Assembly: GCA_963662285.2 (NCBI GenBank)
Contig: CAXXMV010000001.1
Coordinates: forward strand, 544,001-608,000
DNA length: 64,000 bases
From: a bacterium
Lineage (GTDB): Bacteria; Hinthialibacterota; Hinthialibacteria; Hinthialibacterales; Hinthialibacteraceae
Reading direction: 5' to 3'
Shown here: positions 1 through 64,000 of the stretch, in pieces
Position numbering within the stretch: position 1 is the first letter of the stretch
How the letters are laid out: each line of letters begins with the position of its first letter
Notes under the pieces: generated by a model
What the model was told of the DNA's origin: nothing
Database searches by the model: none
Seen by the model: only the letters and a program-made list of their open reading frames with translations
Position numbers and translations under genes: made by a program

Positions 1-3000
1 CGCCTAATGGCATTCGTTCGTTTTGGTCTCCACGGCGGGTATTGCGTTCAACTTCTCCAAAGATCAAATATTCGACCTGATATTTACCCAACAGGTTTAA
101 CGCCTCTTTGGGATTCTGGGTGGTATAGATTCGCTCCATATCATTCACCCTGCGGTTTACTATATAAGCAATATGATTCAAGCGTTCGCGTGTATGATGG
201 GGCCAGCCGACGATGGTTGGCAATCCAGTATAAGAACTGAATCGCGCGTGGTTTCCGCCATGACGGTAAGCCGTCTCAACGATGCGCGTACTATCCGGCA
301 AAAATCTATTACACCATTGCACCGCAGAATACGCTCCATAATTTTCATGGCGCAGATATGCATAAGCATCCAGCGTTGGAGTAGGCATGCGGGCGTCATG
401 CGTTCCACCGCTCGCTTTGGTAACCAGCACCGGACCGAGTATGGCGAAGGGCAGAGTTATAAACAGAATCGGGATCAATAAAAACGCGCCTACTACGGTT
501 GCTTGCGTCCTGGCGCTGAAACCGCGCGATATCCATTTTCCGGCATACTTGTTTAGCCGTATTATCTGATCAGGAATCCAAAAGATACTGATAGCCGCCA
601 ATATTGATAGATAGTGCCAGACCTGGATATTGAATTTGAATACGGTGTTCCAACGATGTGATGGAGGCGCCATGCCTTCGTTGATATAAAATATTTCAAT
701 ACCCAGCGACAGGCCTAAACCAAGTACGCCAATCAAGCATGTGAAGACAAATTCCGGGCTGTATTTCCGGCGCCACATCATCAAGAACAGGATCATCAAA
801 AACGGCAGGAACAATCCGATGATGCTGTAATTAAATGGGAAATTAGGATCAGAAGCTGGCGGGAAGCCAAACAGATTCTTGCGCGTAATCATGATGGCCA
901 AGGCCACCGACAACATAAAGCAACTGGCGAACAAAGCCGCCCGAATAACGGTGCGCCGCATTGTGATTCGTCCATCTTTACCCAGAACCGCCAGTAGAAT
1001 CGCGGCGATGCATACTGGTATTAACAAATGACCCAGATAGCCCAGGTAAGTGGGAAGCAAGGTGTTGCCTTCGGTCATGACGCCGACCGAACTCACCCGC
1101 GACACGAAATTGGTGTGGAACGGGATAAACAATAGTACGCTGAATCCCAGGATCATCACAATCTGGGTAATGGGGAAGCGCAGGTAATTATGCCAACATT
1201 TGGGCGATATCCACTCGCTACGCACCATGGGCTGACCGAACATGTCGTATTCACGATAGAACTTGACGGCGGTTATTAGCAGCAGAGCAATGCCCAGGGC
1301 GGGAAGATCCCAGGTATTGGTGCAGATCACCGTACCGAGCAACAACCCCAGGAAGAAGGTTAAACCGAAGGTATTGCCTACACGGTGAGTTTCGCGGGGT
1401 TGGGCGAAATAGTTATAGAGCAAAACCATAAAAGCGAAGGTGAATGGAATCACCAGCTGGTGCGCATGCATATCTTGGAAAAGATGGGTCCAGGCCGGGA
1501 ACTCGTTGGCTACTGTATGTGGAATAATGCGCGACGATTTCCAGAAGATTTCATCATAATGCAACTCGCGGAAACTGGCTTCGATTTCGGGCGTACCTCT
1601 GCCTATATAGTAGAGGATCGCATTCCACATCTTATCGCCTATATCACTAAATCTATTGAGGCATTCCCTGAAACCGACATTGGCCGCCATTTCCGGGTTT
1701 CCATTACGAATCAGATCATACTTAATGAAATTTATATAACTGATAACATGTCCCGCGAAACAACCGAAATACATGGCTATCAACGCAATTATGGCGCTAC
1801 GCGCCAGGGTGTAAGCCAGGGTGAAGATAGCCAGCGCGGATAAAGCCGAAACCGTGGCGCCGCCGATATTAAACAGATACTCCGGCGGCAACCCCGCAAA
1901 ACGTCCTACTATAGATATAGCGGCATGGCCGTAGTAGTAATAATTAATAGAATGCCCTGAAGCCCAGGGGTCTTCTGGCGGGAATGTCTCCGCACGGTAA
2001 ACAGCGTTGATGAAGGCCATGTTCATGTGCTTCTCGCCGCCGATAGCTGCGGGATGATAAGCGCGGGTTCCCATGAATATGGCGAGTACTAGCAGGAAGA
2101 CCAGTTCCAAACCAATCAGCAGTATCCATTTTTGCTTCAAGAACTTGATTATGTCGTCCTTATGACGCCGGGCTATGGCGCCAGCCAGGACTGTCATACC
2201 AGTTAGGATGAAAACGCCTTGCATATAGGAAAGGTTCATTAATCCAGTTGATGCGCTGAACCATGAAATCCAGGCGAATAAGGCGATGCCTACAATCTTG
2301 GATATACCGTATCCCCGGTCAGGCAAAAACGCCGCGATAGGGAACAATAGGAAGAATGCAATCCAGCCCAGCACGAATATAAAGATCAGCCACTGCAATA
2401 CTGGATAATCGGGCGGGGTGGAGAATACCGGATATCCATCCCTGATGTTTAAGATTTCCTGATCAGTAATCCGGTTGACCCAATCAGGTGGATTCTGGAT
2501 AAGGTCGCGCAATTGTTCCTGAGAAAAATCTTGGGTTTTCTCGAAAATAATAACCTTGGGGTGATCGTATACCCGCGCCGTTTCGTCTTCATCATCAACC
2601 CGGAATTCATAACCAAGGAACCGGGGGGGATTAGTGAAAACCTTGGCTACCTTAAAGCCCAACTGTTCGGCGAAGAATGCGCGTAGAAACTTGTTGGTTA
2701 CCGGGAACCTGTCGGGGTTTTGCAGCGTGGTTCCATAACCGCGCTTACTGGGGAAAACGATGTAATCAAACTTATTGAGCATCATCGCCAGATAACGGAT
2801 TCGCTCTGCGGGAGAGCGCAACTCTTGATCCGCGTCGGTGTGGATGCCGATTTCATCTTTGCTTTCTATATGGATATTAATGCCGTTATCCCAGTTGTTT
2901 TTGGTTATTAACGCTCCGTGCTTCATGTGTCCTCGCACCCATTGACCTGCCTCGCCCAGGGTATGAGGACGGTTGTATATGCCGACATAGGATGTTGCGT

Positions 3001-4807
3001 AAATCAAACCGCAGATCAGCGCCGTAGCGCCGCCGACCATGCCAAACGTCTTAAATGCCTTTTTCCATCTTTCGCTCACTCCAGGCATATAGGGCGAATA
3101 GAATTTGGGACGGATGCTTATCAGCGCGGTTATCCAACGGGCGCCTAGAACCATCATCACGGGCAGGATGGCGTCCATATAACGCGGGAATTTACTATGC
3201 ATGCTGCTGTAAATAATGAAACTTGGTATCACCCAGGCGCAAAGCAGCAAATCGGGACGCGAGCCATCCCGGAACAGTTGCGCAAAAGCAAAAATGCAGC
3301 CGCCTATCACTAAGAACGCCGTCACCCAATCCAGCGAGGGGTAGAACAGATTATCCAGCGAATAAATAACTGGCAGGGTATTGCGGTATTGTTGGGTAAA
3401 TACAATGGGGTGTTCGCCAGTAGCGTTATACTGGCTTTGCTCAGCGATGCTCTTGCCAAACTCTTTAGCGTCAAAATAGGCCATTGGTTCGGCGACCATG
3501 AACGCAACTAAACCAACAACGACAGCAATGCTCAGCCATACCCAGGGGCGGTAGATGCGCACCGCCGGCATAAACCAGCCGACCTGTCCGCCATGCCATC
3601 TTTTTCTAAGAATCAATAGATAAAGGCTGCCGAGAAAGAGTAGTATTTCGCCTACGGCGAAGAACCATTTATACGACCAGTAGAAATCCCTGAACGCGGC
3701 GAAGGTCACATCAACTGGTGGATTGTTGGACTTGGCGGCCATGAAGAAATGCGCCAGGAATACTGCTGTGTATAATAACCAGACCGAGTGAATCCAGCGC
3801 CCTACTTTACCCTGACGCTCATCGCCCAGCGTTGCCATAGCATGGGCGATCAACAGTATGCCCGGCAGGGTGATTCCGCTCCACTTGGTTCCCACTGCGA
3901 ATCCAGTGCAGATGGCGCCGAGAATATACCAGTAAAGTCTCGGCTTCTGACTGATTTTAAGGAAGCAATAGACCGCCGCAGTGGTCAGGAAACCCAGGAT
4001 TACGTCAGTAGTGGCGAAATGGCTGGTCTGTACATGCAGCATGGCGGCGGCCAGCATGGCCGCCGCGATAAGTCCGGTGACGCGGTTGTAGGCGTCGCGC
4101 CCGATCAGGTAGGCCAGCAGAACCGTCAAACCGCCTGCATAAGCTGTAACCGCGCGTCCGACTAATAGAATCGGTAATGATCCTTGATTATATTTCGACA
4201 AATCAACCGTCAGATTGGGCAGCACCGCCGCCAGCACCAATCCGGTAAATGGAATAAACAAACAGGGGAAAAAGAACATCAAGCGCTGTTCATCTTTATA
4301 CCAGGGAATAAAGCGCCCATCGATCTCGCGCAGGTCGCGCGACAGGCCTATGTACATGCGTAATCCCAAGATAAGTACAAAGGCCAGCAGTATGCCGCTC
4401 AGCCAATCGGGGAACGCCAGGAAATTCCAACCAGTTTCTGCGTTGAAATGTTGTTTCAGATAAATGTCATATAGAGCATAAACATGCAGGGGGAAGGTGC
4501 CATAATTATAGTTGCGGATTCTAAGACCCGGCGACCGCTCTCCTTTTTGGCTTTCATCAACCGTCAGGTTGCGCTGATAAAGTAATTGGGCCTGCTCTTT
4601 AACCGGGAGTTTTAACTCCTCCTCAGTTAATCCCTGGAAATTCAGGTCGTCATTGGCGCAAGATTGATAATGCCATTCGTCGGGATGTTGGGAACCTATG
4701 CCGTCTTTGAATCCCCAATCCATGCCATAGAAACGTAAATAAAGGGCGAGCGCGAATATCGCCAGCAGCGTAAGTGCAGATAAGATGCGTTTGACAGCTG
4801 AGTTCAT
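1..4807 (-). CDS. DUF2298 (YYY-motif) / GT-C (PMT-like) large multi-pass membrane glycosyltransferase, 3' end beyond window edge
   Basis: Not in the ORF track because no stop lies in the window. ATG at 4807 gives MNSAVKRILSALTLLAIFALALYLRFYGMDWGFKDGIGSQHPDEWHY. Around 2100-1925 it reads GGEKHMNMAFINAVYRAETFPPEDPWASGHSINYYYYGH, the DUF2298/Chlor_Arch_YYY signature. Frame was spot-checked, not read codon by codon. Confidence 0.85.
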   Translation of the reverse strand, partial: MNSAVKRILSALTLLAIFALALYLRFYGMDWGFKDGIGSQHPDEWHYQSCANDDLNFQGLTEEELKLPVKEQAQLLYQRNLTVDESQKGERSPGLRIRNYNYGTFPLHVYALYDIYLKQHFNAETGWNFLAFPDWLSGILLAFVLILGLRMYIGLSRDLREIDGRFIPWYKDEQRLMFFFPCLFIPFTGLVLAAVLPNLTVDLSKYNQGSLPILLVGRAVTAYAGGLTVLLAYLIGRDAYNRVTGLIAAAMLAAAMLHVQTSHFATTDVILGFLTTAAVYCFLKISQKPRLYWYILGAICTGFAVGTKWSGITLPGILLIAHAMATLGDERQGKVGRWIHSVWLLYTAVFLAHFFMAAKSNNPPVDVTFAAFRDFYWSYKWFFAVGEILLFLGSLYLLILRKRWHGGQVGWFMPAVRIYRPWVWLSIAVVVGLVAFMVAEPMAYFDAKEFGKSIAEQSQYNATGEHPIVFTQQYRNTLPVIYSLDNLFYPSLDWVTAFLVIGGCIFAFAQLFRDGSRPDLLLCAWVIPSFIIYSSMHSKFPRYMDAILPVMMVLGARWITALISIRPKFYSPYMPGVSERWKKAFKTFGMVGGATALICGLIYATSYVGIYNRPHTLGEAGQWVRGHMKHGALITKNNWDNGINIHIESKDEIGIHTDADQELRSPAERIRYLAMMLNKFDYIVFPSKRGYGTTLQNPDRFPVTNKFLRAFFAEQLGFKVAKVFTNPPRFLGYEFRVDDEDETARVYDHPKVIIFEKTQDFSQEQLRDLIQNPPDWVNRITDQEILNIRDGYPVFSTPPDYPVLQWLIFIFVLGWIAFFLLFPIAAFLPDRGYGISKIVGIALFAWISWFSASTGLMNLSYMQGVFILTGMTVLAGAIARRHKDDIIKFLKQKWILLIGLELVFLLVLAIFMGTRAYHPAAIGGEKHMNMAFINAVYRAETFPPEDPWASGHSINYYYYGHAAISIVGRFAGLPPEYLFNIGGATVSALSALAIFTLAYTLARSAIIALIAMYFGCFAGHVISYINFIKYDLIRNGNPEMAANVGFRECLNRFSDIGDKMWNAILYYIGRGTPEIEASFRELHYDEIFWKSSRIIPHTVANEFPAWTHLFQDMHAHQLVIPFTFAFMVLLYNYFAQPRETHRVGNTFGLTFFLGLLLGTVICTNTWDLPALGIALLLITAVKFYREYDMFGQPMVRSEWISPKCWHNYLRFPITQIVMILGFSVLLFIPFHTNFVSRVSSVGVMTEGNTLLPTYLGYLGHLLIPVCIAAILLAVLGKDGRITMRRTVIRAALFASCFMLSVALAIMITRKNLFGFPPASDPNFPFNYSIIGLFLPFLMILFLMMWRRKYSPEFVFTCLIGVLGLGLSLGIEIFYINEGMAPPSHRWNTVFKFNIQVWHYLSILAAISIFWIPDQIIRLNKYAGKWISRGFSARTQATVVGAFLLIPILFITLPFAILGPVLVTKASGGTHDARMPTPTLDAYAYLRHENYGAYSAVQWCNRFLPDSTRIVETAYRHGGNHARFSSYTGLPTIVGWPHHTRERLNHIAYIVNRRVNDMERIYTTQNPKEALNLLGKYQVEYLIFGEVERNTRRGDQNERMPLG

Positions 4808-5008
4808 GATTGCATTTATGCTCCATAAATATTGGCTGGTTCCTATAAACCAGCGGATAATTGTTTTGCTTATTAGTTTAACAAAAACAGTACATTATTT
4901 ATACGATATTCAACAATTCATATTCCATCGATAATCTATGATGCGCTTTTTTATATGTAGAATACAAGGATAATATAACATAATAAGGTATAACGTATTT
5001 ATAGTTAT

Positions 5009-5698
5009 ATGAGTTATCCCATTAAAAAAAGGTCTATTCCATTGAAAGCAAACGACATACATCAAATTGTGCCTATCCTACGGCAAGAGGTCAAGAAATG
5101 GAAGACTCCGGCGGTTACCATTGTTGCGGATGATACGAGCAATCCCTTTTACGTGCTGGTCTCCTGTCTGCTTAGTTTAAGAACCAAAGACGAAACCACC
5201 GCCGCAGCGTTCCGCCGTTTGAATGAGAAAGTGCGTAAGCCCCAGGATATTCTGGACATTCCGGTTGATGAAATAGCGCAAATAATCTATCCGGTCGGCT
5301 TCTATAACCAAAAGGCCAAGCAACTTCATGCCATAGCCCACGACTTAATTGAAAAGTTCGACGGAAAAACCCCGGATACCATAGAAGAACTGCTAACCCT
5401 AAAGGGAGTGGGACGCAAAACCGCTAACTTAGTGGTCACCCGCGGCCATAACAAACCCGGCATCTGCGTTGATACTCATGTACACCGCATCTCCAACCGC
5501 TGGGGATACATCAAGACCAAGACCCCGGATCAAAGCGAATTCGCCCTCCGCGAAAAACTCCCCCCCCAGTATTGGATCGAGATCAATGATCTAATGGTAG
5601 CCTTCGGCCAAAACCTATGCGCCCCAATCTCGCCCAAATGCTCGCAATGCAAACTGACCGAGTTTTGCGAGAAAAATGGGGTTGAGAAGCATCGGTAG
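5009..5698 (+). CDS. nth: Endonuclease III (HhH-GPD DNA glycosylase)
   Basis: LKGVGRKTAN HhH motif, VDTHVHRI, C-terminal CAPISPKCSQCKLTEFC 4Fe-4S motif. Confidence 0.93.
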   Translation: MSYPIKKRSIPLKANDIHQIVPILRQEVKKWKTPAVTIVADDTSNPFYVLVSCLLSLRTKDETTAAAFRRLNEKVRKPQDILDIPVDEIAQIIYPVGFYNQKAKQLHAIAHDLIEKFDGKTPDTIEELLTLKGVGRKTANLVVTRGHNKPGICVDTHVHRISNRWGYIKTKTPDQSEFALREKLPPQYWIEINDLMVAFGQNLCAPISPKCSQCKLTEFCEKNGVEKHR

Positions 5699-5725
5699 GG
5701 GGGGGCAATTTATCGTGGGTGGTTT

Positions 5726-5764
5726 TCAAGGGCTGAGCGCAATGCGCTCTTGCCATTGGCGCCC
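5726..5764 (-). repeat. REP-like palindrome, family A variant
   Basis: Reverse complement GGGCGCCAATGGCAAGAGCGCATTGCGCTCAGCCCTTGA matches 50551-50589. Confidence 0.7.
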
Positions 5765-5913
5765 AGTATTGTCCATCTATCTCTGATTAAAAAAACGCTG
5801 GGTAATATAATGTTAAAGTTTCATTTAACACCAATTGAAATTTAGAATATCCGTTGTAAAAGGTGTAATTAGTCCGTTAGTAGTGGGTTATCCGATTCCT
5901 TTAACGTATATTT

Positions 5914-7548
5914 CTATTTACCATTGGTATAACTTAATCCTTTGAGTGATCCTACAATTGGTAGGTGAATATAGGATGCGTGTTCTCCACCCATATAGAT
6001 TGTTTGTTTTGCTTTGACTGCATTCTCAATGCTATCGTTCGGAACACCTGTATTGGGATTTGGTTCAAACCATGGAGACCAACTGCTTGTTATGGATACG
6101 CGAATTTTATGGCCTTTATTAAATACCATACTAGTACTGAGTAAGTCGATCTCAATCCTATACATGTTTCTAGGCTTTGCGAGTTCATGTTTTTCTAAAG
6201 AATTTCTAAAACTGAGACGTTGTATCCCTGTCGAAAGAATCAAACTACGTCCATCTGGATAAACATCGCTTATGGTAACTACAAAATCGGTATCAACAGT
6301 ACTTGTAGATATATACAAAATAGCTTGCATTTCTCCAGTAACTTCAATTGGTTCTTTTAATACGGGTGTACTAAATACAATAACATCATCACGTTTTTCG
6401 TTCTCTCGTTGATCTAGTGGACCGAAAGGCGGTGTTTGACCTCCAGTTGAAGGTACAGGATGATGGGGATCATAGATAAAGTTAACTTTACCGTTGCTTG
6501 GTTTAGAGAATTGTAAAATACTTTGATCATTGATATAGAATGGAACAAGTTTTGATTCTTTAGGAGGCCATGTTGAGGTTGTTTTCCACTCGTTGCCTGG
6601 AGCTTTTCCCCCTGGAAGTTCACCCATTGTATAATATTTTATTGTAGGCTGTTTAGGGTATGGTTTACCTAACAGCCAATGATCTACCAAATTTGCTTGA
6701 TCACTAATTTCTTCAAATGTACAACTATTTGGGAAAGAATAACCACCAGGTTTGTTTTCACCATGTCCCCACGGGCCTATAACTATATGAATATTCTCTT
6801 TTGCTTTAGAGCCTCCTTTTTCCTTAATGGCTCTAAATGTTTCGATTGTTCCTTTCGAACAAAACAAATCATACCAACCCGTTAACATGAAAATCGGCCA
6901 ATTAACTTTATCTGCTCGTTCTAGGATTTGTTGTGTTTTCCAGTAATTATCATAAGTATAATGAGAACGAAGTATCTTCTGTGATTCTTCTTTTAGTTTA
7001 AGGTAGTCAACAAGAAATTCGGAGAACATTTTATGGAACACACCATTTGTATAATATGCACGATAATTGCCATCTGCTGATATTATTAAATGTTGCCCCA
7101 CAATCCCCCTGGGGCCGGTACCTGCTAATAATATTTGCGTTGCTCCGAGAGCAGATCCACCTGTTGTTGCAATTTTCCCATTGCACCATTTTTGAGTAAG
7201 AATCCATTCAACTGTGTCATAACCGTCTTGCAACTCTCCCCAGCCATTTGAAGAAAGAAAACAATAATCTCCCTCTGACTCACCAGTACCACGAACGTCT
7301 TGTATTACAACGGCTATCCCTCTTGATAATGGTGACTCTTGCTCTTCTCGAGTTCCTTTCCCATAAGGGGACATAGATAATCTAACAGGCCAAGGACCAT
7401 CATCCTTATCAGGAAGGTATACTTTTGTCGCTAATTGAATACCATCCCGCATTTCAACCATATAAGTTTTAGTTGTCCATGCTTTTTCAGCGAATACAGA
7501 ACCAATAATGAAAACAGAGATAAGCAATAAATATATTAGTCGGTTCAT
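5914..7548 (-). CDS. CocE/NonD family serine hydrolase (peptidase S15-like), secreted
   Basis: MRDGIQLATKVYLP, QDVRGTGESEG, GGSALG nucleophile, GWYD, IGPWGH; N-terminal signal peptide. Confidence 0.88.
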   Translation of the reverse strand: MNRLIYLLLISVFIIGSVFAEKAWTTKTYMVEMRDGIQLATKVYLPDKDDGPWPVRLSMSPYGKGTREEQESPLSRGIAVVIQDVRGTGESEGDYCFLSSNGWGELQDGYDTVEWILTQKWCNGKIATTGGSALGATQILLAGTGPRGIVGQHLIISADGNYRAYYTNGVFHKMFSEFLVDYLKLKEESQKILRSHYTYDNYWKTQQILERADKVNWPIFMLTGWYDLFCSKGTIETFRAIKEKGGSKAKENIHIVIGPWGHGENKPGGYSFPNSCTFEEISDQANLVDHWLLGKPYPKQPTIKYYTMGELPGGKAPGNEWKTTSTWPPKESKLVPFYINDQSILQFSKPSNGKVNFIYDPHHPVPSTGGQTPPFGPLDQRENEKRDDVIVFSTPVLKEPIEVTGEMQAILYISTSTVDTDFVVTISDVYPDGRSLILSTGIQRLSFRNSLEKHELAKPRNMYRIEIDLLSTSMVFNKGHKIRVSITSSWSPWFEPNPNTGVPNDSIENAVKAKQTIYMGGEHASYIHLPIVGSLKGLSYTNGK

Positions 7549-7675
7549 TGAATATCCTTTGCCTGATCAAATACGGAGAATAAATTGATGAATTAACATA
7601 TCATATTTGGGTGACAATTACAATCCAGGAGGTATACATAAACTCCTGAACATCCAGATTAAGACAAAAACCACC

Positions 7676-9544
7676 TTATTCAGAGGTTATCTGTTCTATA
7701 TCACTATCCGGCAATTGCTTTACGTAATCATATAGTTGTCCAAGCAATTCGCCGCGCGTGGTTCCGGCATCATAATCCATCTTGACGCCGCATCGTTTAA
7801 TCCATTGGTTCGCGGTTTTTGAGTCAACTGTATCATTGAGTTTCGCATCCCATTGGTCATTGCCCAGAAAACCGCGTAAGGCGAAAAACTGGAGCGCTTC
7901 GAAATGCGGGTCGCCGGGATTGGCGTCGCGGAAATAGATCAGCACCGAACCTTGCTTCAACAACTCGTTTTGCAATTTATAAGAATCAACCCTACGCGGC
8001 GCCACGCCGTCTTTAATGCTGATTGCGGCGGCGGTTCCAGCGGCGTGCCCCATTGCCATCCAGCATGGCTCCATACGCAGCGTGCTGAATCCGATATGGG
8101 TGCCGGATACCGGAACCGGGATCATTAATCCTTCAACTTTTTGCGGGATAATTACGCCGTAAGGTACGGTGTAGGGATAGGCTTTATAACTGAAGAAGCC
8201 ATCCAGGTGGACGCGCCCCGGTTCGCGTTTGAGTACTGCATGTGAGTCAAGATTATAGTGGCTGGCGGTGATGCTGTTTTTGTATATAGGCGGACGGGCG
8301 CCTTCACTCACGGGCAGCGCGTCGTGGGCGGTAAACAGATGATCGCCCACGATTCTGCGGCCTTCTCGGATATAAACCTGCCGGGGGAAATTATCGTTAT
8401 CAACATATTCATCTTTGGCCAAGCCCCATTTAATGCAATTGGAGCGGACATCTTCGGGCAAATCTGCATCATGTTGGATAAACCAGACTAAACCTAGGGT
8501 ATAATCCCGCAGACGTTGGGCGTAACGGTCGCGCCAATCCCAACTGGCGGTAGGCCAGGGCCAGTTCTCTTCGGGCAGGTCGGTCGAAATGAAAGCCGCA
8601 TGCTGGTTATTGGCGTCAGTCTTCTGGTTAGGCAGTCCCACCATGTTGGTAATGCGCCAGATGTCGTTGTAATTCCTGCTCTTAGTTATCGCCCCGGCGA
8701 AGCGGCCCAGTTTGACGTCATCAATAAGCGAAATGTACTCATCACGGTTGTAATTTTCCGGTTTTTGCACTTTGACCATATTATCTACGTTGCGGGTGAG
8801 GCATAGACGGTAATTGTAGGATTGCACGGCGTTATCGCCCAATCCTGTCGATCCCGGTCCGGCTGGCATGATCCAGGGTTTATAGAGTTTACCCGCCATT
8901 GGCTCGTTGAATTCTCTCTGGTCTTCGCGTCCCAGACGGTAGGACGCTCCAGCCGCCGCTGCCAGATCGCCTTCGTAGGTGGCGTCCATAAATACCTGGG
9001 CGGCATAGCGTTCAATAGTTTTATCAGTGCGGTTGAGGATTTTTATCTGGCTTAATCTGCCGTCTTTAAGAGTAGTGTTTTCGGGTAATGCGTCGAACTG
9101 CCTCATACGCTTAACTGTAATTTTATCAGGGTGTTCAGCCAGCATCTGTTCAAAAATCAATTCGGCGATGCGAGGCTCAAAATGATACCCCTGACTGCAA
9201 TCTTTGACCTGGATAGAATCCTTGCCGTACGTATCAATGTAATATTGTAATACCCGGTTGACGAATTCCTTAAACAGTCCGCCAGTGGCGCCCCGCGTTG
9301 CGATATCTGTTGCTCCAAGACCGTTGGCAGGCAGACCGCCTATATGCTGGCTGCGTTCCAGAATTACTACGGAGCAATCCAGCCGCGCAGCGGCGATAGC
9401 CGACATGATCCCGCCCGGTGTTCCGCCCACAATGACAATGTCATAACTCTCTATATCTTCCACGGCGTCGACGCCAATGGTTGGGATTAATAGCATCGCC
9501 ATTAGCAAAGATAACATTATTGAATAGTTTATAAGTAATTTCAT
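7676..9544 (-). CDS. FAD-dependent oxidoreductase (FAD_oxidored family)
   Basis: DIVIVGGTPGG Rossmann motif, DATYEGDL, YIREGRR, LRMEPCWMAMGHAAG. Confidence 0.88.
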   Translation of the reverse strand: MKLLINYSIMLSLLMAMLLIPTIGVDAVEDIESYDIVIVGGTPGGIMSAIAAARLDCSVVILERSQHIGGLPANGLGATDIATRGATGGLFKEFVNRVLQYYIDTYGKDSIQVKDCSQGYHFEPRIAELIFEQMLAEHPDKITVKRMRQFDALPENTTLKDGRLSQIKILNRTDKTIERYAAQVFMDATYEGDLAAAAGASYRLGREDQREFNEPMAGKLYKPWIMPAGPGSTGLGDNAVQSYNYRLCLTRNVDNMVKVQKPENYNRDEYISLIDDVKLGRFAGAITKSRNYNDIWRITNMVGLPNQKTDANNQHAAFISTDLPEENWPWPTASWDWRDRYAQRLRDYTLGLVWFIQHDADLPEDVRSNCIKWGLAKDEYVDNDNFPRQVYIREGRRIVGDHLFTAHDALPVSEGARPPIYKNSITASHYNLDSHAVLKREPGRVHLDGFFSYKAYPYTVPYGVIIPQKVEGLMIPVPVSGTHIGFSTLRMEPCWMAMGHAAGTAAAISIKDGVAPRRVDSYKLQNELLKQGSVLIYFRDANPGDPHFEALQFFALRGFLGNDQWDAKLNDTVDSKTANQWIKRCGVKMDYDAGTTRGELLGQLYDYVKQLPDSDIEQITSE

Positions 9545-9814
9545 TATTAAAACCTCTGTTCATAGACTTATTTTCATACAATTTACGCTCTGTTGATGAA
9601 TATGTCTATCTGAAGATGGCGTGAAAAAATTCCTGGTCATCCTGAGAATTATGACCATCCAAATTCAGACAAAGACCACCTCAAAACAATGAATCTCTTC
9701 AGTCGATTTAACATACCCTATATTTTGCGCAAAAATTGCGCGTTGATAGATGCGTTTTTGAGAAATAAATGCGCAATTCAATGTTAAAACCCTTCAAAAT
9801 AAAGGATTTCGGAT

Positions 9815-9829
9815 TGGCACGTTCCGTGC
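9815..9829 (+). promoter_or_regulatory. sigma54 (-24/-12) promoter
   Basis: TGGCACGTTCCGTGC = GG-N10-GC. Palindrome GCGCAAAAATTGCGC at ~9727-9741 is a candidate activator site. An NtrC-type regulator is encoded downstream. Confidence 0.7.
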
Positions 9830-9891
9830 TCTATGTATTACCGGAGATTATTGAAAAAATCTATCTACAATTATTCCCAAGAAGGGTGAAT

Positions 9892-10413
9892 ATGATGAGA
9901 AAATTTACTAAAATTCTTGTTTTTTCTATCGTTGCAGTGGTTATAGCCTCAATTTCACTGGTTTCCGTCGCTCAACAACGTGATAGAGGAATGGGTTTTG
10001 ATCCCGCTCAAATGCGGGACATGATGCTGACGCGTATGCAGGAACAATTAAAAATCGCTGATGCTGACTGGACGGCGATCAAGCCTTTGGTTGAAAAAGT
10101 AATGGAGCATCAACAAAGCAATATGCGTCCACCAATGATGATGATGCGGCCTCCTGGTGGTAATCAGGGACCAGATGGTAATCAGCCTAGACGACCACGA
10201 TTCGGCGGCGAACCAGATCCAGCCGAAACAGCACTCCAAAAGGCCTTGGAATCTGAAAGTACTTCAGTTGATGATATCAAAGCCAAAATGACAGCCCTAC
10301 GAACCGCACGCGCTAAAAAAGCAGCTGATCTGAAAAAAGCCCGTGAAGATTTGCGCAGCGTACTTACCGTACGCCAGGAAGCTCAGATGGTCTTGTCAGG
10401 ATTTTTGGATTAA
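9892..10413 (+). CDS. Secreted helical protein, Spy/CpxP/ZraP-like by composition
   Basis: Signal peptide MMRKFTKILVFSIVAVVIASISLVSVA, Met/Gly/Pro-rich linker, C-terminal LRSVLTVRQEA (LTxxQ-like). The ORF-track start at 9769 overlaps the promoter, so 9892 is preferred. Confidence 0.7.
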   Translation: MMRKFTKILVFSIVAVVIASISLVSVAQQRDRGMGFDPAQMRDMMLTRMQEQLKIADADWTAIKPLVEKVMEHQQSNMRPPMMMMRPPGGNQGPDGNQPRRPRFGGEPDPAETALQKALESESTSVDDIKAKMTALRTARAKKAADLKKAREDLRSVLTVRQEAQMVLSGFLD

Positions 10414-10433
10414 TAATTTATTGAAAAATCATC

Positions 10434-10541
10434 TTGGCGTCCTTTTTTTGACGTCTCTGGTATGTTATCTCCATCCCCGGATAACACACCAACCTCCAAA
10501 AAGGCTCCTCCCCTTATCTGCCCGATATTTGGGGAGGAGTC
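10434..10541 (+). ncRNA. Putative structured RNA element, copy 1 of tandem pair
   Basis: Three hairpins (GGCGTC/GACGTC; GGTATGTTATC/GATAACACACC; GGCTCCTCCCC/GGGGAGGAGTC with loop TTATCTGCCCGATA), repeated at 10693-10800. Confidence 0.45.
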
Positions 10542-10692
10542 AATAAAAAAGATTAAAGCGGATTATTTTAGATAAATAAAGTTGATTACCATAAAATCTG
10601 TAAATCTGCGAATTATTTAAGCATAATTTTTGCAGGATTTAGTATTACAGATTTAATGCAACATAGCTTTGCAACATACTTTATAATCGTTT

Positions 10693-10800
10693 TAGGCGTC
10701 ATTTATGGACGTCTTAGGTATGTTCTCACCAATTTTGGGTGACATACACCTCTCCTAAAGGCTCCTCCCTTATCTGCCCGATATACTGTGGGAGGAGCCT
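10693..10800 (+). ncRNA. Putative structured RNA element, copy 2 of tandem pair
   Basis: Same three-hairpin order. First two loops diverged, stems retained, TTATCTGCCCGATA loop segment identical. Confidence 0.45.
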
Positions 10801-10817
10801 ACCAAGGAGATGCAAAT

Positions 10818-10852
10818 CCTCTCTCCCTCCGGGAGAAGTTTAGGGTGAGGGG
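10818..10852 (+). repeat. CCCTCTCCC...GGGAGA...GGGTGAGGGG palindromic repeat (family C)
   Basis: Similar to 45824-45859, 52950-53022 and the truncated copy at 62190-62203. Confidence 0.6.
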
Positions 10853-10892
10853 TAATTAGAAACACTTTCCGGTAAAACGGGTAGGTAAAAAA

Positions 10893-12557
10893 ATGAACGA
10901 ATTACTAAAGAATATGGTCCAGTTGAATCAGTTGTCTTCTGACGATGCTGAGGAATTGCAGTCGATGTTAGATGCGGATGATTCTTTAGTTATGCATTCT
11001 GAAAAGGATATTCTGCAATGGTTGGCGGTTGAGTATGGCGTTTCATATACTGATCTGGAAGACATTGAACCTGATCGTCAATTACTTACGCAGTTTCCCG
11101 CCCGCGTACTGCTCAAAGAAGAAATCCTGCCGCTCAGGCGGATTAATGGCTCCGTAGAAATCGCCACCAGCCGCTTATTCTCTACCCAGGGCATAGATAA
11201 CCTTAAATCACTAACCGGGCTTAAACTTAATCCTGTTCTGGCGCCCCGTGAAGCGATCCAACGCGAGATGAAAAAACGTCTGGGCGTTGGCGCAGATACT
11301 ATCGATTCTCTCGAAGAAGAATCATCCTTGCAGGTGGTCGATGAATCGGCTAATGAAGACGCCGATCTGGATAACGCTGCGGAAGATGCATCCATCATAC
11401 GCTTCGTGAATCAGGTGCTGAGCGACGCCATCGACCTTCGGGCTACAGATATCCACTTGGAGCCTTTCGAAGATGAACTGCGTATACGTTACCGCATCGA
11501 TGGCGTCCTGCAGGATGTTCCAGTTCCATCTCAGATCAAGCGTTTTCAACCGGCCATTGTATCCCGCGTCAAGATTCTGAGCCATCTCAATATCGCCGAG
11601 AAGCGCTTGCCTCAGGATGGACGCATTAAAATTCGCATCAAAAGCGGTGAGGTCGATGTCCGCGTATCCATTATCCCCATGCTGCATGGCGAAGCCGTGG
11701 TCTTAAGGCTGCTGCGGCAGGATTCATCTTTACTTAACATGTCTTCACTTAAGATGGATACCAGGGAATTAAATATGTTTCGCCGGGTGCTCGGTATGCC
11801 GCACGGGATTATCCTGGTTACCGGACCGACGGGAAGTGGAAAAACCACTACCCTCTATACCGCCTTAAACGAGATAAATAACTCTGACCGTAAAATCATA
11901 ACCATAGAAGACCCTATTGAGTATCAGTTAAAAGGCATCAACCAGATTCAGGTTTCCGAGAAATCAGGCTTAACTTTTGCGCGGGGGTTGCGCTCCATTC
12001 TTCGACATGATCCTGATGTTATCCTGATCGGTGAAATCCGCGACGAAGAGACTGCTCAGATTGCAGTGCAGGCCTCGCTGACCGGGCACCTGGTTTTTTC
12101 CACTCTGCATACCAACGATGCCCCCGGCGCTTTGACCCGGTTGGTGGATATGGGAATTGAATCCTACCTGGTCGCATCATCTCTCGAAGCAGTTTTGGCT
12201 CAACGCCTGGTTCGCGTACTGTGTCCTGAATGCAAAGAGTTGGATCAATCGCCCAAAACGGCAGCTGTCAAAGAAAAATTAAACCTTCCCCCCGATTTAT
12301 CCTTATACAAGCCCATCGGTTGCTCTGCATGTCGCCAGACCGGATATTTTGGACGACGCGCCGTCTTTGAGATGATGAGCATCAACAACGAAATCCGCGA
12401 ATTACTGCTTAACGAGAGTTCCACTGGATTGGTCAGAGACGCCGCCCGACGCAGCGGAATGCGTCTGCTTAATGAAGACGGCTGGCGCCTGGTTCACGAA
12501 GGCGTAACCACCCTGGATGAAGTTCTTCGCGTCACCAAGGACGAGTGCGTTGACTAG
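10893..12557 (+). CDS. gspE: Type II secretion ATPase GspE/PulE
   Basis: GPTGSGKTT Walker A, TIEDPIE, LRHDPDVILIGEIRD, TGHLVFSTLHTN, CPEC/CSAC zinc site. Confidence 0.93.
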   Translation: MNELLKNMVQLNQLSSDDAEELQSMLDADDSLVMHSEKDILQWLAVEYGVSYTDLEDIEPDRQLLTQFPARVLLKEEILPLRRINGSVEIATSRLFSTQGIDNLKSLTGLKLNPVLAPREAIQREMKKRLGVGADTIDSLEEESSLQVVDESANEDADLDNAAEDASIIRFVNQVLSDAIDLRATDIHLEPFEDELRIRYRIDGVLQDVPVPSQIKRFQPAIVSRVKILSHLNIAEKRLPQDGRIKIRIKSGEVDVRVSIIPMLHGEAVVLRLLRQDSSLLNMSSLKMDTRELNMFRRVLGMPHGIILVTGPTGSGKTTTLYTALNEINNSDRKIITIEDPIEYQLKGINQIQVSEKSGLTFARGLRSILRHDPDVILIGEIRDEETAQIAVQASLTGHLVFSTLHTNDAPGALTRLVDMGIESYLVASSLEAVLAQRLVRVLCPECKELDQSPKTAAVKEKLNLPPDLSLYKPIGCSACRQTGYFGRRAVFEMMSINNEIRELLLNESSTGLVRDAARRSGMRLLNEDGWRLVHEGVTTLDEVLRVTKDECVD

Positions 12558-12621
12558 AGCAATTCACGAAAATCAGAACTTAATTATGAGGAACACTCGA
12601 TTTTAGCTGAAAGGAAAGATC

Positions 12622-13860
12622 GTGGCTCTTTATCAATATCGCGTTATTCAATCTGATGGCCTAATGGCTGAAGGAAGCATCGAAGCCAAAGGGCGCCATG
12701 ACGCCTTGGCTCAGTTGGAATTGAAAGGCTGGCAACCTGTCAGTCTTGCAGAAAAGGAAAACGAAGCAACCAATGGAAAGAGTAAAACTTTCTCTGGCTT
12801 AAGCGGCTTCCTTAAATCATCCAAAGTATCTTTTCGCGATCTTGAAAATTTCACCCGCATGTTATCCAGTTTGCTGGCGGCAGGCGTTCCTCTAAGCCGG
12901 GCGCTAGTCGTGCTATGCAAAGAAGCCTCATCGCCTGTAGCCAAAGAAAAATGGCAGGAAATTCACGGCCTGGTTATTGATGGCATGTCATTGGCTGAAG
13001 CCATGTCTCATTCACCTGATATCTTTCCACGGGTTTACTCCGCAATGGTCCAGGCTGGTGAAACCGGCGGCTTTCTCGATTTGGTTCTGAGCCAGATATC
13101 AGATTTTCAAGTGCGCGAAAAAGATTTACGCTCCAAAGTCATGACCGCATTGATTTATCCGGCAGTTTTGCTGGTGCTGGCGTTAGCGGTGCTGGTTTTT
13201 CTATTGGTCTTTTTTATTCCCAGGTTTCAAGCAATCTTTTCCGGCTTCGGCGCCGCGCTGCCTCTGATTACCCGTATTATTGTCGGCGCCAGTGAATTTG
13301 TCCGTTCCTATGGCTTTTTTATCGCTCTTGGAATCGGCGGCGTTATTTATTTAACCAATACCTGGATTAAAACCGAAAAGGGCAAACGCTTGAAAGAAGA
13401 ATGGCTGCTTCGTCTGCCAATCATTGGACCGCTAATAGCCCGGTTCGCCATGGCCCGGTTTTGCCGTATGCTTGGTACCTTGATTGGCGCGGACGTGCCA
13501 TTGATCAATGCCCTGAACGTGGCGCGCCGTTCAATCAATAATCAGATACTGGTCGACGCAGTGGCTCAATCGATTGAAGGCGTCAAGCAGGGCGGACAAT
13601 TAGCCCACAGTCTTTCCGGATGCAAGCAGCTCTTTTCCGGCTCGGTGCTGGAGATGATCGCCGTGGCTGAAGAGTCGGGGCGGTTGGATCAAGAACTGGT
13701 GCGTCTGGCTGAAGTGACGGAACAGGAACTCGATCGGGGGCTGAAGACCGCTGTCGCGTTGACTGAACCGATTATGCTTTTTCTGATAGCAGGTTTTATC
13801 GGATTTATTTTTATCGGGATGGTGATCCCCATTTTTACTATCCAGGATTACATCAAATAG
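12622..13860 (+). CDS. gspF: Type II secretion inner-membrane platform protein GspF
   Basis: Two T2SSF domains (AGETGGFL, AEESGRLD, EPIML), three TM segments. Confidence 0.92.
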   Translation: MALYQYRVIQSDGLMAEGSIEAKGRHDALAQLELKGWQPVSLAEKENEATNGKSKTFSGLSGFLKSSKVSFRDLENFTRMLSSLLAAGVPLSRALVVLCKEASSPVAKEKWQEIHGLVIDGMSLAEAMSHSPDIFPRVYSAMVQAGETGGFLDLVLSQISDFQVREKDLRSKVMTALIYPAVLLVLALAVLVFLLVFFIPRFQAIFSGFGAALPLITRIIVGASEFVRSYGFFIALGIGGVIYLTNTWIKTEKGKRLKEEWLLRLPIIGPLIARFAMARFCRMLGTLIGADVPLINALNVARRSINNQILVDAVAQSIEGVKQGGQLAHSLSGCKQLFSGSVLEMIAVAEESGRLDQELVRLAEVTEQELDRGLKTAVALTEPIMLFLIAGFIGFIFIGMVIPIFTIQDYIK

Positions 13861-13878
13861 GCCTATGGAGGTTTTGTC

Positions 13879-14349
13879 ATGATTTATAAAAACAATACTG
13901 TTCTAACGACCAATAAGCATCGTAACCGAGCGGCTCAAAGGGGTTTTACGCTGGTCGAAATGCTGTTAGTGCTGGTTATCCTCGCTACCCTGGCAGCTAT
14001 CGTGGTTCCCAAATTCGCCGGCAGAAGCGAGCAGGCCAAGGTTACTGCGGCGCAGACCCAGATCGCTAATTTCGAGATTGTACTCGACGCCTTCGAGGTT
14101 GATAACGGCTTCTATCCCAAGGGCAGCGATGGACTTGAGGCTCTGGTTGATAAACCAAGTAATGCCAATAACTGGCATGGACCATACCTGAAACAGGATA
14201 TTCCTCTCGACCCCTGGGGCAATGAATATGTCTATGAGAATCCGGGTAAATACAATTCCGAAGCTTATGACCTGTATTCTCTGGGACCGGATGGACGAGT
14301 GGGCGGCGATGATGATATCACTAACTGGAAGACGACCCAAAAACGCTAA
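13879..14349 (+). CDS. gspG: Major pseudopilin GspG
   Basis: RGFTLVEML class III signal, WHGPYL, DPWGNEY, SLGPDG...DDITNW. Confidence 0.93.
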   Translation: MIYKNNTVLTTNKHRNRAAQRGFTLVEMLLVLVILATLAAIVVPKFAGRSEQAKVTAAQTQIANFEIVLDAFEVDNGFYPKGSDGLEALVDKPSNANNWHGPYLKQDIPLDPWGNEYVYENPGKYNSEAYDLYSLGPDGRVGGDDDITNWKTTQKR

Positions 14350-14863
14350 ACCGGGAACTCGCTTCGATAAGGGATTCACTCTTATCGAATTGATTCTGGT
14401 TATGGCCATGCTCTCGGCGGTTATCGCCGCATCGGCTCAATCGCTATCCCGTTTCTTCTATGGACGAGCTATTGAGGAAGAAGCCGGGCGCTTTTTGTCG
14501 ATGATTAATTACACCCGAAGCCAGGCCATATCCACCTCGGTTCCCATGCAACTATGGATCGAACCGGATCAAGGTCAATACGGCATCTCTCCATTAGAAG
14601 GTTATCAATGGGCGGCTGGCGAGTTGATTGAACTTGAGATTAACGAAGACGTCCAAATGGATTTGTCGCAGCAGGTCAATAATATGCTGGATGATTACCG
14701 GATCATTTTTTTACCGGATGGTTCATTAGACGAAACCAGCGTCAAGACGCTCAGTTTTACAAATCTGAGGAATGACTCGATCTATATAGCCCAAATCGGT
14801 TTAATGGGTGAATACCGGGTATTAGGCGAATATGATGCGCAATTGTATGGCGTTAATCAATGA
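14309..14863 (+). CDS. gspH: Minor pseudopilin GspH-like
   Basis: KGFTLIELILV prepilin motif, IIFLPDG. Likely start 14309/14312 overlapping the gspG end (ORF track starts at 14222). Confidence 0.78.
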   Translation: MMISLTGRRPKNAKPGTRFDKGFTLIELILVMAMLSAVIAASAQSLSRFFYGRAIEEEAGRFLSMINYTRSQAISTSVPMQLWIEPDQGQYGISPLEGYQWAAGELIELEINEDVQMDLSQQVNNMLDDYRIIFLPDGSLDETSVKTLSFTNLRNDSIYIAQIGLMGEYRVLGEYDAQLYGVNQ

Positions 14864-15269
14864 CGGCGAACCGGAACCGCTGCAAGCGGTTCCCTATAAT
14901 AGCCAACGGGGCTTCACCTTTGTTGAAGTGCTGGTTGCCATGCTATTCGTCGCCATTGTCATACCCATCGCCTTACAGGGCATCGCGCTTGCCGCCAAAT
15001 CGGGCAATATCGCTGAACGGAAAATGACTGCTTCGATATTAGCCGAAAAAAAGTTGAACGAAATCATCATCACTGAACAATGGGATGCCGGTGAAAACCA
15101 GGGAACCTTTGGCGAAGAATGGCCTGAATACTCTTGGCAATTGATTAGTGAATCCTGGAATGTTGATTCCATGACAATAATCACGCTGGTTGCATCGTTT
15201 GAAGTACAACAGAGAAAATACAGCGTTGAGATAAGCGCCTTAGTGGATGATTCGGCGGAAGAGGAATGA
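14832..15269 (+). CDS. gspI: Minor pseudopilin GspI-like
   Basis: RGFTFVEVLVAM prepilin motif and operon position. Confidence 0.78.
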   Translation: MMRNCMALINDGEPEPLQAVPYNSQRGFTFVEVLVAMLFVAIVIPIALQGIALAAKSGNIAERKMTASILAEKKLNEIIITEQWDAGENQGTFGEEWPEYSWQLISESWNVDSMTIITLVASFEVQQRKYSVEISALVDDSAEEE

Positions 15270-16114
15270 TGAATCGTTTACCCATTGATTCCCATAAGGA
15301 CGGCAATAGCGGCTTCACCCTCATTGAGGTGTTGGTAGCCACTGTTATGTTCGCCATCATCCTCGCCGCTTTGAATACGGTTCTATGGGCTTCTATGCAG
15401 CTGCGCGAAAAAATGGACGATCAAATAAAAGAACGCAAACCACAGAATTATTCGCTCTCAATAATCAAACGCGATCTGCTCAATATCGTCCCCCAAAACG
15501 GCGTGCTCAACGGTTCCCTGATAGGCGAGAACCAAGGCGCCATGAGTCAGCGCATGGATTATCTGGAATTCTATTCCTCCACTGGAATTATAAACGATAA
15601 TAATCCCTGGGGAGATGTCCAAAAAATTGAATACTACCTGGCTGATTATAAGATGGATCATGAGATTATTGATCCCACTCAGGGTAAAACTCTGGTTCGC
15701 GTTGTTACCCGCAATCTGCTCTCCACCGCTGTAGAGATTCCCGAAGAGCAGCCTTTGTTGAATAATATTCTCTCTTTAGAATTTAATTACTACGATGGTG
15801 AGGAATGGCTCCAAACCTGGGATTCAACCACCCAAGACCCTCCCATGCCTTTGGCCATTCATATGCGCATCGAATTCGAAGAGGAATTACCTGATGAAAA
15901 CAAGAACAATAATTTTGAAATAGATAATGAACAAATCATTCCTCCACTCGAAACCATAATACCAATTGCCGCAGTTGCTATGGCGGAAGAGGAAGAATCG
16001 ACTGAAGCAGAAGACGGCGCAACCAATCCGGAAGAAATCCCCGAAGGTAATCAGGATAATAATAGCAACGCTTCCGGTCCGGGCGGCGGGCGAGGGGAGA
16101 TGCAAAGCCAATGA
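15266..16114 (+). CDS. gspJ: Minor pseudopilin GspJ-like
   Basis: GFTLIEVLVA, LEFNYYDGEEWLQTWDS...PLAI motif, acidic tail. Confidence 0.82.
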   Translation: MMNRLPIDSHKDGNSGFTLIEVLVATVMFAIILAALNTVLWASMQLREKMDDQIKERKPQNYSLSIIKRDLLNIVPQNGVLNGSLIGENQGAMSQRMDYLEFYSSTGIINDNNPWGDVQKIEYYLADYKMDHEIIDPTQGKTLVRVVTRNLLSTAVEIPEEQPLLNNILSLEFNYYDGEEWLQTWDSTTQDPPMPLAIHMRIEFEEELPDENKNNNFEIDNEQIIPPLETIIPIAAVAMAEEEESTEAEDGATNPEEIPEGNQDNNSNASGPGGGRGEMQSQ

Positions 16115-17472
16115 AATACTACTCTGGCAGCATTTACCGTTCAAAACGTCTTCCCTTCCAGCAAGGATCGGTTTTGATCATTGTGCTTTGGATAACCTCC
16201 GGTCTGGTCTCTATCGCTTTGTTGTTCGGATATTCCATGACTTTGGAATACCGCGCAGCGGATAACTCACTCGCCAGTATGCAGGCTGCTCAGGCGGTCG
16301 AAAGCGCGGTGCGTTACGTAAAATACATTATCACCAACGCCGAAGAGAAGGGCAAACTGCCTGATATTGATGAATACGAAACTAAATGGGTCGAGATGAG
16401 AGAATCAACCTTCTGGCTTATTGGTCGATCCAATGGCGACGCTATGAATGACGCATTGGTCAGCGGTTTGATTTGCGAATCTTCTAAATTGAATCTCAAT
16501 ACCGCCACCCAGGAAATGCTGGAAGGTCTTCCTTATATGACGGCTGAACTGGCCGCCGCCATTATCGATTGGCGTGATGAAGATGATGATATATCAACCA
16601 ATGGCGCCGAGTCGGAATCTTATCTGATGCGTTCACCCGCTTACGAATGCAAAAACGCTCCTTTTGAAACCATAGAGGAACTGCATCTGCTGATAGGCGC
16701 TGATTGGAACATTCTCTATGGCGAAGACGCTAACCGTAATGGCATTTTGGATGCCAACGAAAACGACGGCGCTGAATCATTCCCCGAAGATAACCGGGAT
16801 GGCCGGCTCGATTGCGGCATTCTGGAATATGTCACCATTTACAGCAGCGAACCTAATAAGGACAGCGATGGCGAAGAGCGCATCAATATTAACGGCGAAG
16901 ATTCTCAAGAATTAATAACGCTGCTTCAAGAAAAGTTAGGCGAAGACGCCGCCAATGACATCCAACAAAAACTTGGCGCTGGTCAAACCGAATATCAAAG
17001 CATCCTGCAATTCTTCGTTCAAAGCGGCATGGATGCTGACGATTTCGCCCTCATAGCTGACCGCATCACCATTTCGGATGAATCCCGCAAGGGATTGGTC
17101 AATGTCAATACGGCGCCGCAAGAAGTACTGGCCTGTATTCCGGGCATTGGTACTGATAACGCATCCAGCCTGGTGGTGTACCGGCAGTCAAATCCTGAAA
17201 GCATCGACAGCGTAGCCTGGTTAACCAAGGTTTTGGATGAACAAGATGCTATAGAAGCCGGGCCGTATGTTACCGTAAATAGTTATCAATTTACCGCTGA
17301 TGTGGTCGCCGTAGGCCATGATGGAAAAGGATGCCAACGGTCAGTTTTTATCATTGATGCGAGCGGTGAAGAACCGGAAATTCGATACCGTAAGGATATG
17401 AATCGTTTAGGATGGGCTTTGGGCGAACAGACCTATAGAGAAATCGCCCTGGCGAAGGATAATCAAAAGTGA
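16111..17472 (+). CDS. gspK: Minor pseudopilin GspK
   Basis: GSVLIIVLW, ESSKLNLN, AAIIDWRD, KNAPFETIEEL, HhH-like VNVNTA. Confidence 0.87.
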   Translation: MKYYSGSIYRSKRLPFQQGSVLIIVLWITSGLVSIALLFGYSMTLEYRAADNSLASMQAAQAVESAVRYVKYIITNAEEKGKLPDIDEYETKWVEMRESTFWLIGRSNGDAMNDALVSGLICESSKLNLNTATQEMLEGLPYMTAELAAAIIDWRDEDDDISTNGAESESYLMRSPAYECKNAPFETIEELHLLIGADWNILYGEDANRNGILDANENDGAESFPEDNRDGRLDCGILEYVTIYSSEPNKDSDGEERININGEDSQELITLLQEKLGEDAANDIQQKLGAGQTEYQSILQFFVQSGMDADDFALIADRITISDESRKGLVNVNTAPQEVLACIPGIGTDNASSLVVYRQSNPESIDSVAWLTKVLDEQDAIEAGPYVTVNSYQFTADVVAVGHDGKGCQRSVFIIDASGEEPEIRYRKDMNRLGWALGEQTYREIALAKDNQK

Positions 17473-18893
17473 TTGACATGAAATCTACAGGATATAAATC
17501 CCTGGTCGGGATCGCTTTGGTTGAAGGCGGCATGAATGTCGCCCTGATGGCGCGCAATGGCGGCGGCTTAAAGATGCAAAAGTGTTTTTTCGCTCCCTTG
17601 TCGCTCGATCCATTAACCAACGATCCCGAACTGGTCGGACGTGAGATTCGCGGAAAACTGGATGAACAACACATCCGTGAAAGCCGTTGCGTAGTCTGCA
17701 TTCCCTTTAACTGGATACTGACCCAACAAATAGATTTGCCGGAGTTGTCTGATAATGATGAAAAGGAATACGTTAACCTTCATGTAGAGCGCGAATTCCC
17801 CTTTCATCCAGATGACCTTTCAGTCTCTATCTCACGTTACAGTAGTATGGGAAATCAGCGGGCTACCATTGCCGCAGTACCCCATAAGCATATTTCCTCC
17901 TTAAAGAAATCTATTAAATCCGCCAGGCTCAACTTGGTTGGCGTAACGGTTGGCATCGCCTCTAGTCAGGATATCAAAGATAATAAAAGTAAGGTAATTA
18001 TCCAGGGAGAGCGCTCCGGCATCGAATTAGTGGTTGTCGCCGGCGGCGGCGTTGCGGCGATGCGGCGCCTGCATAATGTATTTGAAGAAAGCGATTCCAC
18101 TCAGGATTCTCTTGATTCGTTGACGCGAGATATCCGCATTACTCTGGGACGCCTTTCGCATGAGTTAAAAGATGAACTGCGTGAATTCTATATTGTAGGC
18201 GATGAGCGCGTCGCACAGTATCTGACCGAAAGTCTTGGCGCGTCGGCTGATCGATGGGGAATGTCGATTGCAACCGAAAATGGTCATAAAGATTATTTAT
18301 CCAGTTCTTCTATGCCCGTGCGGCTTCCTTTCGCGTCATTGCTCGATTCTCTCTCCGGCTATTTAACCAAAGGTTCCGCCATCTTCGAGTTCCTCCCGCC
18401 GCGCGTCAGCAGCCTTAAACAGATCACCCAGCGGATTGCTTCACGGGGCAACCTATGCCTGGGCGCGGCTGCCTGCGCATTTTTGATGATTACCATCGCG
18501 GCCTTTGGCTATCAGCATTTCCAACTGGCGAATCTTGATTCCCAATGGGAAGATATGGCCGACCGCGTTGCAGAAATTGAAGCGCTGCAAAATAACATTC
18601 GGCAATTCCGCTCCTGGTACGACTCTTCAGCTCCTAGTTTATCCTCCATTAGAACTTTGGTGCGTGCCTTTCCAGAGGATGGCGCCGTTTGGATCAAATC
18701 GCTCAAGATAGATGACAGGTCTCAAGTGGCCTGCACCGGATTTGCTCGAAGTAATCGAGAGTGGCTCAGCACAATTGACCGTCTACAAAAAATGGAAAGC
18801 GTCAAAGATTTTCAACTAAAACAATTTCAGGGCAAAGTACCTTTAGGCTTTATGGTTGAATATCGTTGGATTGGCGGGTATGACAATGACTAA
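17469..18893 (+). CDS. GspL/PilM-PilN-like assembly protein
   Basis: Operon position; large cytoplasmic N-region, single TM, PilN-like C-terminal domain. Confidence 0.65.
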   Translation: MIDMKSTGYKSLVGIALVEGGMNVALMARNGGGLKMQKCFFAPLSLDPLTNDPELVGREIRGKLDEQHIRESRCVVCIPFNWILTQQIDLPELSDNDEKEYVNLHVEREFPFHPDDLSVSISRYSSMGNQRATIAAVPHKHISSLKKSIKSARLNLVGVTVGIASSQDIKDNKSKVIIQGERSGIELVVVAGGGVAAMRRLHNVFEESDSTQDSLDSLTRDIRITLGRLSHELKDELREFYIVGDERVAQYLTESLGASADRWGMSIATENGHKDYLSSSSMPVRLPFASLLDSLSGYLTKGSAIFEFLPPRVSSLKQITQRIASRGNLCLGAAACAFLMITIAAFGYQHFQLANLDSQWEDMADRVAEIEALQNNIRQFRSWYDSSAPSLSSIRTLVRAFPEDGAVWIKSLKIDDRSQVACTGFARSNREWLSTIDRLQKMESVKDFQLKQFQGKVPLGFMVEYRWIGGYDND

Positions 18894-19419
18894 TCAATCA
18901 CAACAAAAAATATTGAAAATCGTCGCCGTTCTATGCGTCTGCGCTCTGATTGGCGACCGTTTGGTTTTCTCTCCACTCTTGAGTTTATGGGATGACCGAA
19001 GCCAACAGATTCAAGAACTGAAAAAATCAGTCGCTAAAGGAACCTTGCTCCTGGAACGTGAGGATGCCTTAACCAAACAATGGTCTGATATGAAGAATAA
19101 CGCTCTTCCCAAAGAAATGTCTGCGGCCGAAAACCAGGTCATCAAGGCCATTGACCGCTGGGTGCGCGACAGCCGGGTCAATCTGGTCTCCATCAAACCA
19201 CAATGGAAACGGGAGGATGACGCCTATCAAACCTTTGAATGCCGGGCGGTTGCTCAAGGAAATATGCAAACCTTGGCGCGTTTCATTTATGAACTTGAAC
19301 AGGATGAAGGCGCCATTAAAGTGGAAAGCCTCGATATCACTTCCAACGACGACAAGGGATCATCTTTAAACATGGCGGTTCGTTTCAGCGGACTCCAGTT
19401 CTCGGAGGTTAAAAAATGA
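18880..19419 (+). CDS. GspM/PilO-like protein
   Basis: N-terminal TM, coiled coil, GNMQTLARFIYELE ferredoxin-like fold motif. Confidence 0.7.
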   Translation: MTMTNQSQQKILKIVAVLCVCALIGDRLVFSPLLSLWDDRSQQIQELKKSVAKGTLLLEREDALTKQWSDMKNNALPKEMSAAENQVIKAIDRWVRDSRVNLVSIKPQWKREDDAYQTFECRAVAQGNMQTLARFIYELEQDEGAIKVESLDITSNDDKGSSLNMAVRFSGLQFSEVKK

Positions 19420-20051
19420 AACCCCATAATAACGTTATACCTGGATTCCGGTTTACGCCATGCATCTGTTTTATACTTGCGGCGCTATGTTTTACAACGA
19501 ACTCTTTCGCTGCGGAAGAGAACAAGATTACCGGTCCGGCTTTTGAAGAGTTTCAAATCGTTTTTGAAAAGAATATATTTAACCCGGACCGACGCAGCCT
19601 ATCCAAAGGGCCTATAACTATAGCGCCTCCAGCGCCAAAAGTTGAATCTAACTATCTGCTTGGCACATTGATATCCAATGACGGCGCCTATGCTTTTTTT
19701 GAAAATTCAGGACAAAGCGGCGACAGCGTCCTTAAAGTAGGCGATGACTTTTGCGGACGCAGCATCCTCTCCATCAATACCTCCTCTATCAAATTGAAAG
19801 AGGCTACTCAAACTATCGACCTTACTGTTGGTATGGGATTACAACGGATAGCGGATGGAGCATGGACCCTTGCAAATTCTCCTATAAATATTGCTCGCAA
19901 CACTAATCGTAAACCTGGTCAGGAATCACCCGATTTAAAGCAGGATAATAATGATGCATCTGAGAAATCCACACCAGATTCCGCTGATAATTCATCTAAT
20001 GATATTCTCAAAAAATTAATGGAACGAAGAAAGCAGGAGATGCAAAAATGA
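19416..20051 (+). CDS. GspC/PilP-like exported protein
   Basis: Signal sequence, KNIFNP...LLGT...AFF...LKVGD pattern typical of HR/PilP domains, immediately before the secretin genes. Confidence 0.55.
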   Translation: MKPHNNVIPGFRFTPCICFILAALCFTTNSFAAEENKITGPAFEEFQIVFEKNIFNPDRRSLSKGPITIAPPAPKVESNYLLGTLISNDGAYAFFENSGQSGDSVLKVGDDFCGRSILSINTSSIKLKEATQTIDLTVGMGLQRIADGAWTLANSPINIARNTNRKPGQESPDLKQDNNDASEKSTPDSADNSSNDILKKLMERRKQEMQK

Positions 20052-21505
20052 AAAATATATATAAAACCAATTGGCTGATCGGCGCCGTTATTCTCTCTTT
20101 AACGGCGGTCGCTCCACTCTGGGCTGAGCAGGCGCCGCAACCGGCTTCCAGCGCCATTGCCTCCTCAACCGACGAGATACTCTTGAACTTTCGCGGCGTA
20201 CCACTCGACGCAGTGCTGGATTATCTTAGTAAGGCGGCTGGATTCATCATTGTTAAAGAGGCAAATGTAGATGGTCGCGTCGATGTCTGGAGCCACCAGC
20301 CTCTAACCAAGGATGAAGCGGTTGAACTGCTTAACACCGTCTTGCACGAAAAAGGATTCTCGGCTGTACGCAATGACCGGACATTGACCATTGTTAGCCG
20401 TGACGAAGCCCATAAGAGGGATATTCCAGTAAAGACAGGCGCAAACCCTGAACTTATACCCAGGACGGATCAAATGGTTACCCAGATCATCCCGGTGCGT
20501 TATGCCGACGCCGCGCAATTGGTCGAGAATATCCAGCCGCTTATTCCTTCCTACGCCACGCTGACCTTTAACGAAAGCAGTAACGCCCTTGTTTTGACCG
20601 ATACGCAGAAAAATATTCATCGTATGGTCGAAATTATAAAGGCGCTGGATACTTCCATATCCAATATCTCTTCCGTAAGAGTGTTTCAAGTTCAGTTTGC
20701 AGACGCCACAGAACTGGTGACCGTCATTAACCAATTATTCCAGGCTGATGCTACTGCAACCGGCGGTAGAAACAACAACATGCCGCCTTTTATGAGAATG
20801 ATGGGCGGCGGTCGGGGTGGAGATCGGGGAGGCCGGGGCGGACAAAGCGGGAACGAAGAAACCAGCGAAGCCAAAAAAGCGGCGGTTCGCGTCGTCGCTG
20901 TTGCGGATGAACGCACCAATTCACTTGTTGTTACTGCTCCAGAAGAAATGATGGAAACCATTGCAATGCTCATTATGCAAATCGATACCACCATTGATGA
21001 CATCACTGAAATCCGCGTTTTTATTTTGAAATATGCCGATGCAACCGAAATGGCCGAACTCATAACCGAATTGTTCCCTGATGATTCTACGTCGCAGAAT
21101 CAATTCGCTCCCCAGTTTGGCAGAGGGGGAATGCGGGGAATGATGGGTGGCGGCCGTGGTGGTAGATCTAATACTCAGCAAACCGGAAGTGAGCGGCAAT
21201 TAAAGCAAACTACGGTGCAGGTTGTTGCCGATCCCCGCACTGATTCTGTGATTGTCAGCGCGGCCAGCGAAACCATGTATCAGATCGAGCAGATGATCAC
21301 TCAATTAGATAAAAATCCGGCTAAAAGACAGAAAGTCTTCATATACAAACTCGAATACGCCGACGTTGAAAACGTCTCCGAGATATTACGTAGCATCTTT
21401 GAAGAACAATCAACCAGTAGAAACTCTAATACCCAGAACACTAACACTCTTAGCAATCGAACAGTTAACACTGGAACCACTAACCAGGGACAGGGACGTA
21501 ATTAA
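20048..21505 (+). CDS. Secretin N-terminal (N0 + N-repeat) protein lacking the secretin barrel
   Basis: LNFRGVPLDAVLDYLS (N0), repeated YADA..L...DxRTNSL N-domains, ends without a secretin domain. Confidence 0.8.
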   Translation: MKNIYKTNWLIGAVILSLTAVAPLWAEQAPQPASSAIASSTDEILLNFRGVPLDAVLDYLSKAAGFIIVKEANVDGRVDVWSHQPLTKDEAVELLNTVLHEKGFSAVRNDRTLTIVSRDEAHKRDIPVKTGANPELIPRTDQMVTQIIPVRYADAAQLVENIQPLIPSYATLTFNESSNALVLTDTQKNIHRMVEIIKALDTSISNISSVRVFQVQFADATELVTVINQLFQADATATGGRNNNMPPFMRMMGGGRGGDRGGRGGQSGNEETSEAKKAAVRVVAVADERTNSLVVTAPEEMMETIAMLIMQIDTTIDDITEIRVFILKYADATEMAELITELFPDDSTSQNQFAPQFGRGGMRGMMGGGRGGRSNTQQTGSERQLKQTTVQVVADPRTDSVIVSAASETMYQIEQMITQLDKNPAKRQKVFIYKLEYADVENVSEILRSIFEEQSTSRNSNTQNTNTLSNRTVNTGTTNQGQGRN

Positions 21506-21528
21506 ACGGAAAAATCGAGGTGATCGTC

Positions 21529-22764
21529 ATGAAAAAATATTACATGAAAAAATATACCTGTGTTTATCTTAAACTCTTATTGTTAATCTGCATCTTGTCT
21601 TATCTTCCCGCCGAGTGCCTCGCTCAAATGCGCGGCGGCGGTGGAGGTATGGGGAACAGAGGAACCACTAGTGGATCAAGCAGCATGTATCAACGCTACT
21701 ACCAGACCAATGGCATGATCGGCGAAGCCATTATTGAAGCCGATTATGATTCCCGCTCCATCATCGTTATAACTGATGAAGACACCAACGAATATATCGG
21801 CGAGATCATCAAAAACCTGGATCGTCCCGTTCCTCAGGTCTTGATCAAGGTGGTCTTTCTTGAGGTCACCTACCGGGATGATTCCGATTTCGGCATCGAA
21901 GCCGCTTTTGATCTCAACAATAATCCCCAGGATTCCAATCTCTTCCAAACAGCTTTTGGATTGGCGGCGGAATCAAGAGGCGGGTTTTATCAACTTCTGG
22001 AAGATGACCTTAACATAACCATGCGCGCCATTGCTGAAGTCGGCAAAACCGAAATCCTGTCACGACCATCTATCCTGACCCGCAACAATCAGGAAGCCCT
22101 TATAACAGTTGGTAAAGAAGTTCCTTTCATCAACAGCAGCAGGATTACCCAGGATGGACAGACCATCAATACCGTATTGTATGAAGATATTGGAATCATT
22201 CTTAAAGTGACTCCTTTTATTACTCAGGACGGCTTGGTCGAGATGATGCTCTCTCCGGAAATATCAACTATCACCGATGAAACAGTTCCCATCTCTGATA
22301 CCGTCAACTCGCCGGTCTTCGCCAAACGCGCCGCCGATACGGTAGTGGTTACCCCAAACGGTAAAACCGTTGTAATTGGCGGCATGATGGAAGATAATAT
22401 CATCGAGACCACCACCAAGGTTCCTTTTCTTGGTGATATACCTCTATTAGGCATGGCTTTTAAACGAAACGTCAAAAAGAAAAGCAAGACTGAACTGCTT
22501 ATCTTTCTGACTCCTTATGTAGTTGAGGGGCCAGCGGAACTTATTGAAAGATCGAAAATCGAACATAGTCAATCCGAATTGGCGCCGAAAGCTTTTACCG
22601 AAGGTCAGTTAGAAAAGTATCTGGGCGAACTGCAAAGTTCCAGCGTTGCTGAACCTGTACTGGACGATGCAGTAAAACAAAACGTCCAACCAGCTAAAAT
22701 AAAAACTATAGAAGAGAAAAAGACTAAACGCGCCCGAAACAGCAAGGGACAGCCCATTAAATAA
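21529..22764 (+). CDS. gspD: Type II secretion secretin (N3 + secretin barrel)
   Basis: LDRPVPQVLIKV, LSRPSILTRNNQEA, VVIGGM, KVPFLGDIPLLG.AF, ELLIFLTPYVV. Own signal peptide; GAGGTG RBS before ATG 21529. Confidence 0.85.
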   Translation: MKKYYMKKYTCVYLKLLLLICILSYLPAECLAQMRGGGGGMGNRGTTSGSSSMYQRYYQTNGMIGEAIIEADYDSRSIIVITDEDTNEYIGEIIKNLDRPVPQVLIKVVFLEVTYRDDSDFGIEAAFDLNNNPQDSNLFQTAFGLAAESRGGFYQLLEDDLNITMRAIAEVGKTEILSRPSILTRNNQEALITVGKEVPFINSSRITQDGQTINTVLYEDIGIILKVTPFITQDGLVEMMLSPEISTITDETVPISDTVNSPVFAKRAADTVVVTPNGKTVVIGGMMEDNIIETTTKVPFLGDIPLLGMAFKRNVKKKSKTELLIFLTPYVVEGPAELIERSKIEHSQSELAPKAFTEGQLEKYLGELQSSSVAEPVLDDAVKQNVQPAKIKTIEEKKTKRARNSKGQPIK

Positions 22765-22800
22765 TAATTGATTTCTCAAAAATCAAAGACCAAAAACACT

Positions 22801-24594
22801 ATGTTACGAAAAAAGATTGTCCTCATATTTCTAGCGATTGTCTGGCTGGTTACTGTCGGATGGCAGATTCAAGAACATGAACGGTTCATGAATTCTTCGA
22901 GAGAAGGATTTCTTATCCGCGCCAGAGATATTTCCAATTCCCTGGCAACCGTGATTCGCGCTCAACGAAGATTTGGCGGAATTGTTAAAAAGTCCCGCTT
23001 GGAATCGGCGCTTAGCGATTTGGTAAAAATGGATGAACTGCTCTCCATCGCGCTGCTCAATGCCAATGGCGAAGTCGTCGCCTCCGCTGGCCGGGAGATG
23101 AATCTTGATATTAATTCTTTACCCGAAAAAGGCGAACGCTGGAATCCACAGGAAAAATCAGTTACCTATGTAAACTTAGTCGATTTAGGCGTAGATCAGG
23201 ATAAACCAGAGGGAGATTCTTCCCCCACCATTATCCTGCCTATCCCGGATATGAAACCGGGTGATATGCCTCCACGTCCACCTGATTGGTTGATTGATAG
23301 AATATCTTCCGCCTCTCCGGCTCTCTCCGCTACTCAAGTTAAGATGTTCATGGATCGTGCTGACGGGCCGCCTCATAGAGATTCGCCTCCACTACCGGAG
23401 TGGCTCAGTGAGTTGATTTCTGCTGCTACCTCTCCCTTCTCTGCTACGGATGTAGAGCAATTCATTATCCACCGCAATCCTGATCGGAGTGATGATATCT
23501 CTTCCGCTTCTATTCCCATATCCGCCTCTGGTTCCAGGCAATATTTTGGACGCGGAGGTGATGATTTTGGTCGCGGGGGCGGTGATTTTGGTCGCGGGGG
23601 TGATGATTTTAGACGCGGGGGCGGTGATTTTGGTCGCGGGGGCGGTGATGATGATAGATTCAGGTCGCGTCGTGACAGAGGGCCTCGATCCATACGTCCA
23701 TTCTGGATGGATGAAGAAACCTATAAATCAATTCTTGAAAAACAAGGATTTCATGGTTTTGTCTTGGAATTATCAACCCGCTCTTTTAATGACGCTCGTG
23801 ATAAAGATCTCTGGCTGAGGTTATCCATAGTTGGTTTCGCTCTTATCGCCATGTTGGGATTAGGATTCGCATGGCGAAACCTGATAAAATCTTCCGCCCT
23901 GCAACTACGCCTGGTTAGAACCAGCGAGATGAACGCCCATCTGCGCGAGATGAATATCGCCGCCGCCGGTTTGGCGCACGAAACACGTAATCCTCTCAAT
24001 ATCGTCCGTGGTTTAGCCCAGCTGATCGCCAAGCAAACCGATGATAATAACGACATTCACAAACAGGCGATCAACATCACTGAAGAAGTTGACAGGGTTA
24101 CCGTCCAATTGAACGATTTTATCGATTATTCCAAACCCTGCGAAGCCAAACCGATCCTTATTTCCTTCAATTCTATCGCCAAAGATGTTGAACGCGCTCT
24201 TAAAAGTGATTTAGAAGATAAAAATATTTCCCTTAAAATAACAGGACCTGAATTGATCATTGAGGCGGACGAAACCCTGCTGCGGCAATTAATATTCAAC
24301 CTGTTGCTCAACGCCATCCAGGCCGTAGACCATAATGGAACCATAAACATCACCGAAGGCATCGATTCAACGGGTTATGCGTTCTTCGCCGTGCAGGATA
24401 ATGGCTGTGGAGTTCCTCAGGAGGATTGCGATAAAATCTTTCGTCCCTACTATACTTCTAAAGTAAAAGGCGCCGGACTTGGTTTAGCTGTGGTTAACCA
24501 GATTGTGCTGGCTCATGGCTGGGAAATTGAATGCCTTCCAGTGGAAGGCAAGGGCGTACGTTTTCGCGTCGGAAATATAACTAAATCTGCTTAG
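22801..24594 (+). CDS. Two-component sensor histidine kinase (NtrB/ZraS-like)
   Basis: Two TMs, AGLAHETRNPL H-box, NLLLNAIQA, DNGCG, GAGLGL. ORF-track start is 22768. Confidence 0.9.
   Translation: MLRKKIVLIFLAIVWLVTVGWQIQEHERFMNSSREGFLIRARDISNSLATVIRAQRRFGGIVKKSRLESALSDLVKMDELLSIALLNANGEVVASAGREMNLDINSLPEKGERWNPQEKSVTYVNLVDLGVDQDKPEGDSSPTIILPIPDMKPGDMPPRPPDWLIDRISSASPALSATQVKMFMDRADGPPHRDSPPLPEWLSELISAATSPFSATDVEQFIIHRNPDRSDDISSASIPISASGSRQYFGRGGDDFGRGGGDFGRGGDDFRRGGGDFGRGGGDDDRFRSRRDRGPRSIRPFWMDEETYKSILEKQGFHGFVLELSTRSFNDARDKDLWLRLSIVGFALIAMLGLGFAWRNLIKSSALQLRLVRTSEMNAHLREMNIAAAGLAHETRNPLNIVRGLAQLIAKQTDDNNDIHKQAINITEEVDRVTVQLNDFIDYSKPCEAKPILISFNSIAKDVERALKSDLEDKNISLKITGPELIIEADETLLRQLIFNLLLNAIQAVDHNGTINITEGIDSTGYAFFAVQDNGCGVPQEDCDKIFRPYYTSKVKGAGLGLAVVNQIVLAHGWEIECLPVEGKGVRFRVGNITKSA
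23545..23649 (+). repeat. Coding tandem repeat, 5 x 21 nt (FGRGG[G/D]D)
   Basis: TTTGGTCGCGGGGGCGGTGAT-like units inside the kinase extracytoplasmic region. Confidence 0.85.
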
Positions 24595-24604
24595 GTTTTA
24601 TGAT

Positions 24605-25984
24605 ATGACCATAAATGATGTAGCAATAAAGCGAACCAAGGTTCGGGTATTAATAGTCGATGACGATCCTGGTCAACGAAGTTTGCTCGAATCATTTCTT
24701 TCCAGCCAGGGTTTTCAAATCATCCTGGCTTCTTCTGGGGAGATGGCGCTCGAATTGCTCGCTTCAGATGAAATTGATATTATGATTTCCGATGTACGCA
24801 TGCCGGGCATCTCCGGCTTGGAGGTTATGCAGCAAGCGCGCTCGATATATCCAACTCTTCCAATTCTGCTGGTAACCGCATACGCCGACATACGTGATGC
24901 GGTTACCGTTATGCGTGATGGAGCGGTTAATTATCTCGAAAAACCAATCGACCTCGATGAACTGCTCGCTTCAGTGGATAAATCCGTAGGCATTCAAGGA
25001 AAAACCAAAATAATCTTCCCTGATGAACTGGTTTTGCCCGATTACGTGATAGCTGAAAGCCTCGCTATGAGAAATGTTTTTCGCGAAGCCGCTCTGGTGG
25101 CGCCCTCCGAAAGCCGGATTCTTATTACCGGCGAAAGCGGAGTCGGCAAAGAGGTTCTAGCTGATGTGATCCACGCCTGGAGTACGCGCTCCACTAAACC
25201 TTTGATTAAAGTTAATTGCGCCGCTATTCCAGAAAATCTTCTTGAAAGTGAATTATTCGGACACGAAAAAGGTTCTTTTACCGGCGCTTCCTCTCAACGT
25301 ATAGGCCGCTTTGAAGAAGCTGGCGACGGATCGATTCTGCTTGATGAGATTGCCGAAATGTCCCCTGCTCTACAGGCCAAACTGCTTCGCATTACTCAGG
25401 AAGGGTCTTTCCAGCGTGTTGGATCAAATATAGATCGTCATACTAACGCCCGCATCCTCGCCGCCACAAACCGCAATCTTGAACAGGAAGTTGAAAAAGG
25501 CGCCTTTCGGGAAGACCTCTTCTTCCGGCTCAATGTAATGGAACTATATATCCCGCCATTGCGCGAACGCCGCGAGGATATTCTGCTGTTAGCTGCCATG
25601 TTCGCCGCCGAATTCGCCAAAGGCAAACCGCGCTTTTCCGCCTCGGTTTCGCGCTGTTTAATGGATTATCAATGGCCGGGAAATATTCGTGAACTGAGAA
25701 ATGCTATGGAACGCTCCGCTCTCATGGCGCGCGGCGAAGTTATTATTCCCGAACATCTTCCACGACGCATCCAACAATCCTTAAACCATGATGTTTCCCA
25801 ACTGAATGGTTCTTCACAGGGAAAACGCATGGAAGAGATCGAGCGGGACGCCATTCTGGAATCTCTACGCGAAAATAATTTCAACCGCACCGAAACAGCC
25901 CGAATGCTTGGCATCAGCCGTCGGGCGCTAACCTATAAACTCCAAAATTATTCCCGCCAGGGATACGCCATCGATCCCGAATAA
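24605..25984 (+). CDS. sigma54-dependent response regulator (NtrC/ZraR family)
   Basis: REC domain (VDDD, DVRMP, KP), GESGVGKE, ESELFGHEKGSFTGA, WPGNIREL, Fis HTH. Confidence 0.93.
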   Translation: MTINDVAIKRTKVRVLIVDDDPGQRSLLESFLSSQGFQIILASSGEMALELLASDEIDIMISDVRMPGISGLEVMQQARSIYPTLPILLVTAYADIRDAVTVMRDGAVNYLEKPIDLDELLASVDKSVGIQGKTKIIFPDELVLPDYVIAESLAMRNVFREAALVAPSESRILITGESGVGKEVLADVIHAWSTRSTKPLIKVNCAAIPENLLESELFGHEKGSFTGASSQRIGRFEEAGDGSILLDEIAEMSPALQAKLLRITQEGSFQRVGSNIDRHTNARILAATNRNLEQEVEKGAFREDLFFRLNVMELYIPPLRERREDILLLAAMFAAEFAKGKPRFSASVSRCLMDYQWPGNIRELRNAMERSALMARGEVIIPEHLPRRIQQSLNHDVSQLNGSSQGKRMEEIERDAILESLRENNFNRTETARMLGISRRALTYKLQNYSRQGYAIDPE

Positions 25985-26063
25985 TTTCTCCTGCATCATA
26001 GATAAATTGGGTTGGAATAATTCTCTGGATTTCACCCTTTTTTATCGCATTTGCTCTGCTCTA

Positions 26064-27542
26064 TTACTCTGTTCGCTTGCGATAATCATTTAGCATTACG
26101 CCAATGAGTACAAACGCCATTGGCTCAGTCAAGAAGCGGTAACGCTGATTCTCCCCGAATTCCATCGCATTACAGACAAGAGTTATATAGGTCATATTCA
26201 ATATGATAAACAGGATAACCGCATATTTGGCTGAATTCCGCTCATTACTACATTTAATAAGATATGAAATGCTATACCAGAAAATCAAACAATAAGCGGC
26301 GAAAATAAAAATCCCGCAATGTAATAACATTTTAAAACCATGAATAATTATTGATTTTGTATAATTGAAATCCATAGGATCAAATCGCTCAAGGAATTGT
26401 CCATATACAATAATATTATAAATCCGGTCATAAAAATTAATTTTCATCCTGTTGGCATGTATGAATATGTAATAATTGGATGGCAGGAAATAATTATAAA
26501 AACCATAAGATACGATCTTCATATATTCCAACGGATATTCTTTGATAATGGCGATAGAATCGTCACAATATTTTTCCGATAATGATACATAAGCTAAATG
26601 ATTCAAGTTTGGCTTTCTGCTGGATTTGTATTCCTGATCGAGGATTGGGATCCCCGCTCTCGGAATACTTTTTAAGAAAGTCTGATATTCTTCTAATTCA
26701 CCAAAAGGCCGTAAGGCAACTATACCTGTGATTTTATTCTGTTGGATCAACACATCCATCTCTTGCTGGGTTATTATCTCACGGGCGATTTTAGATATAT
26801 GCATCCCTAAAGCGGAACTGGCTGAAAAACATCCAAATTGTAAATAATTCTTGAGATATAAAGTAAGCAAAACGATAAAAGGCAGAAGGGCAATCAGCAG
26901 AATTTGTTTAACTTTATGCTTCAGTAAACAGATCATAAGCGCCGCAACCGTCAAAAAGAGAACCAAGTGAAATACGCTGCGGGTCAATGCAATAAACGCT
27001 AAACATGCAAAAAACATAAAACCATAAAAGGCATTTTTTTGTTCTATATAGACATGAAGAAATAGAACAGAAAGTAAGAGCAATACCACTATGGGATAAG
27101 TGTAAAAAAGCCAGTTTTCATATAGCAGACAGGGAGGACTAACTACGCACAAAATGACTGTCCGGGCGCTTATACGGGTAGAGACGCCCATTTTCGTCAT
27201 AAGGTAAAATAGGGAATTGGTTAATATCAAACCCAAGGCGATGTAAATAATGTGAAATACAAAAGCATAATGTTGCGGAAAAATTTTCAATATCAGCCCG
27301 ATGAATAAATTGAAAAGAGGCGGTTGATTATGCAGGTAATAAATACTTTCAAACAATCTTTCTCTTAAAAGGAGTGGATCAACGATTTGATCCAAACCAT
27401 ACAAACGGGAAACATCAAAACGGACTCCAGCAATATAAAAAATAATCCGGGAAAATAAATAAATGCAATTAATATAAATTCCGGGGCTGATCGCTATTTC
27501 ACGCCTAAGTCCAAATGTTTTCATCACATTTGCTCGCCGCAA
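26064..27542 (-). CDS. Multi-pass membrane protein, probable GT-C (ArnT/PMT-like) glycosyltransferase
   Basis: YLHNQPPLFN motif, many TM segments, ENQRYRF C-terminal loop; AT-rich; start uncertain. Confidence 0.65.
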   Translation of the reverse strand: MRRANVMKTFGLRREIAISPGIYINCIYLFSRIIFYIAGVRFDVSRLYGLDQIVDPLLLRERLFESIYYLHNQPPLFNLFIGLILKIFPQHYAFVFHIIYIALGLILTNSLFYLMTKMGVSTRISARTVILCVVSPPCLLYENWLFYTYPIVVLLLLSVLFLHVYIEQKNAFYGFMFFACLAFIALTRSVFHLVLFLTVAALMICLLKHKVKQILLIALLPFIVLLTLYLKNYLQFGCFSASSALGMHISKIAREIITQQEMDVLIQQNKITGIVALRPFGELEEYQTFLKSIPRAGIPILDQEYKSSRKPNLNHLAYVSLSEKYCDDSIAIIKEYPLEYMKIVSYGFYNYFLPSNYYIFIHANRMKINFYDRIYNIIVYGQFLERFDPMDFNYTKSIIIHGFKMLLHCGIFIFAAYCLIFWYSISYLIKCSNERNSAKYAVILFIILNMTYITLVCNAMEFGENQRYRFLTEPMAFVLIGVMLNDYRKRTE

Positions 27543-27726
27543 ATCTTGCCGGTTCCTGACAAGAATCAGTAGATTGAAAAGTTAGAAAAACACACGCTAT
27601 ATCGGGTTTTCTCAGGTTGCGCACTACTGAAGAAACACGATAGAATAATCAAGTATGGACGAAATCATAACATGAAATAATTAGCCATTCAACATTATCA
27701 TGATAAATCTTATCAGCCGGGTAAAC

Positions 27727-27766
27727 AGCAAAGAGACCTGAGAAATATTTCTCAGGTCTCTTTGCT
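27727..27766. terminator. Perfect 40-bp palindrome, possible terminator or cruciform
   Basis: AGCAAAGAGACCTGAGAAAT|ATTTCTCAGGTCTCTTTGCT downstream of 28167-27856. Confidence 0.5.
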
Positions 27767-27855
27767 CGTTTGAGCCATAGGCCTCGCAAATAATTTAATC
27801 TTAAAACCGTCCAATTCGGTTGACGTTACAGAAAAAGCAGCCAATTACAACTACT

Positions 27856-28167
27856 TTAGAGAACTTGTTCATCTGCTTTATTTTCAATGATGTTGTAGAT
27901 TCTTAACCTGCATTTGGGGCACAAGTCTATTTCGAACTGGTAGTAAACCTCATCATTGAGGTCTTTTTCGCTTCTCTTTTCCATCTCTTCAATAAGACGT
28001 TTCATTTCTTCGGCGAACGATTTCTGTGGAATATCAATAGTTTCGTCGAATTTTTCCCCGTCGTATGCGCAAAATAACTGTCCCTTGAAGATGAAGCGGG
28101 GGCGCCCCACCTCGATCAACTGCCCGCATAAATCGCATATGAACTTGATTCCCTTTTCGCTAGCCAT
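27856..28167 (-). CDS. Small hypothetical protein with two CxxC motifs (zinc-binding)
   Basis: CDLC ... DLCPKC. Confidence 0.65.
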   Translation of the reverse strand: MASEKGIKFICDLCGQLIEVGRPRFIFKGQLFCAYDGEKFDETIDIPQKSFAEEMKRLIEEMEKRSEKDLNDEVYYQFEIDLCPKCRLRIYNIIENKADEQVL

Positions 28168-28213
28168 AGTATTACAGTAACCAAAGATATGATTTCCGGC
28201 AAGCGAGGGTGAT

Positions 28214-28750
28214 ATGAAAATTAATAGCGAGGCTTTTTATTGCTCTTTCCAGAGCATTGCCGGACTAATCGGATTAGGTTTCAATACATCAGCGATTATT
28301 TGTCTGCACATAGGAAAATCACCAATAACATGCATTAAACAGACATTATTGCAACTTGGATATAAACTTAGTAATGGTTCTAATCCTATGCGTGATGATA
28401 TAGTTGGCGAAATAGAAGAATATTTTGATGGGACAAGAAAGAAATTTACTTTTAAGCCGATTTTCCATGGAACAGAGTTTCAGATTAAGGTGTGGAAAAA
28501 ACTTTGCGAGGTTCCCTATGGGAAAGTGGTCGCTTATGGAGAATTGGCGGCTATGGCGGGGCGCCCTAAAGCGGCGCGGGCGGTTGGAATGATAATGGGG
28601 CAAAACCGCATTCCCATCATTGCCCCATGCCACCGGGTGATAACCTCCGAAGGTCGACTGGGAGGCTTTGGCTGTGGTATAGAGGTCAAGAAGAAACTAC
28701 TGGCGCTGGAAGGCGTTGTGATTGACAAGAATGACAGAATATCATTTTAG
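28214..28750 (+). CDS. ogt: Methylated-DNA--protein-cysteine methyltransferase
   Basis: GTEFQIKVW, VPYG, YGELA, ARAVG, PCHRV active site. Confidence 0.92.
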   Translation: MKINSEAFYCSFQSIAGLIGLGFNTSAIICLHIGKSPITCIKQTLLQLGYKLSNGSNPMRDDIVGEIEEYFDGTRKKFTFKPIFHGTEFQIKVWKKLCEVPYGKVVAYGELAAMAGRPKAARAVGMIMGQNRIPIIAPCHRVITSEGRLGGFGCGIEVKKKLLALEGVVIDKNDRISF

Positions 28751-28807
28751 AATTAAAGTACTCTGATGGACGCCCGACATACCAATGATCATTCAGGAGA
28801 AAGAAAA

Positions 28808-30625
28808 ATGAACCAAACTTTTGCATCAGCAATAATTTCATTAACTTTATTGATAGCATCGACTCTTGGAGCGCAACCCGATTATCTCTTGCAAAACCTG
28901 GCTCAAGCGCCCGATTACGAAACGCATCGCGCATCCAGTTATGATAAATCCGGCGGCAATGAAGACTGGATCAGCATTGAGCCGGGAGAAACTAAAGTAC
29001 TGGCTGAGATTAATGGTCCTGGCGCCATAACTCATATCTGGAACACGGTGGATGGTGAGAAATATTACTCCAGAATGTTGGTGCTGCGCTTTTATTGGGA
29101 TGGTCAGGAAAATCCTTCAGTGGAAGTTCCCCTGGGGGATTTTTTCGGAGTGGGTCATGGATTAAACCGGGCCTTCCAGAGTCTTGCAGTGAACGCCTCC
29201 TCAGAAGGACGCGCCCGCAATTGCTATTGGTATATGCCCTTCGGCAAATCAGCCAAGGTGACTGTGACTCATGAAGGATTTCTTCCATTACAAAAATTCT
29301 ACTACTACATCGATTACCGGAAATACGCCTCTTTGCCGGAGGATACGCTCTATTTTCATGCCCAATACCGCCAGGCGACTCCCAATGAAAAGGTGGATAT
29401 CAAAGGCAAGAATCCCGATGGCGTGACAAACTATGTACTGATGGAGACTGAAGGAAAAGGCAAATACGTCGGTTCGGTGGTCAGCGTTCAGATGAATGGG
29501 GATGGGTGGTTTGGAGAAGGCGACGATATGTTCTTTGTGGATGGCGCCGATAGACCATCACTGATTGGAACGGGGACGGAAGATTACTTTAACGACGCCT
29601 GGGGATTCCGTGAATTCAGTTATCCCTATCATGGCGTCACCTTATGGGAAGGCTATAAGAAGGGCGACCGGGGGACGGCCTATAAATGGCATGTGTTTGA
29701 TCCCATCTCGTTTAATACTTCACTGAAAGCCACCATAGAGCATGGTCATGCCAATAACCGACAGGACGATTGGTATTCAGTAGCTTATTGGTATCAGAAC
29801 TTACCAAGCCCCAAGCCGCCGGTCTTGGCGGGCGTCTTTGATCGTCTGCCAGATGAAGGCCAGATTTACGCCCAAAAGATGTTTCTTAATAAAGAATTGG
29901 CTCTACATATCGAGCAAGACCGAACGGATGAAGCACTAAAAAGAATTGATGAATTCGTCAAAGAGAATCCAGCGGCGGATGAGTTTGGTTATTGGTCGCT
30001 GCGCCGCGCTATGCTGCTCAAGCAAAAAGGTGAATTAAAAGAATCACATTTCGCTTTCAGTGAAGCATTGCAGAAGAGCGATGTTACCGAAGAGATTGGC
30101 GGTGAAGGCGACGCCAGCAAAATCCATGCGTTGGCATTGAAGGAATACTCAGTGATCGACAAGAAGGTAAGCGCCATAATAAATGCATCATGCGTAGGTT
30201 CTTATGAAATCTATATTGATGGGAAGTTAGCTGCTAAAGGAAGCAATTGGCGCGCATTCAAAAATCATGAAGTGCAACTTTCGCGGGGTAAACATGCCAT
30301 ATCTGTTATAGTCAGGAATGATGCAGCGAGAAAAGGGTTGCTGCTTCAGATTAGCACCCGCAGTGGATACGCGATAACCGATGCAGGATGGAAATGCTCA
30401 ACCAAGGATATGAAGGATGCAACCGATTGGATGAAGACTTCGTTTGATGATTCCAAATGGAGCGCTTGCGAGGTGGTTGGAACTATGGGCCAAGGTAATT
30501 GGTTCAGTGCACAGCCGGATTATTATTTCGAGTCAGACATCTTTTCCGCTAAATATATTTGGGCGCCTGAAGGCGCGGGAACAGCGCCAACCACCTTTTT
30601 CAGGAAAGTTATTCAGGTGAGATAA
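28808..30625 (+). CDS. DUF2961 / glycoside hydrolase family 172 protein with C-terminal helical and beta-sandwich extensions
   Basis: GPGAITHIW, PSVEVPLGDFFG, YMPFGK, WFGEGDD, GTGTEDYF, IEHG; signal peptide; AGGAGA RBS. Confidence 0.85.
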   Translation: MNQTFASAIISLTLLIASTLGAQPDYLLQNLAQAPDYETHRASSYDKSGGNEDWISIEPGETKVLAEINGPGAITHIWNTVDGEKYYSRMLVLRFYWDGQENPSVEVPLGDFFGVGHGLNRAFQSLAVNASSEGRARNCYWYMPFGKSAKVTVTHEGFLPLQKFYYYIDYRKYASLPEDTLYFHAQYRQATPNEKVDIKGKNPDGVTNYVLMETEGKGKYVGSVVSVQMNGDGWFGEGDDMFFVDGADRPSLIGTGTEDYFNDAWGFREFSYPYHGVTLWEGYKKGDRGTAYKWHVFDPISFNTSLKATIEHGHANNRQDDWYSVAYWYQNLPSPKPPVLAGVFDRLPDEGQIYAQKMFLNKELALHIEQDRTDEALKRIDEFVKENPAADEFGYWSLRRAMLLKQKGELKESHFAFSEALQKSDVTEEIGGEGDASKIHALALKEYSVIDKKVSAIINASCVGSYEIYIDGKLAAKGSNWRAFKNHEVQLSRGKHAISVIVRNDAARKGLLLQISTRSGYAITDAGWKCSTKDMKDATDWMKTSFDDSKWSACEVVGTMGQGNWFSAQPDYYFESDIFSAKYIWAPEGAGTAPTTFFRKVIQVR

Positions 30626-30721
30626 TAGAGTAAGCCGACATACCCGGTCTGGTTTGATTCCAGAATAGTGGGAGAAAGTGTAGAATTGACTGACACAACA
30701 AAAAATACGTGGAAAGCAGCA

Positions 30722-32410
30722 ATGAAAAATAGAACACTATACAAATCATTATTATATCTAAGCGTAATTGCTTTAGCATCACTTATTCTGGTTGGTACGG
30801 TATCAGCCGCAGTTGGAGAATTTGATCAAAGCGCCGATTGGGGCAGTAAGAATTTCCCACCACAACTTGGCGCCAATAAAGTTGCCGGATCAGTCTCTTA
30901 TTCTAGCGACGTTTACACTATTGCTGGCAATGGCGATGATATCGGAGAAGCCAACGACGAAGGTTTCTTCGCATACAAAGAACTTGCAGGCTCCCAGCAA
31001 ATGACGGCTCGCGTCACCTGGATCGATACCAATGATTCAGAATGGTCTAAGGCCGGTATCATGATGCGTGAAAATGGCGCTGATCCAAGTTCGCGGCATT
31101 ACTGGGTAATGCTGCGCGGCATGGCCTATGGAGATCAGATTGGGCCCCAGTGGCGCTCAACCCAGGGCGGCAATTCAGACTGGTCTGAAATTCGTCCGCT
31201 GGATAATCCTGATGGTCATATCACTGCTGATGAAAACGCCTCGATTTGGTTTCGTTTAACCCGTATTGTCGAAGTCGGCATGGTTATGACAGAATGGTCA
31301 TACGATGGTGTTGAATGGAACTCCGGTCATGCAATGAATCTTGATTTCCCCGATAGCATCGCATGGGGAATAGCTATTACCAATCATCAGGATAATGATG
31401 GTTTGGCGGTTGCTGAATTTTCAAATATCAGTTTCAGTAAACCATCGGTAGTTGCAGCATCAAGAACTATTGATGGCCCGGTGTATTTCAAGTCTCCTTC
31501 TTTGTTCAAGGTGGGAGACGAATTTACTGTAACAATTAATCTGGTCTGCACTTCAAACAATGATATGACTACGGATATTTCGGAAATAGTCCCACTAGGA
31601 TGGGACGTCAGTGATATCAGCGATGGTGGGACGGAAAGCAATGGCGTAATCTCCTGGACAGGTTTGACGGTTGCTCCCGGTTCAGATTATTCAGTCAGTT
31701 ATAAATTAACAGCGCCTGCTGACGCAGCTTCAACTGTTTCGATCAGCGGTACAGTTGGAGATTTGGATATCAGCGGCCCGAATTCGTTAAGTTTAATTGG
31801 TGGTCCAGTTGGTATATTTGACTCTCAGGTAGACATTGGCGCTGTAGAGATTCCAGGAACAGCTGTGTTTGATGGTGAGGAATACGCCATTGAAGGCAGC
31901 GGCGCCGATATTGAAGGCGCCGCCGACCAGATGCACTTTCTATTCAAAGAATTGAACGGCCCCTTCGTTATCGAAGGTAATGTCTACCTCGAAGGGGTTC
32001 ATGACTCGTCTAAAGCCGGGTTGATGGTTCGTGATGAAATTACGGCTGATTCACAGAACTATTTCGCCACGGTTCACGCCATTGATCAGGAAGTTTACAC
32101 GCAGGTTCGATTGACTGATGGCGCCATAACAGTTGCGGGAACGGCGTATGCTGATCATGAAGGTAATATTAAGATAGAGCGGATTGGGTCTACCGTTACT
32201 CTCTCTTATCAAAACTACGATAATATGGATGCCGGTGACGATGCCTGGACGATACTCGGTTCATACACAACTACCTTGACCGATCCGGTATACGCCGGTC
32301 TGGCTATTACATCGCATGATAACACACAGCTGGCTGGCGCTTATTTTAATGATGTAAAAATTACTGAATTAAACGATCCGGTCAGCATTGCAGATTGGGC
32401 GCTGTATTAA
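30722..32410 (+). CDS. Secreted protein with two ConA/LamG-like (DUF1349-like) beta-sandwich modules
   Basis: Signal peptide; duplicated GxDI...D...KAGxMxR...G[IL]AIT[NS]H modules; ends VSIADWALY. Confidence 0.7.
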   Translation: MKNRTLYKSLLYLSVIALASLILVGTVSAAVGEFDQSADWGSKNFPPQLGANKVAGSVSYSSDVYTIAGNGDDIGEANDEGFFAYKELAGSQQMTARVTWIDTNDSEWSKAGIMMRENGADPSSRHYWVMLRGMAYGDQIGPQWRSTQGGNSDWSEIRPLDNPDGHITADENASIWFRLTRIVEVGMVMTEWSYDGVEWNSGHAMNLDFPDSIAWGIAITNHQDNDGLAVAEFSNISFSKPSVVAASRTIDGPVYFKSPSLFKVGDEFTVTINLVCTSNNDMTTDISEIVPLGWDVSDISDGGTESNGVISWTGLTVAPGSDYSVSYKLTAPADAASTVSISGTVGDLDISGPNSLSLIGGPVGIFDSQVDIGAVEIPGTAVFDGEEYAIEGSGADIEGAADQMHFLFKELNGPFVIEGNVYLEGVHDSSKAGLMVRDEITADSQNYFATVHAIDQEVYTQVRLTDGAITVAGTAYADHEGNIKIERIGSTVTLSYQNYDNMDAGDDAWTILGSYTTTLTDPVYAGLAITSHDNTQLAGAYFNDVKITELNDPVSIADWALY

Positions 32411-32495
32411 TTCGACGTTCTCTGAATTCATTAACAAACGGGGCGGTGGTCTTTATCATCGCCTTTTCGTTTGAAGATTTTTTTTGTAACAAGTT

Positions 32496-32528
32496 GGGTG
32501 GCAAGGGCAGTGTATTTTCTGCCCTTGA
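32496..32528 (+). repeat. REP-like palindrome, family A
   Basis: GGGTGGCAAGGGCAGTGTATTTTCTGCCCTTGA; further copies at 40299, 45552, 45745. Confidence 0.8.
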
Positions 32529-32816
32529 TTGAATCCACCTTCTTTAATTCTATTTCTTCTATCAATGTGACACTGATAATATTGGATCATAATTATTTTG
32601 ACGTTTTAATTGGAATGGTTTATGGTTTATTTGGATGATGATGTTCTTCAATTACAGGAAATCTAAATATCCTTAAAATAGAAAGAATGCTGATGATGAA
32701 AAATCCTGTATATCCTGTATATCCTGCTAATCCAGGGTATCATGATTCAGACAGGAAATAGACTGAATCCTTTTCGACCAATCAATGAAAGTTAGACCTC
32801 CAGTTCATTATAAGTA

Positions 32817-34576
32817 GGGCTTGCTGAAAAACGTTTTCAACTACCGAAGATTATAATCTTCGGTAGTGACTCAGGGCGATGTACGAACGGGATCACTGCC
32901 GAATGAACTTTGATTGCTGAAAAAATTGATCCAGCGTCTCCATTTTGATTTGATAAGCGTTTGAAGCGCCTCTTGTATTACCTCAATCCACAAATCGATA
33001 AACAAAAAGAACCGATTTAAATTACCCAGTCGTGAAATCTTATGCAGATTCATTACGAACAGGTTCAATCCGATAACCGTCAGTGAGGTTTCTGCCAGTT
33101 TAGCCATGATTCTCGCCAAGCCGAAGCGACGTTTTCCCTCTCCAAATTTTCCTTCAATGGCAACACGATCTATTTCATCTTGCCGGGCGAGTTGCTTTTG
33201 TTCCCGGCGAATGATTTTATCTTTGACGGGACGTCCCATCGCTGGGCCGGATATTCTAATACCATATTTTTTGCAATAATCCCTATTACTTTTGTTCCGG
33301 TAAATTTGATCTACATGAACCGATTCAGGAAAGAAACCAAAATGGTGGCGAAAGTTTTTTATCGTTTGAATCAAATCTGTTGACTCGTTGAAATTGTTCC
33401 AATCAATTCTTTCCATAAACGCGAATCCATTGACCAGACTGAGATTTAGTTTTGCGCCAAACTCCGTCTCGGCATTGGCTTTGCCGCGTTTAATGGGACG
33501 CACATACGGAAACCAAATACTGACAATCCTGTCAGCAATACGCTTTTGTTTCGAGTCATACATGATTTTTTGTTGTCGATATAATTCGCTGATCACCAAC
33601 AGCGCCCGATAGAGGTTCCGTTTCAAAACACCTAGGGAAACAGTCTGCGAGAGAGTTTTTATATGCGCCAGATTTCTATTCACATAACCCAATTGTTTAC
33701 GAATGGCTCGACGAATTACTTTGTATGGATTTCTTTTTTTCTTGGAGATAGCAAGATATTCTTTACGTGCATTTTCACGATAGGTACGTGGTTTCTTGCT
33801 GCCGTCCGGGCGTTCCTGATGGAGCCGATCAATTATCGCTTCCGTTTTTTCACGCGCTTCGTTGAGTAAATTCAAATCGGTGGGGTAACGAATATCGGCT
33901 GGAGTGCAAGTCGCATCGATCAATAACTTGCCCCGGTTCTCAACCTCGAAAGTTTCATTGCCATCCTTATTGGACGTCGATTCATCTGATAACTTCATGG
34001 AATCTTTTGGAACGTCATCATCTTCATCTGATGATTTATCATCTTTGGGTTTCGCCGCCGCCAAGGTCATCGCTTCGTTAATTTTATTCATCGATTCGAC
34101 GGGAAAACGTTTGCGGAAATGAACCATCATGGAAGCATCAAAAGGTTCTCCGGTTTGAAAACCGTCCAATCCGATAAAAAACTGGAGATAAGGATTTTCA
34201 CGGATCTGTTCGACAGTTTCACGATCTGATGCTTTGAGTTCTTCTTTGATAACCAAAGAGCCAAATGCCATTCGGGCGGTCAGAGCCGGACAACCAGTCG
34301 TCGAGCCGCTTAACTTATTTTTGTATTCACGCTCAACCACCTCCCAGGGAATCATGGCCGCTTTTTTCACCCAGCGATTATCGGGATCAAGATAACCGCC
34401 AAAGGGCAAACCAAATTCGGGAAACATCGGAGTAAAAGAGTCGTTTTTATACATCTTTATCCACTCTCAAGTGCAAAGGTTTTAAGGGTTTTATGTAATT
34501 CCCCTTGCAGGATTCATAGAATGAGTGTAGCATAAACTATTCATTTGTCAAGACTTCCATCTAAAACAGCAAGCCC
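32817..34576 (-). mobile_element. IS5-family insertion sequence (1760 bp)
   Basis: Terminal IRs GGGCTTGCTG / CAGCAAGCCC; 6-bp direct repeat TAAGTA at 32811-32816 and 34577-34582. Confidence 0.88.
32871..34454 (-). CDS. IS5-family transposase
   Basis: PFGGYLDPDNRW, ENPYLQFFIG, LIDAT, EFGAK, D..Y, R.AIEGKFGEGKR DDE motifs. Confidence 0.92.
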   Translation of the reverse strand: MYKNDSFTPMFPEFGLPFGGYLDPDNRWVKKAAMIPWEVVEREYKNKLSGSTTGCPALTARMAFGSLVIKEELKASDRETVEQIRENPYLQFFIGLDGFQTGEPFDASMMVHFRKRFPVESMNKINEAMTLAAAKPKDDKSSDEDDDVPKDSMKLSDESTSNKDGNETFEVENRGKLLIDATCTPADIRYPTDLNLLNEAREKTEAIIDRLHQERPDGSKKPRTYRENARKEYLAISKKKRNPYKVIRRAIRKQLGYVNRNLAHIKTLSQTVSLGVLKRNLYRALLVISELYRQQKIMYDSKQKRIADRIVSIWFPYVRPIKRGKANAETEFGAKLNLSLVNGFAFMERIDWNNFNESTDLIQTIKNFRHHFGFFPESVHVDQIYRNKSNRDYCKKYGIRISGPAMGRPVKDKIIRREQKQLARQDEIDRVAIEGKFGEGKRRFGLARIMAKLAETSLTVIGLNLFVMNLHKISRLGNLNRFFLFIDLWIEVIQEALQTLIKSKWRRWINFFSNQSSFGSDPVRTSP

Positions 34577-34812
34577 TAAGTACCATGAAATTACCAAAGC
34601 GGTTTTACATGACCTCGAAAGTTATGAGAAAATGCGTAACACCATCGGCATATTAAAACTAGTCGTTATGGGAGAAAAGGATGTCAAAGCAGAGCGTCTT
34701 CGACCACAGGATGATGTTTTTAATGCTATAGAAAGAAAACTAAAAGACAAAGTCAAGATCAAGGCGAGAAATAGAAAGTGATAGCATCAAGAACTGACCG
34801 CCATGTCCCTTC

Positions 34813-36111
34813 CTACCTTTTTATACGGTCACTTATTTGTTGATAGCGCTTGCGGTATAAGGGGTTTTCGGGGTCTAGGTCGATAGCCTTTTGGATGGAT
34901 TGCAGGCTTTCCTGCGGCATGCCGTTGGCGAAATAGGCCCAACCCAACAGGTCGTAATCTGGAGATTCTCCCGCTTGTTGAACTACGCTCTGGAGTACTT
35001 GTAAAGCCCGCTTTAAGTCCTTGTTTGTAGAAAGCAGAATGCGTCCGATAGCCCGTTTGGCGTTGATGTAATCTGGATCAATCGACAAGGCTTTATCCAG
35101 AAAGGGCAGCGCATCGGTATATCGTTTTTGCATGGATCTTAGAATTCCCATGCTGGTCAGGAATTGGGGATTATCGGGATTAATGGCGATCAGTTCCTGA
35201 TAAAGTTGGGCGGCCTGATCTATTTTACCGGCTTGCTGATACATCAAAGCCAGGTTATAGCGGGCGGTGGCGTTCCTGGGATCAAGGCTCAAGACCCGTT
35301 TGAAATGATAATCGGCTTTGGCGTCATTTCTCATTTGATAATATACGGCGCCAGCTTCCAAATGAGTTTTGGCGGCTGCGATGGAGGGATTTTCGAGCTT
35401 AGGATCATCGGATTCCGCTTCTTCGATGAATTCCTGCTCATGTTTTTTCTGTTGCTGGAAGGTTTGCAGTACTTGTTTGGCTTCTTCTTTTTTGCCCTGT
35501 TTCCGGTAAATCTTTCCCAGCAAGTAATAAGGTTCGGGTAGAATGGGTTGGTATTTTTTGGCCAACAGGGCATGCTTCTCGGCCTCCTCCAACTGATTGG
35601 CGGCGAAAAAACGGTCGCCTAAATAAATATGAGTGGATGCATCCTCTGGGTGATATTTCAATTCATTCTGGAAGGCCTGAATCGCTTCATCCATACGGTT
35701 TAACCTTTGTAAAGCCAGGCCAAGACGTTCATTGGCGCGGGGAGCATCGGCTTGCAAGGCGATGGTTTTCCTATACCATTCGACTGCTGTTTCGTATTGA
35801 GTTAACCTGTTATAAAGGAAAGCTATCATCTGCACAATAACCGGCTGATCCGGCTTTATTTGGAGAGACTTTTTAAAAGCCTCTATGGCATCCTCATATT
35901 TTTTGCCCCGATAATAAACATAACCCAGGGCGGAATAGGCTTGGGGTGATTGCGGATATTCCCGGATAAGCTCATTGGCGACATTAATAGAGTAATCCAG
36001 CACGTTTTCGGAAGTAATTTCTGATTGCGCATAGGCATATAACGAAATGGTTAATAGCAAGAAGCAAGCGGTAATGGATTTGACTATAGATGAGTGTAGT
36101 GTGATTTTCAT
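34813..36111 (-). CDS. Tetratricopeptide repeat protein, exported
   Basis: Multiple TPR units; signal peptide; GAGGA RBS before ATG 36111 (ORF track starts at 36177). Confidence 0.88.
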   Translation of the reverse strand: MKITLHSSIVKSITACFLLLTISLYAYAQSEITSENVLDYSINVANELIREYPQSPQAYSALGYVYYRGKKYEDAIEAFKKSLQIKPDQPVIVQMIAFLYNRLTQYETAVEWYRKTIALQADAPRANERLGLALQRLNRMDEAIQAFQNELKYHPEDASTHIYLGDRFFAANQLEEAEKHALLAKKYQPILPEPYYLLGKIYRKQGKKEEAKQVLQTFQQQKKHEQEFIEEAESDDPKLENPSIAAAKTHLEAGAVYYQMRNDAKADYHFKRVLSLDPRNATARYNLALMYQQAGKIDQAAQLYQELIAINPDNPQFLTSMGILRSMQKRYTDALPFLDKALSIDPDYINAKRAIGRILLSTNKDLKRALQVLQSVVQQAGESPDYDLLGWAYFANGMPQESLQSIQKAIDLDPENPLYRKRYQQISDRIKR

Positions 36112-36318
36112 TGTAATCCTCAAGTAATACAATAATTCCTGATAGAAACTTGTACTATTTATACTGGATTTATACAATAGAATCCAGGTGGATTATGGTT
36201 TATGACAAAATAGAATCCCCAACTCGTATGAGAAATTGTCTGAATCAGATTATACAAAGTTTGTCCATCTTTATATAAATGGATATAATGAGGGAAACGT
36301 ATCGGAGGTATCTCAGTT

Positions 36319-36579
36319 ATGCATGTATCCCTTACTGAACGCCTTCAGGAATTCGTAAAAGAGAAGGTTGAAAGCGGTCTTTACCACGATTCAAGCGAAG
36401 TGATTCGCGAAGCGCTTCGACTTATGGAACAAGAAGATCAACTCCACAAAATCAAACTCGACCAGCTGAAAGAAGCCGTTCGTATTGGAGACGAACAGTT
36501 AACCCGTGGAGAATATAGCATACGAACAATTGACAATATTATCGCGGACAATGAAGCCGCTATAAGAAAAACCCTCTGA
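36319..36579 (+). CDS. ParD-like (CC2985 family) RHH antitoxin
   Basis: MHVSLT...VESGLY.DSSEVIREALRLME...L..AV..G. Confidence 0.85.
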   Translation: MHVSLTERLQEFVKEKVESGLYHDSSEVIREALRLMEQEDQLHKIKLDQLKEAVRIGDEQLTRGEYSIRTIDNIIADNEAAIRKTL

Positions 36580-36636
36580 TAATGCCTCTATACAGACTCA
36601 TCTGTTAATCTGAAATATTTAATTAATAAAAAACCT

Positions 36637-36735
36637 TGTCTGAATCTGGATACCCAGGATGAAATGATACGTAGGATAATATTACAAGGCTTTTATCCTC
36701 CTCATCCTTCAATCCGGCAAATCCTGATTCAGACA
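36637..36735. repeat. ~100-bp inverted repeat with 9-nt periodic GGAT/ATCC units and TGTCTGAATC termini
   Basis: TTGTCTGAATCTGGAT...AATCCTGATTCAGACAA; related half-sites near 7660, 9604-9670, 32701-32753, 36237. Confidence 0.6.
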
Positions 36736-36758
36736 AAAAAAAGCCACTCAAATAAACA

Positions 36759-36788
36759 AAAAACGGCCTAGAAACCCAGGCCGTTTTT
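36759..36788. terminator. Bidirectional intrinsic terminator downstream of glyQS
   Basis: AAAAACGGCCT-loop-AGGCCGTTTTT. Confidence 0.7.
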
Positions 36789-36818
36789 ATATATCAATTT
36801 CATACTGCAAAAACCAAC

Positions 36819-38198
36819 TTATTTCCTATCCCAGGGCTTCTCCATGGTTTTCATTTGATCGGCCACCGCTTGATGCAATTGGTCGACCGAGACGCGAATC
36901 TGTTCCATACTGTCGCGGTTGCGGATAGTTACGGTGTTATCTTCCAATGAATCAAAGTCGATAGTAAGACACAACGGCGTGCCGATTTCATCCTGACGGC
37001 GGTAGCGTTTGCCGATATTGCCTGTTTCATCGTACATGGTGCGGTATGGTCCACGCAGGTCAGCCTCAATCTTACGCGCCATTTCGACTAAAGGCGCCTT
37101 CTTCATAAGTGGGAACACGGCGAGATTAACCGGCGCCACTAACGGTGAGAAGCGCAGAACCAGGCGCTCTTCCATTTCACCCTTATCGTTGGGCGCCTGA
37201 TCCAGATCATAGGCGTCAGACAACAGCACCAGGATGGTGCGGTCTACTCCAGCCGATGACTCAATCACCCAGGGGACGTACTTTTCTCCCGTGGCGTCAT
37301 CGCGGTAAGACAAGTCTTTTTTGGAATATTCCATGTGGCGTTTAAGATCGAAATCGCCGCGGTTGGCAATTCCTTCCAACTCCTGCCATCCCATCGGGAA
37401 CTTATATTCAACGTCATAGCAATCTTTGGCGTAATGAGCCAACTCGTCACCCTCATGCTGACGCATACGTAGATTATCCTTACGCACGCCCAACGACTCA
37501 TACCAATTTCTTCTTCTATCCAGCCAGAATTCAAACCACTTATCGCCTTCATCGGGATGAACGAAGAATTCAATTTCCATCTGCTCAAATTCGCGTTGAC
37601 GGAAAATAAATGATTTAGTAGTAATCTCGTTACGGAATGACTTACCCACCTGGGCGATTCCGAACGGAATCCGCTGCCGGGTTACTGTCACAACATTCTT
37701 GAAGTTCGGGAATATGGTCTGGCAGGTTTCAGGACGCAGATAAGTAATATTCTTGGGGTCTTCAACCGGTCCCCAATGCAGTTTGAACATCAGGTTAAAA
37801 TCGCGCGGTTCGGTCAGTTCGCCATCGCATTCGCAGACGAACTTACTCGGCTTCTTTGGGCAGCGCTCTTCTTCAAGTTTATCCGCGCGGAAACGATGAC
37901 CGCAGGTCTTGCAATCCACCATGGGATCATGGAAGCCTTCCACATGCCCCGACGCTTCCCATACCCGCGGGTGGGTGGTAACCGCGCCGTCCATGCCAAC
38001 CACGTTTTCATTATCCGTGACAGTATCCTGCCACCACAGGCGCTTTACATTGTTCTTCAATTCCACCCCAAGGGGACCGTAATCCCAGGATGCGGCGAAT
38101 CCACCGTAAATCTCGCTTGACGGGAAGACGAATCCACGTCTTTTGCATAAAGAAACAATATCGTTCAGTGTTGGTTGGGAATTCGATTGCTCGCTCAT
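36819..38198 (-). CDS. glyQS: Glycine--tRNA ligase (alpha2, eukaryote/archaeal type)
   Basis: LCKRRGF, WDYGPLG, YLRPET, GKSFRNEI, REFEQME, ELAHYA, GIANR, IGKRYRRQDEIGTP. AAGGA RBS supports 38198 (ORF track 38228). Confidence 0.95.
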   Translation of the reverse strand: MSEQSNSQPTLNDIVSLCKRRGFVFPSSEIYGGFAASWDYGPLGVELKNNVKRLWWQDTVTDNENVVGMDGAVTTHPRVWEASGHVEGFHDPMVDCKTCGHRFRADKLEEERCPKKPSKFVCECDGELTEPRDFNLMFKLHWGPVEDPKNITYLRPETCQTIFPNFKNVVTVTRQRIPFGIAQVGKSFRNEITTKSFIFRQREFEQMEIEFFVHPDEGDKWFEFWLDRRRNWYESLGVRKDNLRMRQHEGDELAHYAKDCYDVEYKFPMGWQELEGIANRGDFDLKRHMEYSKKDLSYRDDATGEKYVPWVIESSAGVDRTILVLLSDAYDLDQAPNDKGEMEERLVLRFSPLVAPVNLAVFPLMKKAPLVEMARKIEADLRGPYRTMYDETGNIGKRYRRQDEIGTPLCLTIDFDSLEDNTVTIRNRDSMEQIRVSVDQLHQAVADQMKTMEKPWDRK

Positions 38199-38429
38199 AA
38201 AAGTATCCTTTTTTAACCAGTGCTTCATTTAAGAATCCGCAAGATAGGCCGAAACTTAAAGGGTATATATTCGTTGACTGTCCCCGAAAGCAGTCTTTTC
38301 TACTCGGATTCTAGCGATTCAATATAATTATGCAGAACAGAATTCATTGATTAGAGTATAATACATTTAATCGCTCTAGAATGTGATATAGTATCTCAGT
38401 AGATTCACCATTGAAAGAGGCGAAGCAAT

Positions 38430-38765
38430 ATGACCGATCACTCACTACAGGATGAACTGGTACTATTATTCGGCGAGGAAACCGTCAAACTGGCTCTGGC
38501 CCAGGAAATTCTCGCTCAACGATACACCCTCAAAAATACCATCAAAATCCGCAAAGCCCTGGAGAAATTTCAACGATTAAAGAATATCGAACAACAAAAG
38601 AAGTTCGTGGCCGATTTCGATAAAGAACTGACCCGCGCCTTTATCTGTTCCCTGCTCTGCAACACGGCTTCCAAAGCAGTCATGGAACTGGCTAAACAAG
38701 CCATCGACGATAAACGCGAGGGACGCGCAGTCCTGGGCGGTAACATCATCCAACGTAAATACTGA
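38430..38765 (+). CDS. Hypothetical protein
   Basis: 111-aa ORF with GAGG RBS in an otherwise empty interval. Confidence 0.6.
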   Translation: MTDHSLQDELVLLFGEETVKLALAQEILAQRYTLKNTIKIRKALEKFQRLKNIEQQKKFVADFDKELTRAFICSLLCNTASKAVMELAKQAIDDKREGRAVLGGNIIQRKY

Positions 38766-38791
38766 TAGAATTCTCCCCCCAAGCGGGTGGC

Positions 38792-40298
38792 TGTAAAGGC
38801 CTGGGACATGGGTAACAGGTGTTCGGGGACATAGGTAACACATTTTCTGAGTGTATTCTAGCCTTGAAAGGAGGCGAAGAATATGCCCTGGAACGAGGTG
38901 GACCTTATGTCTCTGAGAAAAGAATTCGTATTGTTGAGCCAGCAAGAAGAAAGCAACATCAGCCAATTATGTAAACGGTTTGATATCAGCCGTAAGACGG
39001 GTTACAAATGGATCAAACGGTACAAAGAAGGAGGAGTCGAAAATCTCCAAGACCGTTCCAAAAAACCCAATACTTGCCCTCATCAAACAGATAAGTCTAT
39101 CGAGCAAGCCATTACAGAAAATCGCGAAAAAGGATGGGGAGGACGCAAAATTCGCTCTCGTCTGATTCAATTGGGATACGAAAATGTTCCTAGCGCCAGC
39201 ACTATTACTGCCGTGTTACGCCGACTGGGATTGCTGGATGAAAAGGAAAGTCACAAGCACAAAGCCTATAAGCGTTTTGAAAAAGATACGCCCAACGAAT
39301 TGTGGCAAATGGATTTCAAAGGAGATTTTCCCACGCTCAAAGCACGCTGTTATCCGCTCAGCATTCTGGATGATTGCACGCGCTTTGTTCCCGGATTATT
39401 TTCGTGCGCCAATCAGCAAAGGGAAACCGTGCAAGACTCCCTGGAAAGCGTGTTCAGGATGTATGGTATGCCTCGGGCGATGTTGATGGATAACGGAAGT
39501 CCGTGGGGAGGATGCAAAACCTGCGAATACACCAGATTGACAATATGGCTGATACGATTGGGTATTCGCGTGTATCACGGTCGCCCCTACCATCCGCAAA
39601 CCCAAGGCAAGGTCGAGCGATTTCACCGGACCTTTAAGCAAGAATTGCTGATAAGGGAATCGTTTGTGGATTTGGAATATTGCCAAAGGCGGTTTGATGA
39701 GTGGCGTTATGAATACAATTTTGAGCGTCCTCACGAAGCCCTGGATATGGATGTCCCGGCTAACCATTATACGTCCAGTCCTTTTGTTTATCCGGGAAGT
39801 TTGCCGGATATCGAGTACGCGCCGGGCAGCATTATCAGGAAGGTGCAACAAGGAGGTCGGGTGGCGTACCGTGGTGAAGATTACCGGGTGAGCCGCGCCC
39901 TGGTAGGATGCCCGGTTGCCTTGAAACCCGCTATGACCGATGGGATGATGGACGTATATTTTTGCCGACAAAAAATCAAGACGCTCGATCTGCGTTTGAA
40001 TGAAATCAAAGAAGATAACTTGGCAATCCAGAAAAAGGCGTCACAATAGAAATTGGTTGGGCGAAACGGAAGCGGGCGCTGCAGGAGTGCAACCCGCCAG
40101 GGATAGCCGATCCGAGGTGCGAGGGATAATGCAGGAGGTGAAATATTCACCTCCTCCCTCTAAGCCAACCAATTATCCTGAGCATCTCTAGATGCCTAAA
40201 AAAAAACTCAAACAATAACCTGGGATAAATCCCGGTTTTGATAAAAAACTGTAACCCATGTCCCCGAACATGTGTTACCCATCTACCCGGTCTGTACA
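38792..40298 (+). mobile_element. IS481-family element, copy 1 (1507 bp)
   Basis: TGT...ACA ends, imperfect ~50-bp IRs with GGGGACAT[AG]GGT[AT]ACA repeats, 5-bp DR GTGGC at 38787-38791 and 40299-40303. Confidence 0.92.
38883..40049 (+). CDS. IS481-family transposase
   Basis: MPW N-terminus, HTH ISRKTGYKW, WQMDFKG, DNG, PQTQGKVERFH, YNFERPHEAL. Confidence 0.95.
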   Translation: MPWNEVDLMSLRKEFVLLSQQEESNISQLCKRFDISRKTGYKWIKRYKEGGVENLQDRSKKPNTCPHQTDKSIEQAITENREKGWGGRKIRSRLIQLGYENVPSASTITAVLRRLGLLDEKESHKHKAYKRFEKDTPNELWQMDFKGDFPTLKARCYPLSILDDCTRFVPGLFSCANQQRETVQDSLESVFRMYGMPRAMLMDNGSPWGGCKTCEYTRLTIWLIRLGIRVYHGRPYHPQTQGKVERFHRTFKQELLIRESFVDLEYCQRRFDEWRYEYNFERPHEALDMDVPANHYTSSPFVYPGSLPDIEYAPGSIIRKVQQGGRVAYRGEDYRVSRALVGCPVALKPAMTDGMMDVYFCRQKIKTLDLRLNEIKEDNLAIQKKASQ

Positions 40299-40329
40299 GT
40301 GGCAAGGGCAGTGTCCTTTCTGCCCTTGA
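40299..40329 (+). repeat. REP family A, right part of the copy split by IS481
   Basis: GTGGCAAGGGCAGTGTCCTTTCTGCCCTTGA; left part GGGTGGC at 38785-38791. Confidence 0.8.
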
Positions 40330-40496
40330 CGGAAAACTATTGAGAAACGAAATCATCCTTATGATTCAATATTCTGATTGGACCGCTAGTGGAATTACTG
40401 AAATAAGAGGAGACTGAATCAAGGGATCAGGCTCTTCAATCGACTAAACTATCAATAATAACTGACTCTAAGAACATATAAGCGGGAAACCATTAA

Positions 40497-40964
40497 ATGC
40501 TGTGGCGTAAGAAATTAACCATAAAAAAACTACCAGCCAAACTCGTTAAAGAGAAAAAAGAACTGGTCAAACCATCTCCACGGAGACATGTTAAACGGGC
40601 TAAACGAATTGTATTCAACCTGCCCTGTTACTTGTTCGTCCAATCAACCGATTATCTGGTTCAAACAACCACCGTCAATATCAGCAAAAGCGGCATTCTG
40701 GTCAAATCACTAAAGCCTCTGGAAACCGGACAGGAAGTTTTATGTCTTATATCCGACAAAAAAAATCTATCATCCATCCATGTACGGGGAAGCCAACACA
40801 CCCTCAAAGCCAAGATTGTCAGGGTTGAAAAAGAAGAAATGCTCTTCAAAATAGCCCTCATCGTTACTCTGGGCAGAGTTAATCCGCTTTCATATCTAGG
40901 CAATACTCCAGACGACAAATTCTGGTGGACCCGTCATTGGCAATCCATGGATACCCTGGAATAA
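40497..40964 (+). CDS. PilZ domain protein
   Basis: RAKRI (RxxR-like) and NISKSG ([D/N]xSxxG) motifs. Confidence 0.75.
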   Translation: MLWRKKLTIKKLPAKLVKEKKELVKPSPRRHVKRAKRIVFNLPCYLFVQSTDYLVQTTTVNISKSGILVKSLKPLETGQEVLCLISDKKNLSSIHVRGSQHTLKAKIVRVEKEEMLFKIALIVTLGRVNPLSYLGNTPDDKFWWTRHWQSMDTLE

Positions 40965-40967
40965 CGC

Positions 40968-42047
40968 TCAAGCAACGCCCAGAATCTCCCTAGCTGCATC
41001 TAATAATCGCAGGTTCTCCGCCTCAGTTCCAATACCGATGCGCAGGGCGGGACGTCCCAGATTCATATTAGCGGATTGATCAGACAATAGTATCCCTTTA
41101 TCCGTAAATAACTTGGCGGGATTCTTGTCATTCCATGACTGAGGCCACAGAGTCAATAGAAAATTGGCCTGCGATGGGGGGACGACCAAACCAAGCCGCT
41201 CTAATTCAACCTGCAAAGCATCTTTCCTGTCCTGCAATTCCTCAATGCGTTGTCGGTATATATCAGCATCCAGCAAAGCGGCGATTCCCGCCGCCTGGGC
41301 GCATACATTGACCGGAAAAGTCATAGCGTAGCGCTCCATGCGGTCAATCAAGCTCCGCGCCGCAACGGCGTAACCCAAGCGAAGACCCGACATACCGAAA
41401 CTTTTTGACAAGCTGCGCAACACCAGCAGGTTCTCTTTTTGATGAATCAGATCAACCACCGTCTCTCCGGCGAACTCGTAGTAGCACTCATCCACCACGA
41501 TAATCCCCGGCCACTGTTCGATATATTCCACCAGCCGCTCCCGCGCCGTTAACGTACCCGTTGGGTTATTGGGATTAGCGATAAACGAAACTGAATACGA
41601 CCCGTCTTTTAACTCAACAGGTATATCATCAATCGCCGGTAAATCAAAATTATCATCCCTGGCAATAGAAACAACCGGCGATCCATGCCTTTTTGCAGAA
41701 AAACCATAGACAAAAAAACTGGGACTGAACACGACTACGGGATCAGTTCTATTACCAAAAGCGACGACTGATAGATCAATCAATTCATCAGAACCATTGC
41801 CTATAATAATATTATCAGCTGAGTTCTCATACCCGACATATTCCGCAATCTTTTCCCGCAACTCTATACAATTGGTATCGGGATAACGGTTCACGTTTTG
41901 GATTGCGTTCATCAGCGCTTCTTTCACCCGTTCAGTCGGCGCGAAGGGATTCTCTCCCAAATGCAGGAACACGGCGTCGTCATCATGGGAACGCCAGTAT
42001 GAAGCGATATCGTGACGTGGAGCTAAATTTTCTTCCATGCTATTCAC
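40968..42047 (-). CDS. hisC: Histidinol-phosphate aminotransferase
   Basis: ENPF, NRYPD, GNGSDELI, NPNNPTG, VDECYYEF, RSLSKSFGMSGLRLGY. Confidence 0.85.
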   Translation of the reverse strand: MNSMEENLAPRHDIASYWRSHDDDAVFLHLGENPFAPTERVKEALMNAIQNVNRYPDTNCIELREKIAEYVGYENSADNIIIGNGSDELIDLSVVAFGNRTDPVVVFSPSFFVYGFSAKRHGSPVVSIARDDNFDLPAIDDIPVELKDGSYSVSFIANPNNPTGTLTARERLVEYIEQWPGIIVVDECYYEFAGETVVDLIHQKENLLVLRSLSKSFGMSGLRLGYAVAARSLIDRMERYAMTFPVNVCAQAAGIAALLDADIYRQRIEELQDRKDALQVELERLGLVVPPSQANFLLTLWPQSWNDKNPAKLFTDKGILLSDQSANMNLGRPALRIGIGTEAENLRLLDAAREILGVA

Positions 42048-42159
42048 CTGAAAATATGTAATAAATTAGATATTGAAATGCCTGATCCTTCCCCCAATTT
42101 TGGGAGGAGTATTTTATCCTCAATGCGTTCTGTAATGCTATTTTCAAATCACTCATCCT

Positions 42160-43701
42160 TCACTTATATTTTGGGTTGTATTTACCCTTTTCCCAGAAGC
42201 CGCCTAGATATTGGCGCATATTGCTTACACGCGGATAACTGTCGAAAATCTCACTGCCCGACATACGTGGATCGCCTTCAGCGGTCAGTCTGCTTTTTAA
42301 TTCATTCCACAGTTTTTCCCTGGTAGCAGCGTATGATGTTTCACCCGCCAGGTTCTTCATACAACCGGAGTCTTGGCGTATATCATAAAGTTCCTCCAAC
42401 GGCTTTTTACCGTAAGCGGCATTGAACAACTCTTTGTACTCATCCTTGTTTTCAATCATAAAATCATTAGTGGGACAGGCGTCGATATCATGATAATAGG
42501 GTGGATCGCCTGCTGGCCAGCGCTCAGGCTTGAGATTACGGATATACAAAAACTGCTCTGTCCTGATAGCGCGGCTGGGGTATCCCTGATTATCAAAACG
42601 CGAATGCGAATGACGTTCGCGTCCAGCCATGATTTGCTTACGGGATTGATCAACCACTCCAGATTTTTTCGACTGTAACACGTTCATAAAACTGCGCCCC
42701 GACATGCATTGCGGCGTCTCGACGCCCGCCGCCTCCAGAAATGTCGGCGCCAAATCAATGAACGAAACCAGGTCATCGATATATCGTCCTGCAGTAATCC
42801 CCTGCGGCCAACTGACCGCCATAGGCATGTGCAGACCATACTCATAGAGATTCGCTTTTGCGCGGGGGAAAGGCATACCGTTATCGCTGGTAACGACAAC
42901 CAGGGTATTATCCAACTCGCCAGCTTCTTCCAGCGTATTAAGAATCTTCACAAGGTGCTGATCAAACCATTCGCATTCAACAGCATAATCAAGCAGGTCG
43001 CTGCGGATTTCCGGCGTGTCCGGCAAAAACGGCGGGACAACGGCGTCTTCCAGTTTCTTGCCCATCTTCAAACCAATTCCTTTTTCATAAGAGCGATGCG
43101 GCTCGCTGGCGCCATACCAGAAAAAGAACGGTTGATCCTTGGGGCGCTCATCCATGAAATCAACAAAATTTGCTGCATAATCCAGATTCCTTATTCCTTC
43201 AGCGGGAGGTTTCAAAGTTCTCTTGTCATATCCCGGCCCCGCTGGATTGCGCTTCCAGCCGGAATCCTTCCAATTACCCGGTCCCCATGACTTACCAGTC
43301 GTTCCGATAAAATAACCGGATTCTTCCAGCACATCAGTGAACACCGTCAGTTTCTTTGGAAAATAACTGGCGTGGGTTCCCGCTTCTTCATTCTGCCAGA
43401 TCGAACGTCCGGTCAAAATCGAAGCGCGGTTGGGGGCGCAGTGCGGCGCGGCGCAAAAAGCGTTATTCAATAGACACCCCATCTGCGCCACCCGGTCAAA
43501 TCCGGGCGAGCGCACCATCTTGCTGCCATACGCTCCGGTATGAGGCCACGATTGATCGTCAGAAATGGCGAACAGAATATTAGGACGCTTAGCGCTGGAT
43601 TTCTGTGCAGCATCCGACCAGCCCGCCGCTGATCCAGCCATCAATCCCAGAGCCGCCTGCGTCGTCCGTTTCATAAATCCGCGTCGGTTCAAACAATTCA
43701 T
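42160..43701 (-). CDS. Tat-exported sulfatase (N-sulfoglucosamine sulfohydrolase-like)
   Basis: NRRGFMK Tat motif, PNILFAISDD, CAPNR formylglycine motif, TSDNG, ELYD. Confidence 0.9.
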   Translation of the reverse strand: MNCLNRRGFMKRTTQAALGLMAGSAAGWSDAAQKSSAKRPNILFAISDDQSWPHTGAYGSKMVRSPGFDRVAQMGCLLNNAFCAAPHCAPNRASILTGRSIWQNEEAGTHASYFPKKLTVFTDVLEESGYFIGTTGKSWGPGNWKDSGWKRNPAGPGYDKRTLKPPAEGIRNLDYAANFVDFMDERPKDQPFFFWYGASEPHRSYEKGIGLKMGKKLEDAVVPPFLPDTPEIRSDLLDYAVECEWFDQHLVKILNTLEEAGELDNTLVVVTSDNGMPFPRAKANLYEYGLHMPMAVSWPQGITAGRYIDDLVSFIDLAPTFLEAAGVETPQCMSGRSFMNVLQSKKSGVVDQSRKQIMAGRERHSHSRFDNQGYPSRAIRTEQFLYIRNLKPERWPAGDPPYYHDIDACPTNDFMIENKDEYKELFNAAYGKKPLEELYDIRQDSGCMKNLAGETSYAATREKLWNELKSRLTAEGDPRMSGSEIFDSYPRVSNMRQYLGGFWEKGKYNPKYK

Positions 43702-43712
43702 TGTGCGCTCCT

Positions 43713-44330
43713 TTATTCATCAACAGTTACTGGTTCCCAAATAACTTTTCTCTTAAGAATATCCGTCAATCTATCACGCAAAGAGTCTTGATTCTCATCT
43801 GGAATCTCAAACGAAATCTCTATTTCTGCGCCAAATTCTTTTTCGAGGTTAATCGCTTCATATTCGATTAAAGTTTTTTCTACGCTTATAAGATCATGGT
43901 ATGGGATGGTAAGAGACAAAGCAATCCGTTCAACTTTATCCTCGGTCGTCATTTCAGCCAACACCAACTTGGCCGATTGCGAATAGGCCGCCACCAAACC
44001 GCCCGTCCCCAGCTTGGTTCCACCGAAATAACGCGTAACCACCAGAGTTACATCACCCGCCAAAGCACCGCGCAAAACGGCCATCACTGGAGGCCCTGAA
44101 GTTCCCGAAGGTTCCCCATCGTCGCTCATGCCTTCGGTTATACTACCGCCATATCCAATCTTAAACGCATAGACATGGTGGTTGGCGTCAGGCATCTCCC
44201 GTTGCACCGACGCAATAAACTCTTTGGCTTCTTCAACGCTGGACGTCCGGCCAAGCGTGGCGATGAACCTGGAGTTCTTCACCTTATGCTCAATGCGGAC
44301 GGCATTTCGGGGAATAGGATACCGGGTCAT
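43713..44330 (-). CDS. yigZ: YigZ/IMPACT family protein
   Basis: KNSRFIA, DANHH, SDDGEPSGTSG, VTRYFGGTKLGTGGLVAAY. Confidence 0.9.
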   Translation of the reverse strand: MTRYPIPRNAVRIEHKVKNSRFIATLGRTSSVEEAKEFIASVQREMPDANHHVYAFKIGYGGSITEGMSDDGEPSGTSGPPVMAVLRGALAGDVTLVVTRYFGGTKLGTGGLVAAYSQSAKLVLAEMTTEDKVERIALSLTIPYHDLISVEKTLIEYEAINLEKEFGAEIEISFEIPDENQDSLRDRLTDILKRKVIWEPVTVDE

Positions 44331-44505
44331 AGTTCAACGCCTTGAATGATGCAAACCACTCTAGAACCACAGCCTTCCTGTTGACCATATTGTCTACATG
44401 TCATATTATTCTTTCCCAATCGAAAACCATTTAAGACTAAAACAAATATGATTGAAATCACATAATTAGTTCATTCAACATAGTATAGCAAAAAGGAGAT
44501 ATATC

Positions 44506-45522
44506 ATGCATCATGCCAGACGCATTCAAAGCGGTTTTTCGTGGATTTTAGTAATATTCCTTACAGTGTGCCTCTTCTCATCCTGCCAATCAATCAATTC
44601 CATAACTCATAACAAAAACCGCAGTTTCTCCATCGTTATATTACCTGATACCCAAAACTATACCGACTCAAGTTATGGCGGTTCGCCCGAACTTTTCCGC
44701 CAACAGACGCAATGGATCAAGGATAACAAGGAAAAACTTAATATCGTAATGGTCGCCCATGTCGGCGATATTGTGCAGAATCCCGACCAGACCCCTGAAT
44801 GGGAAATGGCCAGCGATGCGTTCAAGACTATCGATGATGAAGTCCCCTATATATTCTGCCTGGGAAACCATGACATTGGCAAGGATAAAAACACCCCGCC
44901 CGATGAACGCTTCACCCTCCTAAACGACTATTTTCCACCATCACGCTTTACCGGAAATCCTTTATATGAAAAGAATTTCGGCGCCGACAAAGAGAAACAT
45001 TTCATGGAAAAGGGTAAATCCGACAACTACTACCTCTATTTCAGAGGTGGAGAAGAAAAATTCCTGATCATCGCGCTGGAATTCAAACCAAGGGATAATG
45101 TTCTCACCTGGGCTAACCAGGTAGTATCAGCGCACCCGAATCATCGCTGCATCGTTCTGACCCACGGCTACCTCAACGCACAGGGAAAACACGGCATGGG
45201 TAAATACGGCATCACAGGCAACTATCCCCCGCAAATCTGGGAAAAATTTGTACGCAAAAACCCCAACATCTTCATGGTCTTCTGCGGTCACATCCTGGGC
45301 GAAGCGTCTTCAACTTGCGCCGGAGACGCTGGCAACACCATACACCAAATCCTGGTTGACTACCAAAACGCCTACATCGGCAATGGCGGACATGGCTTCC
45401 TGCGCATCATGACTTTTTACCCGGATCAAAACATAATAGAAAACCAAACATATTCACCCAGCCTCGATGTCTATATAAACAGAGATAAAAGCAGATTTAC
45501 TCTTGAATACTCCGATAATTAA
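44506..45522 (+). CDS. Calcineurin-like metallophosphoesterase, probable lipoprotein
   Basis: PDTQ, HVGDIV, GNHD, THGY, CGH motifs; LFSSC lipobox-like. Confidence 0.85.
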   Translation: MHHARRIQSGFSWILVIFLTVCLFSSCQSINSITHNKNRSFSIVILPDTQNYTDSSYGGSPELFRQQTQWIKDNKEKLNIVMVAHVGDIVQNPDQTPEWEMASDAFKTIDDEVPYIFCLGNHDIGKDKNTPPDERFTLLNDYFPPSRFTGNPLYEKNFGADKEKHFMEKGKSDNYYLYFRGGEEKFLIIALEFKPRDNVLTWANQVVSAHPNHRCIVLTHGYLNAQGKHGMGKYGITGNYPPQIWEKFVRKNPNIFMVFCGHILGEASSTCAGDAGNTIHQILVDYQNAYIGNGGHGFLRIMTFYPDQNIIENQTYSPSLDVYINRDKSRFTLEYSDN

Positions 45523-45551
45523 ACAAATCTCTCACAACGATTGTCGAATAC

Positions 45552-45777
45552 GGGTGCCAAGGGCAGCGTCCTTTCTGCCCTTGACGATAACTATATAGAA
45601 ACTGAATATTTTCTATAATTATTTTTCTTTTTTTATTGAATGATTAACATATGGCTCTAACTACTAATACTTTAAAGTAAATTATTATTCTGTTTATTGG
45701 GTGATACAGTGATTAAATTATAGAGATATAATAGGTTAACTAAATCAAGGGCAGAAAATACACTGCCCTTGGCACCC
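45552..45777. repeat. Inverted pair of family A REPs (REPIN-like) around an AT-rich spacer
   Basis: GGGTGCCAAGGGCAG..CTGCCCTTGA at 45552-45584 (+) and 45745-45777 (-). Confidence 0.75.
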
Positions 45778-45823
45778 TGTATTGTTCTATATTCAGATAA
45801 TTGGATTCTCATAATCCAAGCAT

Positions 45824-45859
45824 CCCCTCTCCCGGCGGGAGAGGGTCAGGGTGAGGGGG
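45824..45859 (+). repeat. Family C palindromic repeat
   Basis: CCCCTCTCCCGGCGGGAGAGGGTCAGGGTGAGGGGG. Confidence 0.7.
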
Positions 45860-45878
45860 AATCTACAAACACCCGCTT

Positions 45879-47126
45879 CTAAAATTGCAACTCACTGGAA
45901 ACCATCATCCCCCGTTCATCAGTAACGCTGAGAAACCATATCGTAGTCTTCTCATCCACTTTGGGAGCAAAAACCATATTATTCTTCAATGTCACAGGCT
46001 TACTGATCCAATTACGCTTCCCATTCTCAACCCGTATCGCATCAGTAGTATAGTGGATGCTGGCTGAAACCAGTTTAGTCTGCGATTCCACTTTGACGCG
46101 GATTTGTTTATCCCCTATCTTCAGCGATGAAAATCGTGGTAGGGGAACCTCTTTTCCCAATTGAGAATCGATAAAAACTTTAATCTCCTTGGGGCGGTCA
46201 AAAATATGCCCATGACTTAAATCAGGGACGAAATACAGGTTCTTCTCGCTTTTAACCAAACCATAGGTTTTGGCGTAACTATCCGGTGGATAGGCGAAAT
46301 CGCGGCCTCCATTAACAAACAACATCGGAATGGCAGCTGAACCTACGTAACTGGATGGGTCCCAAAGTTTGACCCATTTGTCACGCTGTTCAGGAGAAAA
46401 TTTCTCTTCAAACCAGGGCAGCCAACAGCTGTTCTGATGCAGAAATCCACAGCCGTAAACCGGGCAAGCCGCCTTAAAACGGTTATCCAGACCAGCCGTT
46501 ATGCAAGTTAGATATCCACCCCAGCTGATGCCGGTCAATCCGGTCCGCTCAGCGTCGACCTCGTCAAAGGACATGATTAGAGAATGAGCCAGAATCACAT
46601 TGGCTACTGCATGATAGGTCCATTGGTCAGTTACGGGCTTATCGATATTACCGAATTTGGTATTATCAGATTGATCGGGGCCGCCATCATCCAGCCGTTT
46701 TTGATCTACGCCGCAGCCCGCTAAATCCATAGCGATAGCCGCATAACCATAACCAGCCCACAACTCAGCCCATTCCTTAAACGCGCTGCCGCCGCCGCCA
46801 TGAACCAGAACCATCGCTGGTAAATCCTTATCCAGGCTGGAGTCTCCCGCCAGGATTCCAGGGGTGCAGTAATAAGCGAAGACGTTGGTTTGCTTCATAT
46901 CTTGATAGGGCAAACCTTTGTATATCAATGACCGCATTTTCCCCGACTGCTCAAGCCACTCAAAATCCGGCGCCACGCTCAACGCCTCTAAATCCCAGGG
47001 AGTCGAGTCCGGCAATGTAGCCGCTGATTTAATAACATCAGCGCTCCACGAACAGAGGCAGAGACATATAATAATAATAATAAACGGGCAAAATATTAGT
47101 GTAATTTTGGGAAATAATTTTTTCAT
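45879..47126 (-). CDS. Alpha/beta hydrolase (acetylxylan esterase / dipeptidyl peptidase-like), exported
   Basis: VLVHGGGG, GISWGG nucleophile elbow, PVYGCG; ORF-track start 47165. Confidence 0.85.
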   Translation of the reverse strand: MKKLFPKITLIFCPFIIIIICLCLCSWSADVIKSAATLPDSTPWDLEALSVAPDFEWLEQSGKMRSLIYKGLPYQDMKQTNVFAYYCTPGILAGDSSLDKDLPAMVLVHGGGGSAFKEWAELWAGYGYAAIAMDLAGCGVDQKRLDDGGPDQSDNTKFGNIDKPVTDQWTYHAVANVILAHSLIMSFDEVDAERTGLTGISWGGYLTCITAGLDNRFKAACPVYGCGFLHQNSCWLPWFEEKFSPEQRDKWVKLWDPSSYVGSAAIPMLFVNGGRDFAYPPDSYAKTYGLVKSEKNLYFVPDLSHGHIFDRPKEIKVFIDSQLGKEVPLPRFSSLKIGDKQIRVKVESQTKLVSASIHYTTDAIRVENGKRNWISKPVTLKNNMVFAPKVDEKTTIWFLSVTDERGMMVSSELQF

Positions 47127-47385
47127 GGTTTTCAACCTTTTTTTGTAATATCCAATACAATACATTAAAACAAATCGCCTTTTCTATCCTTGCAGATCAA
47201 AAATTTTAGCGCTTTACACCACCTTGTTTGACAATTCGCATTTCCAGGCGCCAATACATCTACGTATAAATCCATACTTAGTTTTACCATAAAATTATCT
47301 TGCAATCATGCCTTTCCTGTTTTATGGTAGTATCTAATTAGGTAACATGGCTATCATCTAATTAAATCTTAAGAATTGGTTAATC

Positions 47386-48024
47386 ATGAAAAGTCTTAAG
47401 CTGAAACACGGTTTCACCCTTATTGAATTGTTAATCGTGGTCGCTATAATCGGCATTCTGGCCGCCATTGCCGTCCCCAATTTCCTCAACGCCCAGACCC
47501 GCGCCAAAGTCGCTAAAGTTCTCTCTGATATACAGGCTATGGGACAGGCGCAGTCAATGTACCAGCTCGACTGGAACACCTATACCGAAAACCACCACGA
47601 TTCCGATGTCCCCCTTCATGCTGGATTGTTCCGCCTGACCCATCCGGTCGCCTACCTTAGCGCTCTTCCCGAAGATCCCTTCTATAACAACCCGTTCGCC
47701 AATGCCGACGATTGGGCCAGCACCCAAAAACATTACACCTTCGGCACGGAACCCGACTGGGACGTTCAATGGGATCGCGGCGGCAACCGCAACGGCAAGG
47801 CCACCCGCTGGTTGTGCGCCAGCGCCGGGCCCAGCTACAGCGATGATTCCAACCCGGTTTTTGAATACCCCGGAGCAGCCAACACCATCTGGGATACGCC
47901 GGGACGCTTTTCCGTCGCAGAATACTCTGGAACTACTTTCCGCTACATGAGGTATCACCCCTCCAACGGTCTGATCAGCCTGGGCGATATCCTGGTAGCC
48001 AGTGATTTTAAACCGTCTTATTAG
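47386..48024 (+). CDS. Prepilin-type N-terminal cleavage/methylation protein
   Basis: HGFTLIELLIVVAIIGILAAIAVP, LTHPVAYL, DPF, SAGP, YHPSNGLISLGDI. Confidence 0.88.
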   Translation: MKSLKLKHGFTLIELLIVVAIIGILAAIAVPNFLNAQTRAKVAKVLSDIQAMGQAQSMYQLDWNTYTENHHDSDVPLHAGLFRLTHPVAYLSALPEDPFYNNPFANADDWASTQKHYTFGTEPDWDVQWDRGGNRNGKATRWLCASAGPSYSDDSNPVFEYPGAANTIWDTPGRFSVAEYSGTTFRYMRYHPSNGLISLGDILVASDFKPSY

Positions 48025-48109
48025 AATAATAATGAGAAATACTGGTTCGTGATATCGTAAAATAATATCTAATCATCATCGCATCTTGCGTTGTTACTCA
48101 TGCACCCAC

Positions 48110-48229
48110 GGTTGCATATTGCAACCATGCTTCTTCTGTCAATCTCAATCTAACATTATATATATCATAGAATATCAATACTTTATATCGTTAATAACTC
48201 CACTCCCATACTATTGGCATAATTCCTGT
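48110..48229 (+). promoter_or_regulatory. Probable sigma54 promoter with palindromic upstream activator site
   Basis: GGTTGCATATTGCAACC palindrome at 48110-48126; TGGCATAATTCCTGT at 48215-48229 (-12 is GT, not GC). Confidence 0.5.
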
Positions 48230-48243
48230 GTATGTAAACAAGT

Positions 48244-48657
48244 ATGAACGTTGCCATCCCGATATGGAATCATAGAATCTCTCCTGTTTTCGACGCTGCC
48301 GGAAGATTGCTGGTTGTGCCGATTGAAAATGGTGAAGAACAACCTGGACGCACCGAGTGCATTCTGAATGAGTCTGATTTTTTCAACCGGGCCAAAAGGC
48401 TTCAACTATTGGGAATAGACCTCTTGATATGTGGAGCAATCTCTAAACCTCTTGAAGAGAGTATTCAAAATAATGGAATTCAGGTTATTTCTCATATCTG
48501 TGGTTTTGTGGAAGAAATTTTAGAAGCTTATTGCACAGATCAAATTCAACAAGAAAGATTCATAATGCCTGGTTGTTGCGGCCAAAGACGTAACAGGTTG
48601 CAACGCCATGGATCGCATTGCCGAAGAAATAACCGGAAAAAAGGAGCATCCGCGTGA
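48244..48657 (+). CDS. NifB/NifX family (dinitrogenase FeMo-cofactor-binding-like) protein
   Basis: VAIPIWNHRISPVFD, LICGAIS, MPGCC. Confidence 0.82.
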   Translation: MNVAIPIWNHRISPVFDAAGRLLVVPIENGEEQPGRTECILNESDFFNRAKRLQLLGIDLLICGAISKPLEESIQNNGIQVISHICGFVEEILEAYCTDQIQQERFIMPGCCGQRRNRLQRHGSHCRRNNRKKGASA

Positions 48658-49016
48658 AAGTTGCCGTAAGTTCTCAAGGAACCACATTAGATAGTATGGT
48701 CGATCCCCGCTTTGGCAGGTCGCCGCAGTTTATCGTGATCGATACCGAAACAGGCGAATTCACCTGCCACGACAATACCCAGAATTTGAACGCCGCCCAG
48801 GGAGCAGGCATTCAAGCCGCCCGCAATGTTATCAATCTCGGAGTTGAAGCGGTTATCACCGGAAACCTGGGTCCCAAAGCATTTACAACTCTGCAAGCAG
48901 GACAGATAACTATGTATATCGGCGCACAGGGAACCATACAACAAGCGGTCGATCAACTGAAATCAGGTCAAATGCAACCAGTCAGCCAACCGAACGTGGA
49001 AGGTCATTGGGTGTAA
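48654..49016 (+). CDS. NifB/NifX family protein (Orange protein-like)
   Basis: VDPRFGR, QGAGIQAA, ITGNLGPKAF, NVEGHW. Confidence 0.88.
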   Translation: MKVAVSSQGTTLDSMVDPRFGRSPQFIVIDTETGEFTCHDNTQNLNAAQGAGIQAARNVINLGVEAVITGNLGPKAFTTLQAGQITMYIGAQGTIQQAVDQLKSGQMQPVSQPNVEGHWV

Positions 49017-49022
49017 ATTCAA

Positions 49023-49907
49023 GTGAAATCTTATCTGGATTGCATCCCCTGTTTTATACGACAGTCGCTTGATTCGGTTCGTAGAGTTTCCAACGATGAA
49101 AACATACACCAAGAGGTGCTGCGCAGCATCCTGTCTAAAACTAGCAACATGGACTTGAGTGAATCTCCACCGAGTATGGCGCAATTCATCCATCGGTTGA
49201 TCCGCGAAAAAACGGGAGTGGCCGATCCGTACAGGGAAATCAAACAATATTTCAACCGCGAAATTATGGCCATGTTCGACGACCTGAAATCGCGCATCAA
49301 TCAATCCAGCGATCCACTGGAAACGGCTGTACGTCTGGCTATTGCAGGTAACATCATCGATTTGGGCGCCCGCAACCAGGTCAATCAACATATCATTCAA
49401 GACGCCATAGATCATGCATTAAACAATCCATTGTTGTGGGACAAAGAGGAATTCGTCGCCGAAGTAGAGCAAGCCGAAACCATTCTTTACCTGGCTGATA
49501 ACGCTGGCGAGATTGTTTTCGATTGGCTGTTGATTGAGCAACTCCCTGTGCAGAAAATAACTGTAGTGGTGCGTGGTTATCCCACCTTGAATGACGTAAC
49601 GCTGGCGGATGCACAAGAGATCGGCTTAGACAAGATCGTACAGGTCATTGACAATGGATCGGATGCGCCCGGTACTATTCTGCATGATTGTTCCATAGAG
49701 TTCGTCGAACGATTTAACCAGGCATCTCTAATAATTTCCAAAGGACAGGGCAACTACGAAACTCTCAGCGATGTTGATAAAGATATTTTCTTCATGCTCA
49801 AAGCAAAATGCCCTGTCATCGCTGATGATATCGGTTGCCAGGTGGGCGACATGGTTTTTCAACGTTCTTCATCTCATTTATATTCACAACAAATCTTCAC
49901 TAAGTAG
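49023..49907 (+). CDS. ARMT1-like DUF89 damage-control phosphatase
   Basis: CIPC, DPY, GNIIDLG, DNAGEIVFD, ND, KGQGNYETL, KC. Confidence 0.88.
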   Translation: MKSYLDCIPCFIRQSLDSVRRVSNDENIHQEVLRSILSKTSNMDLSESPPSMAQFIHRLIREKTGVADPYREIKQYFNREIMAMFDDLKSRINQSSDPLETAVRLAIAGNIIDLGARNQVNQHIIQDAIDHALNNPLLWDKEEFVAEVEQAETILYLADNAGEIVFDWLLIEQLPVQKITVVVRGYPTLNDVTLADAQEIGLDKIVQVIDNGSDAPGTILHDCSIEFVERFNQASLIISKGQGNYETLSDVDKDIFFMLKAKCPVIADDIGCQVGDMVFQRSSSHLYSQQIFTK

Positions 49908-49914
49908 GTGTATT

Positions 49915-50526
49915 ATGAAAATCGCAATTACAGCTCAACAACCATCCATTGATTCAAATATAGACCCCCGTTTAGGACGATGCGCATATCTAGTCATCGC
50001 CGATCTCGATCAGGGAACTCACGATATAATAGAAAATCCGAACACTGCCGCCTCCAGCGGCGCCGGCATCCAAACCGCGCGTCTCCTGGCCGAAAAAGGC
50101 GTAAAGGCCATACTGACCGGCAACTGTGGACCCAACGCGCATACCACGCTCACCGCAGCTGGTATTGATGTTATTGTCGGAGTTTCAGGCTTGATTTCTG
50201 ACGCTATTGAGCAATTCAAATCCAATGCTTTCACTCCGGTTAATGAACCAAATGTAAGTTCTCATGCTGGTATGGCTGATAACCAGACAGCGGCCAATAT
50301 TCCAAATCCTCCACCACTGCCCGAAGCAAATAATCCTTCAATTAATCAAGCAGGCAGTATGGGCGGTGGACAAGGCATGGGCGGTGGACAAGGCATGGGC
50401 GGCGGACAAGGCATGGGCGGCGGACGCGGCATGGGCGGCGGGCGCGGCATGGGCGGCGGACGAGGCATGGGCGGCGGACGCGGCATGGGCGGCGGACGTG
50501 GCATGGGCGGCGGAAGAAATAGGTAA
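49915..50526 (+). CDS. NifB/NifX family protein with Gly-rich tail
   Basis: DPRLGRC, GAGIQTA, TGNCGPNA; ATG at 49915 after AGGTG RBS. Confidence 0.85.
   Translation: MKIAITAQQPSIDSNIDPRLGRCAYLVIADLDQGTHDIIENPNTAASSGAGIQTARLLAEKGVKAILTGNCGPNAHTTLTAAGIDVIVGVSGLISDAIEQFKSNAFTPVNEPNVSSHAGMADNQTAANIPNPPPLPEANNPSINQAGSMGGGQGMGGGQGMGGGQGMGGGRGMGGGRGMGGGRGMGGGRGMGGGRGMGGGRNR
50359..50520 (+). repeat. Coding tandem repeat 9 x 18 nt (MGGG[Q/R]G)
   Basis: ATGGGCGG[TC]GG[AG]C[AG]NGGC units. Confidence 0.9.
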
Positions 50527-50550
50527 TTAATCCTTAATTATTCACCTGAT

Positions 50551-50589
50551 GGGCGCCAAGGGCAAGACCGCATTGCGTCCAGCCCTTGA
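50551..50589 (+). repeat. REP-like palindrome, family A variant
   Basis: GGGCGCCAAGGGCAAGACCGCATTGCGTCCAGCCCTTGA. Confidence 0.7.
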
Positions 50590-50706
50590 TCAAGCCGCCT
50601 AATATAAGGTGAGGGCGATTCTAAAATAATTGGTTGATCTATTACTTATTTTTAATGTCGGGTATTTAACATAGGTTTTTATAAATATCAGTTACAAGAG
50701 ACTAAC

Positions 50707-51573
50707 ATGAAAATTGCAGTTGCCAGCGGAAAAGGCGGAACAGGCAAGACAACCATTTCCACTAATCTAGCTTACGAAGAAGCCAAAAGAGGGCGTCGGG
50801 TCACTTATGCTGATTGTGATGTAGAAGAACCAAACGGTCATTTATTCCTGAAGCCCATCATCAATTCATCCCAACCTGTTGGAATCATGGTTCCGGTCGT
50901 CGATGAAGACAAATGCAGCAATTGCGGACTATGCGGAGAAATCTGCGCTTACAGCGCCATTGTATGTTTGAGTGAGAAGGTTCTTACCTTCCCTGATATG
51001 TGTCATTCATGCGGAGGATGTTGGCTGGTTTGCCCTGAGCAAGCCATTTCTCAAACCTTGCGCGAAATGGGACGGGTTGAAACTGGACATTCAAATGCCA
51101 TTCAATTCGTACAAGGCATCCTGAATATCGGCGAGGCCATGAGTCCACCCGTCATCCGGGCGGTTAAGCAACATCTTCCCGAATCAGACATCGTTATACT
51201 CGACGCCCCTCCAGGGACATCCTGCCCGGTGATTGAAACTCTTAACGGCAGCGATTACGTAATCCTGGTCACTGAACCGACGCCGTTTGGTTTGAATGAC
51301 TTGATTCTGGCGGTCGACATGGTACGCGCATTACGTTATCCCTTTGGCGTCGTTATCAATCGAGCTGATCTGGGTAATAACGCCGTGCGGCAATACTGCC
51401 AGCGGCAAGATATTACCTTGCTTGCCGAAATTCCCGATAACCGCCGCATAGCCGAGTTCTATTCCAGGGGCGCATTAATCAGTGAGGCCATCCCGGAATA
51501 CGGTATTGTTTTTGAACAGATCATGGATCGCATTGTACGCGAAGTAGAAAACGCCGGGGTATCGTCATCATGA
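50707..51573 (+). CDS. MinD/CbiA-superfamily P-loop ATPase with inserted 2x[4Fe-4S] ferredoxin
   Basis: SGKGGTGKT, DCDVEEPN, CSNCGLC/CHSCGGC, DAPPGTSC. Confidence 0.9.
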   Translation: MKIAVASGKGGTGKTTISTNLAYEEAKRGRRVTYADCDVEEPNGHLFLKPIINSSQPVGIMVPVVDEDKCSNCGLCGEICAYSAIVCLSEKVLTFPDMCHSCGGCWLVCPEQAISQTLREMGRVETGHSNAIQFVQGILNIGEAMSPPVIRAVKQHLPESDIVILDAPPGTSCPVIETLNGSDYVILVTEPTPFGLNDLILAVDMVRALRYPFGVVINRADLGNNAVRQYCQRQDITLLAEIPDNRRIAEFYSRGALISEAIPEYGIVFEQIMDRIVREVENAGVSSS

Positions 51574-52523
51574 AAGAAATAGTTGTCATCAGCGGTAAAG
51601 GCGGAACCGGCAAAACCTCATTAGTAGCATCATTCGCAGCCCTGGCCTCAAAAACCGTATTGGCTGACTGTGATGTAGATGCCGCCGACCTGCATCTCAT
51701 TCTTAACCCGGAAATATTCTGGAAAGAGAAATTCTCCGGAGGTTCCAGAGCGCGAATCCTTCCCGGACATTGCACGGCATGCGGTAAATGCGAAGAGATA
51801 TGCCGTTTCGACGCCATCTTTTTTGACGGTCAGGGAAACGGGGTGCAGGATAAAACCTTCCGTATTGATCCCATCGCTTGTGAAGGATGCGGAGTCTGCG
51901 CCTGGTTCTGCGCCGAAAAGGCTATAGAGTTCGCCCCATCCATTAATGGAGAGTGGTATAAATCAGATACCCGCTTTGGTCCACTGATTCACGCCCGCCT
52001 GGGAGTTGCTGAAGAAAATTCCGGCAAACTGGTCTCATTGGTTCGCAAGGAAGCCCAACAAATCGCTGAAGAAAGAAAACTTGACCTGGTTATCATTGAT
52101 GGATCGCCGGGTATTGGTTGTCCAGTTATTGCCTCAGTCACCGGCGCTGACCTGGCCGTCATTGTAACCGAACCAACCCTCAGCGGATTGCATGACCTCA
52201 AGCGGGTCGCCGCTCTAACTAAACAGTTCGGCATCACTACTATGGTATGCATTAATAAATGGGATATCAATCCCGAAATTTCTACTGCCATTGAAAACCA
52301 GGCCCTGGAATCAGGTTTTATAGTCGGTGGCCGCATCCGCTATGACAAGGCGGTTACGCTAGCGCAAATTCAAAAAAAATCCATCGTCGAATATCAATCG
52401 GATGGAATAGCCCAGGACATCAAAGATATCTGGTCGAAAATTGCTATGCAATTACCAAATACCATACGATCCACAATAACCAGGATTCCATCAGAATTAT
52501 CGAATGCTCAACCAAACAATTAA
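51570..52523 (+). CDS. MinD/CbiA-superfamily P-loop ATPase with inserted ferredoxin (paralog)
   Basis: SGKGGTGKT, DCDVDAAD, CTACGKC/CEGCGVC, DGSPGIGC. Confidence 0.9.
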   Translation: MKEIVVISGKGGTGKTSLVASFAALASKTVLADCDVDAADLHLILNPEIFWKEKFSGGSRARILPGHCTACGKCEEICRFDAIFFDGQGNGVQDKTFRIDPIACEGCGVCAWFCAEKAIEFAPSINGEWYKSDTRFGPLIHARLGVAEENSGKLVSLVRKEAQQIAEERKLDLVIIDGSPGIGCPVIASVTGADLAVIVTEPTLSGLHDLKRVAALTKQFGITTMVCINKWDINPEISTAIENQALESGFIVGGRIRYDKAVTLAQIQKKSIVEYQSDGIAQDIKDIWSKIAMQLPNTIRSTITRIPSELSNAQPNN

Positions 52524-52575
52524 ATGTAACATCATATAATCAAAAAAGAATCAGGGAAAAATAGGAGACTTAAAA

Positions 52576-52914
52576 ATGAAAATTGCTATCCCCTTAGCCG
52601 ACGGTAAATTATGCGCTCATTTCGGCCATTGCCAGGAATTTGCTTTAGTTGAAGTTGATCAAGAGGCCAAAACCATAACTGGTCAAGCACGCCATACGCC
52701 GCCGCCTCACGAACCCGGCGTCTTGCCGCAGTGGCTGCATGAGTTAGGCGCCAACGTCATTATTGCCGGAGGTATGGGACAACGGGCGCATACGCTTTTC
52801 GCTCAAAATGATATCAGCGTTGTAGTTGGCGCCTCCGCTGATTCACCCGAAAACCTTGTCACCCAATATTTGAGCGAAACCCTTAAAACCGGCGATAACT
52901 TGTGCGACCACTAG
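52576..52914 (+). CDS. NifB/NifX family protein
   Basis: HFGHC, PPPHEPG, IIAGGMG, NLCDH. Confidence 0.88.
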   Translation: MKIAIPLADGKLCAHFGHCQEFALVEVDQEAKTITGQARHTPPPHEPGVLPQWLHELGANVIIAGGMGQRAHTLFAQNDISVVVGASADSPENLVTQYLSETLKTGDNLCDH

Positions 52915-52949
52915 TACTATGTCCAACTCATAATGTCGCGTAACAAAGT

Positions 52950-53022
52950 CCCCTCTCCCTCTGCATGTAGGGCGCGCCCCTTGTGGGCGCCCGAAATTTT
53001 CATAAGCATCAGAGTGAGGGGG
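52950..53022 (+). repeat. Family C repeat with an embedded GTAG-type REP hairpin
   Basis: CCCCTCTCCC...GTAGGGCGCGCCCCTTGTGGGCGCCC...AGAGTGAGGGGG. Confidence 0.5.
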
Positions 53023-53099
53023 AAAATCAAAGCAACTCCCGACAAAGCGTGATAATAAACGAACATAATTTTAATAATCGCTTTAACTGGAGCACAAAT

Positions 53100-53756
53100 A
53101 TGAAACTTAAAACCACCCGATTATTAATCCTCTGTTCTGGAGCGCTTTTGATTATTCTGGCTTTTTATCCACGGCCAGCAACTACGAATACGGTAGAACA
53201 CGATATTGCTTCTCTATCGAACGGGATGAATCCTGCTATGAACCAAATCTTAAATCAGCAATCAACCAAATCAACAGACGGGATTGTTTCTCCGGCAAAA
53301 GATAAAGTTCAGTCTTTTACCTTTAGCCCGATTGGAATAGTTCATTCTCCTTACTCCAAGGATAAGCGGCCTCCACGGCAGGGGCGCTTGGCGCCGGATG
53401 TTCCCGCGAAAATTGAGATATACCGGGAATTTCAGGAAGGTTTGGAAGGTCTGGAGAGTTGTGATTACATTATTGTTCTGTTTGTTTTCGACCAAAGCCA
53501 GGGGTGGCATGCCAAAGTCACCCCTCCCGGCGCCAGTCATTCCAGAGGAGTTTTCTCCACCCGCTCGCCCAACAGACCATGCCCCATTGGTATGACCCTT
53601 GTCCGACTGGACAAAATTGAAGGCCGCATTCTTCACATTTCCGGCATTGATGCATTCGATCAAACGCCTATTCTAGATATTAAACCTTATGTCAAAAGCA
53701 TAGATTCACTTGCAGGCGATACAGAGAAAGTCGAAAAAGAACTAGGATTAAAATAA
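53100..53756 (+). CDS. tsaA: TrmO/TsaA family SAM-binding protein with N-terminal hydrophobic extension
   Basis: PIGIVHSPY, PRQG, GVFSTRSPNRPCPIG, GIDAFDQTPILDIKPY; GGAG RBS before ATG 53100. Confidence 0.82.
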   Translation: MKLKTTRLLILCSGALLIILAFYPRPATTNTVEHDIASLSNGMNPAMNQILNQQSTKSTDGIVSPAKDKVQSFTFSPIGIVHSPYSKDKRPPRQGRLAPDVPAKIEIYREFQEGLEGLESCDYIIVLFVFDQSQGWHAKVTPPGASHSRGVFSTRSPNRPCPIGMTLVRLDKIEGRILHISGIDAFDQTPILDIKPYVKSIDSLAGDTEKVEKELGLK

Positions 53757-53784
53757 GCCAGTCGGAAATTTTTGGGAATCAGTC

Positions 53785-54633
53785 ATGAATAAGAATAATA
53801 TCCATATCCAAGTCTTAGTAGAAAACACCGCAACAGGTAAAGCCATACTGGCTGAACATGGGCTATCTTTTTTTATCAAAAAAGATAGCCATTTATTTCT
53901 GTTCGATACCGGACAAGGATTCGTACTATCCAATAACGCGGCAAAGTTTGATATTGATTTACAACAGATCGAAGCGATTGTCTTGAGCCATGGACATCAT
54001 GATCATTGCGGTGGTCTACGCTTCTTCGCCGATGCCGGTAATCAAACCAGGATTTTTGCTCATCCCGCAGCTTTTCAGCCAAAATTCTCCAAAACAAATC
54101 AAGGCCGTACATATCCGGTTGGTATGGAGTCAGTTATCGAACAGCATATTCCTCAATTTATGCAACGTACAACCTTCACCGAAGGGCCTACCGAAATCAT
54201 AGATGGAGTATGGATTACTGGATATGTTCCCAAAAATAACGACTTCGAGAAATCTTCCGGACCTTTCTTTTTGGATCAACAATGCCAGCAGACGGATCAA
54301 TTAATTGACGATCAATCCATGTTTTTCATAACGCCTCAAGGAGTAGTAGTTCTGCTGGGTTGCGCTCATGCTGGAATCATCAATACCCTGCAATACATCC
54401 AAAGCCAGACCGGCAACCTTCCATTCCATTACGTCATCGGTGGAACCCATTTAGTAAACGCCTCTCCAGAACGCATACTCCGCACTATACAGGAATTGCG
54501 TAAACTTAACGTCCAGCATATAGCGCCATGTCATTGCACTGGACTCCCGGCCATACTGGCGCTGCATAACGCATTCCAGCAACAATGCACTGCATGCAAA
54601 GTTGGGACTGCTTATGATTTTGAATTGATTTAG
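53785..54633 (+). CDS. MBL-fold metallo-hydrolase
   Basis: AEHGLS, FDTG, SHGHHDHCGG, GCAHAG, GGTH, PCHCTG. Confidence 0.88.
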   Translation: MNKNNIHIQVLVENTATGKAILAEHGLSFFIKKDSHLFLFDTGQGFVLSNNAAKFDIDLQQIEAIVLSHGHHDHCGGLRFFADAGNQTRIFAHPAAFQPKFSKTNQGRTYPVGMESVIEQHIPQFMQRTTFTEGPTEIIDGVWITGYVPKNNDFEKSSGPFFLDQQCQQTDQLIDDQSMFFITPQGVVVLLGCAHAGIINTLQYIQSQTGNLPFHYVIGGTHLVNASPERILRTIQELRKLNVQHIAPCHCTGLPAILALHNAFQQQCTACKVGTAYDFELI

Positions 54634-54636
54634 ATT

Positions 54637-55107
54637 ATGGAAAACTATGTAAGAACCATCAGAAAAGCAATAGGCGCTGAGAAAATATTCGTCCCCGGCG
54701 TTAGAGGAATTATTGTAACCCAGAAGGAAGAGATTCTGTTACAACTGAGAACCGATACATCCTCATGGGGGCTGCCCGCCGGATCGGTTGAGTTGAATGA
54801 GACGGCGCGCCAGGCGCTGATCCGCGAAATTAAAGAAGAGACCAACCTGGATGTTATATCCGCTGAACCCATGAGCCTGTCTTGCGGGCCTTCGCAACAA
54901 TGCACTTATCCCAATGGCGATTGTATACAATGTTTTGCACTGACTTTCGTTATTAGGGAGTGGGCAGGTCAACCGACGCCGGATATGGATGAAGGATCAG
55001 AACTTAAATTCTTTCCTCTATCGGATTTACCTGAAAACTTGATTGCCATCCATAAGGAGACCCTTGAAGATTATGTCCGTTATGATGGGAATTTTATTGT
55101 ACTCTAG
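54637..55107 (+). CDS. Nudix hydrolase
   Basis: WGLPAGSVELNETARQALIREIKEETNL Nudix box. Confidence 0.9.
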   Translation: MENYVRTIRKAIGAEKIFVPGVRGIIVTQKEEILLQLRTDTSSWGLPAGSVELNETARQALIREIKEETNLDVISAEPMSLSCGPSQQCTYPNGDCIQCFALTFVIREWAGQPTPDMDEGSELKFFPLSDLPENLIAIHKETLEDYVRYDGNFIVL

Positions 55108-55136
55108 AAAATGATGGTATTGGAAAGATAACTGAG

Positions 55137-55751
55137 ATGACAGAATTACATGATCAAGTGCATTATTTAGAAAGCCATATAGGCGGTAAATGGATCGGCG
55201 TTAAATTCAATCCTCAAGCCAGCGGAGATAAAAAAAACACTGCACCGCAAATGCGGATTTGCGAAGCAATTAAAAAAGCAGCGAATGAACGCATTATTCT
55301 TCCGGTTGAGCAAATCAGCTGCCTGGGAGGGCAGTATAGCGTCGGCGCTTTATCGGATGATAAAGAATTAATCCAGCATGTTTGCGAAAATAATAATCTA
55401 GAATATAAACCGATGCAGCGCCTGATTCGTCAAAATCATACATTACAAAATATCCAGGCCATCGAGTTCGGCGATATAGATCAACCGGATGTAATCATTT
55501 CTTATTGCACTCCATATATTTCGATGCAGCTTATCCGGCTGTGGCAGACGCAATTTTACCGTGACATGCCTATGAAGATTTCCACTTTCTTGGCCACTTG
55601 CAGCAGTGTATTGGTGAAGGCATATACATCTAACCAGATATGTTTATCTATGGGTTGCGCTACATCGCGCGAAATGGGTTTGATCGCCGAAGATCAGTTA
55701 GTGATCGGGATTCCCTGTGGATTGCTGAAAGAGATGATTGAGAAGGAATGA
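55137..55751 (+). CDS. DUF169-like protein
   Basis: IGVKF, RICEA, SCLGG, PDVII, ATCS, SMGC..SR, LVIGIP pattern. Confidence 0.7.
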   Translation: MTELHDQVHYLESHIGGKWIGVKFNPQASGDKKNTAPQMRICEAIKKAANERIILPVEQISCLGGQYSVGALSDDKELIQHVCENNNLEYKPMQRLIRQNHTLQNIQAIEFGDIDQPDVIISYCTPYISMQLIRLWQTQFYRDMPMKISTFLATCSSVLVKAYTSNQICLSMGCATSREMGLIAEDQLVIGIPCGLLKEMIEKE

Positions 55752-55755
55752 AAAA

Positions 55756-56721
55756 ATGACTACCAATGAAGGCCAAGCAAAATCTGAAGTTAATCACGTT
55801 TTCGGGCCGGTTCCGTCACGCCGCTTAAAACGATCCCTGGGAATCGATCTGGTTCCTTATAAAACCTGTTCCTATGATTGCATCTATTGCCAGTTGGGCG
55901 TCACTACCGATAAAACTGTAACCCGGAAAGAATGGGTTTCCCTCGATTTGCTTTTAGAGCAGCTGCAACAGCGTTTGAGTGAGATTAGTACTCCACCTGA
56001 TTACATTACTTTGAGTGGATCAGGCGAGCCGACGCTTTATTCGCGGCTGGATGAGTTGATAGATGGGATTAAGAAGATAAGTTCGACGCCGATAGCACTG
56101 CTTACTAACGGCTCGTTGCTCTGGCAACCGGAGGTGCGTCAGCAGATACTAGATGTAGATTTAATTGTTCCTTCACTGGATATCGGAGACGAAAAGATGT
56201 TTCAAAATGTGAATCGTCCCCATGAATCAATTACATTTCCTAAAATGCTTGAGGGTTTGATAAAATTGCGGGAAGAATTCCATAACCAATATTGGTTGGA
56301 GGTTTTCCTGCTGGATGGTTACACTGCTCTACCAGCCGAAATCGATAAAATAATTGATTGCGTAAAGCAAATAAAACCCGACCGCGTGCAACTGAATACC
56401 GTCGAAAGACCTCCCGCTGAGGAATTCGCTTATGTGGTTCAGGCAAAGCATTTGCGGCAGATCGCCGGTTTGTTTGATCCCCCCGCAGAAGTTATCGCCG
56501 GATATCAAGGCGTCCCCGAAGAAGCATATTCCGGTCATCTGGATCAAGACATCATCACAATCCTAAAAAGGCGGCCATGCACTTTGAACGACATATCCAA
56601 TGTTTTAGGCGTACCGCATAACACCACGGTGAAATGTCTCTATCACCTTTCAAAAGAGAACAGAGTTGTTACTAAAAATATCAATGGACAAGTCTATTAT
56701 GATGATACGCCGGCGTCTTGA
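55756..56721 (+). CDS. Radical SAM protein (TYW1-like family) with C-terminal HTH
   Basis: VFGPVPSRRL..SLGID, CSYDCIYC, SGSGEPTL, LTNGSL. Confidence 0.9.
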   Translation: MTTNEGQAKSEVNHVFGPVPSRRLKRSLGIDLVPYKTCSYDCIYCQLGVTTDKTVTRKEWVSLDLLLEQLQQRLSEISTPPDYITLSGSGEPTLYSRLDELIDGIKKISSTPIALLTNGSLLWQPEVRQQILDVDLIVPSLDIGDEKMFQNVNRPHESITFPKMLEGLIKLREEFHNQYWLEVFLLDGYTALPAEIDKIIDCVKQIKPDRVQLNTVERPPAEEFAYVVQAKHLRQIAGLFDPPAEVIAGYQGVPEEAYSGHLDQDIITILKRRPCTLNDISNVLGVPHNTTVKCLYHLSKENRVVTKNINGQVYYDDTPAS

Positions 56722-57240
56722 TTATGCGCCAAGAAATTTATAAGAGACCAAGAAATCTACCGCCATCTTTTGAGGTCCAATAATAAAATCATTCTTCTGT
56801 AACAAACTTTCCAATATGTCGTTACATTTTTTCTTTGATATTGCGTTGCCAACATAAAGGTCTCGCAATACCATTGCGAGATTCCCAAAATCGATTTTGG
56901 CATTCCTTGAATTTATTGCTAAGAGTTTGTCTCCGGTAATGATCCTCAATTGATGATGGACGCCGCACGCAAATACTAAACTATCTATTCCTGCTAATTT
57001 TGGGCTTAATTTTGCTTTGACTAATATTTGCGATAGTTGTTTAGGGGAAGGTAGTTCCCTGATTTCTACAAATCCTCTTATTCTATCAGATGTTTCGGCC
57101 AACAAGTTATCTTCTGTCAGGCATTCTTCAATAGCATATATACCTTTAAAATACTTTTTGAAATCACCATGATCCACCAGAATGTGATCTAAGGTGATTA
57201 ATGAACAAGTATCAAAAAGAGTGTTATGCCACCATTTCAC
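56722..57240 (-). CDS. PIN-domain-like protein
   Basis: LFDTCSLI N-terminal Asp, IEEC, GIDS, ITGDKLL; overlaps the upstream XRE/ImmA gene by 17 nt. Confidence 0.65.
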   Translation of the reverse strand: MKWWHNTLFDTCSLITLDHILVDHGDFKKYFKGIYAIEECLTEDNLLAETSDRIRGFVEIRELPSPKQLSQILVKAKLSPKLAGIDSLVFACGVHHQLRIITGDKLLAINSRNAKIDFGNLAMVLRDLYVGNAISKKKCNDILESLLQKNDFIIGPQKMAVDFLVSYKFLGA

Positions 57241-58384
57241 TTTTATTATTAAGCCACCTTCCGGTCATTTCTTGGGCTTCATCAATTCTTATCTGAAACA
57301 TCTCTGCAACTTTAGACACGGAAATTTCTTCGTTGATGAAAGCAGCGTATATTAATCTCCCGAAACGATAAGATTTATTTAATGTACTAACTTGAATTGG
57401 CTCTGGCTCCAAGTTTTCCATTATAGTTTTAACTCGAATGCCTAGTTTGCGTTTAACTTCTACAATCAATGCCTTATACGTAATCGTGGTTAAACTTTCC
57501 TGCGTAAGACGCCTGAATAAACACCAAAAACTAACGCCAAAATAGCGTTTCAATAAAACTAAAGCATTAAAAACAGGAAGCCGATTAAGATGCTCCTGCT
57601 GCCAAATGCGATAGAGTTCATTTCGAGGAACCAGGAAATATCCTGCAAATATATCGGCTTCTTTTTCATAATCACGGTCATTTTCTGTATCATCCGGCTT
57701 ATTAGTAAATAGGTGTGGATGCAATACCAAATGACCCAATTCATGCGCGACGCTAAAGATGGTTCTTTCCACTGCACGGTCACGATCACGAATCATCATT
57801 AATGCCATATCATCATATAACACACTCAATGCATCAATTCCACTTTGATTCGATTTAAAGAAAAGCGGTCTGATTCCAATATTTTCAAGAAATTTAGATA
57901 TATTTTGGTAGTTAATACCTTCTCCACCGCATTTTTCTTTTACTTCGCAAGCCGCATTTTCTAACCATCTATCAGGATTCTCCTTTGCTTCTGGAGACAA
58001 ATCGCATTGAGGTATTTTGATTTGAATCTTCGAGTTTCTTATTTCCTCAATCTCAATATAAGAATTCAAATATTTTCTCGCCATTGCGATAATCTTGGGA
58101 TCGCTTTTTAATTTCTTATGTGCACGGAAAGCAAATTTAGGCGCCTGTTCCGATTGCTTCTCGGAAAACATATCCATAATGCTGCAACCGAGAGTATTAA
58201 CAATTTTCACCAAATCTTTACTGTTAGGTTCAGTCCTTCCATTCTCGTAATTAACAATAGTATTCCGGTTTACTCCAATAGCTCGCGCTAATTGGATTTG
58301 CGTTAAACCAATACTCTCTCTCTGGAATTTAATTCTCCTACTAATATCTATATTTGTATCGTCCAATTCCTCCGTGATTCCCAT
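57224..58384 (-). CDS. XRE-family HTH fused to ImmA/IrrE (peptidase M78, COG2856) domain
   Basis: RESIGLTQIQLARAIGVNRNTIVNYENG HTH; FSVAHELGHLVLH HExxH; EKEADIFAGYFLVP. GGAG RBS before ATG 58384 (ORF track 58438). Confidence 0.9.
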   Translation of the reverse strand: MGITEELDDTNIDISRRIKFQRESIGLTQIQLARAIGVNRNTIVNYENGRTEPNSKDLVKIVNTLGCSIMDMFSEKQSEQAPKFAFRAHKKLKSDPKIIAMARKYLNSYIEIEEIRNSKIQIKIPQCDLSPEAKENPDRWLENAACEVKEKCGGEGINYQNISKFLENIGIRPLFFKSNQSGIDALSVLYDDMALMMIRDRDRAVERTIFSVAHELGHLVLHPHLFTNKPDDTENDRDYEKEADIFAGYFLVPRNELYRIWQQEHLNRLPVFNALVLLKRYFGVSFWCLFRRLTQESLTTITYKALIVEVKRKLGIRVKTIMENLEPEPIQVSTLNKSYRFGRLIYAAFINEEISVSKVAEMFQIRIDEAQEMTGRWLNNKSEMVA

Positions 58385-58450
58385 GATCCTACTCCGTTTT
58401 CTGACAATCGTCCCGCCATATTCTCCCTTATTATGCATAATACTTTGTTC

Positions 58451-58478
58451 ATTTTACAGACAATTAGGTTTGAGTCAA
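58451..58478 (-). promoter_or_regulatory. sigma70 promoter of the XRE/ImmA-PIN operon
   Basis: Minus strand TTGACT-16 nt-TAAAAT. Confidence 0.6.
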
Positions 58479-58523
58479 TACTATATGCACAAATATTTGT
58501 GCATATAGTATTGACTCAAACCT
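58466..58523. repeat. Perfect 58-bp spacerless palindrome
   Basis: AGGTTTGAGTCAATACTATATGCACAAAT|ATTTGTGCATATAGTATTGACTCAAACCT. Confidence 0.9.
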
Positions 58524-58656
58524 CCTACTTGATTCTGGATTTTTCGAATAGCGAATCAGAATGCTTTTATCAAGAACCATTCTATTTCCCTATATTCCCT
58601 CTCATTCCCCAAAAAAAACCTATTGTTTTTGTCATATAGGCTAGTATAATTAATAC

Positions 58657-58855
58657 GTAGAAACATAAAACAAGGGGCCGCTCGAAGTACCATGCCCCTA
58701 TTCGGGTCTAAGAGATATTCGATCTCTTGACCAAGGTTCAAGCCTCGGAGCGCAATGTTTCGGGGAAGAGAAAGGATGGCGTGAATGATAGAAGATACGC
58801 CGCCTACAAAGTAAGAAGGGGTCATCAACTATGCACGATGGCCCCTTCGCTTTTT
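58657..58855 (+). ncRNA. Putative ~200-nt structured ncRNA, tandem copy 1
   Basis: Five hairpins ending in a terminator + U tract; upstream TTGTTT-16-TATAAT (58623-58650). Confidence 0.65.
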
Positions 58856-59034
58856 AAATAGTAATTTTTTTATTCAAAAAACCACCCTAATTCACCTATC
58901 TCTTTATCAATCAATATAATGCAGGCATATCGCAGGTATGAGATTATTTTCCTCCAGACATTTGTACTATTTATTTCCCCATATTTCCAAAAAAACCCTA
59001 TTGCATTTACCATACAGGCTGGTAAAATATATAT

Positions 59035-59230
59035 GTAGAAACAAAAACGGGGCCACTCGCAGTACAATGCCCCTATTCGGGTCTAAGAGATATTTAATCT
59101 CTAGACCATGGTTTAAGCCCCGAAGCGCAATGTTTCGGGGAAGAGAAAGGATGGCGTGAATGATAGAAGATACGCCACCAAAAATGTAAGAAGGGGTCAT
59201 CAACTATGCACGATGACCCCTTCGCATTTT
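59035..59230 (+). ncRNA. Putative ~200-nt structured ncRNA, tandem copy 2
   Basis: Homologous to copy 1 with structure-preserving substitutions; upstream TTGCAT-16-(TGn)TAAAAT (59001-59028). Confidence 0.65.
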
Positions 59231-59269
59231 AAACAACCATTGTTCTCCTATATTCCCATATCACCTGCT

Positions 59270-60784
59270 TTACCAAATCGAAGCCATATCCCATATATCA
59301 ACTGACTTGCACATGGCTGATCCACCATTAGCGGTTAGATATATCACGCTGGATTGATTCAATGCGGGAATTACAGTCGTACAACAGGCGCGATCATTAA
59401 CATATAACTCAACAACCGCTTTATCGATGAATAATTGAAATTTCACCTGCGTCTCGCCATCAAGCAACTCAAACGGACCCTGGTTTTTCTCTATGCCGAC
59501 TGTTTTATTCTTCAGGTCGAACAAAATGGGAACGCTTGCCGCTTTCTCATCAATGGTTTTTATTACCAATCCAAAAGAATCGGCTGAACCAGGTTCAAAG
59601 ACAGCCGTAATCTCTTTAGCGCATTGCTCGATTGATTCAATATATATAGGCGTAGAAGCAATTTTCCTGGCGCTGATTATGCGGTGATTCCTATGCAGTT
59701 CTTTCAATTCCGGCGCCGGTTTCATGCCCAGGCTGCCGTCCTTGAGCATGGTCATGATACGCGGCAGAGTCATGGCGCCATTCCAGCCCTTGCCTTTGAT
59801 ATCGCGAATCCAGCCCCACATAATGCGCCGCCCCTGAGCATCTTCCAGGCAATTGGGCGCATAAAAATTGTTGGAATAATCCAGCAAAGCGCGATTCCCG
59901 GAAGTGAAAGTAAAATCTTCATTGAACGATCCGGTATGATACATCACCCGGCTGTGCGGTGAATAAATTAGAGTGTACTTGTCGCCCAACTTGAAGAAAT
60001 TAGGGCATTCCCAATTTTTCTCATTATGCTCCGCTTTGGATTGATAGAGGATATTGAGATATTCCCAATCAACCAGGTTCTTGGATCGGTAAACAAAAGC
60101 GGCGCCCCGTCCATCTTTGGGGTGTCCGCCTAGAACCACGAACCAGTCTTTACCTTTCTTAAACACAAATGGATCGCGCCAGTCCAATACCTTCATATCA
60201 CCATGCAGTTTCTCTGTCATAACCGGATTAGCGGGATGCTTATCCCAGGTTAACATGTCATCATGGCTGATAGCCGCCCACTGCACCGCCCCGTCACCCG
60301 CAGGAGTTTTTGGACCAATACTGGTATAGAGCATGGTCGGTACTCCTTTATCATCAATTACGCAGCAACCCGAGAAGCAATGATCCTCGCCTTTATCTTT
60401 CGAAGGCGCCAACGCTATCGGCAGATGCCTCCAATGCGCCAGGTCCTTGCTCACCATATGCCCCCAATGCATGTGTCCCCAATTCTCGCCATAAGGATTA
60501 TGCTGATAGAACATGTGATATTCGCCCTTGTAATAAATCGGGCCATTAGGATCATTGTTCCATAAAGCTGGAGGCTGCAAATGATAAACCAGCCGCGTCG
60601 CATCTCCTTCGACGGCCTTCTTCGCCAGGGCTACAGCGGCGTTAGCTTTGGCTATCTCTCTTTGGTGAATTTCATTATGCGCTTTGATTTCAGATTGATC
60701 ATCAGAAGCGGACGAAATTACGCTAAAACCAAATATAAACAGAAAAACGGATAAACCCAATCTTAAAAATCGCTGCATTTCCAT
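59270..60784 (-). CDS. Glycoside hydrolase family 32 (beta-fructofuranosidase-like), exported
   Basis: WNNDPNG, FYQHNP, WGH, FSGC, RDP, WECP motifs. Confidence 0.92.
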   Translation of the reverse strand: MEMQRFLRLGLSVFLFIFGFSVISSASDDQSEIKAHNEIHQREIAKANAAVALAKKAVEGDATRLVYHLQPPALWNNDPNGPIYYKGEYHMFYQHNPYGENWGHMHWGHMVSKDLAHWRHLPIALAPSKDKGEDHCFSGCCVIDDKGVPTMLYTSIGPKTPAGDGAVQWAAISHDDMLTWDKHPANPVMTEKLHGDMKVLDWRDPFVFKKGKDWFVVLGGHPKDGRGAAFVYRSKNLVDWEYLNILYQSKAEHNEKNWECPNFFKLGDKYTLIYSPHSRVMYHTGSFNEDFTFTSGNRALLDYSNNFYAPNCLEDAQGRRIMWGWIRDIKGKGWNGAMTLPRIMTMLKDGSLGMKPAPELKELHRNHRIISARKIASTPIYIESIEQCAKEITAVFEPGSADSFGLVIKTIDEKAASVPILFDLKNKTVGIEKNQGPFELLDGETQVKFQLFIDKAVVELYVNDRACCTTVIPALNQSSVIYLTANGGSAMCKSVDIWDMASIW

Positions 60785-60886
60785 TAATAATCTCCAATTT
60801 CCATAAATAATTCCTCTCTATTACATGTAACAATTTAACATATATCATAATTAATTTCAGCTGCTTTGAAACGAATAAATGCAGAC

Positions 60887-60922
60887 AAAAAAATTGCGCC
60901 TGGCTTCTGGCGACCAGGCGCA
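60887..60922 (-). terminator. Intrinsic terminator upstream of the GH32 gene
   Basis: Minus strand TGCGCCTGG-loop-CCAGGCGCA followed by ATTTTTTT. Confidence 0.6.
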
Positions 60923-61346
60923 TTCAGGGGGAATTGGATGAAGATGTAAGAAAAAATGGCTCAATAGCCATAGTCTTACCGATATTGGTTTAGTTGATTT
61001 TCTACAATTAAACACCTTCTCTACGTAAAACAAATTATCCAGTATTTAGTTAAATCAACATATTAGAATGATAATGTGTTTCTATTTGTTGTATATCAGG
61101 GATTTTCTAATTCTTTGTAGGGCTTTCCCTGAAAAACAACAATTAGAGCGATTTGTATCGCATCATGAGGATAAATCGAACAACAAAACATCCACCATCA
61201 CAACATAAGATACATTGACTTTTTCAGCGCCTTATGGGATAAATACATATACTTTTGTAATAATCGGTCTGTTGAGATGCCTATTACAAGCGCTCTCAAT
61301 ACGCATACTGTTTTGTTAGAACAATATAACAATAAAGGACAATATA

Positions 61347-62168
61347 ATGATGAAGAAGAATCTACAGAAAAAACTTACCGTAATATTAACGCTTGCATTA
61401 TGCTTTATGTCCGTATCCATTTTCTCAGCGGGCTATGCTTTTGGTGATGCCGCAGAAGCCTTAATCGATCAATCGTCTGCTTCATCTAAACAAAATGACC
61501 TGCCCAAGCGCGTGATTGTTCCTAAAATAAAGGACAACATCAAGATAGACGGCGTTTTAGACGAAAGCGCATGGCAAAAAGCGGCCACTCTGGCGCCATT
61601 CAGTTTGAACGATGGCAGCGGCCCGGCGCGTGAAGATACCAAGGTTCTTATCGGATACAATGATGAATCCCTATATCTGGCCTGGGTCTGTAAAGACGCC
61701 GATATTTTGGCCACCTACAGCAAAAGAGACGATAAATTGTGGGAAGAGGAAGTAGCCGAATTCTTCGTAACCCCCGATAAATTAACTGAATACTTTGAAC
61801 TTCAATGGAATCCGCTAGGAACCATTTTCGACGCCATCATTCACAATAATTTGAAAGAAAACGGGCTGTCCAAGGGAATCAAAGGCGATTGGGATTGGAC
61901 CGCCAACGGGATGCAAGCGGTAGTCAAAGTTGATGGCACAGTGCAAAACAGCCAGGATACAGACCAACAATGGCTGGTAGAAGTGAAAATCCCCTTCAAA
62001 TCGCTGGAATGTTCAGCGCCAAAATCCGGCGATGTCTGGCGGGCAAATTTCTACCGCTACAGCCGCACAACAGGTAAAGAAGACGCGCTCTACTATAGCT
62101 GGTCGCCTACCAGGCTGCAATCATTCCACGAACCCAGCCGTTTCGGATATCTCCAATTCGGGCAATAA
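61347..62168 (+). CDS. Carbohydrate-binding family 9-like protein, exported
   Basis: IKIDGVLDESAW, LWEEEVAEFF, YFELQWNPLG, EVKIPF, WRANFYR, WSP, FHEPSRFG. Confidence 0.82.
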   Translation: MMKKNLQKKLTVILTLALCFMSVSIFSAGYAFGDAAEALIDQSSASSKQNDLPKRVIVPKIKDNIKIDGVLDESAWQKAATLAPFSLNDGSGPAREDTKVLIGYNDESLYLAWVCKDADILATYSKRDDKLWEEEVAEFFVTPDKLTEYFELQWNPLGTIFDAIIHNNLKENGLSKGIKGDWDWTANGMQAVVKVDGTVQNSQDTDQQWLVEVKIPFKSLECSAPKSGDVWRANFYRYSRTTGKEDALYYSWSPTRLQSFHEPSRFGYLQFGQ

Positions 62169-62203
62169 TTACCAAGGTGTAAACCATATCCCTCTCCCAA
62201 GAT

Positions 62204-63698
62204 TGTACAGACCGGGTAGATGGGTAACACATGTTCGGGGACATGGGTTACAGTTTTTTATCAAAACCGGGATTTATCCCAGGTTATTGTTTGAGTTTTT
62301 TTTTAGGCATCTAGAGATGCTCAGGATAATTGGTTGGCTTAGAGGGAGGAGGTGAATATTTCACCTCCTGCATTATCCCTCGCACCTCGGATCGGCTATC
62401 CCTGGCGGGTTGCACTCCTGCAGCGCCCGCTTCCGTTTCGCCCAACCAATTTCTATTGTGACGCCTTTTTCTGGATTGCCAAGTTATCTTCTTTGATTTC
62501 ATTCAAACGCAGATCGAGCGTCTTGATTTTTTGTCGGCAAAAATATACGTCCATCATCCCATCGGTCATAGCGGGTTTCAAGGCAACCGGGCATCCTACC
62601 AGGGCGCGGCTCACCCGGTAATCTTCACCACGGTACGCCACCCGACCTCCTTGTTGCACCTTCCTGATAATGCTGCCCGGCGCGTACTCGATATCCGGCA
62701 AACTTCCCGGATAAACAAAAGGACTGGACGTATAATGGTTAGCCGGGACATCCATATCCAGGGCTTCGTGAGGACGCTCAAAATTGTATTCATAACGCCA
62801 CTCATCAAACCGCCTTTGGCAATATTCCAAATCCACAAACGATTCCCTTATCAGCAATTCTTGCTTAAAGGTCCGGTGAAATCGCTCGACCTTGCCTTGG
62901 GTTTGCGGATGGTAGGGGCGACCGTGATACACGCGAATACCCAATCGTATCAGCCATATTGTCAATCTGGTGTATTCGCAGGTTTTGCATCCTCCCCACG
63001 GACTTCCGTTATCCATCAACATCGCCCGAGGCATACCATACATCCTGAACACGCTTTCCAGGGAGTCTTGCACGGTTTCCCTTTGCTGATTGGCGCACGA
63101 AAATAATCCGGGAACAAAGCGCGTGCAATCATCCAGAATGCTGAGCGGATAACAGCGTGCTTTGAGCGTGGGAAAATCTCCTTTGAAATCCATTTGCCAC
63201 AATTCGTTGGGCGTATCTTTTTCAAAACGCTTATAGGCTTTGTGCTTGTGACTTTCCTTTTCATCCAGCAATCCCAGTCGGCGTAACACGGCAGTAATAG
63301 TGCTGGCGCTAGGAACATTTTCGTATCCCAATTGAATCAGACGAGAGCGAATTTTGCGTCCTCCCCATCCTTTTTCGCGATTTTCTGTAATGGCTTGCTC
63401 GATAGACTTATCTGTTTGATGAGGGCAAGTATTGGGTTTTTTGGAACGGTCTTGGAGATTTTCGACTCCTCCTTCTTTGTACCGTTTGATCCATTTGTAA
63501 CCCGTCTTACGGCTGATATCAAACCGTTTACATAATTGGCTGATGTTGCTTTCTTCTTGCTGGCTCAACAATACGAATTCTTTTCTCAGAGACATAAGGT
63601 CCACCTCGTTCCAGGGCATATTCTTCGCCTCCTTTCAAGGCTAGAATACACTCAGGGAATGTGTTACCTATGTCCCCGAACACCTGTTACCCATGTCC
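62204..63698 (-). mobile_element. IS481-family element, copy 2 (left IR interrupted)
   Basis: Near-identical to 38792-40298 in reverse orientation; the terminal 12 bp of the left end are replaced by another IS. Confidence 0.9.
62453..63619 (-). CDS. IS481-family transposase
   Basis: Protein identical to 38883..40049. Confidence 0.95.
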   Translation of the reverse strand: MPWNEVDLMSLRKEFVLLSQQEESNISQLCKRFDISRKTGYKWIKRYKEGGVENLQDRSKKPNTCPHQTDKSIEQAITENREKGWGGRKIRSRLIQLGYENVPSASTITAVLRRLGLLDEKESHKHKAYKRFEKDTPNELWQMDFKGDFPTLKARCYPLSILDDCTRFVPGLFSCANQQRETVQDSLESVFRMYGMPRAMLMDNGSPWGGCKTCEYTRLTIWLIRLGIRVYHGRPYHPQTQGKVERFHRTFKQELLIRESFVDLEYCQRRFDEWRYEYNFERPHEALDMDVPANHYTSSPFVYPGSLPDIEYAPGSIIRKVQQGGRVAYRGEDYRVSRALVGCPVALKPAMTDGMMDVYFCRQKIKTLDLRLNEIKEDNLAIQKKASQ

Positions 63699-64000
63699 TG
63701 TATGAACCGGGCACATCCTTTACAGAATAAACCGGGCACATGGTTTACACAAGTCGATACTAAGAACCGACCAGAAGAAAGGAGTCGGTTCGATGACTTG
63801 GAAGGAAAACAGTGCCATGGATGCAAGAATGAAATTTATTGCGGATGTCCTCCGCAAAGAAGACACACTAAGCGCCTTATGCCAAGCATATGGCATTAGT
63901 AGACCAACCGGATATAAATGGATCAAGCGCTATCAGGAAGACGGTCCTGGTGGATTGGAGGAGCGATCCCGGGCGCCCCATACCCAAGCACTAGCCGTTT
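63699..64000 (+). mobile_element. Second, different IS481-family element (partial)
   Basis: Starts TGTATG with repeated AACCGGGCACAT...TTTACA end motifs. Confidence 0.8.
63793..64000 (+). CDS. IS481-family transposase, N-terminal part (runs off window)
   Basis: AGGAG RBS; MTWKENSAMDARMKFIADVLRKEDTLSALCQAYGISRPTGYKWIKRYQEDGPGGLEERSRAP. Confidence 0.88.
   Translation, partial: MTWKENSAMDARMKFIADVLRKEDTLSALCQAYGISRPTGYKWIKRYQEDGPGGLEERSRAPHTQALAV

Follow-up and report, generated by a model that had tools for sequence, protein, structure and literature searches.

The AT-rich region at about 56600-59199 of the window (the whole stretch of 64,000 nts that was analysed) is best explained, with a probability of roughly 0.8, as two unrelated features lying side by side: a toxin-antitoxin-type module, composed of an XRE-HTH/M78 fusion gene and a PIN-like nuclease gene, and a pair of small RNA genes. 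The GC content of this region is 0.345-0.398, versus 0.42-0.47 upstream and 0.42-0.50 downstream, in agreement with the AT-rich cassette described in the initial annotation of this DNA. The protein genes are located on the minus strand and the RNA units on the plus strand, in a divergent orientation, with 220 nts between them in one AT-rich stretch. Because synteny at the radical-SAM gene is not kept in the 8 relatives compared, the insertion boundaries of the cassette are not definable. Within the two-feature explanation, the XRE-M78/PIN module is one that has spread horizontally.

An XRE-M78 fusion gene and a PIN-like nuclease gene

The first gene of the minus-strand operon has a reading frame open to 58438 (57224-58438), in which the second ATG, at 58384, is the likely start, chosen on the basis of the starts of homologues and their SD sequences. 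The resulting gene (57224..58384) encodes a protein of 386 aa, a predicted repressor/antitoxin that matches HTH_3 (E 3.8e-15) and Peptidase_M78 (E 1.9e-14) in Pfam and carries the HExxH motif of ImmA/IrrE-type peptidases as HELGH. Its 3′ end overlaps the start of the PIN gene by 17 nts, as expected from the HTH-HExxH fusion overlapping a PIN-like gene that had been noticed earlier. In the PADLOC search that had been proposed as a check, the fusion protein matches RmrA, the RosmerTA antitoxin, at E 4.1e-42, with further matches to CapP (E 1.5e-16) and CapH (E 8.8e-05). The NCBIfam spr1629 repressor/antitoxin family also matches it, at E 8e-26, below the cut-off.

The second gene (56722..57240, minus strand, GTG start at 57240) encodes a 172-aa predicted toxin/effector. 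It has no Pfam PIN match at E<=10, the curated cut-off of PF01850 not being reached, and no PADLOC family matches it at E<=1, RmrT included. A word-based homologue search returned the self-match alone, and a profile search of PDB sequences gave nothing significant, with VapC 7by2 at E 1. An exhaustive homologue search retrieved 67 representatives (at 50% identity), and Pfam PIN is weakly matched by 20 of 28 relatives of the protein, with a best E of 3.1e-07; no relatives of the family were found in the viral contigs searched. AF2 modelling from the single sequence was unusable (pLDDT 40.5), and an alignment-based model was used instead, which reached a pLDDT of 95.9. This model adopts a PIN fold (VIA Z 11.0, rmsd 2.8, 117 aligned to 1v8o_C), all 50 entries listed being PIN-type, and Foldseek likewise retrieved PIN proteins (E 3e-3, prob 1.00). 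Among the relatives, the acidic active-site residues are D10 (24/24), E38 (18/28), D86 (26/28) and D104 (25/28), and T102 is conserved in 27/28 members. Family members, modelled fold and conserved residues together confirm the predicted identity of the protein as a PIN-like nuclease, and the earlier "PIN-like" label is thereby borne out for a protein with no Pfam match of its own. The family is small and has no Pfam family of its own. In the Atlas, its nearest named neighbours are DUF3368/COG2405-type clusters, a lead only.

The predicted operator of the operon

A consensus scan identified a promoter-like site, TTGACT-16-TAAAAT, upstream of the XRE-M78/PIN operon (58451..58478, minus strand, 10/12 matches). 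Its -35 box is overlapped by a perfect palindrome of 58 nts (58466-58523, no strand), hence the earlier description of a perfect palindrome over the promoter is accurate. The palindrome core, TGCACAAATATTTGTGCA at 58486-58503, has the form TGCACAA-N4-TTGTGCA. Among 11 homologous loci with upstream DNA, the core motif is present in 4, at 80-320 nts upstream of the XRE-M78 start, and missing from 7. The palindrome occurs once in the 7.3-Mb genome, and its core is found nowhere else in it, including the RNA promoters and the other three RNA copies. Because the core recurs upstream of homologues and is found a single time in the genome, the palindrome is most likely the operator of the XRE-M78/PIN module, as far as can be predicted.

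Conservation of the pair and its modelled complex

Related pair loci were searched with 8 close rows of the 28-row PIN-family alignment. In all 15 loci found, XRE-M78 lies directly upstream of the PIN-family gene; it is full length in 11 of them, cut by the locus end in 3 and a fragment in 1. The complex model of XRE-M78 with the PIN-like protein scored 0.93, versus 0.19 for the best control. At the same mark, 116 of 157 solved complexes are recovered versus 2 of 215 mismatched pairs; the score is a model confidence and, as VapBC-like complexes have been solved, a pass may partly reflect likeness to VapBC. At least 92% of the contacts are shared between runs, and the partner pLDDT is at least 92. 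The modelled interface includes PIN residues 10-12, 38-40, 80-88 and 103-107 and XRE-M78 residues 352-379, which places the C-terminal helices of XRE-M78 over the PIN active site.

Defence genes are found within 4 kb of the pair in 5 of the 15 loci. In one relative (G009), the pair is inside a DISARM locus, between DrmMI and DrmA, with the end of the PIN gene overlapping the DrmA start. The RmrA match, the 15/15 pairing, the modelled complex, the nearby defence genes and the class known from the literature together support reading XRE-M78 and PIN as a conserved pair of known type, either toxin-antitoxin or defence, in line with what had been proposed for XRE-COG2856 with PIN.

Comparison with known systems

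The nearest class is the "three-component" TA class of HTH-DUF955 (COG2856) with a PIN-like partner, as presented in Makarova 2009 (PMC2701414) and Matelska 2017 (PMC5499597). The fused Xre-COG2856 gene upstream of a PIN-like gene, with HExxH retained, corresponds exactly to the architecture predicted there, and co-transcription is indicated here by the 17-nt overlap and the constant pairing. The difference resides in the small PIN-like family outside Pfam. By its gene content and order, the module is placed in this known HTH-M78 + PIN-like class, which is itself largely predicted.

RosmerTA (RmrT/RmrA) is a phage-defence TA system according to the descriptions given in bioRxiv 10.1101/2022.05.11.491447 and PMC10440598. 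The two systems share an RmrA-type antitoxin in which an N-terminal HTH precedes a Zn-peptidase of the ImmA type. They also share a two-gene operon organization, a toxin partner that varies and a frequent defence context. However, the partner here is a PIN-like nuclease without an RmrT match, and the antitoxin comes first in the operon. Since RmrT toxins are diverse, the missing RmrT match lowers the case for formal RosmerTA membership and not the likeness in mechanism. With respect to the neutralisation that defines RosmerTA, the complex model would support binding only.

The module also resembles VapBC in having a PIN toxin with an acidic quartet, an antitoxin C-terminus predicted over the active site and an N-terminal DNA-binding domain predicted to act on a palindromic operator. 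Whereas VapBC antitoxins are small AbrB/RHH/PHD proteins, the module has a 386-aa XRE-M78 peptidase fusion in this role.

Proposed mechanism of the module

An XRE-M78 dimer probably binds the predicted palindromic operator, which covers the -35 box of its own promoter, and would thereby repress the bicistronic operon. The C-terminal helices of XRE-M78, together with part of its HTH region, would cover the PIN catalytic pocket and neutralise the PIN-like RNase. By analogy with ImmA/IrrE, the M78 peptidase may be activated by phage infection, DNA damage or a similar trigger; inactivation of the repressor/antitoxin by the peptidase would follow and release the PIN nuclease. The freed nuclease is presumed to have RNase activity and would cut cellular RNA, causing growth to stop, and the module may in this way have an anti-phage effect.

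A rather unlikely alternative, and still the strongest, is that XRE-M78 acts chiefly on transcription, as a switch that responds to a signal in the manner of ImmR/ImmA or CapH/CapP, instead of as a binding antitoxin, controlling whatever lies downstream: PIN only in the window, and possibly the DISARM genes in G009. Such a switch was hypothesized for pairs of this kind in PMC5499597 and PMC2701414, and it is in line with the CapP and CapH matches and with the conserved predicted operator over the promoter. CapH/CapP-type regulators consist of an HTH repressor and an M78 peptidase encoded upstream of a defence operon that they regulate. In G009 the pair runs into DrmA, but no defence operon lies downstream of it within the window. 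Against a switch alone, the modelled direct contact covers the PIN catalytic residues, and the PIN partner is constant in 15/15 loci whereas the genes further downstream vary. Both mechanisms could operate together.

Two structured small RNA genes

On the plus strand, two direct repeats consist of a 202-nt core that is 89% identical and a 61-nt upstream part that is 80% identical, with a spacing of 375 nts. Each repeat is a promoter-RNA-terminator unit, so that RNA-A and RNA-B appear as tandem "sibling" sRNA genes of approximately 200 nts, each preceded by a promoter and closed by an intrinsic terminator of its own. The promoter region of copy A (58609..58656) comprises an A-tract, CTATTG... 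and TATAAT at 58645-58650; it was read directly from the sequence, as the strict -35 rule of the consensus scan is not passed, and copy B, the third copy of the genome and relatives all retain it. The sRNA of copy A (58657..58858, about 200 nts) folds into hairpins P1-P4 followed by a terminator. Copy B has its promoter region at 58987..59034, with TAAAAT at 59023-59028, and its sRNA at 59035..59232 (about 198 nts). The folds are far better than those of shuffled sequences, with z-scores of -4.55 for copy A and -7.89 for copy B and 0 of 200 shuffles as good for either copy, and the two divergent RNAs of the initial annotation are thus upheld.

The two copies differ at 20 positions; the 4 that lie in the P3, P4 and terminator stems are all exchanges between G.U and Watson-Crick pairs. 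The R1 model of the RNA family scores 133.3 bits on copy A and 140.3 bits on copy B. In the family alignment, 93.8% of the cells are paired, versus 36-51% in slid controls, and double changes are found in 23 of 29 pairs, counts made on an alignment that was fitted to the model and hence biased towards the structure. The stems are kept by compensatory and G.U changes across 27 family members, the G.U pairs are consistent with the plus strand alone, and the sequence flanks past the promoters are not conserved. The conserved 3′ module is composed of a hairpin, a purine-rich GAAAGG linker and a GGCGU/ACGCC hairpin, followed by the terminator, the stem of which is a near-invariant GAAGGAG/CUCCUUC helix resembling a Shine-Dalgarno/anti-Shine-Dalgarno pairing.

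Searches of Rfam 15 gave no match to either RNA at E<=1 in the window, nor any RNA match at E<=1 in 12 homologous loci. The sole Rfam matches are spurious miRNA matches to the palindrome.

Multicopy trans-acting sRNAs of the RsaE/RoxS type carry C/U-rich anti-SD elements. The RNAs described here resemble them as stand-alone promoter-terminator genes that are paralogous and tandem, with a CUCCUUC complementary to ribosome-binding sites, and differ in that the CU-rich element is paired in the terminator stem instead of being displayed in a loop. They are most likely trans-acting riboregulators or protein-binding RNAs, independent of the neighbouring proteins. Of 35 genomes of the phylum, all have CsrA and 33 have Hfq, a near-universal presence that cannot tell one RNA mechanism from another.

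The small RNAs and the protein pair occur separately

The genome contains 5 copies of the RNA family, namely the two in the window, a third on a different contig and a further two that are more distant. Among the 19 other genomes of the same bacterial family, 15 have it, and it was found in none of 15 genomes from other families of the phylum. It is a structured, multi-copy RNA family, restricted to this bacterial family and apparently undescribed.

Outside the window, 26 RNA copies occur at 25 places in 16 genomes, and neither XRE-M78 nor PIN is found within 1.5 kb on each side at any of the 25. Conversely, the RNA was sought at the 15 pair loci and found at none; the best match, of 17.8 bits, lies upstream of the XRE gene in locus L048 and is an artefact formed by the operator palindrome and a G-rich terminator. 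Separate contigs carry the pair and the RNAs in G009, and tandem RNA copies occur without the pair in two other genomes (G010 and G013).

The initial annotation had suggested that the RNAs could be the antitoxin, the substrate or a regulated output of the XRE-M78/PIN module, which would then form one protein-plus-RNA system. This is now very improbable. It draws on the close, divergent arrangement in a shared AT-rich stretch, on the fact that PIN nucleases cut RNA, and on a duplex of RNA-A with the region of the XRE start, at -37.8 kcal/mol in a single unrefined calculation. However, RNA-B reaches -26.3 kcal/mol at the XRE start, compared with a window mean of -27.0 (sd 6.8), and the PIN start ranks 21st among the 51 window genes in RNA-mRNA duplexes, a calculation that ignores accessibility and reveals no consistent complementarity to the module. 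Furthermore, each RNA gene has a separate promoter and terminator, about 100 nts separate the end of the palindrome from the -35 region of RNA-A, and the operator core is missing at the other RNA copies. An antitoxin is also already predicted over the PIN active site, in the form of XRE-M78. The co-occurrence check that had been proposed across genomes was run and showed none in either direction, one of the two outcomes that had been named as speaking against a link, and the reading as one system is largely refuted by these data.

ToxI-type antitoxins of type III TA systems are short tandem repeats that lie immediately 5′ of the toxin gene, on its strand, and are processed by the toxin. The likeness here is limited to a repeated RNA near a nuclease gene, whereas the repeats are 375-nt units that constitute full genes, divergent from the nuclease and widespread without it. 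Their genomic distribution indicates that copies A and B are independent genes outside the protein module and that the adjacency is coincidental, as the initial annotation had itself allowed.

The lack of co-occurrence elsewhere may be compatible with a link specific to the lineage of this one genome. Such a co-option, in which the acquired PIN would take the abundant sRNA family next to it as a preferred substrate or decoy, possibly via the invariant GAAGGAG/CUCCUUC helix, or in which the palindrome, unusually long at 58 bp, would insulate or couple RNA-A transcription, with a local circuit of protein and RNA in either case, is given an equally slight chance. Least probable of all is that the RNAs are minus-strand small protein genes or a repeat element present in copies. 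On the minus strand, reading frames of 90 and 78 aa do run across the two copies, and the terminator hairpin also scans as a minus-strand terminator. However, the products of the two frames show many non-conservative differences and unlike C-termini, and the stems kept across the family, the conserved plus-strand promoters and the unconserved flanks also speak against this reading.

Significance

The separation of the two features removes a false lead, since tandem RNAs by a nuclease gene are insufficient grounds for assigning a type III-like or hybrid system. A modest, new by-product of the analysis is the RNA family, which is structured, multi-copy, outside Rfam and from an uncultivated phylum. 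Because the XRE-M78/PIN pair is compact and strictly conserved, with a clear predicted operator and a confidently predicted neutralisation interface, it would offer a convenient model for how ImmA-type peptidase antitoxins release their toxins.

Organization of the AT-rich cassette

The features described in the initial annotation (an AT-rich cassette, overlapping genes, a palindrome and divergent RNAs) are all present in the window. The cassette covers positions ~56600-59199, where GC content is 0.345-0.398 versus 0.42-0.50 on both flanks. On the minus strand, an ORF at 57224-58438 encodes the XRE-M78 protein, a fusion of HTH_3 (E 3.8e-15) and Peptidase_M78 (E 1.9e-14; HELGH present). The last 17 nt of this ORF are shared with the PIN-like gene (56722-57240, minus strand, 172 aa), which begins with GTG. 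Judged against eleven homologues, the starts of which have good Shine-Dalgarno sequences, translation of XRE-M78 probably begins at the second ATG, at 58384, giving a 386-aa protein.

Repeat analysis of the window revealed a perfect 58-nt palindrome (58466-58523) that overlaps the -35 box of TTGACT-16-TAAAAT, a promoter-like site on the minus strand. Of 11 homologous loci with upstream DNA, 4 also carry the core, TGCACAA-N4-TTGTGCA, located 80-320 nt before XRE-M78 begins. The 7.3-Mb genome has a single copy of the palindrome and a single copy of the core, and ~100 nt separate the end of the palindrome from the -35 region of the first RNA gene, RNA-A. Together, these observations suggest that the palindrome is best read as a putative operator by which the XRE-M78/PIN operon would be autoregulated.

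The RNA genes, RNA-A and RNA-B, are plus-strand direct repeats spaced by 375 nt, which match over a 202-nt core at 89% identity and, upstream of it, over 61 nt at 80%. Both copies contain an A-tract, a -35/-10 region, a ~200-nt structured RNA and a hairpin with a T-run after it. Also in this region are the genes of a secreted GH32 fructosidase (59270-60784, minus strand) and a CBM9-domain protein (61347-62168, plus strand), separated by an AT-rich intergenic region (60800-61350, GC 0.31-0.38). An IS481-type transposase gene (rve, HTH_32, LZ_Tnp_IS481; 62453-63619, minus strand) is located 3 kb from the cassette and may have a bearing on the arrival of the AT-rich stretch.

The RNAs and the gene pair as probable independent neighbours

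The proposal that XRE-M78, PIN and the tandem RNAs form one protein-plus-RNA system was examined by co-occurrence, and the RNA part was not supported. Outside the window, the sRNA occurs at 25 places (26 copies), and none of them has the pair: no ORF of 50 aa or more lying up to 1.5 kb away matched the PIN profile or either protein, and a Pfam search of 42 flanking proteins revealed no HTH_3, M78 or PIN domain, and one HicB-like protein. Conversely, the RNA was found in 0 of 15 pair loci with filters off; the best match (17.8 bits) corresponds to operator plus terminator and was rejected. In the related genome G009, the pair and two RNA copies occupy three separate contigs, and a search of 9.5 kb around the pair gave 11.6 bits at best. 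Tandem same-strand copies are also present in two other relatives, G010 (L030:1276-1382 and 1716-1825) and G013 (L025:995-1102 and 1501-1610), hence the tandem layout is a habit of the sRNA family; these pairs adjoin unrelated genes, e.g., CTP synthase. Such separate occurrence of RNAs and protein pair is the pattern that the initial annotation had named, together with a lack of interaction, as counting against the link. Module and RNAs are thus, with a probability of about 0.8, two independent neighbours, with a small remaining probability of a physical or genetic RNA-protein interaction in this one genome. That the sRNA acts as a leader of the downstream gene is ruled out, since this gene is convergent in 12 of 26 cases.

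A structured sRNA family

The predicted RNAs are real and constitute an independent family, as judged from folding and comparative analysis. RNA-A and RNA-B fold much better than shuffled sequences (z -4.55 and -7.89), and all four differences between them in the P3, P4 and terminator stems are switches between G.U and Watson-Crick pairs. Among 27 sense-strand members, 93.8% of cells are paired (36-51% in slid controls) and both sides vary in 23 of the 29 pairs; the alignment used was fitted to the covariance model, which favours the structure. The terminator stem opens with seven base pairs, GAAGGAG/CUCCUUC, that are almost invariant; CUCCUUC was counted in 21 members and GAAAGG in 23, out of 27. 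In most genera, the RNA is longer (~250 nt) and has additional conserved hairpins on its 5′ side, namely a GGGCGA...UCGCCC stem and a GGUU-GUGA-AACC stem.

A third copy (81% identity) in the window's genome lies on a different contig, flanked by an unrelated 222-aa gene and the gene of an FG-GAP protein, and a covariance model built on the conserved 3′ part detected two more distant ones, bringing the number to five (further copies at G000:C6:86897-87138, minus; G000:C1:315723-315849, minus; G000:C3:132482-132576, plus). With the covariance model, the family (further loci L015-L038) was detected at E ≤ 0.01 in 15 of the 19 remaining genomes of the same bacterial family, a count that falls to 12 at E ≤ 0.001, and in 0 of 15 genomes of the phylum's other families. 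No Rfam 15 family was matched at E ≤ 1 by RNA-A, RNA-B or the 12 homologous loci, and Rfam and a limited literature search by phylum name yielded no description of the family. Minus-strand ORFs run through both copies (58556-58828, 90 aa; 58967-59203, 78 aa); the many non-conservative differences between their products mark them as probable shadow ORFs of the RNA genes.

A conserved XRE-M78/PIN module

In a scan of one genome per species, 15 loci encode the PIN family (labelled Planctomycetota, Sumerlaeota, Kuenenia and Omnitrophota), and in 15 of 15 an XRE-M78 homologue lies directly upstream: 11 are full length (E 1e-108 to 1e-121), another three run off the end of their locus and one is a fragment. 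One locus looks identical to that of G009, so those two are not independent. Among the 35 genomes of the window's phylum, the PIN family was found, besides the window's genome, only in G009 and as one weak match in G008. By sequence comparison, the two genes are a conserved two-gene module.

Defence genes detected by PADLOC (E ≤ 1e-10) lie within 4 kb in 5 of 15 pair loci, and include DISARM, a Pycsar cyclase with E2, Lamassu, PDC-M05A and a type I restriction enzyme. In G009, the pair is within a DISARM locus, between DrmMI and DrmA. In this locus (L043; G009:C134:5000-14500), DrmMI is upstream of the pair and the DrmA start is inside the PIN gene end; upstream of the pair, a 1.3-kb spacer contains small TA-like ORFs as well as a REP-like hairpin repeat in many copies, including about five tandem units at 4166-4410 (47-nt spacing).

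The 172-aa protein alone matched nothing in Pfam, NCBIfam or PADLOC, and a word-based homologue search returned only itself. An exhaustive HMMER search collected 67 representatives at E ≤ 0.001 (33 at E ≤ 1e-10), mostly of ~170 aa, and 20 of 28 aligned members show weak Pfam PIN matches (best E 3.1e-07). With the family alignment, the AlphaFold model reached a pLDDT of 95.9, versus 40.5 without it. The top Foldseek matches were the PIN proteins PAE2754, Nob1 and VapC (E 3e-3, probability 1.00); structural re-alignment gave Z 11.0 to 1v8o (rmsd 2.8, 117 residues) and Z 10.8 to VapC4, all 50 entries listed being PIN-type. The acidic site residues are kept (D10 in 24/24, E38 in 18/28, D86 in 26/28, D104 in 25/28), as is T102 (27/28). 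The predicted fold, family matches and conserved residues identify the protein as a PIN-like nuclease.

The XRE-M78 protein is a predicted RmrA-like repressor/antitoxin, matching the PADLOC RmrA models (E 4.1e-42; CapP and CapH more weakly) and, below the model's cut-off, the NCBIfam spr1629 repressor/antitoxin model. Complex prediction with alignments for both chains scored 0.93, versus 0.19 for the best of three controls; 116 of 157 solved complexes attain that mark, as do 2 of 215 mismatched pairs. Three runs agreed in at least 92% of contacts (partner pLDDT at least 92), and residues 352-379 of XRE-M78 and part of its HTH region confidently contact the catalytic pocket of PIN, formed by residues 10-12, 38-40, 80-88 and 103-107. 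VapB-type antitoxins silence VapC in the same manner, and part of the score may reflect this likeness to VapBC, because such complexes are solved. The prediction supports, short of proof, binding of PIN by XRE-M78.

Relation to known systems

Reading the pair as a toxin-antitoxin or defence module was supported and sharpened. One study predicts a three-component TA class in which fused Xre-COG2856 genes are in operons with PIN or RelE toxins (PMC2701414), and a second describes this class with several PIN-like families (PMC5499597). RosmerTA is defined by a Zn-peptidase antitoxin and a toxin whose function is unknown (bioRxiv 10.1101/2022.05.11.491447); RmrA, which the window's XRE-M78 matches, is its antitoxin in PADLOC. 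The ImmA domain was also presented, in another report, as a hub antitoxin with PIN-like domains among its partners (PMC10440598). These systems place the module in an already known kind, as a further example of the described Xre-COG2856 plus PIN-like class.

Follow-up and report, generated by a model that had tools for sequence, protein, structure and literature searches.

The question raised by this locus is what two closely similar stretches of about 200 nt on the + strand encode: an RNA acting as such, a short peptide, a leader controlling a neighbouring gene or, on the opposite strand, a protein. The window (the whole analysed stretch of DNA, 64,000 nt) was therefore searched for repeats, folded, compared with related genomes and matched against RNA libraries and known RNA families.

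A tandem pair of structured transcription units

The initial annotation described two tandem homologous units 375-378 bp apart, which is borne out by the repeat search of the window and by alignment. The two units of about 200 nt are 89-91% identical. The direct repeat covers 202 nt (58668-58869 / 59043-59244) with a spacing of 375 and 89% identity, and the promoter segments (58609-58669 / 58987-59047) are spaced by 378 and are 80% identical. The pair is flanked by genes on the opposite strand, with HTH_3 and Peptidase_M78 genes upstream and a convergent GH32 gene downstream. Unit 1 is followed by the second RNA unit and unit 2 by the convergent GH32 gene, and no co-oriented gene that could take read-through is located downstream of either window unit. 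The features are as follows.

58611-58650, + strand: promoter of unit 1 with A-tract (58611-58618), -35 box TTGTTT (58623-58628), 16-nt spacer and -10 box TATAAT (58645-58650)
58657-58856, + strand: predicted transcript of unit 1, about 200 nt with five hairpins (5' end deduced from the -10 box)
58674-58698, + strand: hairpin 1 of unit 1, GGGGC / GCCCC with a variable 15-nt loop (fold)
58681-58817, + strand: stretch of unit 1 found in RNA-library contigs (X3, X9), with an adapter directly before 58681
58705-58732, + strand: hairpin 2 of unit 1, GGTCTAAGAGAT / ATCTCTTGACC (fold)
58743-58765, + strand: hairpin 3 of unit 1, CCTCGGAGC-GCAAT-GTTTCGGGG (fold, covariation)
58769-58776, + strand: Shine-Dalgarno (SD) sequence of unit 1, AGAAAGGA, 8 nt upstream of the ATG (16S complement)
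58774-58804, + strand: hairpin 4 of unit 1, in which the SD-side strand GG-A-TGGCGT pairs with ACGCCG-CC (Thr-Pro-Pro codons)
58785-58814, + strand: mini-ORF of unit 1 from ATG to TAA, nine codons, MIEDTPPTK, with the terminator stem directly after the stop codon
58815-58855, + strand: hairpin 5 of unit 1, intrinsic terminator with a 12-bp stem GAAGGGGTCATC / GATGGCCCCTTC and a 10-nt loop (fold, covariation)
58851-58855, + strand: T-tract of unit 1, 3' of hairpin 5
58987-59028, + strand: promoter of unit 2 with A-tract, -35 box TTGCAT (59001-59006), 16-nt spacer and -10 box TAAAAT (59023-59028)
59035-59232, + strand: predicted transcript of unit 2, about 198 nt with hairpins 1-5 (fold)
59049-59073, 59080-59107, 59118-59140, 59149-59179 and 59190-59223, + strand: hairpins 1-5 of unit 2 (fold)
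59056-59194, + strand: stretch of unit 2 found in RNA-library contigs (X3, X4, X5), with adapters at both ends
59144-59189, + strand: SD (59144-59151) and mini-ORF (59160-59189) of unit 2, MIEDTPPKM, stop codon TAA at 59187-59189
59190-59230, + strand: terminator hairpin of unit 2 with T-tract (fold)

When the + strand is folded, the minimum-free-energy structure of each unit contains all five hairpins named in the initial annotation. Unit 1 folds with -71.2 kcal/mol (z -4.14) and unit 2 with -75.8 kcal/mol (z -6.91), and none of 200 shuffles folded as well as the two units. The - strand of unit 1 folds worse (-60.2 kcal/mol, z -2.22). The same five hairpins were found in the folds of all seven full-length close relatives. 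Among 22 homologues, both-sided (compensatory) changes occur in 9/9 pairs of hairpin 3 and in 6/12 pairs of the terminator hairpin 5, and this covariation supports the proposed + strand RNA under structural selection. Hairpin 4 shows zero compensatory change in the same 22 sequences and its GGCG/CGCC pairing is nearly invariant. Overall, paired cells amount to 94.1% compared to 83.1% in shuffles and 34-49% with the partner columns slid. Hairpins 1 and 2 are made of different sequence in two other genera. The loop of hairpin 1 is variable even among close relatives, and other genera carry a hairpin of different sequence at the same place; in place of hairpin 2, G017 has another helix of 10 bp and G010 a GC-rich one. 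The four substitutions between the copies which swap G.U for Watson-Crick pairs are all real (T/C and G/A in hairpin 3, G/A in ACGCC[G/A] and G/A in the 3' arm of the terminator), but the one in ACGCC[G/A] is equally a synonymous third-position change of a proline codon.

Each unit had also been credited with its own promoter. The hexamers are present at the listed positions, and an A-tract + CTATTG(C/T) and TAnAAT were found at equal spacing upstream of homologues from other genera. A simple consensus promoter scan called neither promoter, because the -35 hexamer matches at 3/6 positions only; the support for the promoters therefore comes from these elements conserved in other genera. The consensus scan for terminators likewise left the + strand terminators of both units uncalled, because their 10-nt loop exceeds the limit of 8 of the scan. 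The same scan reported a terminator-like site on the - strand at 59223-59190, where the terminator hairpin of unit 2 also reads as a terminator behind the convergent GH32 gene. The pattern CTATTGC-N17-19-TAnnnT has 52 matches in the own genome, and the A-tract context is found only at RNA copies 2 and 3. No wider regulon sharing this promoter motif is apparent.

The units are present in RNA libraries, where contigs from four studies cover both of them with 95-100% identity; such contigs do not report strand, level or true RNA ends. For unit 2, the adapter junctions are located at 59056/59058 and 59189/59193/59194. Illumina adapters directly at the contig ends indicate short inserts. Over a 701-nt stretch, the contig cover of four runs is confined to 58681-58817 and 59056-59194, and the gaps are not evidence of silence. 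Small shares of the words of the units were also seen in eight RNA runs and several DNA runs, four of which were examined by contig.

A short reading frame next to the terminator

The initial annotation classified the units as non-coding RNAs. This holds for the structured RNA, but it overlooks the most conserved feature, an SD and a start codon with a mini-ORF that ends at the terminator. The term non-coding is only partly right, because this mini-ORF/terminator module is the conserved core. The 16S rRNA of the own genome ends in ...GGATCACCTCCTTTCT, and AGAAAGGA is a perfect 8-nt complement of this 3' tail. In most homologues the SD has 5-8 nt complementary to the 16S tail and a spacer of 6-11 nt. 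Besides the SD, no conserved single-stranded stretch was seen among the homologues compared.

For analysis of the mini-ORF, 39 non-overlapping matches of the R2 search were used, 36 of which were testable. A mini-ORF had to contain at least 4 sense codons and to end 0-2 nt upstream of the terminator stem. This arrangement was found in 34 of the 36 homologues compared to 1.44 expected from shuffles. The two exceptions are L012, which has no start codon, and L009, in which the stop codon is lost and the frame would extend to 17 aa. The 34 frames use TAA (14), TGA (12) and TAG (8) as stop codons and ATG (27), GTG (6) and TTG (1) as start codons, and the predicted peptide has a length of 5-10 aa in 33 of them. 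In 21 of 22 sequences, the ATG and the ACG/GCG codon are separated by 6, 9 or 12 nt; the remaining sequence is again L012, which lacks the start codon. In five close relatives the stretch from the SD to ACGCC is invariant, including the loop of hairpin 4, which contains the start codon. In the same five, the proline codons differ synonymously at their third positions, and the two final sense codons (TK, KM, TH, AD) are hypervariable, with the stop kept as TAA or TGA. From the constant stop and the hypervariable final codons it follows that length and end-point are constrained and the C-terminal residues are free.

A motif x-(D/E)-(T/A)-P-(P/T) occurs two codons ahead of the stop in 24 of the 34 peptides. 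The peptides of distant members are unrelated (e.g. MPTET, MTECHQ, VRKTQSSG), and a peptide-specific stall would therefore not be family-wide. TPP may be conserved because ACGCCACC has to pair with the SD-side strand. Hairpin 4 takes up part of the SD in its stem, and this partial sequestration would lower initiation. The 5' arm of hairpin 5 is SD-like (GGAAGGAG) and its 3' arm resembles an anti-SD. Constrained folding of 14 members with the SD-side strand forced open revealed no antiterminator, and hairpin 5 stays fully paired. As no structure competes with hairpin 5, nothing suggests regulated termination. The ribosome is probably part of how the RNA works, since the nine-codon frame is conserved and ends exactly at the terminator hairpin.

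Distribution of the family

Neither a covariance-model search of the whole window against Rfam 15 at gathering score nor the Rfam search of 16 homologue loci gave a match, and no tRNA or tmRNA gene was found by ARAGORN at 58000-59800. The absence of a known RNA family, as initially suggested, was thus confirmed. At E up to 10, Rfam 15 gave only chance matches, of miRNA type on a palindrome at 58458-58534 and one on the terminator, and seven further-tested loci gave one chance match only (E 0.98). Full-text literature searches on small RNAs and on Omnitrophota/Hinthialibacter gave no paper on such an RNA. By these searches the RNA family is undescribed, and it is lineage-restricted and absent from Rfam.

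The own genome contains five copies, the two in the window and those at C6:86897, C1:315723 and C3:132473. Unit 2 is the top match to R1 (137.2 bits) and the second-ranked match to R2 (115.9 bits), and unit 1 matches R1 and R2 at 58740-58858 with 130.6 and 107.6 bits. Within the taxonomic family, 18 of the 19 other genomes have R2 matches, and these related copies argue against a chance pattern. The RNA was found neither in 15 further genomes of the phylum, which was sampled with 35 species, nor in 66 outgroup genomes. Tandem pairs are also present in G010, G013 and one syntenic metagenome pair. For the metagenomes, the window-type SD/hairpin 4 motif gave 24 matches, which are real on two contigs only (L070 and L076); these form the syntenic tandem pair and share the same upstream palindrome. 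A blastn search of plasmid and phage collections gave no match. A search of the own genome for a stop codon followed by an SD-like hairpin revealed no members beyond the five known copies. When a named genome collection was scanned for the ORF-end/terminator pattern, 16 matches were obtained against about 13 by chance (a rough estimate). Five of the 16, from 'uncultured bacterium' (3) and 'Candidatus Omnitrophota bacterium' (2), were confirmed by R2, and the other 11, from unrelated phyla, were judged to be chance matches.

The neighbourhood of the homologues is diverse. A convergent gene lies 20-143 nt behind the hairpin in 7 of 22 homologues, and the co-oriented downstream genes are mutually unrelated. 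The sequence of the window-type 5' hairpins is not conserved between genera, nor are the 5' single-stranded linkers and loops. Another subtype has a conserved 5' domain of its own, again next to mutually unrelated genes.

Interpretation and comparison with known systems

We lean, by somewhat more than an even chance, towards the view that the units are small transcripts, independent and putatively abundant, built around a conserved mini-ORF/terminator module that engages the ribosome. Computed were the two + strand units, their fold, covariation and distribution, the conservation of ORF, SD and stop, and the presence in RNA libraries, from which we infer translation, a coupling of ribosome and hairpin, and any output. 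Each unit would be its own gene for a five-hairpin RNA of about 195 nt, presumed to be abundant. The core of the family would be the 3' module and not the 5' hairpins. It would consist of hairpin 3, a strong SD, an ORF of 5-10 codons that begins in or beside hairpin 4 and whose stop codon lies 0-2 nt short of hairpin 5, and, as a very stable terminator, hairpin 5. A ribosome would load on the SD and translate the mini-ORF, and to reach the stop codon it would have to melt the lower half of hairpin 5, so that ribosome occupancy would decide how stable or abundant the RNA is or whether its 3' arm becomes exposed. If slowed at Pro-Pro, the ribosome would halt just ahead of hairpin 5, and the module could thus report translation capacity, e.g. 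the supply of Pro-tRNA or EF-P. The 5' hairpins are interchangeable among members and are probably stabilisers, a sensor or a target-binding domain.

That the units are purely non-coding trans-acting sRNAs, whose hairpins, C/U-rich 3' arm or linkers would bind mRNAs or a protein and whose ORF would be incidental or untranslated, seems unlikely to us. The strong fold and the covariation argue for it, as do the own promoter and terminator, the tandem multi-copy arrangement familiar from known sRNA families, and the partial pairing of the SD in hairpin 4. An RNA chaperone could presumably also use the AAGAGAAAGG stretch and the U-tail. This explanation is at odds with the start-to-stop frame ending at the hairpin in 34/36 homologues (1.44 expected), in which all three stop codons are used and loop length changes in multiples of 3 only, and with an SD that exactly complements the 16S tail at canonical spacing. 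The 5' linkers and loops are unconserved between genera, so that no seed region is evident. The opposite explanation, a micropeptide gene, takes the 9-residue peptide as the product, be it a signal, the precursor to a modified peptide or a ligand of the ribosome or an enzyme, with the RNA structure providing only stability and high yield. A strong SD, a tiny ORF, stable hairpins and several copies would yield much peptide, and the x-(D/E)-(T/A)-P-(P/T) motif recurs in 24/34 peptides. The mccA peptides, too, are described in PMC6495379 as poorly conserved in sequence with length kept. Against a peptide product, the peptide sequence is not conserved across the family, the two C-terminal residues are hypervariable even among copies that are 89-91% identical, codons 1-5 vary no more at synonymous sites than elsewhere, which points to a constraint at the RNA level, and no conserved enzyme, transporter or receptor gene was found among the neighbours examined. 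We rate a micropeptide gene as distinctly unlikely.

A leader peptide plus terminator is also the classical layout of an attenuator, and the units could be cis-acting leaders (attenuator or riboswitch) governing read-through, the window copies being orphaned or antisense to the convergent gene. Behind some homologues, at 114-519 nt, genes follow on the same strand (NMO-like in three genomes; also MFS, CLC and a two-domain ABC ATPase), the hairpin is without T-tract in three homologues having such genes, and the 5' domains of other subtypes appear aptamer-like. Each window unit, however, is followed by another promoter or a convergent gene, convergent genes are found in 7/22 homologues, and the downstream genes are mutually unrelated. 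In L014, L015 and L018 the element is separated from the gene by promoter-like sequence (a TATAAT), and the constrained folds of 14 members contain no antiterminator alternative. We consider a cis-acting leader improbable. Hardly credible is a real gene in the antisense ORFs of 90 and 78 aa (- strand, 58556-58828 and 58967-59203). Long stop-free frames do exist in all seven close relatives (56-68 codons of 63-69). Their phase differs, being 1 in copy 1, copy 2, L070 and L076b and 2 in copy 3, G017 and G010, so that the ORF is not conserved in frame. No Pfam match was obtained at E up to 0.1, the G.U/Watson-Crick swaps become A.C mismatches on the - strand, and this strand folds worse. A - strand protein or type I toxin was rejected, given the phase shift of the open frame between homologues and the lack of a Pfam match.

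A bolder idea, offered tentatively and with low probability, is a new class of ribosome-gated riboregulators that combine one expression platform with at least three unrelated structured 5' domains. The platform would comprise the SD, the fixed-end ORF of 5-10 codons and a terminator hairpin mimicking an SD:anti-SD duplex. The 5' domains (the window type and two others) would each have their own signal to sense or target to bind, and would set the ribosome loading on the mini-ORF. Melting of hairpin 5, or its failure, would then determine the level or activity of the stand-alone RNA, an orphan 'riboswitch-sRNA' read out by translation instead of an antiterminator. Through its Pro-Pro codons, the mini-ORF could in addition be sensitive to the supply of proline or EF-P.

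The mini-ORF/terminator module of the preferred reading resembles the mccA short transcript of the microcin C operon (E. coli, H. pylori) in architecture, with a tiny ORF, a strong SD and an adjoining intrinsic terminator; this MccA-type minigene layout is predicted for the units. According to PMC4231749, mccA RNA is highly abundant and 105-107 nt long; its ORF of 7 codons has a strong SD, an intrinsic terminator is present, and the bound ribosome induces termination and gives exceptional RNA stability. PMC6495379 describes reiterative translation of 2-8 codon ORFs as possible, the ribosome staying on the mRNA, and states that MccA precursors all end in Asn. Both kinds of transcript are short (about 100-200 nt) and, presumably here too, very abundant, with 7 codons there and 5-10 here. 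The units are not members of the microcin C system. None of the 34 predicted peptides has a C-terminal Asn, and no mccB-like (adenylyltransferase) or other biosynthetic gene lies downstream of the units. Unlike mccA, they have three extra 5' hairpins and are multi-copy, stand-alone RNAs. The mccA terminator is masked by upstream RNA, and such an alternative fold is not predicted here. If the coupling of ribosome and hairpin is real, the mccA principle, in which ribosome occupancy decides what becomes of a tiny transcript, would have a second, independent example, far more widespread and with no biosynthetic operon attached, and the family would be a compact natural module sensing translation status.

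The family is a well-supported and undescribed one, and its lineage is little studied and for the most part uncultured. The most conserved feature of an apparent textbook non-coding sRNA is a minimal frame with its stop codon pinned at the foot of the terminator. This calls for caution in sRNA annotation, since one hairpin without covariation and with an invariant loop was here the clue to coding.

Other known systems share parts of this layout. The trpL, pyrL, erm and cat leaders are ribosome-mediated attenuators, in which the position of the ribosome relative to a hairpin is the working principle, and in rnTrpL/peTrpL of Sinorhizobium the terminated leader RNA and the peptide are each functional. 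Like the units (34/36 within 0-2 nt), attenuator leaders have a short ORF ending at or overlapping the terminator. Unlike them, the window units have no regulated downstream gene, the 14 folded members show no antiterminator, there are no regulatory codon runs beyond Pro-Pro, and the copies are scattered as well as tandem. Dual-function sRNAs such as SR1/SR1P, RNAIII/hld, SgrS/SgrT and VcdRP carry a translated small ORF in a structured RNA. They are likewise small structured RNAs with their own promoter and terminator and a small ORF (predicted here), but their ORFs have 26-43 codons and lie away from the terminator, compared to 5-10 codons with the stop at the terminator foot here. LhrC1-4, NsiR1, PrrF1/2 and Qrr are tandem multi-copy sRNAs with separate promoters and terminators. 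These sRNAs are non-coding and shorter and have no sequence or Rfam similarity to the units, but they are alike in being head-to-tail paralogues with further copies elsewhere in the genome.

Structure of the two units and their mini-ORF

The two units lie on the + strand between two genes of the - strand. A repeat search revealed a direct repeat of 202 nt (58668-58869 versus 59043-59244, 89% identity, spacing 375), and the promoter segments are repeated as well (58609-58669 versus 58987-59047, 80%, spacing 378). Together with a pairwise alignment, this bears out the initial annotation of two homologous units. The alignment also displays the four described substitutions that swap G.U for Watson-Crick pairs, and all five listed hairpins are present in the + strand folds of both units. 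These folds reach -71.2 kcal/mol for unit 1 (z -4.14) and -75.8 kcal/mol for unit 2 (z -6.91), in each case with 0 of 200 shuffles as good, whereas the - strand of unit 1 folds less well (-60.2 kcal/mol, z -2.22). The promoter hexamers were found at the positions described. A consensus scan did not call them, the -35 hexamer matching only 3 of 6 positions, so that the promoter assignment leans on conservation in homologues. The + strand terminators were not called by the scan either, on account of their 10-nt loop. Read on the - strand, the terminator of unit 2 (59190-59223) is again a terminator-like hairpin with a T-rich tail; the convergent GH32 gene, with its stop at 59270, probably uses it as well.

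Features of the two units and their surroundings
56722-57240, -: ORF of 172 aa directly downstream of the HTH_3 + Peptidase_M78 gene, overlapping its end by 17 nt
57224-58438, -: gene of a 404 aa protein with HTH_3 and Peptidase_M78 domains
58769-58776, +: Shine-Dalgarno (SD) sequence AGAAAGGA of unit 1, perfectly complementary to the terminal 8 nt (3' end) of the organism's 16S rRNA
58785-58814, +: mini-ORF of unit 1, MIEDTPPTK
59160-59189, +: mini-ORF of unit 2, MIEDTPPKM
59270-60784, -: GH32 hydrolase gene

An ATG is located in the loop of hairpin 4, 8 nt downstream of the SD AGAAAGGA. It opens the frame ATG ATA GAA GAT ACG CCN CCN, followed by two codons and a TAA, which abuts the first base of the terminator stem (hairpin 5) in both units. 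This arrangement was analyzed in 36 of the 39 non-overlapping matches of the covariance model R2 described below; one match at a contig end and two weak ones in locus L034 with less than 30 aligned nt were left out, the latter two having no such mini-ORF. An ORF of at least 4 sense codons ending 0-2 nt before the stem was identified in 34 of the 36 homologues, compared to 1.44 expected from shuffling of the same stretch. The exceptions are L012, where the start codon is absent, and L009, in which loss of the stop extends the frame to 17 codons. The 34 mini-ORFs end with TAA (14), TGA (12) or TAG (8) and start with ATG (27), GTG (6) or TTG (1). All except one encode 5-10 residues, and most are preceded by an SD of 5-8 nt at a distance of 6-11 nt. 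A start codon is present in 21 of the 22 first-round matches, and in these the Thr/Ala codon lies 6, 9 or 12 nt from it. The classification as ncRNA genes stands with respect to strand, structure, autonomy and novelty against Rfam, but is incomplete as regards the term "non-coding".

In five close relatives the segment from the SD through ACGCC is invariant, including the loop of hairpin 4, and the two Pro codons vary at third positions. Nowhere in the RNA is variation higher than at the last two sense codons (TK, KM, TH, AD). The stop is retained as TAA or TGA. Nearer subtypes carry a (D/E)-(T/A)-P-(P/T) motif exactly two codons ahead of the stop. Distant members encode unrelated tiny peptides (MPTET, MPIST, MTECHQ, VRKTQSSG and others), all of them still ending at the hairpin. 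Judged from these comparisons, the act and the end-point of translation appear to be conserved, not the peptide sequence.

A new RNA family with exchangeable 5' domains

At gathering score, Rfam 15 has no match anywhere in the window. With the threshold relaxed to E 10, only miRNA-type chance matches on the neighbouring palindrome and one on the terminator were found between 58400 and 59400. Searches of 16 homologue loci gave no Rfam match, and a permissive threshold applied to 7 loci resulted in one chance match (E 0.98). ARAGORN identified neither tRNA nor tmRNA at the units, in agreement with the earlier statement that they were not recognised as tRNA, 6S, SRP, tmRNA or a known riboswitch, and nothing similar occurs in the plasmid and phage collections.

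With blastn, the genome shows a third copy (C6:86899-87081, 86%), and 3 of the 19 other genomes from the taxonomic family give weak matches. The covariance model R1, built from the 3' two-thirds of 6 sequences, gave 22 matches across 13 of the family's 20 genomes, and R2, rebuilt from these, has matches in 18 of the 19 other genomes at E up to 1e-3. R2 found none in 6 genomes of the order's two sister families, in the 9 remaining genomes of the class (E up to 1e-4; the class represents the whole phylum, with 35 species in the collection) or in 66 genomes of other phyla. The named genome collection yielded five confirmed matches, in MAG records titled "uncultured bacterium" or "Candidatus Omnitrophota bacterium". 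The RNA family is new and, as far as searched, confined to a single taxonomic family within a small phylum that is mostly uncultured. Five copies are present in the own genome, further tandem pairs occur in the related genomes G010 and G013, and a syntenic pair with the same upstream palindrome was found on two metagenome contigs.

In an alignment of 22 sequences, compensatory changes were observed at 9 of 9 pairs of hairpin 3 and at 6 of 12 pairs of the terminator; overall, 94.1% of the cells pair, compared to 83.1% after shuffling of the columns and 34-49% after sliding of the partners. The five hairpins recur in the folds of all 7 full-length members of the window subtype. The proposed structural selection on a + strand RNA is thus upheld by covariation and by the shared fold. 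Hairpin 4 has no compensatory changes and a nearly invariant GGCG/CGCC core, because it contains the SD and the beginning of the mini-ORF. Hairpins 1 and 2 are built from different sequence in two other genera. Long stop-free antisense frames exist in 7 of 7 close relatives; relative to an invariant motif they are in phase 1 in copies 1 and 2 and the two metagenome copies and in phase 2 in copy 3, G017 and G010. As the phase differs among close relatives and no Pfam match was obtained, an antisense gene was rejected.

Across the family, at least three distinct 5' domains, none with an Rfam match, are joined to the same 3' module:

Type 1: hairpins 1 and 2, as in the window
Type 2: GGGAGGGCGAC...ATCGCCC hairpin and GTTGTGAAAC loop, e.g., own-genome copy C1:315723-315846, - (L028)
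Type 3: conserved elements GGGCGCC..GCCC, GTGGCAGTGATGCCAT and GTCCCC..GGGGAT, e.g., own-genome copy C3:132473-132576, + (L080)

The mini-ORF of L028 encodes MLNKLAPPDG; 165 nt downstream of this copy, a gene in the same orientation encodes two ABC ATPase domains in an ABC-F-like layout. Two units of the third subtype stand in tandem in L023 (G010:C231, 1135-1824). The second of them carries the conserved 5' domain twice in series, followed by one mini-ORF/terminator module, which recalls tandem aptamers.

Possible function of the mini-ORF/terminator module

The ribosome would load on the SD, open hairpin 4 and translate the mini-ORF. For the stop codon to enter the A site, several base pairs of hairpin 5 would have to be unwound. 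When the Pro-Pro codons occupy the P and A sites, the front edge of the ribosome would, given the established dimensions of its footprint, just reach the foot of this hairpin. The fixed spacing of two codons suggests a ruler. The 5' arm of the very stable terminator is itself SD-like (GAAGGGG in the units, GGAAGGAG in most members) and is complementary to the 3' arm.

The closest studied analogue is the mccA RNA, described as a highly abundant RNA of 105-107 nt that combines an ORF of seven codons with a strong SD and an intrinsic terminator, and in which ribosome binding induces termination and results in exceptional stability (PMC4231749). Reiterative translation is reported for very short ORFs (PMC6495379). 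However, none of the predicted peptides of the family ends in Asn and no mccB-type gene follows the units, so that membership in the mccA system was rejected; in its architecture the family varies the mini-ORF/terminator theme in a new way. A ribosome-gated riboregulator, a reading based on the modular 5' domains without Rfam match, seems rather unlikely. Since constrained folding of 14 members gave no antiterminator alternative, we favour a predicted effect on the fate or activity of the RNA over regulated read-through. The RNA could act in trans via the 5' hairpins or the 3' arm, supply a peptide or titrate ribosomes.

Genomic context and RNA libraries

A convergent gene is located 20-143 nt behind the element in 7 of the 22 first-round homologues. 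Co-oriented downstream genes, where present, are 114-519 nt away and belong to varying families (NMO-like in three genomes, MFS, two-domain ABC ATPase, CLC channel, beta-lactamase family, PQQ propeller). Among the cases inspected, L014, L015 and L018 contain a promoter-like TATAAT in the interval that separates the element from this gene. The element therefore behaves like an independent gene. In these three loci (three genomes, two genera), where the NMO-like gene follows at 255-519 nt, hairpin 5 is conserved and the T-tract behind it is absent; the hairpin is thus kept even where a classical intrinsic terminator is impossible.

A word index revealed 8 RNA runs containing part of the stretch, and contigs from four of them (four studies, aquatic and sediment metatranscriptomes) were aligned. 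They cover 58681-58817 of unit 1 (runs X3, X9) and 59056-59194 of unit 2 (X3, X4, X5) with 95-100% identity. Illumina adapters directly at 58681, 59056/59058 and 59189/59193/59194 indicate short inserts of about 137-139 nt, which begin in the loop of hairpin 1 and extend to the stop codon or terminator foot. In different studies the inserts of both units start at the equivalent C of "CTCG" in this loop (58681, 59056), 21-24 nt downstream of the predicted transcript start. The contigs document presence in RNA libraries; strand, level and true ends are beyond their evidence. The insert ends may result from processing or from library chemistry, with the 5' end lost and, presumably, the terminator interior unprimed.

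The interval separating the RNA pair from the divergent HTH_3 + Peptidase_M78 gene contains a perfect palindrome (58466-58523, 29-nt arms, no spacer). It includes the -35 TTGACT of a promoter-like site for this gene (58478-58451, -) and is probably the operator of the XRE-type regulator. On metagenome contig L070, the orthologous RNA has a similar palindrome upstream. A Pfam search at E up to 0.1 gave no match for the 172-aa ORF downstream of the regulator gene. An identical 140-nt stretch beginning with GGATTTATCCCAGG occurs at 18 places in the genome, two of them in the window (about 40162, -, and 62340, +), one copy adjoining an rve/IS481-type transposase gene (62453-63619, -); the stretch probably represents the end of an insertion sequence present in multiple copies.
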